From contig CP075493.1 of NCBI GenBank assembly GCA_021613535.1, forward strand, positions 6,138,001-6,202,000: a stretch of 64,000 nt of DNA, given 5' to 3'. This DNA comes from Adineta vaga (lineage: Eukaryota; Animalia; Rotifera). Shown piece by piece: positions 1 to 64,000 of the stretch. The notes beneath the pieces were generated by a model, which was not told the DNA's origin, searched no databases, and saw only the letters and a list, made by a program, of their open reading frames with translations. The position numbers were made by a program, and so were the translations under genes. Each line of letters begins with the position of its first letter. The first letter of the stretch is position 1.

Positions 1-1532
1 AAAACAGGTTTGTTTTACTTCTTGCATGTCTCTAAATCAATACTAATGATCGATACACTCACCTAATGTTATGAACACTAAATTTTATTTTCTGAACGTT
101 GTTGATCTTTTAAAACCAACGATTCTAATCACATATTTACTTAGTAACTCATTTCATTTGATATAAAAATCAAGAAATCATCGAAGGTGCTTTTTTTCGG
201 TTCTTCTACTAAGAGATGTCGCATTTGACATGCGTCAATATGTTCTTTTTTGATAACTTTAAATTTAGTGAATCTTCTCTTTGTTTGTCATTTCTTTTTG
301 CTTCAAATTTGTGTATTAATTTGTTTTTCTAATGAACAAAATAGACAAAACGTCGATGACATATGGAACGAGAACACCAACAATCATAAGTAGATTAAAA
401 AAAGAACCTTTTGTTATGAGAATACATAGGAAACAAATATGCTTAATATGTATCACTATGATTGATCGATATTCATTGGTTCTATGCGAATAATCATCAT
501 CGAAAGCATTTTTCGATTCAGGTTGGTTTCTAGTTTGTTTCAGAATTATTTGATTCTGATTCTTCTTCGTCATTCATTTCTTCTCTTGTTTGTTTTTTGT
601 TAAAGAAGACCATTTCGTTTATTATCAGAATCTTCTTTAACGATTTTTTCACCTAAACTTTTGATTTCCTTTAGAACTAATACTTCCACATCGCTCAATA
701 GGTACACCTGAAATAACAATAGACTTGATTCTTATATCAATCATAGCAGGAATTATTTCCATTTGTTTCCAATGAAATTCTAATAAAAAAGCGTGAAACT
801 ATCAGACAATATTATCTCCACTGTCTATACATTATTCGAAGTTCCGAAATTAGGAGCGAGAACCAGATTCTAAAATATGTTCTGACCTCATCACAACTTG
901 AGTTTTTATTGTTGATTTTAATCCTTTTCTTGATTATTAAGAGATGCTTTAATATTTATATGAAGTAGAAACATTAAGAACGTATTCTGCTCGATGTAAA
1001 TTATACTGAGTTGTGGCAGAAGATACATGGCACATTGATTTCAATCGATTATTGTTGAATTAATAATCAAGTAGTTTATTCCTATTATTAGCGTTTGTTA
1101 TGTGGCAGCAATGTCTTGTCTCTCTTGATAGAAGTACTGTGAAAATACCTACGTTTTTGATTATAAATATGGAAGGTTAGAGATGTTTTTGTAGCTCAGC
1201 TGATGAGTGAATCGTTCGATTTTTCCTCCAACTAACTCGAATTTAGTCAATGCTAGAATCCTTGGAATAATAGGGGAAAATGTAGACAAATAGAAATTTT
1301 TCAATGTCATTGATTATTCATCGTCGTTCCGTATTTCTCTGACGAGATAGAAGCGATCGATTTGTAAACATTCATATTTGAATAGTTGGTATTGTTAGAA
1401 TGTATGGGGAAAAAACGATTTTACCTAAAATTCATTGAATCTTCTTTTTGTCATTTCTCTTTATCTCAAATCATCAATCAACGGTTATAAAAAAAGAAAA
1501 AGAAAATGAAAACAACCACAAGTTTTGCATGA

Positions 1533-2489
1533 TTATGCATCTACATCAGACAGATCAATGCCAGTTGTAGCTGAATCATCCAATTCTAAATCGAGCATAT
1601 CTTCGAATAATGATTCATCAACTTCGACTGCTTCACCACCTAATTGAAATCATATATTTTAAATATTGAATAGTAATGAAAAAAGAATGATGATTTACCT
1701 TCACTAGAGATGAATTGAATATCAGAATCATATAGAGAACGATCTTTTTCGAATAATTGTCGACCAGTTAATTTTTTCGGTTCATTTTCATCTACTTTAA
1801 TGACTTTTTTCAATTCTGCTTGTTCAGCATCAAATTTCACTTTCCATTTGATGAATGTTTCTACAGATACACATGTACCTACGAATCGTTTATGTTCTGC
1901 TTCTTCTTCTTCATGTTGTTTTCTTTCGCGATCTTCACGTTCACGAGTTTGTCGATTTTCAGATTGAATACTTAATTGTTCAGAAAGATGACTAGCTAGA
2001 GTAAATATAACTGGCATGCCAAGATTTTCTTCACACTAAAATATCAATAGGTAACAATACGATTTCACAAAATTAGATGAATAGTTACAATTTTTTGAAT
2101 TTCACTCTCAAATATTGATTGATCATCAACATTGGCTGAATCAAGAATTGTTATTTCTGGTGCTTGTTCTGGATAATTGGCATGGAAATTCACTTGAAGT
2201 TGAAGAAAAGCTAAAAATAAAAGAAATTAATTGACATGAAGAAAAAAAACTAGCGACAGGAAAATCTCACGTTTTAATTCATCTTCATCATCGGTTGTTG
2301 GTTTTATTGTAAGTGTAAATTTAGGATAAGGATCCTCTGATAGTACTGTACTAATGGAAAGATAGAAATATAATTAACGAAATCAATCCATTACAAGTGA
2401 AAAGAACAAAAAACCGAACCTGTAATTTCATCGGGATAGATTGAAGTAAGTGCTTCGATTTCTTGCAATTGTTCTTCTTTGATTGACAT
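1533..2489 (-). CDS. RWDD1: RWD domain-containing protein 1 (multi-exon)
   Basis: Spliced model starts MSIKEEQLQEIEALTSIYPDE. RWD motif NYPEQAP, then LGMPVIFTL, GTCVSVETFIKWKVKF, KLTGRQLF and an acidic C-terminus VEVDESLFED. GT-AG introns of ~50-60 nt. Confidence 0.92.
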
Positions 2490-2760
2490 AGTTTTTACCA
2501 ATCTAATAATCACTCAAACTCATTCAACAATAAAAATCTATAAATTAAACTTTTTTAAAGTATTCTTTTCGCATCCAAAAGAAAAGCTCTTGATCGTTTT
2601 CCTGCATCAACTCGATCTGAACTAAATATGTGTACTAATAATATCTAGAATACAAAGAGAAAATTTTCCAGACGAAAAATGAATTAACAAAAAGAAAAAT
2701 AAACATTGAAATATTAGAACAAGAGATCATTTTTGTTAATTTAAAAAAAATCAATGAAAT

Positions 2761-3958
2761 TTATTGACTGGACGTGGACGGTTCATCTGTTTTTGTTGAT
2801 TTGTTTTTATTGTCATAGAATTCCAGACGACGTTGACGTAATTCTAAATATAAAGGCACATGTTTGATTTCCTTGTGCATATTTTTTAAACAAAATCTTT
2901 CGAATCGAGAAACAGATCTGTTATGAGACAAATGAATTTACCTTCCAAAGTTGGCTCAATTTTTGCAACAGGTTCTGTCGTAGCATCATCTTTTTTCATT
3001 TCTGATGAATCATTTTTTAAACTGGCAGCAATTGCTTCTTCAAGTAATTTCTGATTAAGTGTATCTGAACTCTCGGTACCTTGAACATCTCGTAACGATT
3101 GAGCAAGAACTTCTTGTAATGCTTTATCATCTGAATTATCTAGTTCTTCGCTTGCTTTGATTGCTCGTTGAATTTCTCGATCATCAAAAGCGGACGATGA
3201 TGATGATGAAGCCGTAGTTGTTGATGTTTTATTCTTGTCATTTCTTGTCGTAGCAGAACGTTCAACTAATGATCGATAATATGCTGGGTCGATCGTATTA
3301 TTTGAAAGTTTTTCATCGGCAAGACAAGGTGGAAAATGTCCATTTATAATAAATATTGAATAACCACTTTGTTGCAATTGTGCTAGATACAATTGTAAAT
3401 ATGTGTTGGAAACTAATTTTGGTACAGTTGAGATAGAATTTAGATCAAAATATTGTGAGCCAAATCTTCGGATTGTCAACCAATGTTCACGTAGATTACA
3501 TATATATGCTTGAACAGATTGTGGATCTGCACGAGCTTGTTGAGCGAGAGGATGTTGGCTAGCATACGGAATAAGTTCAATATCGAATACTTCCAAAGCT
3601 TTTTGTAACACTTGGATACTAAAAAATCCAGTATCTAGAAAACAAAATCAAATGATTTCTTAATACAATATTTAAAAAAAAGAACGTTATTAAACGAACC
3701 ATCCATATTCTCTGATTCACCAGTTCGATGTCCTAAAACACTTCGTTCTTGTTCATCTAGAACGCTAAAAAAGAAAGGTAGATAGATGATTTACATGAAA
3801 AACAATGAAATAAATTCTCCAACATACCGAGCAATATCAGCTAGAGATACAGCTGAGAAATATTCACGTTGTAACAAATTATTCAAAGCATGTTGAGCAC
3901 AAAGTGAACCTTCTTGCGTTTCATGATAGATACCAGTTAATTGTTCAACTTCATTCAT
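2761..3958 (-). CDS. ATXN3: Ataxin-3 / Josephin-domain deubiquitinase with UIMs (no polyQ)
   Basis: IYHETQEGSLCAQHALNNLLQ (catalytic Cys), ICNLREHWLTIRRFG (His), YFDLNS, UIM-like helices (IQRAIKAS, LEEAIAASL) and a C-terminal ELRQRRLEFY. Confidence 0.93.
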
Positions 3959-4562
3959 TTTATTTTATATAAAAATATCTAGAAAAAGTTATTGGATTAT
4001 TTTGTACATTTCGAAATATAATCAACATAGGGTCTATTACAGATCTTCGTTCATCGGATCATATATGGAATAATACTCTCATTTATCATTGTCATCAAAT
4101 AACATTCTATCTCTTAAATCAACGTGAAACTAGCAAACCCATATGAAAACAACAAATAAATCAATTGTTTGCATATATACTATTAAAGAAAAATAGAACA
4201 AATGCATAACAATGAAAATGATAAAATAATCGTTGAACTATATCAACAAGAAAGTAAACATGAGCAAAATAAAAGAGAGAGAGAGCAGTAAAGTTTCACT
4301 TTTTCAATAATATTTAAGTGGGTCTTGTTTTTCAAGAAAAAAATTAACTTTTGTGAGACGTACACAGATCAATAACAGAATGATTAAATAAGAGGAAAAA
4401 GAAGAAGAAGAATTCAAACAATATGAATAACGTTTAGATTTAGATAATATGAAAATCAAATAGAGAAAAAACCTTAGTTGTGTACCCCCGAAAAAAGAAT
4501 AAGAATAACAATTAAAGAGAACATTTTCTACGAGAATAATTAGAAAAAGAAAACGCGTTGGA

Positions 4563-5303
4563 TTAAAATGTCTCTTGATCCACTTTCGATGTATTTATTT
4601 CTTTTCCTGTAAATTATCTCCACCAAAATGAAGATGTTCATCATGAGTAGCACTTGCACTCATACTTCCACCACTAGCACCATGAAGAGGTTCATTATCA
4701 TCATCGTTGAAGTTCATTGCTGATTTCGATGGTGTAATTTTCGATTTAACAGCATTCACTGTTGAACCAAGTGTACTTTCGAAAGTTTTGAAATAGCTAG
4801 AATCTAAATAAAATCAATGATTAAAATTGTACAATACTTGATGAATACATACTTCGAAGAGAACCAAGACCGGACTTAAATGATGAATTGACTGTTTGTA
4901 TTGTTGGTGCAAGTTTTTCCGAAGCAGCACTAAATGTTTCAGCTGTTTTTTGATAAGCTGTTGTTGATTTAATATCACTAACAGTATCATTCCAATCTTG
5001 TTTCAAATCATCAACAAAACCAACACCTAATAAAGTTTTTAATTCATGTTCACGTTTTAATTTTGCACCGAGAACTTGACGTAATGTTGTAATTTCATCT
5101 TGAACTTTCATTAATTCTAAAAGAAAATACAAACTATAACTACATCGATCAAAAAAGATGATAGATTTACCTTGTTGATAATCTTCTTCTTGTTTAAGAC
5201 GATCATCTTCACGTAAAACGAATTGTTGATTATTGTTACTTGATGCTGATGCATTATCATTATCGAATGGTTTGGGCATTTTAGTTGATTGTTGTTTATC
5301 CAT
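4563..5303 (-). CDS. TPD52: Tumor protein D52-family coiled-coil protein
   Basis: ELMKVQDEITTLRQVLGAK, TTAYQKTAETFSAA and YFKTFESTLGS match the D52 family. Three coding exons. Confidence 0.85.
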
Positions 5304-6056
5304 TTTCTTTTTGTTTTTCTATAGAATTTCTATCTAGAAATTGACATTACGAAAAATCATAACAAATATTAATAATACAGGGAAAAGATCTAGTTTGTCG
5401 ATTGACTTTCTTTCGAAATAATTTGATAGTTGGCAAAGGTCATTTTCTTTTTGTTTTTCGTTTTTTTTGATGATGACGACATTTGTTTTCTACGTGGCTT
5501 CTCTTTCTTAACAAAACATGATTCTTCCATACTTACTCAACACGCGTAGAACGAATGAAAACAAAATTGAAGAACGAATTATCTGTATTTGAGTTACATG
5601 AAATACCTAGATATAAATGATTTCGATTAATATTAAATGGCAAAGATGAATATCTATCTAAAATCTGAACATTTCAATCTTTTCATTATATTGGTATAAA
5701 CTTATAATACACTACGATATACCAATACTAATTTGATTGATTTCTAAGACTTGTTTCTCGTATGAGTTGATACAATTCCGACCATGTTGATTCAAAGTTA
5801 TATCTTGAATGAAATAGAAAAAAAACATACGTATTGTAATTATAATTTGTTTCTTTTTGTTTTCTCAAATTGAAATAAAATATTAATTGTAAATAGATAA
5901 CATCCCGATCTTCGATATTTAACATAAAAAGTACAATAAACAGAAAACAAAATCGAATAGCACGAACAAATCAGAAAGAAAGAGAGAGAGAGAACGAAAC
6001 TGAGAAAGATATTTGACCACTCGTCTGAGTAAACTGTTCGAGATCGAAGAACCAGA

Positions 6057-8847
6057 TCATAGAGCATCATAATGAAACGCTTGTGCTTGAACTTTACGTT
6101 CGCGATCATCTTCTACCTACAAGAATAATTAACGTTTTTTTTAAGAAACAAAGATTTAAGCATACGAACCTTTTCACGATATTGCAATATAGCAAGTGCA
6201 CCAGCTAAGACAACTAATGATACACCTAGCGCAATTCCTGTATGTAAAATCATTCGACTTGGCGTAATAAATAGTTTACTATGCCATCTAAATATTCGAA
6301 GAAAAGATTTTTTTCAATGAGCATTATTCATTCGATTATATATATATATTACTTTTCAGGACTTGTTAATGGAGATGGAACGACGACTATTTGAGAATTA
6401 GGAATCATTTGTGTGTAAGTTCGAATAAATTTTTCCTAAAAGAATATAAGTATGAGATTTAGTATTATAGTAGACGAAGACAATAATTGTAAGACAAACC
6501 GATTCGCTCATTGGTGGAACACCAACAGTTATTTTTTCAACGAAATTGGGTGTCGAACCAAGACCAATTATAACATATGGAAGCTCAAGGGTCATTTGAC
6601 CTGCTTGTGCCATTTGAACAGCTAAAGAAAAACAATTAAATATCAATTTATGCTATTTACTCAACATCTCATATGTTTTCTAGGTAATTACCTGCTAATT
6701 TAATCCAATAATCTTTGATACCATTCATGATTGTAATTGTTTCCATTTTAACCGATTGTCCCGGTTGATTATTGCCATACGGCTATAAAAAAAGATGAAG
6801 AAGAAATGTTCATCTCATATGAATTAATTCAATGAAACTTACTAATTTCTTTTGTCGTGAACATGACTCACAGGAAAATGTACTGATAACTATATAGAAA
6901 TGAAGCAGTAGAAAAAGTAAAGTATATGTTGTTTTTTATTTACCCATCACTTTGATAAAATGTACATCTTGCACAAGAGAATTTTGAAAACCAATCAATT
7001 TGAAATTCTGATTTTTACTTCCTTGTAACACAAGTAAATCCGGATAGCCCTTTGAAAAAGAAAACGAATATTGAACTTTTTTACAGAATAATTTCATCGA
7101 TTTTTTTTACATTTTCTAAGACATCGAAAAAGACAGCCATTGTTGCATTTGTTGCAGCTAAGACAAATGACTCTTCTCCTTGTGGCGTAAATGTTTGATT
7201 ATAAGTGCATGGTGTAGTCGCATCACTTTCACATGCTCGATTTTGTAGAACAATAGGAACAGTACTTCCGGATGAACTAATGAAAAAAAAAATGATTTCA
7301 ATCGAAAAAGATATATTGCTTTATATACGTTTGTCTCATCACAGTCACGATATCTGGATAACCATCGAGATTGTAATCTGCAACTTTGATACTAATTGGT
7401 ATTTGATCGAGTGGCGGTGGAAGTTCACTTTTCAAAGGAAATCGTATACCATCACCAAATTTGATTGGTAATTGGTGCCACTAGCGAAAACCACAATATA
7501 AAAACTGCGAAAAATGAAGAATTTTTCATGTGTACTTACTGCATCATTATCTCGTACATAAATTTGACTTTTACTACAGCCTATATCCATACAAACAGGA
7601 AGAATATGTTCTAAATCTCCATCAGCATCTATGAAAAAGTTCAATTATATTCCATCAAATTAAATTTATAAATTTTCTAATCTTACCAATATCAGCAAAA
7701 GTCGATAGATGATAGATAGCAACACCTGGTGGGGGATCATATTCTTTATACAATTTGAAATTTGTGATGGGTAATTCATAGATACGAAATTTCAGTGCAT
7801 TGTTCACATCGAGTGTTAAGAATAGATCTAAACAATCATATCGAAATATGTTTTCAAGTGAAAAAGAAGTATGATGAAAACATCGTGAAAGATCTTATTA
7901 TACTCACCCGCGACTAAATCATGGTTAAGATCTACTGTTGCTTGTGTTGCACTTGGCCGAAGTCGCTCTTGAATAGGTAGCTCTTTGATCGGAAATACTG
8001 TACGACTTTTACTGAAAAAAGAACATCAACAACAATTTGTTACTTTTTTCTTCCAACGAAAAAAGCTTCAATTATTTGATCTTACAAAAATAGACAAGCT
8101 GGTTTAAATGTTGTTTGATCAGTACTAATCATTCCCAATAATTCAACATAAGAATCACCGTTTGCACTAGAATACAAAACATAACATTCGTACGAGAGAA
8201 AATATTCGAAATAAATAAACTAACTCAAGTGCTGTAGGAATATTTTCAAATAAATATTCAACCATATACAGTTCGCCTAAAAATGATTCGAACAAAATGA
8301 TGATTATTCAAAAAATTTCCTTACTTAATTTAACTCGATCACCCCATAAAATTCCTCCATTATATCCAACTTGTTCACTTTTCAGTTTATAAAGTATAAA
8401 TAAATCCAATTTACTATCACCATCAAAATCTGCTGCTAATGCATCATAAATAACACCAGTTATATTCATTTTATATATTTCTTTCGTTGTTGTCGATCGA
8501 TCATCGTTTACCATGATTCGAATTTCATCACCTAGAATTCAAACAAAATCATCTTAACAAAACTATATAGTAGTATATTTACCTTTCGTATTTCGACAGA
8601 AAACATCGACTATTTTATCAGCATTAAAATCTCCAAATGCCAATGGAATACAATTATCGATAGCATAATTTTTATTATTACCAAAATTTATATCAAAGAC
8701 ACGTTTTTCATCACCATGATTATCGGAAGATTTTTTCGTTGGCTCATTTTTCCCGCTAACAAATGTTTTGCAAACGAGAAGAATAAGGAACAAATGATGA
8801 AAACATATTGAACAAGGTAAACTACGGAATTTCTTCACATAATTCAT
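6057..8847 (-). CDS. ITFG1: T-cell immunomodulatory protein / LINKIN (FG-GAP repeats, single TM)
   Basis: Signal peptide, AFGDFNADKIVDVF and DFDGDSKLDL repeats, LELPYVIIGLGSTPNFVE, a TM helix and the C-terminal DDRERKVQAQAFHYDAL. Confidence 0.92.
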
Positions 8848-9863
8848 ATCATCTACAAAAAATGTTTTTGTTTTTCATTGGATTTATCATCGTGGAAATA
8901 TTTCCAGCGCGTTTTTCATGAAAAAAATAAGAAAAACAAAACAAAATAGAAATGATCACTGTCAATCGATTGAAAAACAAATCAAATGTGTATTTTGTCG
9001 AAAGTATAAATTATTCGGACGGAATACTCACACTATGCGTAAGCATCAATCACCCACCCTTTACTTACGTTCTTGTCTACAATATACCTGGCTGGCTCGA
9101 ACGTTTATCCAATAGAAATAAATGATGAATTGATTGAAAATTATTGATCATGATTAGTATAATGTTTATGTAAATTAGACAAATATGTATCATCCAGAAC
9201 TAGATCATCTTTTAGTCAAATGTGAATAACAAACATGTGCGACATCTATTGACGAAAAAAACATTTTACACGCAAATGAAATGCAACAGTTGGGTTTACA
9301 ATCTGTTTCTGAGAGTATTCGAAAGTTTTATTTAGGTTCTTCTTTTTAGTTGTTCTTATTATTCAGCACGATGTTGGACGAGACAAAAAGAAACTATTTT
9401 GATAGCGCAATTCAATGCTTAAATTCGATTCTATCAATACGATCGGTTTCTTATTATTTCCGAGTAGCTTCTGGCTATACACATAATACATTTGTATGAA
9501 TATTGACATAATAAATTTAACTAACACTTGTTTCAGTAAATTTCAAATTATTAATATATATCAATTACTTATTTCTTGATTGGAATCAATGTTTTTATTC
9601 TTTTCTCGTACCAGTATAATCATACCCAAACGAAACATTGTTAGAATAATCACATCCTACAAACCCAAAAGGCATGAAGAATGTGATATTTTTCAAGAGA
9701 GTACATGGAAGAGAAGAAGAAAAAAAAATAATCAAGAGAATGAATATAATACACGTAGAAACTACTTTGTATCATTTAGTTGTCGAATACATTGCCTCGC
9801 ATACATTCATTTGATAAAATTTAATCCTAATAAATCAACTATACAAAGAAAAAAGTGAATCCA

Positions 9864-10455
9864 ATGGCTAGTAATTTATCTTCGTATGGTTTAAAATCAT
9901 CTGATGAATTAATAGGTTTGTCATCTAAATTTGAAATAGAAATGATATCTTTCGAGAGATTATAGTTTTCTAATTGTATCCAAACTCGATCCTAGTAATA
10001 ATGTTAATCCTATCGGCTTGAAACTAGAACATTAGTTTTACTTTTGATATCTTCTTGTAATACGATAAACTAATAGTACCAATGTTAGATAGAAAAAGAG
10101 TACATAGAGCAAATAAGTAATAAATAATATCTTATCTGCTATTTCTGTTTCTTTGTACAAGCCTTGACGAACAAAAGCTGTATGTGTTATTGTGGTGTAC
10201 CCTCGCTTGAAACAATTTTTCTTCTATAGTATAGTATATTATCTTTTCTTCTATTAGGTTTCGAAGCAGCATCATTCTTACTTGGTGTTGGCATTGGCAG
10301 CATAGTACTCGTTGTCATTTTTGGCTTTATCTTATGTCGTATGGATATGACAGGTGATCATTGTAAGTTTTCATATAATATTATTTATTTTTGATCAATA
10401 TCTTATGAATTATATTCTAGCACATCGTTCAATTGGTATCTATGTTGAAAATTAA
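9864..10455 (+). CDS. 63-aa single-pass membrane microprotein (3 exons, not in ORF track)
   Basis: Exons 9864-9915, 10258-10362 and 10421-10455 splice in phase with GT-AG to MASNLSSYGLKSSDELIGFEAASFLLGVGIGSIVLVVIFGFILCRMDMTGDHSHRSIGIYVEN*. Confidence 0.6.
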
Positions 10456-10894
10456 ATTTCAATCTTTTTACGTAGTTTCAGTTAGTTTTCAAGTAGTTTT
10501 CTGATGTTCATTTTATTTTATTTTTCTTCTTGTCTTTGTTGCTTCTATGAATGTTATTATATAAAAAAAATATAGAAGAATGAAAACAAACAAATACAAT
10601 AAAAACATCAGTTTACCATAGGCCATTGAATTATTCTTAGATATGCATCGAGACAAAGAAAATAAGGAGTATTTTACAGAATTCATTACAATATTTTAAA
10701 AAAAAGTAGTCTACAAAACGAATGTTTGTAGAAAACTTTTTATCACACACAAAAAAATAAACATAATTATCTTCGTGCATATCTAATTACAGCTTAGACT
10801 TAATTTTCAATAAATACAATTTAGAGATTCGAAAAATGGAAAGAAAGAATAGAATAAGATCTTACACCGGAACATAACTAAAGTTCACTAAATA

Positions 10895-11146
10895 TTATCT
10901 ATACTTTCTTATATTGTGATGAACTGCATATTTCAATTTCTTATTTCGTTTTTTTGATGTTAATCGTAATTTAAATGGATCATTTTTGATAGTAATTATT
11001 GTGATTATTGGCCATTGTATAAAAATGTTTGAATGATTCGTTGTTTTCAATTTCATATCTTTCTTATATCGTTTAAATGCAACACTCTGTCGTGCGTGCA
11101 TGTCAAGAGAGGCTTTTTGACACACGCAGACGGTGTTGCACAATCT
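10895..11146 (-). other. In-frame 83-codon open tail downstream of the AMD1 stop (candidate readthrough extension)
   Basis: ORF-track ORF 10895..11143 is in the same frame as the AMD1 TGA (11149-11147), separated only by an AGA codon. Confidence 0.5.
11078..11140 (-). promoter_or_regulatory. GC-rich RNA stem-loop starting 6 nt after the AMD1 UGA stop
   Basis: Sense strand: UGCAACAC/GUGUUGCA, GUC/GAC, UGCGUG/CACGCA and UGUCAA/UUGACA give 23 Watson-Crick pairs around a 10-nt loop. Confidence 0.75.
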
Positions 11147-12734
11147 TCAGCTAGGAAGCTTTTTATAATAACTATAAATTAAATCATGATCAATCAAACA
11201 AACAATTTGATGATCGATACGTTCAAAATCCGAATAGAAAAATGATTTACGATGTAGATCAAGACTTGGTTCAGCCTAATAAATAAAAATGAAATCTAAA
11301 GAATTTGATAGAAGAAAAAATCTTTACTGTTTCACCAAAAATTGTTGTTGTAAATTTGCCCGGATTGAACATCTTGATAACTTTATGAATTAATTCATTG
11401 TATTGATTGTACGGAACATTAGTTTCAAAACTAACGTATGAAAAATCCGGTTCCGGTGTTATATGAATGGTGAAATAATGACCATCAGGTAATAGACCAT
11501 TCATTGAATAACCACATGGATCAAATAAATAATCGAAAATCTTTGCATTTGGAAAGATTTTATCAATACCAGCTTTCTATAAGAGTAATAAGATTTATCC
11601 CAATAGGGTTGAATAATTAAAAAAAAGTCATCTGTATAGTTTGCCCTAGAATATCGATCGTTTCTTCTAGTTTCATTTTTTTTCTCTACTCAATACATTC
11701 GTAATGATCTCATTAGGGATCCTTTACAATCTTCAAAAACTTACTTTTGTTGCTTCAGCTGTTGAACTAGTATTTTCTTGATAGAATATTTCCATAATTT
11801 TCGGATCTAAATCGGTCATAATTACTTCCAATGTTTGATCCGATTTTGAGCCAACGCGTGCTTTGTCAAGTATGTATAAATACCTAGACAGAAAGATAGA
11901 TAGATTGATTTACATGATGAACATAATGCTTCTTTTCTTGTATTGAAAAATAAACGGCAATAAATGTCGTTACAAAAAGAGTACAAGAATTATCATGCTC
12001 TCTCAACTATCTTTTCGTATTTATTCAGCTGTTTTGACTCACCAGCAATCGACGTTCGTGCGACCAAGAACATAAGCACTACCACCTATACAATAGAACA
12101 AGAAAAAACACTTCTAAGGTCGATTGTACTGGCATTATCTCTACCTTCAAAACAAGAATCGAGATAAGCAACCTAGAAATGATAAGTGAAAAAGTACAAG
12201 CAAATTCCAAAGTCCATTACTTCATGTTCGAAACTTGTATGTGGTGCTTTTTGTAATTCGGGTCGAAGAAATTTTCGACGACTGTAATAAAGTTGCTAGA
12301 ATATAAAGAAAATCAAATGTTAAAAAGATATTTTGTTTTTCTATTTTTTCTTACATCGACCGTATCCAATTCACAATAATCTCGAGCAAGTCTTAATAAT
12401 GGTTGGACGGCATGAAGTAATGTTGTTTCTCCACATGTTTTCAAGACCAAATGTGTAGAAAAAACAAACATACTCGATTCACTCAATACATACGTATCGG
12501 TTGTCGCTGATTGAGCATATCGAAGTACTTTACAATTGACTAAATCCAATACTTCTTCAATCAGATCTCTGAAAAATGAAATTATAGCAGTTAAAGTGGA
12601 ATAATTCGAATGTTCTACCGAGGAATATTCCGTAAATCATTTTGTGGTGTTGTCGGTTTGCCTTTATCATTGGTACTTGACGTAAACCAGATTTCCAATA
12701 ATTTCTCAGCACCTTCGAAGAAATGACCGGTCAT
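11147..12734 (-). CDS. AMD1: S-adenosylmethionine decarboxylase proenzyme
   Basis: MTGHFFEGAEKLLEIWF, pyruvoyl self-cleavage site YVLSESS, LKTCGETT, FDPCGYSMNG, TIHITPEPDFSYVSFETN. Ends YYKKLPS-TGA. Confidence 0.96.
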
Positions 12735-12906
12735 TCGAACTCGTATAATTCACGAATAAAGACGACAAAATAGAGTATACTCTTTTTTCTATAAATATAT
12801 ATGATTGTATTGTTGCGTTTATATATATATATGTGTGTAGAGATAGATATCTACAATGTCAACATTACATTTTTTTTCTCTCTTTTCTCCTTTTTCTTTG
12901 CGCTCG

Positions 12907-12918
12907 CTAAGTCGCCAT
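12907..12918 (-). promoter_or_regulatory. Tiny uORF (ATG GCG ACT TAG, Met-Ala-Thr) in the probable AMD1 5' leader
   Basis: About 170 nt upstream of the main ATG, ahead of a probable 5'UTR intron (~12869-12789). AdoMetDC mRNAs are known to carry regulatory uORFs. Confidence 0.5.
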
Positions 12919-13440
12919 CGAAACTACTATACAAGTTACAAAATTACCCTTGTAAATAGACGGTAGAAATACAGAGGAAATCCCTATTCTCTACTCTGTT
13001 CTCTTGCTTGGCTTCTCTTTTTCTAACTCAAAAGTATAACAAATAATCAAGAGAAACAATCTATTTTTTGATCTTCTTGACAAACGAAACGAATAGGAAA
13101 AATGTAATTTATTTATATTCAGATTTGTTTTCATGATTTTTATTTGTACAATTGAGTATTTACGATGATTCATCAATCATGTTTTCGTGATCTCAATGAT
13201 ACCTTTACAATATTCGTTTTTTTTATTTCAAACGCAATTGTCAAAAACAACATACCAAACATAGTATGTGTTTAATATAAGTGCTTTTGATTTGACCTGA
13301 CAATTTATTAACATGAAAAGAAAGTGAAAAAAATATTTATTTATTTGCACAAAGCGAGTTGAAGCATAGACGATAGTTACAATAAAAAAATTAGAATATA
13401 TCGGACAAAAAAGATTCTCTTGATTGAGCGATATAGAAAA

Positions 13441-14527
13441 TTACATTCTTGAACCACGTTCTTGTAAAATCTAGAATAATCAATTGATTGTCTACTTCCC
13501 TCTCTGTCTCTCTTCTTACTTTGACTCGAGGTGATAAACAAATATTATTCTCTTCTCGTAATCCTCGATCATATTGTTTGGAAACGATACATAGAAATTC
13601 ACCTTCTGGATAAATATAACTTGAACCAACAGGTGAATGACCAATAAGCTAAAATATTGTAAAATTTATCTTTTACATTCAGAATTTCATATAGATTCTT
13701 ATATAGCTTTATTAACCTGTTCAAATTTCCATCCATCACTTAATGAAGACATAAGTTGTGTGATTTCTTTTTCTTTACATTGCATTACACGATAAACACG
13801 ATTTGCTGCTCCCTAAATATTAAAAAGAATTTTAAACTTTTCAATTTTAATTATATAACTAAACGAAATATTCATAAACTTTGATGTCGTACTGAATAAC
13901 CTGTATGATTACGCAAAGTAAACCTTCAATCATTCGAAAAATGTCTTCGTATTTTCATGAGAATTCGATGAATCATTCCATTATAATGAATATGAAAACA
14001 AAACTTACATCATCATATTTTCGTTTATCTCGTTCTCGAATTCGTTCTTTGACAAGTTCAATTAATGTTTGAATATTATAGAATTCAGCTTCTTCTAAAA
14101 CACCTTCTTCCACAAGATTATTTTCGAGAATTATTTTTCCATGACGAAGATAACTATATTAAAATAAATCTCTTGTAAATATGAATTAAAAACAACAAAT
14201 AGTTGGTATTTATTACTTTAGAACAACATTGAAATAATCTGGATCACGATCAATTAAATAACCACCTTTGTCATCCTTGAAAAATCAGATAATAAATTGA
14301 GTACGAATACAAAGATTTCAACTTACTAAATCAGTTTTCAATGAAGAATCTGGTCGACATAAACGACCAAGAAATGATTCTTCTTTTAATAATGTTGAAC
14401 GTGTTGTTAAGAAATGTTTTCCACCAACATTCAATAAAATCCAATCACTTTTTGTATCGAATAATTTCGAACGTGTATCGATATTACTCAATGATATAGT
14501 TTCGCAATTGTCTTCAGCTGTTAACAT
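13441..14527 (-). CDS. KCTD5: BTB/POZ domain protein KCTD5/2/17-like
   Basis: [58 protein letters not shown] and C-terminal [10 protein letters not shown]. Confidence 0.92.
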
Positions 14528-15260
14528 TCTACAAAAAAAATAATCTATGTCTATCTATAATACTACTGAACCTTCTTCTTCGTCACTCTTGTAAATATTG
14601 ATTGATTATGAAATAAATCCAATAGGTGTCTACTAGATGGCAGTAATGAGTGGCACGAAGAGATGACATACATTTATATACCATCGCCTGTATGTAAAGC
14701 TTATTTTTTTCGTACTATATGAATAATTGGTTGTTATCGGCTAATTAAGAATAATTTGTTTTTTTTGGAATTAAAATTATTATGTCGAATTTTTTTCCCT
14801 AATAGTCATAATTATGTCATCATCTGTCATAGATAAATTATGAAAACATGATTTTAAACGAAAAAATATTTATTATATACTATGGTAGTTATTGAAAAAT
14901 GTTGTGAACAAATTTTTCCTAATCGAAACTTGTACATTTGATTCTAATATTATCGTGATAATTAAATATTCTAACAATCATATTCATAAGTATTGAAATC
15001 ATTTTGAATGAATGATTATTTTTACTATTCATCCAAATAAATCAAAGATTACAGAGATCGATACCGTCATTTTACTTTCGCTTGTCATGCTCTTTAAAAA
15101 TCTCCTTTCATAATTACATATTTAATTATTATCTGGTCATGTTCCCATAAATTCTAACAATATAAACAGAGTTATCTTCGCTTGTGTATTTATTAATGCA
15201 TATATTTATATTTATATTTATAAATAGAAATTTGTACTCGGCATATATAAAAAAATAATC

Positions 15261-18200
15261 TTAATCTGTAAAATTTGGCGCGGAAACAACATCACCGGTA
15301 TCGTTAGAAATTGATTGTCGAATAATATTTTGCATCATAATGATAATTTCAATATTATATTGAGCGATTTCACTCGATGCAAAACCAAAATCTAGAAATC
15401 CATGTGGCCATCCATCGACTACCATCAAATGATGTGGTACATTAAGTTTAACTAATCGTCGTGCAAATTCAATATTATCATCAATAAAGGAATCTTTATA
15501 AACAGAAAAAAAAACAAAAAGCAAACGAAAAATGAAAACAATCTTAATTTGTAGACTTACCACGTGCACATGGCTAAAACAGAGAAAAAAGAAGAAAAAA
15601 ATCAGTTTTACAGCTCAAAAAATCAATACAAAAAATGAAGCATAAGCATGAAAATATTCTATTCATTCTCTCATGATTGTATGTGTTATCAATGATGAAT
15701 TCTTTCTTTTCTTTGATGATAAATATGGTTGATTAATATGATATTTTCGAGCAAGATCACGCATTAAATGATCCGTTGCACGTTTACAATCATGATTTGA
15801 AGTGTAAAAATTTAGAAAACCATGCGATAAATTACGTATCATAACAAGGTGATGTTCAACAGACAAGGAACGAAGATGCCGAGCAAATGCTATTGAATCG
15901 TCCAAGAATGGATCCAGATAACATGCCTGAAAAGGTTTAATTTGTCGTGTGTTTTTTTTTTCGTTTTTGATAAAGACAAAAATAGATCGTCGATACAGAA
16001 TATCAATGAGGAATGAAATACTAAGCAACTGAAAGAATAGAAATTGAAAACTTACGATAAGATATGTTGTTGGAAATTGTCGTAGAATTTCATCGGAAGC
16101 ACGTAATGGCGACATGTAAGGATGATTGGGTAATGCTGATTCACGTAATTTTCGAAGAAGATAAGCTTGACGTGAACCAACGATATCAGCTAAAAGAAAA
16201 TATTCGAAATATTAATTAATATCTAATTCATTTTCAATTCAATCAACGTACATAATCGAGCATAGTATGTATCTTCACGTATTCCATTTGAACTTTGTAA
16301 TGTTTGTTTTTGTTCGGGAGTAATTTGATTTGTTGATGAATTATCAGTATTAATATTAAGTTGTTTTTCAGGTATAATCGGACTATTAGCAGCAGTCGTA
16401 TGAGTAGGACTGACTTTTGTCGAAGAAAGTTCATCTTGAGGTGGTTCATTATCAGCTTTAATACCGGCATAAGCAGCCAGACAACGCCAGAGAAAACCTG
16501 TATTCAATAATGGATCCATAATAGCCAGTAAACGTGATGGTGACATACTAAAATTAATGTGATATACATCTTCTTTTAAACTATTTTGATATATTACCTA
16601 TAACCAAGAAGAAATGGTGTATAAAAACAAATGATTGCATCTGGTTTTCTTAGACCAGCTTCAATAGCTTTCATTGTTACTGTTGTAATTAAATTTCCAC
16701 CAGCACTATCACCAACTAGTAGAATTGTTTTTCCAGTCCACCCAAGTTTATTGGCGTTTTTTAGAATCCATGCATATGCATAGTAACATTCTTCAATAGC
16801 ACGAGGAAATGGATATTCAGGTGCAAGGGAATAATCTACAGAAACAATTGGTATTTCTAAAGCTAATGCCCATGGTTTTAAATAAACCTAAAGAATAGAA
16901 ACATGGTTTGATATTTATCAAACAAAAAAAAAACTAAGAATAATTTACTTCATGTGTTGTCGATGATGTTGCGATAAAACCACCACCATGAACATGCATC
17001 AAAATTTGATCACTCATCGGTAATATTTTGGTTGAAGATGTTTCTAAATCACTTTTTCGTAACGGTAATTCATTCATACCTTCTCGTATTTGACTTGACA
17101 AAAGTTTAATATTCACAAGTTGTTTTGGTTGGGTACTACCTGAACCGGTCGCATTATCTGACCCTGCTCCAATATTACCTGCTGCATGTTCTTGAGGTTC
17201 TTCTGCACCAGCACTAGCAGTCGGTGGTGGAACAATAATTGAACCAAATTCAATAGGTTCTGGTCCAATTTGAAAATATTTCGAAACAGTAACATTCGGA
17301 GCAATATAACGTGAACCCATTTTAATATAATCATGATCAATAAGATTCCAAAACGATTTACAAAATAAATAATCACAATCGCGAAATATTGCAGCACACT
17401 AAAATGTTTTCAACTAGGAATAAAAACGAATTGTTTATGGTGTATTCAAACCTTTTTTGCTCGTTGTTCAGGAAATAAAATGTACTTTGGTGCAGTAGCA
17501 AGACTAGCCGCTGCAAAAGGAATTGAACGATTGTATGTTTCATGATAAGTAGCTAAACCAGCAAGTAAAACTGTAAGCATTGTTTGTATTGATTGAGCAA
17601 ACTTAAATGAGAAAGCAATATATTTATATACATGTTATTATACATCTATTCTAGCTACTATCAATTATCAATAACCTTACTATTATCTGAGATAAATGTC
17701 TATGAAATGTAACTCAGAATATTTAATTAGAAATCTACTAAATATACGATGACACTTTCGATAAATGATCTCTCTTACCTGAAATCCACATGTTCTTCCA
17801 AAGAAATACTCTGAATCAAAAGCAACCATTCTAAAATATTCCAATTCAACATCCAATGGTACATCATTAGCATCAATCTAAATAATGAAGAAAAAAGCAT
17901 AATACTATCTATTCCCATATGACCTTGTCTTTTGTTCTCCTACGCATAGAACTTTGTTTTCTGAATAATTAACAATTTTGACAGCGAAAGAAAGAAGATG
18001 CTGCATTCCAATCAAAACTTTTGTCCAAGATTCGAGATCTTGAAATAATCGAGATGAATACATAAGATTAAATAGAAGGCCAACACGTTTTGTATCAACT
18101 TGTCGAAGAATATCTACTGTTCGTAAACATGCTTGACCATGTGCTACAGTCAGAGTTCGATATCCACTTGCGCGAATCTATATAACAAAGATGAAGATAT

Positions 18201-19318
18201 GAGAATTATTCTTCTTGAAATTCTTACCTCTGGACTATAATCGAAATGATGAAAATTATCTCTTAAATATTGAACTAATGGTATAGATAATTCAACTGAA
18301 TGTAAGGTTTGAATTAAAAGACGTTCAAATCGTCGGCATACATCCGTTTTTTGTTGAGCAAAATAGCTACAATTGACTTCTGCTAATTCACGTAATTGTT
18401 TATAGGTCACATCGAAATTAAAATCTAAATCAACTGTTTCTGTTGCTACTTCGATCGATGGAGTAGATGATTTCGGAGATTTCAACTTCGAATCTAAACC
18501 GGACGGAGTTGTTGATGAACTACGCATTGTAAATGTTGTATTGTCAAGAAATGGACTTGAAGTAGATAAAGATGGAGCAGATAGTGGAGATTTGGGTGAT
18601 GATGAACGATTACGTTTCGTTAATATATGTTTAGTGAATGGCTTTAAAAAGGATGATGTGGGAGTCTTCGTATTCGTATTAGTTAGTTCTGTTGAATTTA
18701 CATTACGAGACTGTCTTGTGAAAGAAGACATCATACGAGTTGCAGCAGCTATTGGTCCAATGGATAACCGACCCGTGAAAGAACTTGATCTTCCTTCTTT
18801 CGGACTTGTTTGTTCATCATTGGATAATAAATCATCATTGTTCAACATACTAAACAAATAGATTTCGATATTTCTTCTATTTATCATGAAAAAAAATGAA
18901 CATCAATATCAAAACAAAGCCAAAAAATCAATACAAACAGATAAAAAATATTACAATACAACATATAACTCTACAGAATATTAATATAATTTCTTACTTG
19001 TAATGAAATGAGACAGGAAATATTCTAAAGATAATTTCAAAAAATATGCAAGAAAATGACTAAGACAGACAACCTCATGAATCATCGAAATCGAAAATAT
19101 TATTCTTCCTTGCTTATCTAATGTCGGTATGTTGTCATATTTTGTAACATGCTCATATTTCTACTAATGTAATATACTTTTTTTTACCTCTGCATATTGA
19201 TTTAGGATGAAAAAGTGATTTAATCATGAATAATCTTGTCATTCGATATATTCTCTGTCCTATAGAATCCAAATATGAGTACTTACCAAATTGGAAATGG
19301 TACTACTGTCGTTGTCAT
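15261..19318 (-). CDS. LIPE: Hormone-sensitive lipase with two alternative 3' terminal exon sets
   Basis: HSL N-domain (FDSEYFFGRTCGFQF), HVHGGGF oxyanion motif, DYSLAPEYPFP, VGDSAGGNL (Ser), NPYMSPLRA. Terminal exon A 15926-15663; terminal set B 15573-15561 plus 15493-15261. First exon 19318-19287 is less certain. Confidence 0.9.
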
Positions 19319-19562
19319 TTTGTGCGGTTATTATCAATCATAATATAATCACGTGGGTTGTTCGTTGGTAGTCAATAAAAAAACATACGATAAATCTGAC
19401 GTGTATATGTCAAAGTAAATGACTATGTAGGAAGAAATGATTACTACACGTTTAGGAAGATTCTTCTTCGACTTGTCAGAGTTCTTTAGATTTGTATAAT
19501 ATAAAACAGATATATATGGTAGGAAGAAGAAAAAAGATAACTAATCTAGAATAAGATAAGAA

Positions 19563-19570
19563 TGACGTCA
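19563..19570. promoter_or_regulatory. Palindromic CRE (TGACGTCA) upstream of LIPE
   Basis: Perfect CRE about 245 bp upstream of the LIPE ATG. Function is inferred only. Confidence 0.35.
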
Positions 19571-20391
19571 TTGCCTGTTATTCGAATGTTTATTGGTCAA
19601 TAGATCGATTCACAATAGGATGATAATAGTTCTTATAAATAAACAATTACTTCTTTTTTTTATCCTTCGAATTCTCTCAAGAAATGAATGTGAAGAAAAA
19701 AAGCGACAAAATCATAGAGATTTGGAATTAATTTGTGCTTAGAAAAAGATAATACTTATCCGACTACGATTTTATTATATAGAATCAGAAAACAAATACT
19801 AGACGATATAATTTATTTATAATCATGCTCACGAATTTGTACGCATATATAATTATACTACGTAATAAAATAAATGAAAACAGATAAAATGATCTTTCTA
19901 TTCACTGGTGAAATTAATATCCATTAATGTTACTTGTTTAAACCTCGATTAATTTCGTATGCTTGAAAAATATTTTTTTCAAATCTAAGTAACTACTAAC
20001 AATTGAGTGTAAACATTTTGAGGACCTATTGAAATTTTTACAATAGATGGCATTAGATATTTTATAGCATATGGAATCATAAAAAAACTCAATTAGAAAT
20101 GCTTTGCATTAAATCACATCGATGATAAGAATCAATATGATCACTGAAAAACGTATGTACAGATATGAAAGTTTCTTTTTTTCAAATTTGGATTTCTCGT
20201 ACGCATTGAACGCATTGTATATACTCGATTTGATGAAATTCATTGTTTCAATGTTACATATTTTGTTTTTCACAAATGTGTTTGTTATTTTAAATCAACA
20301 ACAAGAACAACAAAACAGTACAAATAACAGGCAAAAAAATGTGCCGACACTAAATTGTTGGACATGTAAAATTTCTAATAACAAGATATTA

Positions 20392-22015
20392 TTAGTCTTC
20401 CATATTTTCTTCTTTTGTTTTGCTTTTTCCAGTTGGTCTAAAACAATCATATACATATATATATTAAAATACAAGTAAAACCAGTGCAAATTTAACTTAC
20501 TTAAAAACACCAACGACAATAGCATGATCACGTTCGTATGGTTCAAGTGTAATTTGCTCTTTTGGTTTAAGTTTTTCACTTTGAAGTTTTTTTACTTCAT
20601 CAGCAAATACTGCTTCCGGTTGAGCAGTTGAATCAATACAACTTGCCTATTAAATAATCTCAATACTCTTTCATACAATTCATTTATTCGTCTATTACTT
20701 TGATTGAAATAACAAAATTTCCACCATTCTTCAAGAAATGATGTGCATTCAATGCAACAATACGTGCTTGATCAGGTTGAGCAACATCAGCAAATATTGT
20801 ATCAACCATACCTAGATAGAATAGAAGAAATCGATTCATTTCTCAATATGAATATTATCAAGAAAAAAGAAACGAACCAATTAATATACGATATTTATGT
20901 GGATGACGTGCATCTTCAATAATTGGAATGATATTCGTTCGTTTTTTGGCAACATTCAATAAATCACGACCAGATCGATGAGAGAATTCAACTGCATAAA
21001 CAAGACCTTCCTAAATGAATGAAAGAAGAAGCATCATTGAATTTCATATCGTATCGATAAGATAAGAAAGAATCTTACAGGTCCAACGATATCAGAAACA
21101 TGTGATACAGTTGTACCATTAGCAGCACCAAGATAAAGTACTCTTGTGCCAGGTCCTATATGAATATTATCAACACCACTAAGAATAGCGGCACCTAATT
21201 TTGAACGAAATGGATTCCATACACGATATTCAATTTTTTCTTGATTTTCACCCTATAAAACAAAGTTTGTTTTTTTTCTGTTTAGAAAGATTAATCCTAT
21301 AAACTTCTTACTTCAGCGCTAACACGTTTTTCACCATAGACACTTTCACCCACGACCATATTTCGAGTTAATAACATATCATCATCTTTTGAACGAGCAA
21401 TGAATACACCTGATCAACAATAAAATAATAAGAAATAATCAAGAAATAATGATAAACAAACCTGCATGACGATGTGGTTCAACAACAATTTTTCTAGGTC
21501 CACCGGGGCCTAATCGACAGGAAAAAAAAACATTTTATGATAATTTATAAGAAAAATTCAAACTTACCTCCACGGCCACCTCCACCACGACCTCCTCCTC
21601 CTCGACCACCTAAAGCAAATCATTCATTGATTCTATCGAACATTTTTAAAGTACTTACGTCCACCGCCACCACGAACTCCACCACCTCGTGGACCACCTG
21701 ATAATTTAAACATGTAATGAACTATTTATTTAATACCCAATCGAACTTACCTCGTCCACCACCTAAATAGGATACAATTAATATAAAGCAGATTAATTTA
21801 ATTTGAACCTACCTCGTCCGCCACGAAAACCACCGCGATCACCGCCGCCTCCTGAAAGATCTCATTACATTTAAACTAACATACGTTCAAATCTTACCTC
21901 GTCCACGTCCTCCACCGCCGCCACGGCCACCACGAAAATCTGTATTTTACAAAATATATGATCTTATTCTAAATCACTAATAGTATATTGTTTGTTTCAT
22001 ACCTGGTCGTCCCAT
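20392..22015 (-). CDS. FBL: Fibrillarin, rRNA 2'-O-methyltransferase
   Basis: RGG/GAR N-terminus on micro-exons, [68 protein letters not shown]. Confidence 0.97.
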
Positions 22016-22353
22016 TCTTTCAGTTGAAATCACTCACACAAAGAAGATGTTAGCAAGTTAAACTTTTCGTTTAGTGAAAATTTCAAATGAGGTTAATTCT
22101 ACATCGATTTCAATGTACCAATCAACATTCATTTGACTGATTTCTATGTTGATGTACGAATATAATTAATATATTCTTTGTTCTTTTTTAAATCCATTTA
22201 AATCTCTTTAATATTGAATGAAAATAATAATTGATACTATATTCACAAACAAAATATATAGATGGCACTAGTAACAACAGGTGTAGATACGTTTTCATTT
22301 GTTAATCTCAATATTATACTCGAAGCTTTTTCTCAAATCTCTACATAAATGAG

Positions 22354-23000
22354 TTATTTTCTTGATATTCGATGACAACATGTTTTGTTTTCATGATTTA
22401 AAGTTGAACTATTCATAGTCAATGGTTTTGTCCAATCATTCCCAAATATACATCGCAAACTTCGAGTACAACATGGTATACTAACCAGACATCTTTCTGT
22501 CCGATTAAAATGCATTGGTAAATCGATACCAACAAGAGTCGAAGAAAACTATTAGTAAAATGATTACAATTATGTCGAAGTAAATCATCTATTTAGAAAG
22601 ACATCGATGTTTTATTATTTCATATGTTAAGTCATCTTACAATCTTTTTGAGTAAAATTATCAGACATATCAAATAAAATCTTTCTCTCAATTTCTTCTC
22701 TTGTCAATTCAGTTGCTCCAATTTGTTTTGATGAAATTAATCGACCAACATGTGAATAAGGTTGACATTTACAAATACCATTACCATAATAATATTCAAT
22801 ACCATACATTTGTACACTCTACACAAGTATAAATGTATATTGATTATCCAGATTAGATTAGATTTTTAACAAACTGTATGATAAATACCAAATCGATGGC
22901 ATGTACAAGAGGTAATTAAACAATGCGTTTTTCGATATTCGAAAAGTAAATCATAAACATTGAGAAAAATAGGTTCAAAATGTTTTCCTTCACTGTTCAT
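22354..23000 (-). CDS. PPPDE peptidase (deSUMOylating isopeptidase DESI-like) with an apparent 1-nt frameshift near 22540
   Basis: FLNVYDL, GIYHTSVQMYGIEYYYG (His), YDLLRHNCNHF (Cys). The family-like C-terminus LVGIDLPMHFNR is only in the -1 frame. Confidence 0.8.
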
Positions 23001-23074
23001 AATTGATCATCCAAAATTGGCGGCAATATTTCGTTTTTGTTCTATCAATAATCAATATTTTGAAAGAAATAATT

Positions 23075-23889
23075 TCAAAGACACCATGTTGTTTGTTCTC
23101 GAATTTGTTGTTCCAGATGAGAATGTTTGATTTCATCACTTGATTTTATTTTTAAAGATAATGATGAAAACCATTGATTAACAACACTCTCAATTTGTTT
23201 GTCATCGATATTATAATGAATAGGATATGAAAATGAATAAAGTAAAATCTCTTCATCAAAATCATTTATTTGAACATATAATCGAAAGTTTTTCAGTGTA
23301 GTAACATTTGTTAAGGATGTTGATGAATAATAATAAATAAGTGGATAGTCAAGTAAATAACCAAAAATAGTAGTATGATTCAAGGATTGAATTAAATTTG
23401 ACCATTCGTCATTGGTTTCATTATCAAAATCGAGCTGTTTATTTTTTCGATGATCGATCCATATGAGATGATTGCGAATCTATTAGGAAAAGAAGAAGAA
23501 AAGAAAGGGTTTGAATTGTTTGTCAAATGAAACTTGATGATCACTACTTCATCTAGCATAGGATGACATTCTGTTGTAGTCATTGTATTTAAATCAATAC
23601 TCAAAACTGTTGTTGATGTATCGATTAGTCTTGATAAATGTGAAGCATTGAAAATAATTAGATCGTTTATTGAATATTTTAGAAGAATTGATCGAAATGG
23701 TAAATAACTCGAGAGATCAGTTAATAAATTTCTCATTTTTTCTATCGAACATGGAAATAGATCAAACAAATAAGCTGATTTAATATTTTCATTTAAACAT
23801 ATCAATTGTGCAAACAATTCTCGTGTAAATCGATGATATTTTCGATGAAAATGTTGAAAGAAAATCTTTTGTACATCAATATATTTCAT
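23075..23889 (-). CDS. UPF0739 / C1orf74-like protein
   Basis: IKSAYLFD, NHTTIFGYLLDYPLIYYY and LLYSFSYP resemble C1orf74 motifs. One intron. The ATG is directly preceded by a pyrimidine tract and CAG. Confidence 0.65.
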
Positions 23890-23966
23890 CTGAAGAAAGA
23901 ACAGAAAAAGAAAAGAAGTAGAGAGAAAGAAAGTAAGAGAAACACAAATTTTATTGAACAATATTA

Positions 23967-24518
23967 TTAATATCTTGATCTTTTTTTCGATTTCCAAGTT
24001 TTTCGTTGTGGACAACGTTCTTGATGATTGAGACGTCTCGATGCTTCACGCAAATGTTTCGGTTCTAATGGTGTCGTTTTCTTTTCACTTTCTCGACGTT
24101 GAAGTTCAAGTGCTTCTTCAACAAGTTCACCAACAAAAACTTTCGCTATACCAGCCATAGCTATAACTACATTGGATGATGGTACTGCACCAGTTATGGA
24201 ATGCATTAAACGTTTGATAGAGACTTTCGAAAATGCTGAACGACGATACATTTCATAACGATCTAATTGTTCATCACTAAAATTTGACACAAGTACTTGA
24301 AGTTTAATATTAGCTTCTTCATCGACAGTTTTTCGATAAGGACGATCAATTTTAGGAGGTTTTGTTTCTTCTTGTTTTTCATCAGTTTTCACTGGACTAG
24401 TGGTTTCCATATCTGTAGGTGAATTTGGTTCATCTATTTGTTCAATTTCATCATCTTCTGTAGGAGGTTGAAAAAAACTGGAATTATGATCATTATTATC
24501 GTTGAGAAAGTTTTCCAT
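23967..24518 (-). CDS. TAF11: TFIID subunit 11 (histone fold), single coding exon
   Basis: [60 protein letters not shown]. True start is probably MENFL at 24518. Confidence 0.95.
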
Positions 24519-24630
24519 TATTACAAATCTAAAATGACAAAAAAAGCCGTTACCAACGATAGATAATGTTGATTTCAAATCAATGATTGTATAATAAAAT
24601 TTATCTCTATTACTAATAAAAAAGAATCAA

Positions 24631-25774
24631 TCATGGTGAAAGTCGTTCATAGATCCAGCCATGAGTACCCTGATGTGTCACAGATGGATCTATAGGAATC
24701 GTCTGATTGGAATCAGATGAAATACGACGAAATTGAATACGATCAGATAAACGATTACTTTGACCTTGATAGAATTCAAATGTATGTGGTATTACAAGGA
24801 AACCACCCCTAGAAGAATTGAAAGAAATGAATACTATTCTAGATTATACAGAAAAGAATGAGAATTGAACTGATAAGTTCGATTTTGTTATCTGTTTTGG
24901 AAAAGAACAAAATTTTACCATCGTTCAGGTTTTTCAACTTGTAAACTACCATCGATGTATTTCTGTCGTTGATCAAGTAGAAACTATTCGAAACGGAGAA
25001 GTAAACATGTTGGCTAGTTATTCATATGTGAATCATGTTTTAATATTACTTGTCGACTTGGTATCGGTTGACTTTGTTTACTAATCACTGCACTTATTTG
25101 TGAGTCAAGTGGACGTAAATGGAAATATGCATTAGATTCAACTTCAGATAATTTCTCTACTCGACCATCAACCCGAACCTATTAATGGAAAAGAAAAATA
25201 TCCATCGATCATTTCCAAAGCAAAGCAAAGCATCTAAAATTACTGATCGTGACATTGATGGCCAATAGAAGCACATTGATGCAACGGGATTTGTTTCCTG
25301 AATGTTAACGCTATATTTCTTTTGACAAGAACATTTTTACCAACTTACCAATTCTCTTCCTTTGCGACTATCATAATTTGTATAAAATTTAAAACCATTT
25401 TCATCAAAATCTTTCATCAATAAGAATCGACTTGATGGAATTCCATCTCTAATAAAATGTCACTTGAGCAACATTGGAGATAGAAACGAGTAGATATTAC
25501 TTTGTTGCTGTTGATAAACAAAATGAATTTGGTTCTTCGACATATTCAAATGCTTCTTCGAACCATTTCTTAAACTGACCAAATGGTTCATGTGATACGA
25601 GATGTTCAGTACCAAAATATTCATTTGGTTGTTTATATGGTTTGCGAATAGCTAAAAGATATAAAAGATACATTATGTACTCTTTCTTTATCGGCGTTTA
25701 CCAGCAATATCAATATTTGTATGAATATGAGCTTGTGATTCCATTAATCTGAATAGTAAACGAACAAAACGCAT
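24631..25774 (-). CDS. PNPO: Pyridoxine/pyridoxamine 5'-phosphate oxidase (not in ORF track)
   Basis: [69 protein letters not shown]. Confidence 0.93.
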
Positions 25775-26328
25775 GTTAACTAGGAGATCCTTTGTGTTTG
25801 AAACTACAATTACCTCAACTTCTTTCGATTTCAATTGAAAGGCTATTTCCTTTCCTGCCTGCCTGCCTGTCTACACATACACATAAACAAGTCTTGTCAA
25901 TTGGATATATTTAGTCCAACGAACAATCGAATAGATGTCGTTCCTTTTGAAATCAAAATAGATGTGTTGTGTTTTTTTTTCTCGTACAAAAAATAATATA
26001 AAATTCTCAAGTGTGATAGACAATCAAAGAAAGAACATTTTTTGATTGGTTATACTTTGACTTGCAGAATGATTCAGTGTCATACGACAATAAATGAAAC
26101 GAATATGTCTGAGACGAGTTTTTTTCCTCTTTCCTTATTTCATCATCAATTCTGTCATATTTTTAATTCACGTGCTCGATAGTGAAAAAGAGAAAATTTA
26201 TTTCTTCGTACTCTCCATAACAATGAAGAACATCTACTTGAGTGTGTTGGTATATTTTATTTAATTGGAAAACAAGTGAAAAAAAGCTTCAATTATCTGA
26301 TTTCAATTTTCTGATTGAAGGCCATAAA

Positions 26329-27198
26329 ATGTATAAAGTTATCAGATCATTTTGGTCAAAACCAGCATCGCCCAATAGACAACAATCATCAGCAAATTCA
26401 CAAAATGATGAAGATGGATGGGTCGTTGTTTCCGATGCAGGTAGTAAAAGTTTTGATTGACTATTGAACAAATTGATAAACATTTATTTTAATTAGTTAT
26501 GATAACTCCATCAATGAAAACGAATAGTATTATGACAAACAGTTGGATTGCAACACCGCCATTAGTAAAAAATGACGAATCATCTATGAATGTACATCAT
26601 TTCAATCCAATTGAGAATTTACTCATTGAACATGCGAGTATGAAAACTGATTGTTATAGTTTCATTTGATAATAAGAAATGATTTAGGTATGAGTGTGTA
26701 TGAACAGATTGCTTCGAAAACACGAATTAGACGACAAAAAGGTGCTATTAACAATGATAATAAAGTTGATGAAGAAGATGATGATGAAGATGATCCAACA
26801 TCCGTTGATTATCAAGTAAGATGTTACAAATAACAGAAATCGTAGATAATCAATCGATTCGATTCGTCCTTGTCACCTGAGAGAATTCATCGTTATTCAC
26901 ACTCTCTCATATTTAGAATTCCAATGGAACTTCTATGTTCAATCAAAATTTGAATGGATCAACACATTCATCTGTAACGAATCTTGATTCATCCCTTATT
27001 GTTCATCAACGTTATTTAAATCGTTTACATCAACGTCGTAAACGATCAAATAAACCATCACCATCATCGAAATTAATTTCAACAACTAACATCGATGATT
27101 CGAAACAGTTAACCAACAAAGCCATCGAACGGCAACGCTTAAATCATACACGTACACCGAAAATTCCTATTCAACAAACATCTCGTTTAATTCATTGA
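26329..27198 (+). CDS. TP53INP1/2 (DOR family) autophagy regulator
   Basis: LIR-like DEDGWVVV, SWIATPP and NPIENLLIEHASMSVY are DOR family motifs. Divergent from PNPO. Confidence 0.8.
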
Positions 27199-27749
27199 AT
27201 TATCTTCGGTTTTTTTTTCTTTCCATAGTATTACAGTAACAAACACTATTTTGTTTCTACTATCATTCCATATTATGTATATAAACTTTTTCTCTTTTCG
27301 ATACCAGTGTATTTCTGTAACTACGACTTGCATTTTGTTTTTTTGTCTCTTGATAATGTACAACTTCCGAATATATACATATATTTTTTTTTGTCAATTA
27401 TCTATATGTCATTTTTTTAGCATTCTTACACGATCTGAGAGTCCTCGAACTGATATTCAAATATTTCTTGCGTATTGAAACTTTCTTTTTTTTTCTTTTC
27501 TTTCTTTGCAGTGTGTTGTATAAACGTATGTGCACTATATTGTGAAAAAAAGAACAAAAATGAATGGTTAATATAAAAAAAAGAAAAAGAGAGGCTGAAT
27601 GAGACAGAAAGTAAAGAAATATGGTGTCCTTTTTTTTCTTCACCGTGTGAAAGTAAAAGAAACTAATGATTGAATGTTTTTAGATTGTATAAAATAAGAC
27701 TTTGCTAATGTTAATGATGATGAGCATGACGTGTTCAAAGAACTAACAG

Positions 27750-29382
27750 ATGGAAATTAGTAAAATACATCAACATCAAGGTGATTAAATCATTTTGTTA
27801 ATGATGTTGAAATATAATCATTTTTGTTTAATTATATCTAGATCCTGAGTCATCTACATCCATCTCACAAACAACAAGTGATATTACTGAAATACATCCT
27901 ATGGATTATCGTAAACATGAACGAGCAAGTCATCAGACTTCTCTATCGAATCGTTTTTGGAATTTTTCATCATCATCATCATCTTCATCACTACTATCCC
28001 CTCGATTTATCAGCTTATGCTTCCTAGTTTTTCTCTATTATATTGGTTATGCTTATTTACAAGTTTGTTCTTATTTTTTTTAAATAAGAACTTCAATGAA
28101 ATGGCCTTCATTTCGTCTTCATAGGAATTGATGTTTACATTGAAAGGTTTTGACGATACAGCTTGGTTTTTAACATGTTACCAATTTTTTGTCTATGCAA
28201 TTCTTTCATTTATTCATTTGGGTTTTGCTGGTCTTGATCAACGACGGTATTCGATATATTTAATACTATTGTGTGTTGTCATTTTCTTTTTGAATATCTA
28301 GAGCCAGTTATCGATCATATATAACTCTAGCTATTCTTACTGTTACAACAATGGGTTTATCAAATTATGCAGTTGTTTATTTGAACTATCCGTAAGATAA
28401 ATTCATGACATAATTTTTCATAAAGAAAAAGAACGAAATAATCTGTAAAATAGTACACAAGTGATGTTCAAATGTTGTAAATTAATTCCCGTACTTATCG
28501 GTGGTATTATTATACAAAGTAAGGAAATAGTTTATGAAATTGGAATCATTTTTATTTTAAATAGGAAAAACATTTAATCGTTATGATGTTGCTGCTGCAT
28601 GTTGTATGTCAATTGGATTGATATTTTTTACGTTAGCTGATTCAAAAGTTCAACCAAGATTTAATCTATATGGTAGAATTCAAATAAATCGATAGAAAAT
28701 TTTGATTAATATAGCATATATATATGATCTTTAGGAGTTTTAATTATCTGCTCAGCTTTAGTTGCAGATGCTGCAATCGGAAATTATCAAGAAAAAATTA
28801 TGAAAGAACATCATGTATCGAATGTTGAAATTGTTTTCTATAGTTTTACATTTGGTTTTGCATTTGTACTTTGTGGTCTTTTGTCAACAAATACTTTCTT
28901 TTCTAGTTTGGAATTTTGGAATAAGGTTTGAATTGTTTAATTGTCGCGAAAAATATTCCTGAAGTCTCCTTTTTCAGCATCCAGGACCAACATATGGTTA
29001 TGGTTTGATCTTTGCTATTGTTGGTTATTTAGGTATTGATATTGTTTTGACGTTAATTAAAGAATACGGTGCGTTAATCTGTGTTACCGTGACAACATGT
29101 CGAAAAGCAATAACAATTGTATTATCATTTACATTATTTTCGAAACCCTTTGTTTTTGAGTATGTATAAAACTTGAATGTTATTTCTATGTTTCTTAATC
29201 TATTGATTTTTAGTTATGTTTGGTCTGGTTTGATTGTTATCGTTGGTATTTATCTTAACGTTTACAGTCGCAATCAAACAGTATTCAATGCTAAAATAAT
29301 ATCATTTACTCAATATTTATTTGGTTCATGTTGGTGGTCGAAATTATTCTCTACGCCAACAACTCGAACATTACCTGTGTGA
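27750..29382 (+). CDS. SLC35B3: PAPS transporter 2, copy A
   Basis: TMGLSNYAVVYLNYPTQVMFKCCKLIPV, ALVADAAIGNYQEK, VTVTTCRKAITIVLSF. Confidence 0.9.
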
Positions 29383-29499
29383 TAAATGAATCTCATAGTT
29401 TCTTTGACAAAATTGATAATAATAAAAATTCGTGATGAAAAATGATCACAAAGTTTTTTCTTTATAGATGAGAATGAATTAAATAGAGAATGAACATTT

Positions 29500-29658
29500 A
29501 TGATGACAAATTTATATCCTACGTCATCATCAGTGTATTTATTTGGAATAAATCTATCTAGTCAAAGTCGATTAGTACAGTTTTTAATTATATCAACAGC
29601 TGTTTTAATTTTTCATGTTACTCAAGGATATATTCAAGTAAGAGAAGAGTTATTGATT

Positions 29659-29698
<40 letters not shown>

Positions 29699-31045
29699 TT
29701 TTGTTTTGTATAGGAATTAATTTTACAATTGAAACCATTACGAACTTATCCGAATTATTTTACACTCGTTCAATTCATATGCTTTACAATCCTAGCATAT
29801 ACAGAACGAATTCTCTTTGGAAAATCGATTAAAAGACGCAAGTAAGTCATACAATGCAAAACGATTAGTAGAACCTTGAATTCGTATGTTTGTTGTTTTT
29901 TTTATAGAGCACCAATTCAAACCTATGCAGTAATTGCACTATTTACGATTGCCACAATGGGTTTGAGTAATGCAGCTGTAATGCGACTAAATTATCCAAC
30001 ACATATGATGTTTAAAAGTTGTAAATTAATACCAGTTATGATCGGTAGCATGCTCATTTTAGGTAAGACTCGACAAAATCAATTTTTTTATTCTACATTT
30101 GTTTGTTTTTTTCTACTAGGTAAACGCTATAATCTGTACGATGTTCTTGCATGTTTATGTATGACTATTGGCCTGATTTTCTTTACGTTAGCTGATTCTC
30201 GAATTCAACCTGAATTTGATCTCTTAGGTAGAGTAAAGAAATTCAAAAGTTTTCTTTCGATGATCGAATTGATATTTAGGTGTTTGGCTTGTGTGTTGTG
30301 CATTAGTTGCTGATGCTGTCATTGGAAATGTACAAGAAAAAGCATTGAAAGAATATAAACCGAGTAATTCAGAAATGGTACGACGATTTTAATAACAGCT
30401 AAGAAAGTCATTTGTTTTCTCTTCTGAATAATTATAGATACTTTTTTCATATTCAATTGGTGCTATTTATTTATTAATATTTGATTTATTTTTTGGTTCA
30501 TTAAACGATGCTTTCTGGATGTGGTGGACTGTATGTTTATTTTCTTTGAACTAAATCTCAAATTGTATCTCTTCATGTTTAGTATCCGATAAGATCTTAT
30601 GTTTTTACTATGTTTTTCTCATTTGCTGGTTATCTCGGTGTCAATTGTGTACTTGATCTAGTACGACATTTTGGAGCATTGATAGCTGTAACTGGTAAGT
30701 TTCATTATTGAATATTTGTCTTTTTGTTTTTGTTAAATAAGATCGAATTTTAGTGACAACCTTTCGAAAAACAATTACAATTATTCTCTCATTTATTGCT
30801 TTTACAAAACCATTTACTTTTCAGTATGATATTTCATCTGATTAATTCATTTTCTAAATATATATCTATATTTTGTATTCAGATATTTATGGGCTGGTGC
30901 AGTTGTTGCATTTGGAATTTATTTGAATGCATATGGTCAAAATCAAAAGTCCATTGATACTTACACACGTTCAATATGGAATCGTTTATCATTAAAATTT
31001 CGTGGAAAAACATCGCTTTATCAGTATCCGCTTGAGTTAGTTTAA
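29500..31045 (+). CDS. SLC35B3: PAPS transporter 2, copy B (tandem paralog)
   Basis: TMGLSNAAVMRLNYPTHMMFKSCKLIPV, ALVADAVIGNVQEK, VTVTTFRKTITIILSF. Confidence 0.88.
29664..29694. repeat. (AG)n microsatellite, ~15 units, intronic
   Basis: agagagagag run in intron 1 of SLC35B3 copy B. Confidence 0.95.
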
Positions 31046-31327
31046 TTTGTTATTTTCTGTTTTTAATTTGCAAGAAAACAAAAAAAAAAGAATGATAAAT
31101 AAATTATTCAATTGTTGTTATCAATTGAAGAAGATGATAAATCTCTTCATTGATATTTATTAAGATGAATGAATACCGTTCTATTACTTTTTAAGAAATA
31201 AACAATGAAAAGTAAATATCATTTATCTTTGTTTAGTCATCTACACTAATGCATTAAATTTTATCTCTTCCTATATATATATATATACACACATAGTCAT
31301 TCTTATAATATAAGTCTTTAAAAAAAC

Positions 31328-32666
31328 ATGTATTTCAAAATACCTCTCTATTTTCTATTATTCACCACAATCACTGGTGATTCTTTATTTGATTGGGAAA
31401 AATTTAAACATGATTATAATAAACAATATACTTCTACTATGGAAGAATCGGCTCGTAAACAAATCTTTTTAGAAAATGTTGATAAAATCAAAGAATTTCA
31501 ACACACTCATCCAGATGCAACATTTACTATTGGAATTAATCATTTAACTGATCGACGTCCGGAAGTAAGAAAACATTGAAAATAGATATGAAAACTAAAA
31601 ATAATATACTAGGAATTAGTTACTGGTCCAAAAATTTCCATCGATACACGTCCACAAATCAAAGGAATACCGATTCAAACCAGAGCAAATCTACCTACTT
31701 CATTAGATTGGCGTGATAACGGTGTAATAACGCCAGTATATGATCAAGGACAACAAGCAAAAGTAAGCTCAATAGCTGCTGTTGGTAAGTCTTATTCTTG
31801 CTATTGAATGAAATGTATGGAGAAAAAAATCTTGATTGTAATCTTTTCAGAAGTCATTGAAAGCTATCATGCTATTCGAACGAAACAACTTATCAAAGGT
31901 AGTGTCGATCAAGTAAGCCGATGTTGTTCAGAAGATACTGGTATTTTCAATTGCATACTGACTAAATTGGGTGGTGGTATTTGTGCAGAAAGTGCATATA
32001 ATTCATCAAGTATTCCATGTGATAAAGATGCTTGTCAAGCATTTACTGAAGTATATGAAATATTCGTAGTTATTGATTCGATAAATAATTTTGAATTTAG
32101 TTTAATAAAGTTAATAGATTCGAACCATCTGATGAAGAGGCAATGCTAACATTAATCCAAGAATCTCCACTTTATGTTGGTATTGATGCAAGTCAAAGAT
32201 CATTTCAACTTTATCAAAGCGGTTGATTATATTATTGTTAAATTTTCTTTTTTCATAGTTGAGTTTTAGGTATATATCAAGATGAAACTTGTTCGAAAAC
32301 AGAAATTGATCATGTTGTAAATAAAACATAGATTTTTTTCCATAAATTTTCTTTCAATATTAATTTGTCTTGTAGGTACAATTAGTTGGCTATGGTATGA
32401 ATGAAGATACTCCTTATTGGATATTGAAAAATAGTTGGGGTAAGTTTTATTTTATTTGAATCTATGTTACTCTATTTCAGTACTATTTAGGCGTAAATTG
32501 GGGCAATAGAGGATACATATATCTTAAACGTGGTAGCAATACTTGTGGTATTGCCAATGTTGTTGAACAAATTCAATATATTAATAGTGCTGCACATCTC
32601 TTCACTTTGAATAGTTTATCTTTAATATTTGTTTATTTTATTTTATATTTTCTTTCCAATTTGTAA
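31328..32666 (+). CDS. Papain-family (C1A) cathepsin L-like pseudo-protease with I29 propeptide and hydrophobic C-tail
   Basis: Signal peptide, ERFNIN-like ESARKQIFLENVDKI, GINHLTD, LPTSLDWR, IDHVVQLVGYG, YWILKNSWG. The QGQCGSCWAF motif is replaced by QGQQAKVSSI. Confidence 0.85.
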
Positions 32667-34298
32667 AAGGTTAAGTCTATTTTCCTTGCTGACTGGAAAT
32701 ATAATTATCTAAAAGTGTATGATGATATTATACATCTATTATTCCATGAAAAGATCTTCGACCATTTCTTACAACTCAAAGAACATTAAAATTAATATAT
32801 CAATAAAATAAGAAAAGATCGAGCGAAAGGTCACCTATATTTCTAATATATTATCCTCTATAAAAAGAAAGAAAGGAAGTACGTAAATGTCTAATAAAAC
32901 TATAGTTTAGTCATAAAGAAGGAAGCGATCTTTTTCCAATGAATAATATTATTTGATAAAGTTTTCCTAGCATCAAATTTGTCTTTTAAATTAAAAACAT
33001 ATCGTAAGTCATGATGTTCTCTTGTCAAAGTTAATTATCCATAACTTCTATTTGATATGAGTTTGTGTGAAATAACATAATGGTACTTGCCAGTGACAGT
33101 AAATGAATAAAAGCATATCGTTTGGTTTTGTCTGAAAAAGTTCATACAACCATCAGAAAAATATGTTCCCAAAAGTTTCATGGATATGTGAAATTCTTTA
33201 CAAAAAATAGTGTGTGTGTTAAATAACTCGGATAAGGTTAGAATAAATGCATGTTTTATTAATTCATATGCAGTAAAAGTTTAGTCTTTGGAAATAGCAA
33301 TTCATTACGAGAACATGGAACTAGACTGATGTCTTTCAAACGAGAAGAATTCTAATATCAGTGAGTGAGTAATTCAGAACTAAGATAGACGAATAAGAAT
33401 AGAATTACTGTACTTGAAATGGATATTCTTTTGAAAGTTGAACCAAAACATGTCAGATGAAACTGTTTTTGTAAACTTTCCATGAGACGAGCAAGCATAT
33501 TTACTAGAACTCATTTGAGTTGATAAGAAAATATCAGAAACATAAGTATCACAGAAAACGAATAAGAATCGTATTATTTAGAACTCTTCTCTTTTCTACT
33601 CTTCAAATTTGACAAAAACAGATGGTTTCTGAGCCGATGCCCTCATTAAATTGATTAATATATTAATAGACAACTTCATGGCACTCCAGAGAAATTCATA
33701 TCTATTCCGTTTTGTTGCTCACCATGTCTCGTTTCTTTTTCCGGACGAGTGCTTTATCAAAGATATAATGTCGGCTTTCTTTCATATAAGGTACAAACTC
33801 TATGGATCAATAGATTAGATTCCGTCATTGAAATATTTTTTCGAGAAGACAAGAAAGAGAGAAATACACCTACACCTTATTTTCTTTCTATCGAACTTGT
33901 CTTTCTATGCAATGAAAGTATCATTTGTTTCTTTGATGAATAAATAAAATATGTTCATATCAGCATGTTCATTAATAAGGATGCGTGATTTCGTGTTTTT
34001 TTTCTATTTATGTCAAAAGAATCAAAGGAAAATTTGACAGGTACTTTTTCTCGAGAATACCAAGAAAAAATTGACGTAGAAAAGAATCATCTGATGTTTT
34101 CTTTGACTAACAATTCTAAACATCATTCAGTATTTGTAGACATTTTTCATGATATTTGAGTATGTAAGTGAACACGACTCCCATTTTTCTTCCCCGACGA
34201 TATATCCGTAGAAAATTCAATTAACTTAAACATGATAACTCGAAGAATAAAAAAGAAAAAGAAACATTCATTATTTTTTTAGATTTTTCTTCGAAATC

Positions 34299-35890
34299 AT
34301 GGAATATGCAGATCAATGTCCATCACTTTATCAAGACGTTTTTTCTAGTCCATCTTTTATCGAACAAAGCATTTTAATAATCTATTCCATAATATTCATT
34401 ATCGGTCTAGTGGGAAACATTATGACAATAATTATCATTAATTATAATACATATTTACGTACACCAACAAATTTTTATCTTTTAAATCTAGCTGTATCCG
34501 ATCTGATGATTCTTTTATGTAATTTACCATTAGAAATGTTAGAAATTTATCATCATCAATGGCCATTATCGAGTATTTTTTGTAAATTACGAAATATCTC
34601 CGCAGAATTTTTCACATGTTCATCAATATTAACAATTTTAGCATTTACATGCGAACGTTATTTTGCCATCGTTCATCCAATATATCTACATCGTTTAAGT
34701 CATTTTCGACGCGCACAAAATATCATTATATTTATTTGGTTAATTTCATTTGGATTTAGTCTTCCATTTGGACTTTCGTATGAAATTGAGAGTAATTTAT
34801 CAATAGTATCACATAAACCAACAACAATATTATTATTAACGAATAAAACAGAATTTATTCGAACAAAATATGTTGAAAAACATTTATCAATAAGATGTGA
34901 ATCATGTGTACCAAAACCAAGTGTAGAAAAACTTTTATCTATTATTATTATAATAACATCAATTTGTTTTTTCTACTTTCCAATGATTATTATTGGAGCA
35001 ATTTATTTATTTATTGGTCAAGCATTACGACGTGTTAGTAAATATGAAATTTGTACAAATCCTGCAGAACCAAGTACATCATCACAATCAAGTTAGTACA
35101 AAAATATATCGTCAAATGATTTATTTTCCGTATTCTTTTAGGTTTTTCAAATAAAGATGCAGTTGAATTGCAACAACAACAACAGCAACAACAAGGTTCT
35201 CATATGAATTCGTATTCGTGGTTAAAAATGCGTGCACGTTGTCAAGCTCGTAAAGTTGTGATTAAAACGCTAGGTAAGATCTTTTTCGTAGTTTCGTCAT
35301 TACGTCTTACAATGTCTTATTATATAAAATCTAATACTACTTGAACATGTCGGATACTTTTAGCAATAAATATAGGACATTTTTCTTTATTTTTAGTCGC
35401 AGTTGTTAGTGCATTTTTTATTTGTTATGCACCTTTATATCTCCAACGCTTGGTTTTAGCTATAATTAATCTAAATGCGAATATTCTCACAGAATTTACG
35501 TTCTTATCCAATTTTATGGCGTATCTATATGTTCTTTCGGGTATAACATTCTATTTTGGTTCTGTTATCAATCCAATTCTTTATAATGTTGTATCAAATA
35601 AATATCGACGTGCATTTCGTAACTTAGTTTGTTGTCGTTTATCAACACGAAACAAACCACCACAAAGTCCAATACAAAAATCTTTTCGTACTAAACATAT
35701 ACAAACAACAAAATTGATGGAAAATTATCCATGGAATCATCGAATAACTTGTCCGAATTATTCAATAAAACAACAAATACCAATTCATATTATAGGAAAA
35801 TCAATGAAAATGAATATTCATTTATCGGTATCTAATTCTTCATCAAACAATTCTCGACAGAAAAAAAAACGTTCAGATCTTTATGAATAA
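34299..35890 (+). CDS. Rhodopsin-class neuropeptide GPCR (NMU/pyrokinin/capa receptor-like)
   Basis: GLVGN, TPTNFYLLNLAVSDL, SILTILAFTCERYFAIVHP, AFFICYAP, INPILYNVVSNKYRRAF. Three exons and a polyQ in ICL3. Confidence 0.88.
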
Positions 35891-36651
35891 ATATTATACA
35901 TTGATTTCTTATGTTCTATATCTATAAGTTGTTCAAATAAATGAATTGTATTTTAATATTGAATAAATTGTCTATAGAAATTAATCTTGAATGATTTCAT
36001 TTCTTCTCGTATTTCTTATTTCATAATTCAAATTAACATCTGTCATGATTATTTAACAATGATGTAAATAATCTATAACGTCATTAAAATTAATATTTTG
36101 ACCTTGCTGCCTTTCATTGTTTTTACAGAAAATAATCACACGAGAATTTCGATTCTATTATCTATATCATCAAGTCTCTCATGTAAAATAATAATAATAA
36201 TAAACTAATTGCATTTCTATGTAAGAAGAATTCGAGAAGTGATGATCGACAAGTCAAGATTAAGATAATACAGTTCGAGTTTTATCTAACCATTAGTATG
36301 CCTCTAATTAACTTTGTCAATAGAGATTCTAAACTCACACGAACGTAAGAAATTACTTTACATCGTTAGATCTCGATGCTTTTTTTCCTTCTTCTTCTTC
36401 TACTCCCCCTTCTATTCATTCATTCATTCATTCATTCGTTCTTTCGTTTGTCTATCTATCATCTATTTCATTGATAGAAATGAAATAGCAAAAAAAAAAG
36501 GAATCATTATTTTGGTACAATCAACCTCAGTAAATAAAACCAATCTATATGAAGCTAAACAAAAATGACAAGCTTAGATTAGTTCGGGTTGTTGTTTTTT
36601 CTAATTTTTATCAACATGACTGTTTTTAGATTCTTTATAGAAGGAGAAACT

Positions 36652-38842
36652 ATGTCTTGGTATCATACAGCATTGCTTTCTGCTGATCGACCATCGTATC
36701 GAATCATCGATAGTTGCAAACGTTTTTCACGACGTTTAAGTACGGGAATTTATCGAGCTGTTCGTCGTCAACCAACATCAGGTAATTGTCTTTATGTATT
36801 TCAGTGATATTGAAATAAGATTTTTAAAATCTTCAATAAAAAAAGCAAAAGAAATATGTCTCACGATTGTCTTTCAGAAGTTCGATATATTGATTATGAT
36901 TCTAAGATAAGGTGGTAAGAAGAAAAGAAAATCATTAATAATTGAAACGATTACTGATGAGAATGACATACAAACTAAGTATTATTCACTGATCTCAAGA
37001 GTTTCGAAAATAGCTTTTAGCATATATGAGACTAGATTTTTGAATAAATCTTCCTAATAAAATTAAGCAAACATTCGTTACTTTGATGTTAATACAATGA
37101 GCAAGAACTAATCATATCGATGTTGCTCGGTTTTTTTCTCCTATAATAGAATTTCGAGTGATCGATCGAAAAGCAAATCATATACAAAAATAAATTGAAT
37201 CTATTTATGTAGAGAAATGATATTATATTTGAACTTAAAAATATTCTCATAGATATGTTGTCATTCATAATGAAGTGATATCACTTGTTCTTGATTGTAT
37301 TTGAAGACGTTGTATATTTCTGCTAAAAGTCATTCAGATGATAGATGATATGATTGGCAATATTTCATAGTCAATTAGAAACAGACGTGTGATGTTGTGA
37401 TCTCTTATCATTCATGTATAAGATATGTTTGTATGATCCGTATGTGTACGGATATATTGACTTCCTTAGAATTAACGATCATATAAGTAAAAAGAGACGA
37501 GCGAATAAAATGTCATCGACTCGTCTTCAATGTCATATTTGATCGTTCTTATCTTCCTGTACAAGTGTTCTAATCAAATATAAGAAAATAGATATGTATC
37601 AATATAGAAATATCGATGTGCTTTCAATTGTTTTTCTACTTAATAAACATTAGATTTGAGGATAATTATGGGTGCTAATATAGCATCACTTTCTCAAAGA
37701 CATAGTAGTTTAAATTTTAGTCGACGAAAACGAACAGCAAAAGGTAGGAATGATAGAGAATTAGAATTGCTTGTATATAAGAGATAAATTTGATGCAATG
37801 AAAACTATGTTCATTTAGATACACAATTGGATTCATTACTTTCAAGACGTTTTCAACATCCACGATCTATTGATGAAATTGTTAAATGTACACGATTTAC
37901 CAAAGCAGAAGTTCGACTTCTCTATCGAAGTTTTAAACAAGTATTTCAGAAATTGATATTTATTTAAAGTTTTTTCATGGGTTTATGTTTTTTTCGTTGG
38001 AAGCAATGTCCTGGTGGAAGTGTGAATGAAGAAAGATTACGAGCTATCTATATTCAATTTTTTCCACAAGGCAGTAAGTATAATCAATAGAATAGAAATC
38101 TTTTACAATTAATATTATTCATTTATATTCAAGATGCAGTAAGATATGCTCGTCATATATTTGCAATTATTGATCGAAATCATAAAGGAGCATGTACATT
38201 TGATGTAAGTTTATGTTCTTTATTTCTTTGTATTGGAAAAGTTTCATATTTGCTAGGATTATATATTAACATTATCAGTTCTATGTCGTGGAACGATTGA
38301 TGAGAAATTACGATGGATTTTTCGTTTCTATGATATTAATGGAGAAGGATTATTAGCACGTGAAGTAAGCATTGTCGTATTTGTATGATAAATATGAATA
38401 TGATTTAGGATATTGCTGAAATGATTCGATCATTGTATGATCTTCTTGGTCTATCAGTTCAGCCAGTTGTTGATGAACGTCATATTCAAAATCATATTGA
38501 CGAAATTTTTTATGTATGTAAACTTTCTACATATATTAAATAACTCTTCTTTTTCTTTTCCATAGAGTATTAGTCCAATGCGCAACGAACATATTGCGGT
38601 AGAGGATTTCATCGAATATTGCAAACGGGTTCGTATGCTTTGTTCTAGAGAGAGAGAGAGAAAGTCTACTAGTATTTTTCAATCTACAGTCAGACTAGAT
38701 AATTGATAATTATTTCGGAAAATTTGATTCATATTCAGAGCATATTCATTCCTACTTTATATATATTGAAACATTGTCTTTTTATTTATTTCAGCGACCA
38801 CAATTGATCGATTCAATCCAAGAATTATCATGTTGTTTATAA
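36652..38842 (+). CDS. Kv channel-interacting protein (NCS/EF-hand family) with two alternative first exons
   Basis: TRFTKAEVRLLYRSFKQ, CPGGSVNEE, IQFFPQG, LSVLCRGTIDEKLRWIFRFYDINGEG. First exons 36652-36781 and 37668-37743 are both phase 1. Confidence 0.88.
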
Positions 38843-38861
38843 ACAAAATCATTCTGTTTTA

Positions 38862-39458
38862 TCATGGACGATATTGATTTTCTTTGGAAGCTTGAATATA
38901 AGTCATCATAACTCGATCCCGTGCAAGAACATCTGGCGGATAAGGTGTATGACGTTCATTGAAACCAATATTTGTCGTTGGCTTATGTGGATTTTGCCGT
39001 TGTTGACGTTGATTATGTATTTGATTTTCATTTTGTATTACTGTTTCATGATTATCATTATTAGGTGTAATTACTATTTGGTATTTTTTTCCTCGATCAG
39101 AAGGATATTCTTCAAGAGAACTAATCGATTTCGAACGTTTTTTTTGTGTTGGTAATGGTTGTTGTACTTGTGATTTTTTCGGAGATATTATCACGGGACG
39201 TTTTGCTGGAATTGGAGAGACCAATGATGATGATGACGATGATACAGATGAACCAGAAACAACAGATACTGTTCGGCTAGTATACGAATCTGATGGTGTT
39301 ACTGAACGATTAGTCACAGGAGTGACAGTATTCGAACGACGATATTTTGTGCATAGTAAAAAGATGATTAGAAAAGCAACAGCGACAAATGCAACACTCG
39401 ATAATATAACAGAAATAAGTATGAGAACGGTTAATGTAGTCCCGGAATATGCTTCCAT
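38862..39458 (-). CDS. Single-exon protein with N-terminal TM anchor and S/P-rich disordered tail, unknown function
   Basis: 198-aa ORF with hydrophobic residues 8-36, then a basic KYRR stop-transfer. Confidence 0.7.
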   Translation of the reverse strand: MEAYSGTTLTVLILISVILSSVAFVAVAFLIIFLLCTKYRRSNTVTPVTNRSVTPSDSYTSRTVSVVSGSSVSSSSSSLVSPIPAKRPVIISPKKSQVQQPLPTQKKRSKSISSLEEYPSDRGKKYQIVITPNNDNHETVIQNENQIHNQRQQRQNPHKPTTNIGFNERHTPYPPDVLARDRVMMTYIQASKENQYRP

Positions 39459-40233
39459 AAGTATTTTTTATTATTATGTCCTATCGTTGAGATTTTATTC
39501 GTCTTTCATTTTATCTTCTGATAACATATGTCAACATCTTTACGAAATAATTCTATTTCATGTTATTCTTTTTACTTTTCTTCTTCTTCTATGAATATTT
39601 GTCATCAATATCGTATTTCATTATTTAATGTAGTTTAAAAAGTTCAAATTAAAATAAGTCTTCGATAGAAGTTCAATCTTGAACGTTTCTGAATAAAGAA
39701 CAATTTGATTAGATCATTACTGTTTAGATATTCGGAAAATGAACAAAACAGATGGTGTTAGTACTGTTAATTGTTACTATGTAGAGTAAATCATCAAGAA
39801 CATTTCTTATCAGTTAAATCGATTTAACTATGTATACTAATGGAATTAACAAAATGATATCACATAAAGTTAAGTTTTATATTTATTCTGTGATAAGATA
39901 TGATCCTTCATTTATATTTATATAATAAAAAACGAACTCATTTTTGTCCCTCGATAGAACAAGAAAATCAGTTTTGATTTTAAGGCAAATTTAGCCTGAA
40001 TATGAAATGTTTTATAATATCAGTCTGAAAATAACGAAGTATTCAAATAAGGTTCACTTAATTTTGATACACAACAGTGATTAATACAGAGTTTGATTAA
40101 CTTTGCTATCCGATGATAAACAAAAGAAGCGGATTTAAACTAGCCGTCCTTTATTCTTCGGCACTAAGTCTTTCTTTTTCCGATGAAATTCTATTGAATA
40201 TATACAACAATGAAAATTTCAACTCATCGTGTA

Positions 40234-40243
40234 GCGACATCTA
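40234..40243 (-). promoter_or_regulatory. TAGATGKCRC (CTCF-like) upstream motif; representative of 7 copies
   Basis: TAGATGTCGC 255 bp upstream of RUNDC1. Related copies at 214, 9239, 14634, 20044, 22259 and 25932. Confidence 0.5.
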
Positions 40244-40497
40244 TTATAAAAGTTTTATTTTATAACAGAAAGCTCAATAAAAACTTGTCAAGATCTAAGA
40301 AATAAATCACAATGATCAAAATAAAGATTTTATGCATTCATTAGTGTTCTGTTATGCAACATAAGTTCTACCAGAGAATCAATTGAATTTGTTCTATCGA
40401 CGTCATTACTTCCAGCGTAGGCGTATATGTGTATATGCGATTTTTTTTCTCTTTCCATTCTTCTTCTTCTTCTTCTTCTTCTATTTTGATCTGAAAC

Positions 40498-43036
40498 ATG
40501 CTACAAGAAGATTCAAGTGACGACAGATTGCCCATGACCGGTCGTTTGACCCCGATTGGTGGTGCCTCAACAGATACAGAATTGGGAAGAAGGTTTGTCA
40601 GAAAAAACCTTTTGAATTTTTCATTTTAAATCTATTTTGTTATTCTTTAGCGTTAATGATGAATTCAATGATAATCTTGCTTTACTCGAAGAACATGAGC
40701 GATTAAATTCTTCTCTTGCTGCATTAACTCGTCATTTTGCACATGTACAATTTCGTCTCCAGCAAGTTGTTTCAGCACCAACAACCGAAGATCGTGAAGT
40801 AAATTAGAAATACCTTTTTTTTATCAATCATTGAAAAAAATTCATGTTTTTGTCTAGAATTTACTTTTAGAATTACATGAATTTGCTTCAAGTGGTATTC
40901 CTGATGTTATGTGTCAATCGTCAATGTATACAACGGATCGTACAAATGAAGAATTGATTGAAAATGAAAAATGTCGTGAAAAAGAATTTATTCATGATTT
41001 AAAACAAAAACTAGATGAATTGGAACATTACGCTGCTGCATCAGGTTCACTCGAAGGTGTACCTACATCTGTAACAATGGAAAAGCAACGTGTTTTAATT
41101 GATCAATTACGTACAAAACTTGATTTACAATTGGATGATGCTTCTGTTTCGAAACTATCGTATGCATTTATTCATTCATACTAAAACATCTAGTTTTCTT
41201 TTGATTGATTTAGAGCTGAAGAATTACGAAAACTTGTCGATCAAGCTATTCATCAGGTATATTCATCTTTTCATTTGCTAGCATTTGATTAATGATTTTT
41301 TTCTTTAGTTGACCAATCCAGTTAAACTAAAAGAAAATCTAATTACACAAATGCGTACACAAATAACTGATCTGGAAAAATTTATTGAATTTCTCAAAGG
41401 TAAACTAAACTTGTTTACGGAATAAATCACAATTTTCTTTGAACTTCTAGCTGATTCCGCCAATGCTGCTGCAGCTGCAGCTTCATCGAATGATAAAAAG
41501 AGCATCGAACCATATAGATCTTCTCCCAATAAATCGAATCCAGTTTGTTGAATATTTCTTTCCTTATCAAATATCTTCCCCATTCATTTTCAGACAACTA
41601 CAAATGCATTCAAAACACGTTCAACTACTAATAAATTTTCCTCGGAAAATCAAGAAAATTTCTCTCAAACAATGAAAAAAGTCTTAGTTTTAACTCAACT
41701 CTATACATTTTTATTATTAACATGTGGAACACGATCTATGCAAAAGAAAACAAATCAACCAACACCAAATATGAAAAAAGATGTCGTTGCCAAGAAACAT
41801 TTTGGGTAGGAAAAGAAGAAAACATTTCATTTTCTATCTAATGTAAAAAATGATCGATTTTTTTTTAAAGTGATCTTCGAGCGAAACTTGAAGTGGCTAT
41901 TGAAAAAGTTCTCAATACTGTTCGATTAGTAAATACATTTTCACGACATAATCGTGGTTATAATAATGAAGATGATGATGAAAATAATTCTTCATCAGTA
42001 ACAACCAGTGATAATGAAGAAGTTAGTTTTAATAATGAATTTGTTTTTTATTCGAATGATTTCCTTATATTTAGGAAGATTATGATCAAAATGGAATAGT
42101 TTTAGCTGTACGACAAGATCTAGCACCAGCTCTTCGAGCATTAATGGAACATGGTCTTTATGAAGTAGGAGAGGAAGCAAAATCTTCTTTCTTTTTTCTC
42201 AATGTTTTATATACATTTTTATTAGACGAATTATTCAACGACATTAGCTGTTTGGGGTTGTTTTGCAACGAGAGCTAACTATGCATCTACGAATGATACA
42301 ATGCATATTTGGAAATTATTTTTAAAATATTATGAAATGAAAGTAAGAGACTATCTTGATAACTAATCAATTATCGTCATTGACATGTATCGCCCTGCAG
42401 TTTTCTCTTATCGACGCCAGTTGGTGTCATGCATCAAATGACATTATAATCGTGTATACTCTCTTGTTGTAGAAAAAAAAACCAATAAATATCGTCGAGA
42501 TCGTGATTTTATTCAACTATTTTTGTTTTTTTTTAGCGTGGAAATGAATTTGCTAATAGTCCAGCTCGAAAACTTTCTGAATCCTTTGCATTAGATGTTA
42601 TTGGCGGCAAACCAATTACTTTAAAACAAGTATTATTCAATTTTCTAATTATTTTCATTCACTCAATTCTATCATTATTTCTAGTGTTTGCTCAGTGGTA
42701 TTGATAATATTGTAAAAATACATGAAAAACATAGTAAATCTATGGATAGTTGTTTTAAATCATTCTTATGTTATGCATTAAAGTAAGTTTCTTTGTTTTC
42801 AATACAAATGAAATGTTAACCTGTTTTTTAGTGAAAAAAAACTTGTTGCATTTCTTCGTATTATTCTGAAAACAATTCCATTGATTGAAAATTATTATCA
42901 ATCATGGAGTTATACAAAAACAACTGGATTTAATGATGCTCTTCATTCACTTGATCGTTTAACTTCAATTGATTTTCATTTACCAATCAATATATCTGTT
43001 CGTCGTTTTATGAATAATCGAGATCTAATTGAATAA
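40498..43036 (+). CDS. RUNDC1: RUN domain-containing protein 1
   Basis: LNSSLAALTRHFAHVQFRLQQVV, EKQRVLIDQLR, TQITDLEKFIEFL, RUN domain LAPALRALMEHGL...SPARKLSESFAL...YYQSWSY. Confidence 0.88.
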
Positions 43037-43437
43037 TCGAAAATTTTCTTTTTCATTTCTGTACAATGTATCTAGTCAGTTTGTTTTTTGTTAATGGGTG
43101 ATGGATGAATGAATGAATGAATGTCAATTTTGATTTGTTTGTTTTTTCTTGGAAAAGAAGAGAACGATCTCGTTTTTATCTATATTTGTTTTCTTGTTAC
43201 GTCTATTTCTCTAGTCTTTTGTGTTGGGATATGAAAGCAGTGAAAATTATAGTCATTCGTTAATTGAAATTCCATTTATTTTATTCATGTTATTTATTTT
43301 ATTTGACGTTAATTTTTCTTCTCATTTTGTTTCTGTTGTTCTTGTCCGTATATCTATTTTGACAATAAAGATTCATGATATATTTTTAAAGACAAATACG
43401 AAGATCTCTCAAATTTTTCTAGATAAAAAAAACATTC

Positions 43438-44478
43438 ATGTCGGTCGTTTTCGGTCAAATCATTGTCGGTCCACCTGGCAGTGGTAATCTACTTTGTTTT
43501 TTCTTCTTCTCTTGAACTATTCGTATTCTCTATCTAGGTAAAACAACCTATTGTGCAGCTATACAAGATTATTTTAATAAATGTACAACTGGTAATAGTA
43601 GTCGACATATTTATATTGTTAATTTAGATGCTGCTAATGCTGATATGCCATATGAATGTGCAATCGATCTTGTTGATTTAATCACTGTTGATGATGTTTG
43701 TGATAATTTAAATTTAGGTCCTAATGGTTCATTAATGTATTGTATTGAATATATTGAAAATAATATCGATTGGTTATTTAAACGTCTTGAATCTTTATTG
43801 AATAAACATTCTTCATCATTACCTCCACCTTATATTCTATTTGATTGTCCTGGACAAATTGAATTGTATACTCATCATGGTTCAATTCATCGTATAATTG
43901 AACAATTATTAAAAAAAATGAATTTTCGACTTTGTTGTGTGAATTTAATTGATTCCTATTATTGTTCAAATAGTTCAAATTTTATCAGTGCTTTATTAAC
44001 ATCATTATCCATGATGTTACATTTAGAATTACCACATGTGAATATTTTATCAAAAATTGATTTAATTGAAAGATATGGTTCATTAGAATATAATATTGAT
44101 TTCTATACAGATGTATTAGATTTATCATATTTAATGCGAAATAAAAATTTCAATAAAGATAAATTTCAACCAAAATTAGCAAAAAAATATAAAAAACTCA
44201 ATCAATCATTATGTGATATTATACAAGATTATAGTTTAGTTTCCTATATACCATTACATGTACAAGATCGTTTAAGTATTGAAAAAGTTAATAATACAAT
44301 TGATAAAGCCAATGGTTTTATATTTGGACATTTGAAAGATGATGATTTATCGCAACGAACAAATTTAATGTCCAATGCATTTGGTGTTGAACAATTTGAA
44401 TATGCAAAAACAGCAAAAATTAGAGAAAATTATACATTTGTTGATGATGATGATGATGATGATGCAGAAGATAATTGA
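43438..44478 (+). CDS. GPN2: GPN-loop GTPase 2
   Basis: FGQIIVGPPGSGKTTYC (split by one intron), LGPNGSLMYC, LFDCPGQIELYTHH, ELPHVNILSKIDL. Confidence 0.95.
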
Positions 44479-44629
44479 AGTTTTCTAATGTCATTTTTTT
44501 CTGTCTATATAAAAAAGAAAAGGCAGATCTGAGAACATTCTTCACATATTTAATTAAATCTGTACGAAATTCACAATTTATAAAGATTCATCAGAAACAA
44601 ATGAAAAGATAGATTGTATTTTCTTTTAG

Positions 44630-45342
44630 ATGGATAATGATTTTACTCCCGGTGCCGATCCACAAGAGGTAAGGAGAGAAAAAACACAAGGGGGTATTAG
44701 TTTGATGAGTTGGTATTTAGATCAAACATTTTCTTCATGGACTTGGTTTGATACCACTTGATGAATATTATGGTAAAGAGAATCATTTGATTGTTCTTAT
44801 AACAACGATGTTTATTTAGTACAATTGAGACAAATGTTAAAACGTCGACGAAAATCATCGAAAATGACAAATGAACAAATTCAAAGAAAATTAACTGAAA
44901 ATGGAATTTTGAAAGATGATCTTCTAAGAAATCCTCCAGTAAATGAAATGCCTTGTATAATTCATCCTTTCAAATCTTTTTTTCTAGTTATTATATCCGC
45001 GAAAGAGAACATCATTTTCTCCAGTGATTACTCGTAAACGAGGTATGCGACACGTCATTTTTTTTTGCTCTAATCTCATTACATTCTTTTCTACTAGGAA
45101 AAGCTATTAAAAAACGAACACCATCAGCTACACAAGTCGTCACGCCTCCTGTTATTATTCCTACGACTACAACATGTTCAATTTCAGTAAGATAAATAAA
45201 ATAAATATTGTTTTTAACTTTAACTTTTATTTTTCGATTATTTTAGTCAACAGATGAAAAATCCAATGAAGCTGATTCAATTGATTATGATCAACCGTTA
45301 GATCTACGTTTACGACCTTATCTAGCTAATAAATCTTTGTAA
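44630..45342 (+). CDS. Small multi-exon basic protein with a C-terminal PLDLR motif, unknown
   Basis: About six short GT-AG exons: MDNDFTPGADPQE/IKHFLHGLGLIPLDEYY/...KRRRKSSK.../...DYDQPLDLRLRPYLANKSL*. Confidence 0.6.
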
Positions 45343-48300
45343 TAAACATACGCTCGATGAGTATCTGTAATTATTTTTGTCAGATATATATGTGTTGTTG
45401 TTTTATTTGAAATGAAAAATATATACATAAATATAAACTAATCAAAATCATTTAGTTCTCCTAATTCAAAGGATACGTCAACTTTAGGAACTATTTTTAT
45501 CATTTATTAAACTTTCAACAGTAAGGCAATTCTTCAATTTCCTTTTTTCACTTTCAAGTATCATTGCGCATTCTAACTGATGAAAATATAGATATACATG
45601 ATCAATGGGTACTTTCATTATCAGATCTAAACAATAGACAATGATGAAGTTATGTCATTTACTCGTATATTCATAATTTTACGAAGAATTAATCATTAGT
45701 AAAGATAAACGTCTAAAGTTTTTCTTTTGTTTACATATTTTATGAGAATATTTTCTAATAATATCGCACAAGTCATCTAGATAGATTTCCCTAGAGAAGA
45801 ACATGCTAATCAATTTATTCACCGAAAAAAAAACAACAATTTATTTTTCATATGTTCAGTTATTTGATTGAAGAAGAAAAATAAGTCGATTTGTCCAATT
45901 TTTTATACTTTCTATTTCATGTCAAACGATATTTTTTCATGCATATAACCTTGTATAATTTGTTGACTGTGCATATATAAAGTTTCTTACATGTCAACTA
46001 CTTTTTTTAAAAATAAAATGCATAATAAATTGTATTTTTTAATTTCATATACATAGTATAATACAGAGAGAAAATATTGACTGAATACATGTCTTTCTCG
46101 TTTATTAACATATAACTAAACTTTACCGATCGATCTGACGCTACCAATATAGTACTCATTTTCAATCACATTTAATCAATCGAGAATTTCACATAATTAT
46201 TAATTATATTGGAAAAAATATTTGCAGTCGTGATTGTTGAAGAGACGACGTAGATTATTTTATTTTATTTATCAACATGTAAGTGTGGTCAATAGACATA
46301 TGTCCTTCGTTTTCTCTTTTTACTATTAGCTAAATATTGACTTTGATTATATACATTATACAAAGGCAATCTACAAAAGTAGGCAGCTTGAAACATCTGC
46401 ATACACTGCTTTGAAAAAGAAGAATATATGCGTGTGTTTTGATTAAAATAAAGTTCACGCTCGTTTCTTACCATTCAAATCATTGAATGGTGTATTGCAC
46501 CCATTTGTAATCATATAAGTGCGAGTAGAAATTGTGAAAGAACGTTTGGCACTACTTGCACAATAAGACAGTGCGAAATGCGAGTCTTTTTTTGTCGACT
46601 AAGCAAAACCACCCTATTCTTTCTCTTCTTCTTCTTTTTTCTTCTTTTTTTTCTCGCTGCTCATCATCATCATCACCATCGGGCTTCTTTTTGACAGTCG
46701 GCAGCAATGCTGTTACAATTGCCGTCGCTTTTCTTTTCTTTTCTTCTCTTACGCATTCTATTGAAAAAAAAACCGAGAGAAGAAGAAGAAGAAGAAAAAA
46801 AGCCGCACACGTTCCCCAGTTGAAACATGTTACTCTATTTTGTGTCGATACGTAGTTAGTAGAAGAGAGAGAGCGCTCATTAGTGTTCTATCGTTAAAAG
46901 CGACGTCAACATGACTTGCACACTAATTTTCTTTGAATAATATTTACAATTCCAATGATAAAATCTGTATTTTAGACAAATTGCTTGTGTTAACAATACG
47001 GTGTCGTCTAAGTCATCCTCTCAGGTAAGGCTGACAAGATTGATATTTACAGACATGTTCTTTTTGACGATATTTAATATATTTCAAATAATAGGAAGAG
47101 AAAAAAAGATTGACATTATTGGTATAGGTTTCTTTACTAATGAAACAACAAGAGGGTAATCAAGCATTCTCTATAAAAAGAAATGTTTGTCTATCCTAAG
47201 TTGTCATTTATTGATCCTTGAAATGAATGCTTCGATCACAATCGTTTGTTTTCTCTCTAAAAAATCGACAATCAAGCTCATACGAGTGAGAAGAAGAAAA
47301 AAATTTTCAAATTCTCTTTCTGCTTTGTATTATATACGATCTCTCCTTTATGTAAATTAATATTCTTTTTCTTTTCCCGTACAAAAAAGAAAACGTTTTT
47401 TTTTCTTCTCTTTGAAAACAAGTAAGAATGTTGTCATACTTGATTGAGACCTTGAAGTTGTTCTTATGATGCTATTTCATTTGCTATACAGAATAATACT
47501 AATCCTCAAAACATATTAACAAACTAAAAAAAGGCGAGAGAGAGACAGAAAAGAAAAAGAAATACAATCAAGTTAGTTTGTCATCTTAAGAATAGAATCA
47601 AATCCGCTTTTTATCAACAAAGAAAAAGATGTCGACTAATATTAATGAAAATAGAAAGAGTCATGCAAATCATTCGATCGAACGAGAAATAAAACATCCT
47701 TTGATAGTAAATCAATACTTTTCGTTTTTTTTTTCAAAGTATGAATTTTATCTTTGCTAAATTCTAATCTTTTCAATCCTTGAATATCGTTTTTTATGTT
47801 ATTTAACAGCTTCTCAAATATCATCTATGTACAAAACACATTTCTCATGTTAAATATCAAATTTATCACCCCCAAAAGAATCTTCAAGCTTTTTCTGTAT
47901 ACTCAGTTGGTTAAACATGCTTAGCCATAGTTCAGATGTAATGCTAATAGGATTAGTTCATTCTGTTGACTATAGGCTGACTTAACTAGTCAGTTATTGA
48001 TTATTATTATTATTTTTCTTCTTCTTCTTCGTCTTCGTCTTTTGCAAAAGGACAACATAATAGAATATTATTGAGCTTGACATGCTTCGGAAATGATCGA
48101 AAAACAATAAAGGATATTTTTTTCAAATTGATGTCGAATGATAAAAGAGCAAATAAATCTCTCGTCGTTATTTTCTGCTTCGATTCTTTTTCTTCTTGTT
48201 GATTTTTATATGAAAAGGTTTTATTCTAATCAAAAACGAATCACTAGAAGTCATTTTCTTTGATCGCTATAGTGCCACAGATGTACATAAAGTTGATTTG

Positions 48301-48591
48301 TTAAATTCTTCTAACTTAATATAGAAAGTAGTCAAAAAAAAGAAAACGAATTGAAGAAAAACCTGAAAACAAGGTCGTTTATGTTCTTTACAGATTCTAA
48401 GATCCCTTATAAACGATCTTTTGAAAGTAATTTTAAAGCTTCGATTATAAACAAATCTTTTTTAAATATTAAAGTTAACTCATTTTCTTCTCTTCATTCA
48501 TTCTTTTGATTATATTGTATCAATTATTTCTTCGTAGATTTCATATCATTAAAAAACATATTATCCCAAATATTCATTCGGTTTTTTGAAT

Positions 48592-49374
48592 ATGCAAACA
48601 TTATCTTCTCCATTATCGGAAACGACTCGTATTGAAGTCAATGTTGCCGAATTTGCTCGTGGTGAAATCGCTGTTAAACTTCGACGTGATAACACATTAC
48701 TTGTACATGCTCTACATCTGGATCAATTTGCTGTAGATAATTTTTTTCGTAAAGAATTAGTTAAAACATTTCCTCTACCACCCGGTGCCGATGTTGATAA
48801 AATTCGTTCAATTATACGAAATAATGGAATATTAACAATTGATATACCTATGTTAAGAGATAATGATGCAACACGACGTTCACATGAAGAATTATTACGA
48901 GCAATGGATCAACCAAAAAATCAACGAAAAAATGATTATGTACGTTCAGTTTCACAAGCTAATGTTACTGATTATAATCAGCAATCATTAAGACAAGAAC
49001 CAGCAACCGTACATAAACGTACAGGTAGTCTTGTGGATATGGATCATCGACAAAATACCACATCATTTAATATAGCTGATTTCTTACAATCGAAATTTCA
49101 TCCAACATTTACACCGAATCGTAAAAAATTAACCTTAAAAGTTGATACACGTGGATATGAACCAGATGAATTAACTGTACGTTTACTAGATGATAATTTA
49201 TTAGTGCAAGGAAGTAAGAAATCTTCATCATCGAAAACATCGGATAGTAAACAATTTAGTCAAAGTATTCGTTTACCTGATGGAATTGATAAATACAATG
49301 TTACATCACAAGTTATGGATGATGGAATGCTTTTAATTGAAATACCATTAATCAATTCATCGTTGTATCGATAA
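48592..49374 (+). CDS. Small heat-shock protein with two alpha-crystallin domains
   Basis: ACD1: VNVAEFARGEIAVKL...KTFPLPPGADVDKIRSIIRNNGILTIDIP. ACD2: VDTRGYEPDELTVRL...FSQSIRLPDGIDKYNVTSQVMDDGMLLIEIP. Confidence 0.88.
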   Translation: MQTLSSPLSETTRIEVNVAEFARGEIAVKLRRDNTLLVHALHLDQFAVDNFFRKELVKTFPLPPGADVDKIRSIIRNNGILTIDIPMLRDNDATRRSHEELLRAMDQPKNQRKNDYVRSVSQANVTDYNQQSLRQEPATVHKRTGSLVDMDHRQNTTSFNIADFLQSKFHPTFTPNRKKLTLKVDTRGYEPDELTVRLLDDNLLVQGSKKSSSSKTSDSKQFSQSIRLPDGIDKYNVTSQVMDDGMLLIEIPLINSSLYR

Positions 49375-50107
49375 TGTAACTTTCGAGAATACAAAACCGA
49401 AAGAAAATTTATTCAGAAATCTATCAGTTTTTGCTAGAATTTGAAAATAAAAAACGTATTCTTCTAGATTGTATCAACCAAATGTAATGATAATATTTAT
49501 ATATTTACAAAATTGATATCGATATATTTGTTATTCGAATTTTATGATTGATGACAAATTGTATATGTTCTTGTTTAAATATGTATAAGATTTGACAATT
49601 AAAATCAATCAGAAATATTATGATGCTATATGAGATTTTGATTTGCATTATGATTATGACGATTCAATCGAATATGTTTCAGCGATAAGTTTTATTCTTG
49701 TTCTACATATGTAATATTTGCATGCTTGAGAAAGGTACTCTTCTATAAACAAATTGTGAGGTAGCGATGTTCAACTACTTGATTGACAGCGGTAGAAGAA
49801 CACTATATCGATATGTGCTTGTACACAAAAGCGTTTTATTATTTAGGAACATCGGGTTTATATAGGTTTACGAAAAGATCACAAAACTAGAGAACATGAC
49901 GTGAGAATGAGATGCAAAACATGCAATGAACATATAGTATGACGTCATGATATAACAAATCGAATAGAGGAGATTTCCTTTTCTAACAAAATTCATAAAT
50001 CCTTTTCTTATATGAAAGAATTTCCTGCTGTTCTTTATTCACCGTTTTGCTTTATTCGTTGATATATATATATAGAGAGAGATACAATACGTACTGATAT
50101 TAGTACT

Positions 50108-50265
50108 TGTTAGTATGGACAATTCCGAAATATGTATATTGAAGTTTTTTCCCTCTTCATATGATCACATATATGAAGGAATTCCCCAATACATATATCT
50201 ATATATACGTGCGTGTATCTCGTTTTCTTTGGCATATTTCAAACACTGTGCGCCATCTCGTTCTT
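50108..50265 (+). repeat. Left arm of a 158-bp inverted repeat (partner 50738-50895)
   Basis: Reverse complement of 50738-50895 with about 10 mismatches. It explains the near-identical N-termini of ORFs 50115+ and 50888-. Confidence 0.95.
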
Positions 50266-50895
50266 CTCTCTCTATCTATATACGTGTGGTTCTTTTTCTC
50301 TTGTTCTTGTTTAAAGCGTTCACCAAGTTGAATAATCTTTTCTGCAGCAGTAAGATCAGAATCTTCTTCTTTGAGAAGAGCATGTCGAATTTGAGGGCTG
50401 CTCACCCCAATTATGTAAGCGTCCCGCAATGCACGATCTTGTGAGCGATCTTTTAATATAGATGAATTAAACCCACAATGTCGCATTTCTTCACAAAGCT
50501 CAGCCTTCCATTCGGAGAATGATTGACCTGCCGTCTGGTGACAGGAATAGAAATTAATTCTGTCACGGTATGATTGCCATGTAGAATTACGAGGATCGAA
50601 TGAATGAAGTGCCGAAATTGTGGAGAATCTTGCTTTTGCTGCTTCTTGATTTGCCATAATAAACGTTGTAAATAATCTCGTCGCCCATTGTAAGTTTTGA
50701 AGATAAGGTGTTTCGTGAGTTCCGTTCATTAATGAACAAGAACAAGATGGCGCACAGTGTTTGAAATATACCAAAGAGAACGAGATACACGCACGAATAT
50801 ATAGATATATGTATGGGAGAATTCTTTTATATATGTGATCATATGAATAGGGAAAAAACTTCAATATACATATTTCGGAATTGTTCATACTAACA
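50108..50895 (-). mobile_element. Non-autonomous Ty3/Gypsy (Mag-like) derivative with inverted LTR-derived termini
   Basis: TG...CA ends and direct 5-bp flanks GTACT (50103-50107, 50896-50900). The minus strand has a 207-bp LTR (50895-50689), a PBS-like TGGGCGACGAG (50687-50677) and a deleted gag (FDPRNSTWQSYRDR; LRDAYIIGVSSPQIRHALL). Confidence 0.8.
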
Positions 50896-51062
50896 GTACT
50901 TTGCTTCCATTCTGATATTTCTTTTACGGTAGGAGCTTTATATATTTTGTGAATATAATCAATTTATGCCTGTTAGTAACATATGCGTAATATTTCTATT
51001 CATTGTTAAAACTCTACAAATCTTAGATTATTCATTTGTAAAACATTTCAATTTAGAACAGA

Positions 51063-54034
51063 ATGGATGATATTTTTGATCGAACAAAAAATTTGGAATC
51101 ATTAGTATTAGTGTGGCTTGATATGCAAGTTACTGTAAACAGTGAAATTGAAAAAAAACTGCGTACAATAATTGATTATTTCAAGTTATTCAAAAAAATA
51201 GAAGAATGTTATGATTACATCAAAGAAATCAAAGAAGAGAAACTATTTTTCATTATTTCAACAAACGATCATAATGTAAAACAAGTTTCACAATTCTTAA
51301 CATTCCTACATCTATCTAATCAAATGCAGCACATATATGTTTATAATATAGACACTTGTCTTTGCCAAGATTGGATTACAGCTTATCCTAAGGTAAGAGA
51401 ACAATCGTATGAAAAAGATAGTCTCTATTTCACATTTTGAATGTAGTCAAAGTGGTCGATGAGTACCTCAGAGAAGATGTGAGAAATTCATTCACTCCCC
51501 ATAGTTAACAGATTATAGAGAGTATTATTATTCTTTATATTTAGATATGTGGTATTTACAATGCAATCGACGAAATGTTAAATGCACTGAGTGAAAAGGT
51601 GATTCATTTAAATAAATATGCGAATTTCGTTTTTGAATGTTCGGCAGCTGACAGTACAACATCATTCATTGGTGGAAATGAAGTCTGGTATCAACGTTCA
51701 ATTGATATTTCACTTGAAGTTCTCGTCGATATAGATAGTCGTCAGTTATTAATTGATAAATGTAAAATATATTATGAAGGAAATAGTATGACTGAAAAGG
51801 TCATCGAAGAATTTGAAAAGACTTATTCATCAGAAAAAGCCGTTTGGTGGTATACAAGAGATTCTTTTTTATATCGTATTATAAATGGAGCTTTACGACA
51901 AAAACAAGTCGCCATTATTCAATACTTACAATTCTTCTTGAGAGATATGTATAACCAATTATTATCAGTACACAATGACTATTTAGAATATTTTGATGAT
52001 TCTCCATTACGAGTCTATCGTGGTCAATTGATGACAAGAGAAGAAGTTGTATGTCTCGAAAAATTTGCTGGTTTTACGTACTCAATCAACTGCTTTTTCT
52101 CAACAACAAAAAATCGATCAACTGCATTGATCTATTCTGGCCATACTCATTCAACTGTATCCACTGTGACGAATTACATTTCAGTTTTATTTGAAATTGA
52201 AGCCGATCCACATTTTAAACGAAAACCATTCGGTCCTGTTGGCCATCTTAGCTATTTTGGTTGGCAAGAAGATGAAGTGTTATTTATGATTGGTGCTTTG
52301 TTTCTCTTAACTTCAAGTAAATACGATGAAAAAGAAAATGTGCACATTTTTCGAATGAAACTAGTCGGTGATCAAAATCTACCATATCCCGATCATCAAT
52401 CACTATCGACCATTTCGATGGAATCTCATTTCATTAATGTTGGTTATCTAATACAAAATTCGTATTTACATAAAAATTATTCTGATAAATACTATCAACA
52501 ACTACTAAATAATTTTCATACAGTCAATAAATACAGTTGTGCTTCACATGTTGCTTTAGGTTGGATTGCTTGTGAAAATGGTGATTATGATTTGGCAATG
52601 AATTATCAAAAAATAGCATTGCAATATTATGAACAACTTCAATTGTCATCAACTGATCTATTAGTCAATATGTACAATTGTTTGGGTGAAGTATATCGAA
52701 AACAAGATAAATATGAACAAGCACTTTCGTTTTATTCAAAAGCCGAAGAACAGAACTGTTGTAATTATCTTACTCGTTATTGGATAAATCTTGATGGTTT
52801 TAGAAATATTAGTTTAATTCATATAGCTTCTATTTATAAATTACAGCAAAAGTTCGATTTTGCGTGGAGAATATATCAACAGATAGTTGATCAATTAATC
52901 GATATTGATTTGCACAAAATAATCTTTGAATACATATTAAAAGCTTATTATGCCAGTTTAGAAAATCGTAAATCTTTTATTGATTATATCATGATGTATT
53001 TACCAACACATTATGAGTTATTAGTTCATTCTTATGTACACATTGTTGAACTGGCGATTTGGGACAAAAACTATGACTTTGCTATCGACTGTTTAAAATC
53101 TCTTTTGGAAATAGAGTTGAAATCGGGCAAAGGTATCGATGATCAAGAGCAGCATCATTACAGTAATACGCCTCTATTATATAAAAGAATCGGTTGCATC
53201 TATCGAGAGAAAGGTGATGTGGATTTAACAATTGAATGGTTCGAAAAAGCTCTTGGTACCAGTTATAAACTGAATCCGTTTTTATCAAATAAATATCCTG
53301 TAACAGCTAGAGATATTGCTCTATTTGTATGCCGAAAAGATGGCGATAACATTCTATTAGCTGTCGAATGGTATGAAAAATGTGTGGAAATGTTAATAAA
53401 AGATCAATACAATTTAAGTTCTTGCAGTACGAATCTTGAAAAGAATAAGATCGTTGTCATCAACATCGAAAACGAAGTATATTACAAGAGGTTTTTACAA
53501 GAGCGTATATCTGACTTAAAACTCGGTTGGAATAGAGTGGATCCGGCATTTGCTATCGGCAAGGATGAATGTCAATTCAGTAGTGCGATTGCACGATGTT
53601 ATCTCGACATGGGCAATTTATGTGACAAGTCTGGAATAAACCATGAATATTATAAAAAAGCTGTTCTATTAATTTTAACGAACGAATTACAGTATATGTA
53701 CAACAGTTCTACAATAAAAACACTGAGCGAAGTCAGACGTTATTTTCAACGACGACAACTTGATAAATATTACGCATACAAATATTATTTGCATGATGAT
53801 ATTCAAATTTCTTGGCACGTACTTCCTCAACAAAGCTTGAATAATGACTGTTTACAACTTGTCCGAACAGATCCTTGTAGCAACCCATCGAATGTGACAA
53901 TCAGTGTTGAACTGATACATGACTTATTTTGCGACAACAAATATCGTCCTGAAACAAACTATAATAACTTTTTTGCTTCAAAACTGGATGGAATTGTTTC
54001 GAAACAATACCTTGTCTCGCAAGAAAACATTTAA
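51063..54034 (+). CDS. NAD:arginine ADP-ribosyltransferase (R-S-E type) plus TPR repeat protein
   Basis: Exons 51063-51392 and 51545-54034 in phase 0. LVWLD N-domain, WWYTRDSFLYRIINGALR, VYRGQ, FFSTT, QEDEVLF, then TPRs (YNCLGEVYRKQDKYEQALSFYSKA). Confidence 0.9.
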
Positions 54035-55990
54035 TGCTGATCGTGTCATTAGCAATAGGAACGATTTATTCGACAGCACTTACCCACGCAACATTTTAGA
54101 GTTTAACATAATGGAAAAGAAAGATCTTCAACGTTTTAATATGTCGATGCAACCTAACTGTCGTCGAACATCACAGTAAAAACACAAACTGAAAAGGGTA
54201 CATCTGTATCGAATAATGGAAAAATGAATTTTACAAAAAATAAATCATTCTCAAGATTACTTCATTGTTTCTAATCATATAGATATCGGAGAAGTTCACA
54301 ATTTCAAGTTTTGATTCTAGTGAAAATCTGAATACACGAATTCAGTTAATCGTATTATTCTGAGGTGTTGTAGATTCGTATAGTAGTTCATCTGGATTAT
54401 TTCGGTAGTGTTTCTTGTAAGATTCTCGATAGCTTAGATCGCGTGAGAGATTAACTAAATTAAAATAATTGGTTTCTAATCTTTACAAAAACAAAATAGT
54501 AGAACAATCATTGAACTTCCGGTAGTCGAAGTTGCCAACTTATTGATAAGAGAAATAGATCATGTTCATCGAGCATTCAATTTTCTGACTAATAAACAGG
54601 AGTCTTCAAGTATATTTGCGATAAATCTAGTTCTGAAAATCAATATACTTTCTCTTAACACTAACAATCTAAATACTCTTTAAAGATCTATATTTTGAAG
54701 ACATTTTGTTTATGAAATAGTTAGATAACTAAGGCACAAGATTCTCAAATATACAAAAGTTGATCATATCAAGAAAAACAACTCTATGAATTATTTTCAT
54801 TGTTACATGTATTCTATTACACGCATCTTCTCTCAATTCTTATCAACTTCTGGATTGTAGACCTTGCTTCTGTATGAATACCATAATATCGGTCACATAT
54901 TGACAACAAAAATCATTGTCATTAATAAAAAGATATAACGGAAACATTTCTCGTGTGATCTAAAGTTTGTTTTTCTTATACATTCTCATGATAATGTCTA
55001 ATCAATACACACGTACATTTTATGATATTTGTAAATTATTGCTATAATCATAATTGATGTACATACAACAACAGTGATGATGAAAATATAAACAAGAGAA
55101 AGTTCTGATATTTACAGTTAGTTGCTCTTACAAGCATCCATTTCCTCTGAGTATATATGTATATTGACATACGCAGCGTTGTGTATGTGTTTAAGAAGAT
55201 GGATGTAATCTGAAGAGAGTACAAGACACATTTTTATTTATAATTAAGAAAAGCAACGGTGTTATAGCCGATAGGGATAATAAGAAAGTGACTTGCATCA
55301 TACTTTGTCTTTATCTTTTCTCCGCCTTTTTCGCCTTCATTATCATTATCATCATCTACATCTACTTTTTCTTCTCTGGATCTTCTGTTATTCTCACTAG
55401 TCATCTCGTCTCCCTATTGATGATTATGTCTACTAACGAAGACAAGTAGTCAAAGATGATAGAAAGATATGCAGACGAGAAGAACAGGAAAGAAGTCGTT
55501 CTCTCGTATTTTCTTGCTTCGAAGAAGAGAAAATAGGAGAATATCTCCTCTTATTTTAGACAACGACAATTCTGTCATAAAAGAAAGCTCTATGTCCAAG
55601 ATTTTAGTATATAATTCCTTTTTTTCTCACAAAATATATCATCATCATCATTATCATCAAGCATTATTTCGAAATATATATATTCACTCATGAAAAAAGA
55701 AAAGAACAACTTTTCTTCCATCTATAAAACAGTTCACATGGAACATTTGTTCTTACTACTCAACCATTTTTCCTATTAAAATAACGAACTATCATCGATA
55801 AAGTAGTACCAAACGTCGATCCTCATTAGTATCTATTACGTTCGATTCTTTTCCTATTACTCTTCGTACGTATATACAAATACAAACATACGCACACAAA
55901 CGTTTATTCTAATCAACAAATAGCGAAGCCAACAAAAAAATAAAACTCATCTTTACAATTTTTTACGTGAGAAAAAAAGGCCAAGAAATC

Positions 55991-58900
55991 ATGGATAACA
56001 ATCATGATAAAACGGGTAAAGAACGTTATCAACACCATCGATCTCCTGTTTTCAAACTTCTTCGACGTCATCGCAATCAATTACCGGTATCTTCATCAAC
56101 ATCCTCAACACGACTAAATGACCTACAGAATCGAAATCGTAATTCAATCATTAATTCACCAAAAACAAATATAAAACGAAGTAAGTCTCTACCATAAAAC
56201 AATCCTAACTTGTTCTTAATGTACATTTGCCATTATTATGTGGAGAAAAACCTTGGCCTAACATTGACATGTCGTATGATGCAATCAAAAAGTCCAATTA
56301 ATTACTCATCGAGTTTATTTTAACTGAATAGACGAACAGCTATTATTCATCTATTAACTAAATCAAATCTAAATGATTCTTTAATAGTCGTTTGTTATTC
56401 AAAGAAAATGGATATGATATCGATCGATCATATCATGTCTTCTTTCAAGATTGTTAGTAATAGCAACTGAGCTAATATAAGACTATATAATCCCTAAGGC
56501 AATTTGAAGATCATGTTTGTATGTATAATATAATTAAAAAAACGCAAAAATAATCGATATTGTCAATGAAAGAAAAAAAGAGGAACAGATTTGATTGTTC
56601 TCGTAACGGATATGGCTCTATTGCTTTCTTTTTTCACTGCTATTTGTCATAATTTCAGACCTGTAACAGACTCGTACATGTAGGAGTGGCTTCGACAGTT
56701 TTTTCTCTCTCTCTCTCTTGCCTGGTTAACTATCAATCTTCATTTGTCTATTTTTGTTTTTTTTAGAGACTGCACATATATTCGACTATGACTATCCATG
56801 TAGTAATTCAAATAATTCAGCAAGATTTACAGCTGACTGGTCATCAACGGATGTAACTACAGGTATAATTTCTTTTCATAGGAATTCTGAATACACTATC
56901 TCTTCCATATCATTGTCATCTAACGATGATGATGGTGATGACATAGTTCTTTTTTGTATCTAAATAACTATATTAATTTAATTGTATGATACGATCAGAG
57001 GACAAATCAAATGCTTCGTTTCTCTTATTTGTGTATTGATGCATTCTTATCGCTGTCGTCAATCTGTTTTTGACTACGAACTAACTCTTATTACTTTTTC
57101 TTCTCTCATTATCGAACGTTTTGTACAGGTTTGCCTTTCTAACTAATGTTAGGAAACTGTTTTTTGCTATAAAGACCATCTTGTCAAGAGTTGATTATCA
57201 TTCTCATCTTTATGATCTGTCGGCAATACTCATCATCTTAAAACGACTTCTTTTCTCTTTCTGTCTGTCTTCTAATACCACCGAGACCCTTATCATTGAT
57301 TTGTTATTATAAAAATAAGTCAAAGAGCGTCGTCTACTACTACTCAATTATGATAACTTTGGTTTCGTCTTTTTTCCCCCTTTGTTATAATGAGCATAAA
57401 AGAATTTTTCGTAATTTGATCTGAGAATATTATTATCTTAAATAACAAACACAAATTTCAATAGAAACAAAGACAGTTGTTGATTATTTCCCATTTTTTC
57501 TACGCGATAACATTCTAATGAATAGTTTAGAAAAGAATTTTTTTTCAGAAATAAGAAAAAAAAGTAATACCAAACGATTAGTTTTATTGGAATTTAAACG
57601 AAAAAAGCATCTGTATCAATTTTCTCATCATTCCTTCTTTCGAATTGATTAAATATCTTGTAATATTTTACATACAGATATTGATATTTTTCTTAGTGCG
57701 ATTTTTTCGTAGCCTTGTTTTTTTTATCAGATTTGATAAAGGAAAAAAGAAAGAACATCAATCGATGATTACTTTTCGTATTCATTTTAGCCACAATGGA
57801 TAATAAACATTATTTCGGTTTATATTTAATTCGAATTAAACATAGTTTGATTTTATTTTCGTTATTATTAATTGCTTTTCAAAGTCTTACTTACTTATTA
57901 TTAACTATTTTTTCGAAAAAAGTAAAGTATCTCTTTTTCTTTTGTTTGAAATTGATTCTATTCATCTTCCTCTTCTTCTTTTTTTAGTATCTATTGGCTC
58001 AATTTATTCTTGAAATTGTTCTTTTCTCTTGTATTCTTCTCCTTTCCGTAGTATTAATTGTGTTACTTCAACGAGAAAAATTTCTTCATGCTCATGTCTA
58101 TATATCATGTTTATTGATATGGATTCTATTAACATTATTTGCCATCATACCTGTCCTCTTACAGCAATACACATCAATTATTCGTCTGATGGGTATTATC
58201 ACATTTTCTATTATTACAATTCATACGACCTTACCAGTCTCACGTTCGTGGACTGTATTGATGGCATTAATCACATCTTTTATTCATTTAATGCTTGTTA
58301 TTCGTACGCATCAAGTTCGAAATTTAAAAAATAAATCCTATCGAATGGAATTTAAACTTGAGGTAGATCATTTTTTTTCTGGAAGTGTTAAAAATCATGG
58401 AGCTTTGAGTTTCTTTTTCTCTAGGTAATATGTTTATCATTATTCTATACGACATGTAATCTATTCGGTTTATGTCATCGTTATTTAACCGATGCACATC
58501 AAAAGAAAACTTACCAGAATACAATGCGTTGTATAGAAGCACGTTTAAGACTTGAACGTGAAAAAGAACAACAGGAAACATTGATTCTTAGTGTCATTCC
58601 AGCACATATTGGTATGATAGAAGCGAAGGTTTTATTTGTTGTTTAAGATGTGAGAATTGTTTTTCTTTCTTAATAGCATTAAGTATGAAATCTGAAATGT
58701 TACGTAAAGTCAAAGAAACAGCAAAATATCATAATTTACAATCAAGAGATTATGATGAACGATCGAATACGAAAAAAATTAATGTACGAAAAGCAACATT
58801 TCATGATTTATATATAAAAAAACATGAAAATGTTACGTAAGTTTTTTTTTTCTATGATGATTTTCTTTACCGGTCAGATTTCATAGAATTTTATATGCGG

Positions 58901-61900
58901 ATATTGTCAATTTTACACCATTATCGGAAAAATTTACTCCACCCGAATTAGTACAAATTTTAAATAAACTTTTTGGTAAATTTGACCAGTTAGCACAGGT
59001 AATGTTTTTCTACTCGAAACATTCTTTTTCTTCTTCTAATCTAGAATTTAGGAATGTGATTGTATGCGTATCAAAATTTTAGGTGATTGTTATTATTGTG
59101 TTAGCGGTTTACCCATCAGTCGACCTAATCATGCATCAAACTGCGTTCGAATGGGTTTAAGAATGATTGAAGATATTAAATTAGTACGAGAAGCAACCGG
59201 TGTAAATGTTGATATGAGAATTGGTATACATACTGGACGAGTTTTATGTGGTGTATTAGGTTTAAAAAAATGGCAATATGACACATGGTCAGATGATGTA
59301 ACATTAGCTAATCATATCGAAGCAGGTGGTGTACCAGGGTTAGTAACATTGAACTAGCGATTGAGAAAGTTAATTAAATGTTTTTCTATACAGACGTGTT
59401 CATATATCTGAAAGTACTCTACTTAGTTTGGGTAATGAATATGAAGTGGAAGAAGCACACGGTAATGAACGTGATGCATATATAGCTAAATTAGGTATTA
59501 AAACATATTTTATTGTGCCACGTGATGAACCCAGTGTTCAAAGTCAATTAGCAATGAAGTAATTCGCCATAGAAAATGCCTTTTCTTTAACATTGAATAC
59601 TTGCTTTTTTAGTAGTGGTGATACTCGTAAATTGAGTAAAAAAATGCAGAAATTATTGGATACCTGGTCAAATGAAACACCATTTTCTGCTCAAGGCCTT
59701 GCGGATAATGATAAATCTGATGCCGCGAAAAGTTTTGTTCTTCTCGAAGATAATTTAAAGCCATTAGCAACATCATTTACTTGCTCGTAAGATATTTCAA
59801 TTGACAAAAAAAAAACTCAGAAGTTGAAAGTTTCTATTGTTTAGACGTCGTCGACGAAGTACAAATGATCTTCAACCAATCACTCTTGAATTCAATAAAC
59901 AAGCTAATAAATGTCAAAAAGTTTTAGATGATGATGAAGAAAATCGAACAGCAAGCGAATCAGTATTTCGTTCATTACCTGAATTACGTTATCGATATTA
60001 TGTTATCAATGCAGCTTGTGTTTTCTTTGCTATTTTAGCTATTCAAGCATTAATCCTAGAAAAGTATAAAACAAAATCTTTCTATTTTATACATATTTTC
60101 GTTTTTAGGAATGCTCTTTACTTTGTTTTGATCATTGTTGGATTATGTGCATTTAGTATAGCAGCACTTCTTTGTGTTATCGATCTGTCAAAGGTTTGCT
60201 TGCTTTTTTTCTCACTATCTTTACAAAATAAATCGTCTCTTTTTTTTAGTTACAACGTGACAATCATCGTTCATTATTAGATCAATCGACTTATTTAGTA
60301 TCACATTATTATTTTATTCGTTTACCTGTTAGTCTTCTATTAATTTCCGTTTGTGTATTAACACCATTTGCAGTTTCATGGCAATCGTTGCATCATTCGA
60401 ATAATCGACATATGAATAAAACTATACTACCAAACGTTTCCATTCATCATGATAATATCGATCAAGTAAGCATTAATTCTCTTTACAATTCATACGAATA
60501 TGTACAAAGATAATATCCTGCCTATTTTGTTTAGATTCATTTAGCACCAATGCCAATGATTAGTCTTAGTTCATCATCAAGAAATCCAGCTACCTATGAA
60601 TTTTGTCGCCATTTTGAATTTCATATCTTATTGATTCAATTGGCTCTCTTGACTGTTTCATCATTTATGCATCTATATTTTCTACTCAAAGCATTTATTA
60701 TGATTGCTACAGTTTCTTTCTATGTTTTCTATTCACATTATTTCGGTGTTTACGATATGGTTGCCGAAACTTATGGTTTAACAAGTACTTCATTACTCAT
60801 TCAAACAACATTCGAAGTGATTTTTTTCATTCTTTTATTAATTGGTCTTGATCGACGAGTAAATTAATTTGATCAAAAAAGGAAAAAAAATGTAATGTGA
60901 AAACACAATTTCTTATGATTTAGATTGAATACATGAGTCGTTTGGATTTGTTATGGACAATTAAATTTCAAAATGAAAAACATGAAGTTGAAACAGTTAG
61001 TACAATTAGTCGATTGTTATTAGAAAATATCTTACCAAAACATGTTGCTGAAATCATTATCAAAGAAAATATGAGTCAAGTATGAGATATTTGAACTATA
61101 TGATTGATGGATCTTTGATTATTTTACTTTTTCGTAGGGTTTATATCATGAAAGTTATGATAATGTTGTAGTAATGTTTGCATCCATTCCAAATTTTAAA
61201 GAATTTTATGTACAATCCGATGCAAATAATGATGGATTAGAATGTTTAAGATTATTGAATGAAATTATTGCTGAATTTGATAAAGTTTGTTTTTGTTCTC
61301 CTTCACTAATGAATTCATTTAAAGCTCACATCTCGTTTTAGTTATTAGATAAAAATAAATTTAGTTGTGTAGAGAAAATTAAGACAATTGGTAATACATA
61401 TATGGCTGCTGCAGGACTGAATCCCGGTGCTGAACATCGAATGGTATGATGAATTAATTAAGATTGATTGGATTCTAGACGAATACTATTCTCTTTTCAT
61501 GTAGACAAGAGAACGATATAATCAAAATATAGTTGCACTAGCTGAATTTGCTTTTGCAATGATTGCAGTTCTTGAAGGAATTAATCGAGATTGTTTCAAT
61601 GATTTTAAATTACGTGTTGGCATGTGTAATGGTCCACTTGTAGCCGGTAATTGACGATGGATGTATTTTCTTTATTCCGATATTTTTCTTGCTAGGTATT
61701 GTCGGTGCTAAAAAACCTCAATATGATATTTGGGGAAATACAGTCAATGTTGCATCACGTATGGATAGTACTGGTGTTGTTAGTTGTATTCATGTAAGTA
61801 GAACAAGAATGAAGAAATCAAATAAATATTTCTTTGAGAATTCATAGGTTCCGGAAGAAACTCAAAAAGTTCTATTTGAACATGGTTATCCATGTGAATG

Positions 61901-62009
61901 TCGTGGACCAATTTTTGTGAAAGGTAAAGGTAATATGACAACATATTTGGTTCGACCACGTGGTTATATGGCGCCAACATCGGTCACAAATAATCCGCCA
62001 CATAAGTGA
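55991..62009 (+). CDS. Transmembrane adenylyl cyclase (ADCY2/4/7-like)
   Basis: Two TM clusters. C1: [48 protein letters not shown]2: [43 protein letters not shown]. First exon 55991-56180 and an in-phase 96-nt exon 56767-56862 are inferred. Confidence 0.92.
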
Positions 62010-62243
62010 AAAGAGTTCATTTTGTTTTCGAAGTCAGATTTGATCCCAGTGAACTTCAACTCACGTGAACATGTGTGTTTTTCTTTCTTTCTTTCTTTTA
62101 TTGTTATATGTATGTAATGATGAAGAGAACAGTAGTGATCATTGATTTCGTCTCTGCTTTATTTTTCTTTTCTTTTACACAATTAAAAACAAAAATTATA
62201 GAAATATAAATCTGACGGACGACAAAATCAACAAGTCTTTTCT

Positions 62244-64000
62244 TTATTTTGGTTGTCGTCGTGCTCGAGGAAGTGATGTTGTCGGTCGTTTAGCTAAAAG
62301 AAAGGAGTATAGGAACAATGATATATAATCCATAGACTTACAGTAATCAACAGTTTGATCTCTACTTGCTGGTTGACTTGAAACATTGTCTGAAGTGTTC
62401 TTATTTCTAGAGAAATGAATGTTTACAATTCGGTTGAATCTTGATTGAAACAAATTTATATTTACTCTAAAACTGTTTGTTTTTCATGTTCTGTAAGAAT
62501 TCTTTCATCAGAAAATAGTATGGTATTATATGGTACTTCTGGATATTCTCTTCCATCTTCTTGATCATTCATTCTATCCAATATACCAGTCCAAACAAGT
62601 AAATCATCGACAAGTAACTATTTATGAAACATTGATTTTTCAAAATAAAACATGAAAATAAATATTTACATACAGAGAATTCTCGTACACCACGATTAGG
62701 TGTTTTCGCATAATTCCATATTTTAATCATTGATACAGATGTTGGTCGATCGAAAATAACGAAAACGCGATTAATCTATGTTATCAAAAACAATGTATCA
62801 TTGTTTTCTATACAATATTTCAATGAGATTACATACAACATTCGGTAGAATTGGTGCAATCCAAGAATGACTTCCATCGATATCATCATTTTCTCCATCG
62901 ATTAATTTATCTGGTGTACGTACGTCATCATCTGTACCTGGATTTAATGCATTTACACTATGAGGATATGCAGCAATATCTATGAGAAATCGAATAAATG
63001 TTTCATCTCTCGAATTTTTATCAAAGTAAATGTATTACTCTGTTGGATTAAACCAATACGTTCACCATTATCATCATAAAATTCGATACCATTTAAACCA
63101 ATATAATATGCATCACCATGTGTTGAATGAAGTTGAAATTCGAAAATGACTATAAAAAAGAGAGAAGATTTTCTTTGTATTGAATGTAAAACTACACTCG
63201 TTCAGATAACTTACAGCCATTTGGCATTGATATATCTAAATCAGGATTTTGATTACTCGCTGCTGCTTGTCTAAATTTTGAAAAAGATTATTTCGTTTGA
63301 ATATTTCTATGAAGATCACCTTACCGCTGTTGTTTTTGTTGGTCTGGAAGCATTGTTTTCGCATGTGCAAAGACAATTTCTTGTACAAAATCAAAATAGC
63401 AATGACCAGGTGCACGTCGTAACAGAAATCCTTGTCGTGGTGAAATAATCTTATCGTTCAATTGAACATGAAGACGTTTAATCTATTTGTTTTTGTAAAA
63501 TAAACCAAATCAATTCTCAATGTTTTTCTTCTTCTTACAATCGAAAGAAAAACTCACCCCTCGATAAGTATCATCCGGTGATTGATTATAGTTCCATATA
63601 CGTAAACCATGCAATTTTTTTGATACACTTAATGTAATCATAATACGCACCCGATCGTTCCTATTAAATGGACATAACCACATATGATTCGGATGACATG
63701 TCACATTTTCACTGTCGAATAAACTTGATGAAACGAAAAGAGAAGAATAATGAAATTTTCATTGTATCCTTTTTATCTTACTTTTCAAGTTTCTGAACAG
63801 CATTTGTATAATTCGACAGGACAGTAATATCTCGTGGACGAGCATCATATGTTTGAATGACACAATCAGCATCATTAACATCGACAACTTCAAGACCTGT
63901 TAAACCACAAAAATCTGGATCACCCCATGTATCTGTGACTGTTAAAATTAATTCTAAAAAACACATAGATAAATCAAATTAATATTCGTTCTGATGTGAA
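62244..64000 (-). CDS. KATNIP: Katanin-interacting protein (KIAA0556, DUF4457), 3' part; continues beyond the window
   Basis: TWGDPDFCGLTGLEV, HMWLCPF, LRIWNYNQSPDDTYRG, STHGDAYYIGLNGIEFY, IKIWNYAKTPNRGVREF. Confidence 0.9.

Follow-up and report, generated by a model that had tools for sequence, protein, structure and literature searches.

Does the stop codon of the AdoMetDC (AMD1) gene of the bdelloid rotifer Adineta vaga end translation for every ribosome that arrives at it? In the window (the whole stretch of DNA that was analysed, 64,000 nucleotides) this gene lies on the minus strand, and its UGA is followed by a short spacer, a stable hairpin and a frame that stays open to a second stop (Table 1). 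The best explanation, which is probable while leaving considerable room for doubt, is programmed, hairpin-stimulated readthrough of the stop codon in the AdoMetDC mRNA, giving access to a C-terminal peptide that would exert its effect at the second stop, as a counterpart of the vertebrate AMD1 C-tail.

Table 1. Features of the AdoMetDC locus, in window coordinates
Feature	Position	Strand	Remarks
AdoMetDC (AMD1) coding region	11150..12734	(-)	8 exons, 330 codons, ATG 12734-12732
Seven introns, CT..AC (GT..AG on the minus strand)	11275-11326, 11577-11744, 11882-12040, 12084-12142, 12171-12218, 12296-12354, 12569-12618	(-)	skipped by RNA contigs
First stop UGA, candidate readthrough site	11147..11149	(-)	a stop in every clade-A sequence (21/21)
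Spacer AGAUUG, 6 nt (relatives: GGAUUAY)	11141..11146	(-)	G, U and U positions invariant, A at least 90% (21 sequences)
Hairpin, 63 nt	11078..11140	(-)	5' arm 11117-11140, loop 11107-11116, 3' arm 11078-11106
Tail ORF, 83 codons	10898..11146	(-)	open in 21/21 clade-A sequences; unspliced in mRNA
Conserved C-terminal 27 codons (...LRLTSKKRNKKLKYAVHHNIRKYR)	10898..10978	(-)	pN/pS 0.26, 3-periodic substitutions
Second stop UAA (10897-10895) and conserved UAUUU after it	10890..10897	(-)	UAA 19/21, UAG 2/21
Remaining unconserved 3'UTR	10728..10889	(-)	RNA contig X1 record 1; without conservation against the second copy

The gene that bears the tail is AdoMetDC/AMD1, whose reading frame the tail continues beyond the stop. 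Exon 2 encodes the autoprocessing motif YVLSESSMFV (ES/S), the AdoMetDC proteins matched in a protein search with exon 2 alone as query bear PF01536, and the C-terminus of the predicted protein is alignable with other AMD1 proteins. RNA contigs that lack all seven introns continue unspliced from the stop through the hairpin and the tail, reaching at least 10728 (X1 record 1, for example, spans 11274 to 10728). A poly(A) site upstream of the 3' arm of the hairpin, which the original prediction had regarded as fatal to readthrough, is not found, the RNA contigs being uninterrupted from the last exon to that point. The transcript of a second genomic copy extends 150-255 nt beyond its tail stop, and a transcript from a relative (L008) carries its poly(A) tail about 600 nt 3' of the first stop. 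Alternative splicing that removes the stop is ruled out by the collinearity of the RNA contigs in this region. An element belonging to the convergent plus-strand neighbour is rejected because the transcripts of that gene stop near 10847, leaving 230 nt between them and the hairpin. A search for bdelloid AMD1 proteins extended through the first stop yields only BTB-AMD1 fusion models and one mis-spliced model. (In the latter, A. ricciae P0270, splicing lands in the tail frame by chance.)

Comparison was made principally within clade A, which comprises 21 distinct bdelloid sequences: the window copy, the second genomic copy and 19 further sequences from Adineta ricciae, A. steineri and Rotaria socialis, from transcripts L008, L011 and L013, and from 12 distinct metagenome sequences. 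The second copy lies on another chromosome (C4) and is 78% identical overall; it retains the UGA and the second stop, has identical stems and a diverged loop, and its tail of 82 codons differs by an in-frame 3-nt indel. The original prediction was staked on the presence of hairpin and open frame in orthologues, and both are found in the second copy and in every main-clade bdelloid orthologue (21 distinct sequences). The arrangement of stop, hairpin and tail is not due to chance.

The sense strand reads ...CCU AGC UGA followed by the spacer AGAUUG, exactly as first described. All 21 clade-A sequences have a stop at this position, UGA in 17 and UAA in four (L027, L031, L038 and L050); both clade B and clade X have UAG there, the carriers being D. 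carnosus, L012 and the clade-X sequences, and there is no sense codon among about 26 sequences. Free variation of the stop had been put forward as a sign against readthrough. Its identity does vary, with UGA, UAA and UAG all represented, but it never becomes a sense codon; this is the pattern expected from selection for termination together with readthrough, and it is therefore not counted against the idea. The base 3' of the first stop is A or G, not C. A following C makes the leakiest context, and UAA is normally the tightest stop; the non-C context, and UAA in four relatives, speak against readthrough.

The distance from stop to hairpin is 6-8 nt across all rotifer lineages. The stem of the window copy had been predicted to contain 23 Watson-Crick pairs: the arms give 8+3+6+6 = 23, and ViennaRNA adds C24-G69. 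It is also GC-rich as claimed (53%, versus 22% in the rest of the tail and 30% in the window). Its minimum free energy is -33.5 kcal/mol, compared with a shuffle mean of -21.4 (z -3.5; equally stable folds in 2/200 shuffles), and z-scores among the bdelloids range from -3.4 to -6.4. Compensatory changes, a check that the original prediction had specified, are present in the stem: seven pairs are changed on both sides, a result matched by 0/500 shuffles, with 93.7% of cells paired and with one G-C pair replaced by A-U in 10/21 sequences. RNAalifold agrees, recovering the same hairpin structure. Substitutions within the hairpin occur at a low rate and without codon periodicity, and synonymous sites are suppressed over it (pS 0.21). 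Constraint on the hairpin clearly operates at the level of the RNA, not of the encoded peptide. Its stems are nearly invariant, and its loops are variable and A-rich. A search of Rfam over 10000-13200 (E up to 1) finds no family; no pseudoknot is detected, nor is conserved pairing of the loop with downstream sequence seen.

The tail has three parts. Its first ~24 codons constitute the hairpin, the next ~32 are free in sequence, open and of near-constant length, and the last ~27 are conserved. The claim of an 83-codon open frame holds, and the accompanying chance estimate of 1 in 1000 was of the right order (when only the 59 codons outside the hairpin are shuffled, the frame remains open in 0.3% of trials). 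In frame, the 21 sequences contain no stop at all, as against 136 and 119 in the +1 and +2 frames. All nine indels within the tail are multiples of 3 in a nucleotide-only alignment, versus 18, 25 and 16 by length modulo 3 just past the second stop. Thus frame preservation, also proposed beforehand as a check, is seen throughout the tail, together with a coding signature at its end. In the nearly neutral middle, pN/pS is 0.66, a point that weighs against the readthrough reading. In the last 27 codons it is 0.26 in frame 0, versus 1.35 and 1.20 off-frame; pS is at a neutral level (0.56, equal to that of the CDS), and Fitch changes per site are 2.22, 1.59 and 3.48 at codon positions 1, 2 and 3 (p 3.5e-5). 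These 27 residues are very basic (11 Lys/Arg) and end in K-x-R-stop: the final codon is Arg in 21/21 clade-A sequences and Lys stands at -3 in 20/21. The alignment of the two genomic copies decays about 6 nt past the second stop. Comparison of the tail peptide with the PDB produces a chance proteasome match only (E = 1), and comparison of the tails with Pfam produces nothing.

Outside clade A, hairpins of different sequence occur at the same place, 6-8 nt from the stop, in Didymodactylos, in L012 and in clade X, a sister clade that probably corresponds to the monogonont rotifers. On sequence comparison, clade X shares its layout with the bdelloids, and its hairpin and peptide are different. 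It has UAG, spacer and hairpin, and its in-frame tails, 84 or 94 codons long, end ...NLNSKRKPR-stop; 3/3 sequences keep the tail in the frame of the stop. Its last 22 codons show 11 synonymous versus 4 non-synonymous codon differences, including the codon swaps AGA to CGG (Arg) and TCA to AGT (Ser). A protein search with the clade-X tail returns no candidates, which implies that such tails are not called as genes. Against readthrough stands the divergent Didymodactylos-type lineage, where frame continuity is broken in the two sequences sampled: the conserved terminal peptide of D. carnosus is shifted out of frame by a 1-nt deletion, and L012 has its entire conserved tail open in the +2 (-1/+2) frame, with frame 0 ending after 38 codons. 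Improbably long in-frame tails elsewhere, of 117 codons in the nemertean Tubulanus (p 0.0002) and 71 codons in the annelid Owenia (p 0.002), are first hints of wider spread.

Judged from these alignments, the locus has the three features of structure-stimulated readthrough, namely a stop that is kept, a downstream ORF that appears to be coding and a covarying stem 6-8 nt from the stop. The tail contains no conserved AUG (that of L047 lacks any AUG) and without exception shares the reading frame of the stop, so that it is apparently reached from the stop and not from an AUG. Some bdelloid ribosomes, then, very probably pass the AdoMetDC stop, a judgement based on the anatomy of the site, its presence in mRNA, conservation, covariation and coding signature. 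Conservation, compensatory changes, frame preservation and coding signature likewise favor the original prediction of hairpin-driven recoding on AdoMetDC.

How might such a site work? The majority of ribosomes would end at the UGA, releasing the 330-aa proenzyme. Since the hairpin starts 6 nt downstream, it should be positioned at the mRNA entry channel when the stop is in the A site, and it may there tilt the competition from release factor toward near-cognate tRNA, so that a fraction of ribosomes stays in frame. These readthrough ribosomes would add the 83 codons of the tail: the hairpin, the free middle and the basic K-x-R end before UAA. At the second stop the C-terminal peptide would most likely affect, in cis, the ribosome that has just made it, slowing or arresting termination, and/or it would serve as a disposal mark for the extended protein. 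Its action would couple readthrough to AdoMetDC output, as has been proposed for the vertebrate AMD1 C-tail. Polyamine sensing by the rotifer element is pure conjecture.

The first half of this scheme has precedents. A stem located 7-8 nt past the stop codon increases readthrough by a factor of 3 to 14 (Firth et al. 2011, PMC3159437), and conserved stems of this kind are found in Drosophila kelch (UGA-A context) and headcase (PMC3159437). The stem-loops of alphaviruses, tobraviruses and furoviruses and those of kelch and headcase share several features with the rotifer site: the stop is followed by a spacer that is conserved at about 7-8 nt and then by a long stem with compensatory substitutions and enhanced synonymous-site conservation; the UGA-A context is common to kelch and the rotifer. 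Those systems use a long-range stem, whereas the rotifer stem is a compact local hairpin of 24 bp with a 10-nt loop. Its host, moreover, is the mRNA of a cellular polyamine enzyme, and what is encoded downstream has the look of a regulatory peptide, not of a protein domain. The MuLV gag-pol site (UAG, 8-nt spacer, pseudoknot) resembles the rotifer site in having a stop followed by G, a purine-rich spacer and a stable structure at the ribosome entry channel (PMC3159437), but differs in that the rotifer loop is variable and a pseudoknot is not detected.

For the second half, the comparison is with the vertebrate AMD1 C-tail and rests on PMC13025110 and PMC8831848. The C-tail is reached via readthrough, and ribosomes arrest at its stop (Maldosevic et al. 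2026, PMC13025110); its published conservation is claimed for vertebrates only (PMC13025110). The vertebrate and rotifer mRNAs encode the same enzyme, and each has a conserved stop and an in-frame conserved 3'UTR tail of about 100 codons (83 in the rotifer versus 127 in vertebrate AMD1). In both, conservation is focused at the C-terminus of the tail beside the second stop (the last ~20-30 codons in bdelloids and clade X) and the terminal peptide is rich in basic and aromatic residues. The strong covarying hairpin 6-8 nt past the stop sets the rotifer apart from vertebrate AMD1. The terminal motifs also differ: the rotifer K-x-R-stop places Arg at -1, and the human tail has K117, R121 and F124 (the FRK clamp) with an Arg hook at -3 (PMC13025110). 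There is no detectable sequence similarity between the rotifer tail and the human C-tail, and the residue spacing of the human arrest peptide does not fit. With no such similarity, and with Arg at -1 instead of -3, arrest in the rotifer is an analogy and not a demonstrated homology. Neither an upstream AUG nor a MAGDIS-type uORF is found in six rotifer 5'UTRs.

Readthrough could be real and the tail nevertheless a plain functional C-terminal extension, making a second AdoMetDC isoform with a role in localization, binding or stability and without arrest. Functional readthrough isoforms of other enzymes are known, and such an extension is suggested by purifying selection on a segment with 11 Lys/Arg in its last 27 residues and by its basic SKKRNKKLK stretch, which resembles a nuclear localization signal. 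It deserves serious attention while being unlikely: constraint reaches the last residue (always Arg), the UAA (19/21) and the next 5 nt, and the middle stretch of ~32 codons holds its length while its sequence drifts, so that a ribosome-proximal peptide plus spacer fits better than a folded or targeting domain. Extension and arrest are compatible with each other.

An improbable proposal is that the tail is a separate 3'UTR ORF, translated by reinitiation or internal initiation, and the hairpin an unrelated element of stability, localization or protein binding. An in-frame AUG does occur inside the 3' arm (...DMHAR...) in most clade-A tails, but it is missing in Rotaria socialis as well as in the AUG-less L047 tail. 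Frame 0 is, moreover, open all the way from the first stop to that AUG, through variable A-rich loops that bear off-frame stops; stop and tail share one frame in both clades (21/21 in A, 3/3 in X), and the hairpin holds its 6-8 nt distance from the stop despite wholly different sequences.

Less probable still is an untranslated conserved 3'UTR element, for example a platform for binding a regulator, with the open frame as a by-product. The RNA constraint on the hairpin is clear, yet this account leaves unexplained the distribution of stops (0 versus 136 and 119), the multiple-of-3 indels confined to the tail, the 3-periodicity, the pN/pS of 0.26 with neutral synonymous sites, and the clade-X replacements of Ser TCA by AGT and Arg AGA by CGG. 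Access to the tail by other recoding is hardly credible: the placement of a hairpin directly 3' of UGA recalls the SELENON redefinition element, but selenocysteine has a strict need for UGA and is excluded by UAA (L027, L031, L038 and L050) or UAG (D. carnosus, L012 and clade X) in relatives, and hairpin-stimulated -1 frameshifting, suggested by the -1/+2 frame of the L012 tail, is rejected for the window since no slippery X XXY YYZ heptamer precedes the hairpin and the tail is in frame 0 in 21/21 clade-A sequences, with L012 the sole exception.

Hairpin-stimulated readthrough into a peptide acting at the second stop, if true of rotifers, bears on a wider question. AMD1 readthrough-and-stall is among the few cellular cases in which a peptide encoded in the 3'UTR is believed to regulate the mRNA it comes from. 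Its description has so far been confined to vertebrates, and what it is for is still under debate. Finding it again in rotifers, on the same enzyme but with unrelated sequences, would argue for selection on polyamine homeostasis and against a vertebrate accident. The rotifer element is a compact natural module of about 320 nt whose structure, spacer length and arrest peptide are separable by experiment, and K-x-R-stop is a new candidate for a eukaryotic termination-arrest motif. It is possible, and is suggested here only tentatively as a view with the balance against it, that the readthrough tail of AMD1 did not originate with vertebrates, being either ancient among bilaterians or repeatedly evolved, and that a fixed-length spacer with a terminal arrest peptide lets an mRNA count or limit its own translation; in rotifers this device would be driven by a hairpin, would use K-x-R-stop as its arrest motif and would replace the vertebrate uORF sensor.

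The S-adenosylmethionine decarboxylase (AdoMetDC, AMD1) proenzyme gene of the window comprises eight exons and encodes 330 amino acids; the YVLSESSMFV autoprocessing site sits in exon 2, which, as the sole query, matches AdoMetDC proteins with PF01536. Re-reading and folding of the sequence bear out every detail of the original prediction for its 3' end: a stop codon, a short spacer, a hairpin, and an 83-codon in-frame extension (the tail). The hairpin is, as claimed, GC-rich for its surroundings (53% GC, vs 22% in the tail); its energy is -33.5 kcal/mol, compared with -21.4 for shuffles (z -3.5), and no Rfam family matches at it. A convergent plus-strand gene follows, whose RNA contigs end at 10754-10847; they run into the distal part of the AMD1 3'UTR (10728-10847), not into the tail. 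At the corresponding position, A. ricciae and R. socialis have an annotated gene of 71 aa, and BTB_2-AMD1 synteny is kept in Adineta and Rotaria.

Features of the AMD1 3' end and its neighbour (window positions)
Feature	Position	Strand	Remark
AMD1 coding sequence	ATG at 12734, to UGA 11149-11147	minus	
Spacer AGAUUG	11146-11141	minus	directly 3' of UGA
Hairpin	5' arm 11140-11117; 3' arm 11106-11078	minus	3' of spacer; 10-nt loop
Tail open frame, 83 codons	closes at UAA 10897-10895	minus	in frame with first stop
Convergent gene	10300-10847	plus	
Intron of convergent gene	10363-10420	plus	GT..AG

AMD1 3' ends were gathered from A. ricciae, A. steineri, Rotaria socialis, Didymodactylos carnosus and transcript contigs, and metagenome contigs were retrieved by a degenerate pattern for the coding end ...D-x-x-Y-S-Y-Y-K-K. 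The resulting clade A set holds 21 distinct bdelloid sequences, and the hairpin and open frame, which the original prediction expected to find in orthologues, are present in all of them. Among these is a second, diverged genomic copy on contig 4 (the C4 copy), 78% identical over the module stretch, which retains the UGA and identical stem arms, with a diverged loop and one compensatory change from A-U to G-C. The C4 tail is 82 codons long (an in-frame 3-nt indel relative to the window's copy) and has the same second stop, and the alignment of the two copies collapses ~6 nt past that stop. In the nucleotide tree the two copies fall in separate sub-clades, each grouped with a different Adineta species; thus, both duplicates have kept the module since before the species split.

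Comparative evidence indicates that the hairpin truly exists as an RNA structure and is fixed in position. In the alignment of the 21 sequences 93.7% of cells are paired, and pairing is lost when the partner column is slid. Compensatory stem changes, a suggested check, are found: 7 of 24 pairs have changed on both sides (22 cells, reached by none of 500 shuffles), and the same helix is recovered independently by RNAalifold. The top pair has gone from G-C to A-U in 10 of 21 sequences. Another has passed from G-C to G-U to A-U, which turns Cys into Tyr and Ala into Val together in the encoded peptide, so what is kept is the pairing and not the peptide. In deeper lineages the same position holds hairpins of other sequence, behind a 6-8 nt spacer starting GGA (z -6.4 in D. 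carnosus, -3.4 in its relative L012, a metatranscriptome contig, and -2.5 and -1.8 in clade X, described below). The geometry matches that of published readthrough stimulators: stems 7-8 nt 3' of a stop raise readthrough 3- to 14-fold, and conserved cellular readthrough stems are those of Drosophila kelch (in UGA-A context) and headcase (PMC3159437).

Sequence comparison also indicates that the tail behaves like coding sequence read from the first stop. The frame is preserved, as the original prediction proposed to check: across the 21 tails there are no stop codons in frame 0, 136 in +1 and 119 in +2, and all nine distinct tail indels (nucleotide-only MAFFT alignment) are multiples of 3, compared with 18 of 59 in the 160 nt past the second stop (25 and 16 leave remainders of 1 and 2). 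Tail length is 75-89 codons (82 or 83 in 14 of 21), L047 being exceptional with 52. Free variation of the first stop had been named as evidence against readthrough; its identity does vary (UGA in 17, UAA in 4), but it is always a stop and never a sense codon. The tail contains no conserved AUG, and that of L047 lacks AUG altogether, which argues against independent initiation. No database protein extends through the first stop, the exceptions being gene models that are fused or mis-spliced. (P0270, of 403 aa, is a mis-spliced Adineta ricciae model entering frame 0 of the tail at ...KKQQMKINSQIISLRWPPLIQIFLKRDLVRLRSASKKRTKKLK...; P0269 and P0271, of 570 and 552 aa, fuse the upstream BTB_2 gene with AMD1.)

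Substitution pattern by region, clade A
Region	Fitch changes per site, codon positions 1/2/3	pN/pS, frame 0
Last 42 CDS codons	1.19/1.02/3.67	0.17
Hairpin codons	1.42/1.92/1.62	0.64 (pS only 0.21)
Tail middle	3.4/3.35/4.1	0.66
Last 27 tail codons	2.22/1.59/3.48	0.26

This pattern implies that the hairpin is constrained as RNA, and that the middle of the tail is a spacer whose frame stays open and whose length hardly varies. The C-terminal ~27 residues are, on the same kind of evidence, a peptide under purifying selection: codon periodicity is significant (p 3.5e-5), off-frame pN/pS is 1.35 and 1.20, and pS (0.56) compares with 0.58 in the CDS. The last residue is Arg (AGA or AGG) in 21 of 21 sequences, with Lys at -3 in 20; the second stop is UAA in 19 of 21, followed by conserved UAUUU.

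Transcript evidence comes from contigs of four public runs, which are RNA because the contigs skip all seven introns at GT..AG. Contigs of the window's copy are collinear from the last exon across stop, hairpin and tail, reaching 10818 or 10728, and the C4 transcript extends 150-255 nt past its tail stop; neither a poly(A) site nor a splice therefore removes the tail, and the poly(A) site upstream of the 3' stem arm that would have spoken against the module is not seen in these contigs. A related transcript (L008) has its poly(A) tail ~600 nt downstream of the first stop. Word depth is higher for C4-copy contigs (L002) than for window-copy contigs (10890-11576) in all four RNA runs (447 and 75, for example), a contig depth that cannot rank expression.

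In the protein tree, bdelloids have as their sister group a diverse clade of AdoMetDC proteins (clade X), ~53-60% identical and probably of monogonont rotifers. In two of its lineages (L063:1116-1403 and L066:1099-1353) the stop is UAG, the spacer is GGAAUCG and the hairpin spans 10-11 bp; the tails stay open in frame for 94 codons (shuffling p 0.0002) and 84 codons (p 0.003). Both tails end ...KRLRF..NLNSKRKPR-stop, and their middles differ; the last 22 codons have 11 synonymous and 4 non-synonymous codon differences, among them a Ser that switches from TCA to AGT and the terminal Arg, from AGA to CGG. The K-x-R-stop end is common to clade X and bdelloids. Single sequences from the nemertean Tubulanus polymorphus (L070:6361-6715; a UGA stop, 6 nt further on a weak hairpin of 7 bp, and a frame open for 117 codons, p 0.0002) and the annelid Owenia fusiformis (L069:11520-11736; 71 open codons without a hairpin, p 0.002) are leads hinting that AMD1 tails may be widespread in Spiralia.

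Not everything fits. Two sequences were sampled from the divergent bdelloid lineage of Didymodactylos type, and both break continuity. In D. carnosus (L005:6544-6800) frame 0 is open for 72 codons in both assemblies, and the terminal peptide, which can still be recognised (...NKYIFNHNYGKCR-stop), lies in the +2 frame owing to a 1-nt deletion near AACAAAATAAATAC. In L012 (1085-1330) the +2 frame is open from the first stop through the whole conserved tail of 71 codons (ending ...KYFYHHNCRKYR-stop); frame 0 meets a stop after 38 codons, and an upstream A9 run lies in between. Possible explanations are sequencing errors in homopolymers, recent decay or another route of recoding. As originally cautioned, the stop is followed by a base other than the leakiest.

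The best-supported reading is readthrough delivering a C-terminal peptide. Most ribosomes would terminate at UGA; near-cognate decoding would be raised by the hairpin at the mRNA entry channel; readthrough ribosomes would translate the 83-codon tail; and, by analogy with vertebrate AMD1, its basic conserved C-terminal peptide, in the exit tunnel as UAA enters the A site, would slow or block termination and/or act as a degron. In the vertebrate C-tail, eRF1 is trapped by an FRK clamp and Arg hook, and the tail has degron-like properties (PMC13025110); the authors of the queueing model for that system have since qualified it (PMC8831848). A live rival is that the tail is a functional basic (NLS-like) extension. 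A ribosome-proximal role appears to fit better than a targeting domain, since the spacer retains length and not sequence, constraint extends to the final residue, and conservation takes in the second stop together with its 3' context.

Thus read, the rotifer module may work like the vertebrate system, to whose layout it adds a stimulatory structure like those of Firth 2011; by sequence homology it is not a member, since the tail resembles neither the human C-tail nor any PDB or Pfam entry. The literature searched describes the AMD1 C-tail as conserved across vertebrates and does not report one in invertebrates. AUG is absent from six independent rotifer AMD1 5'UTRs (L008, L011, L012, L013, L063 and L066; 79-125 nt, whose 5' ends may be incomplete) and from window 12735-12800; the nearest upstream ATGs in the window, at -131, -136 and -184, all lie past the RNA contig ends. 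A MAGDIS-type uORF therefore seems absent, to the extent that these 5' ends are complete, and the main control of rotifer AMD1 translation in cis would then be the 3' module.
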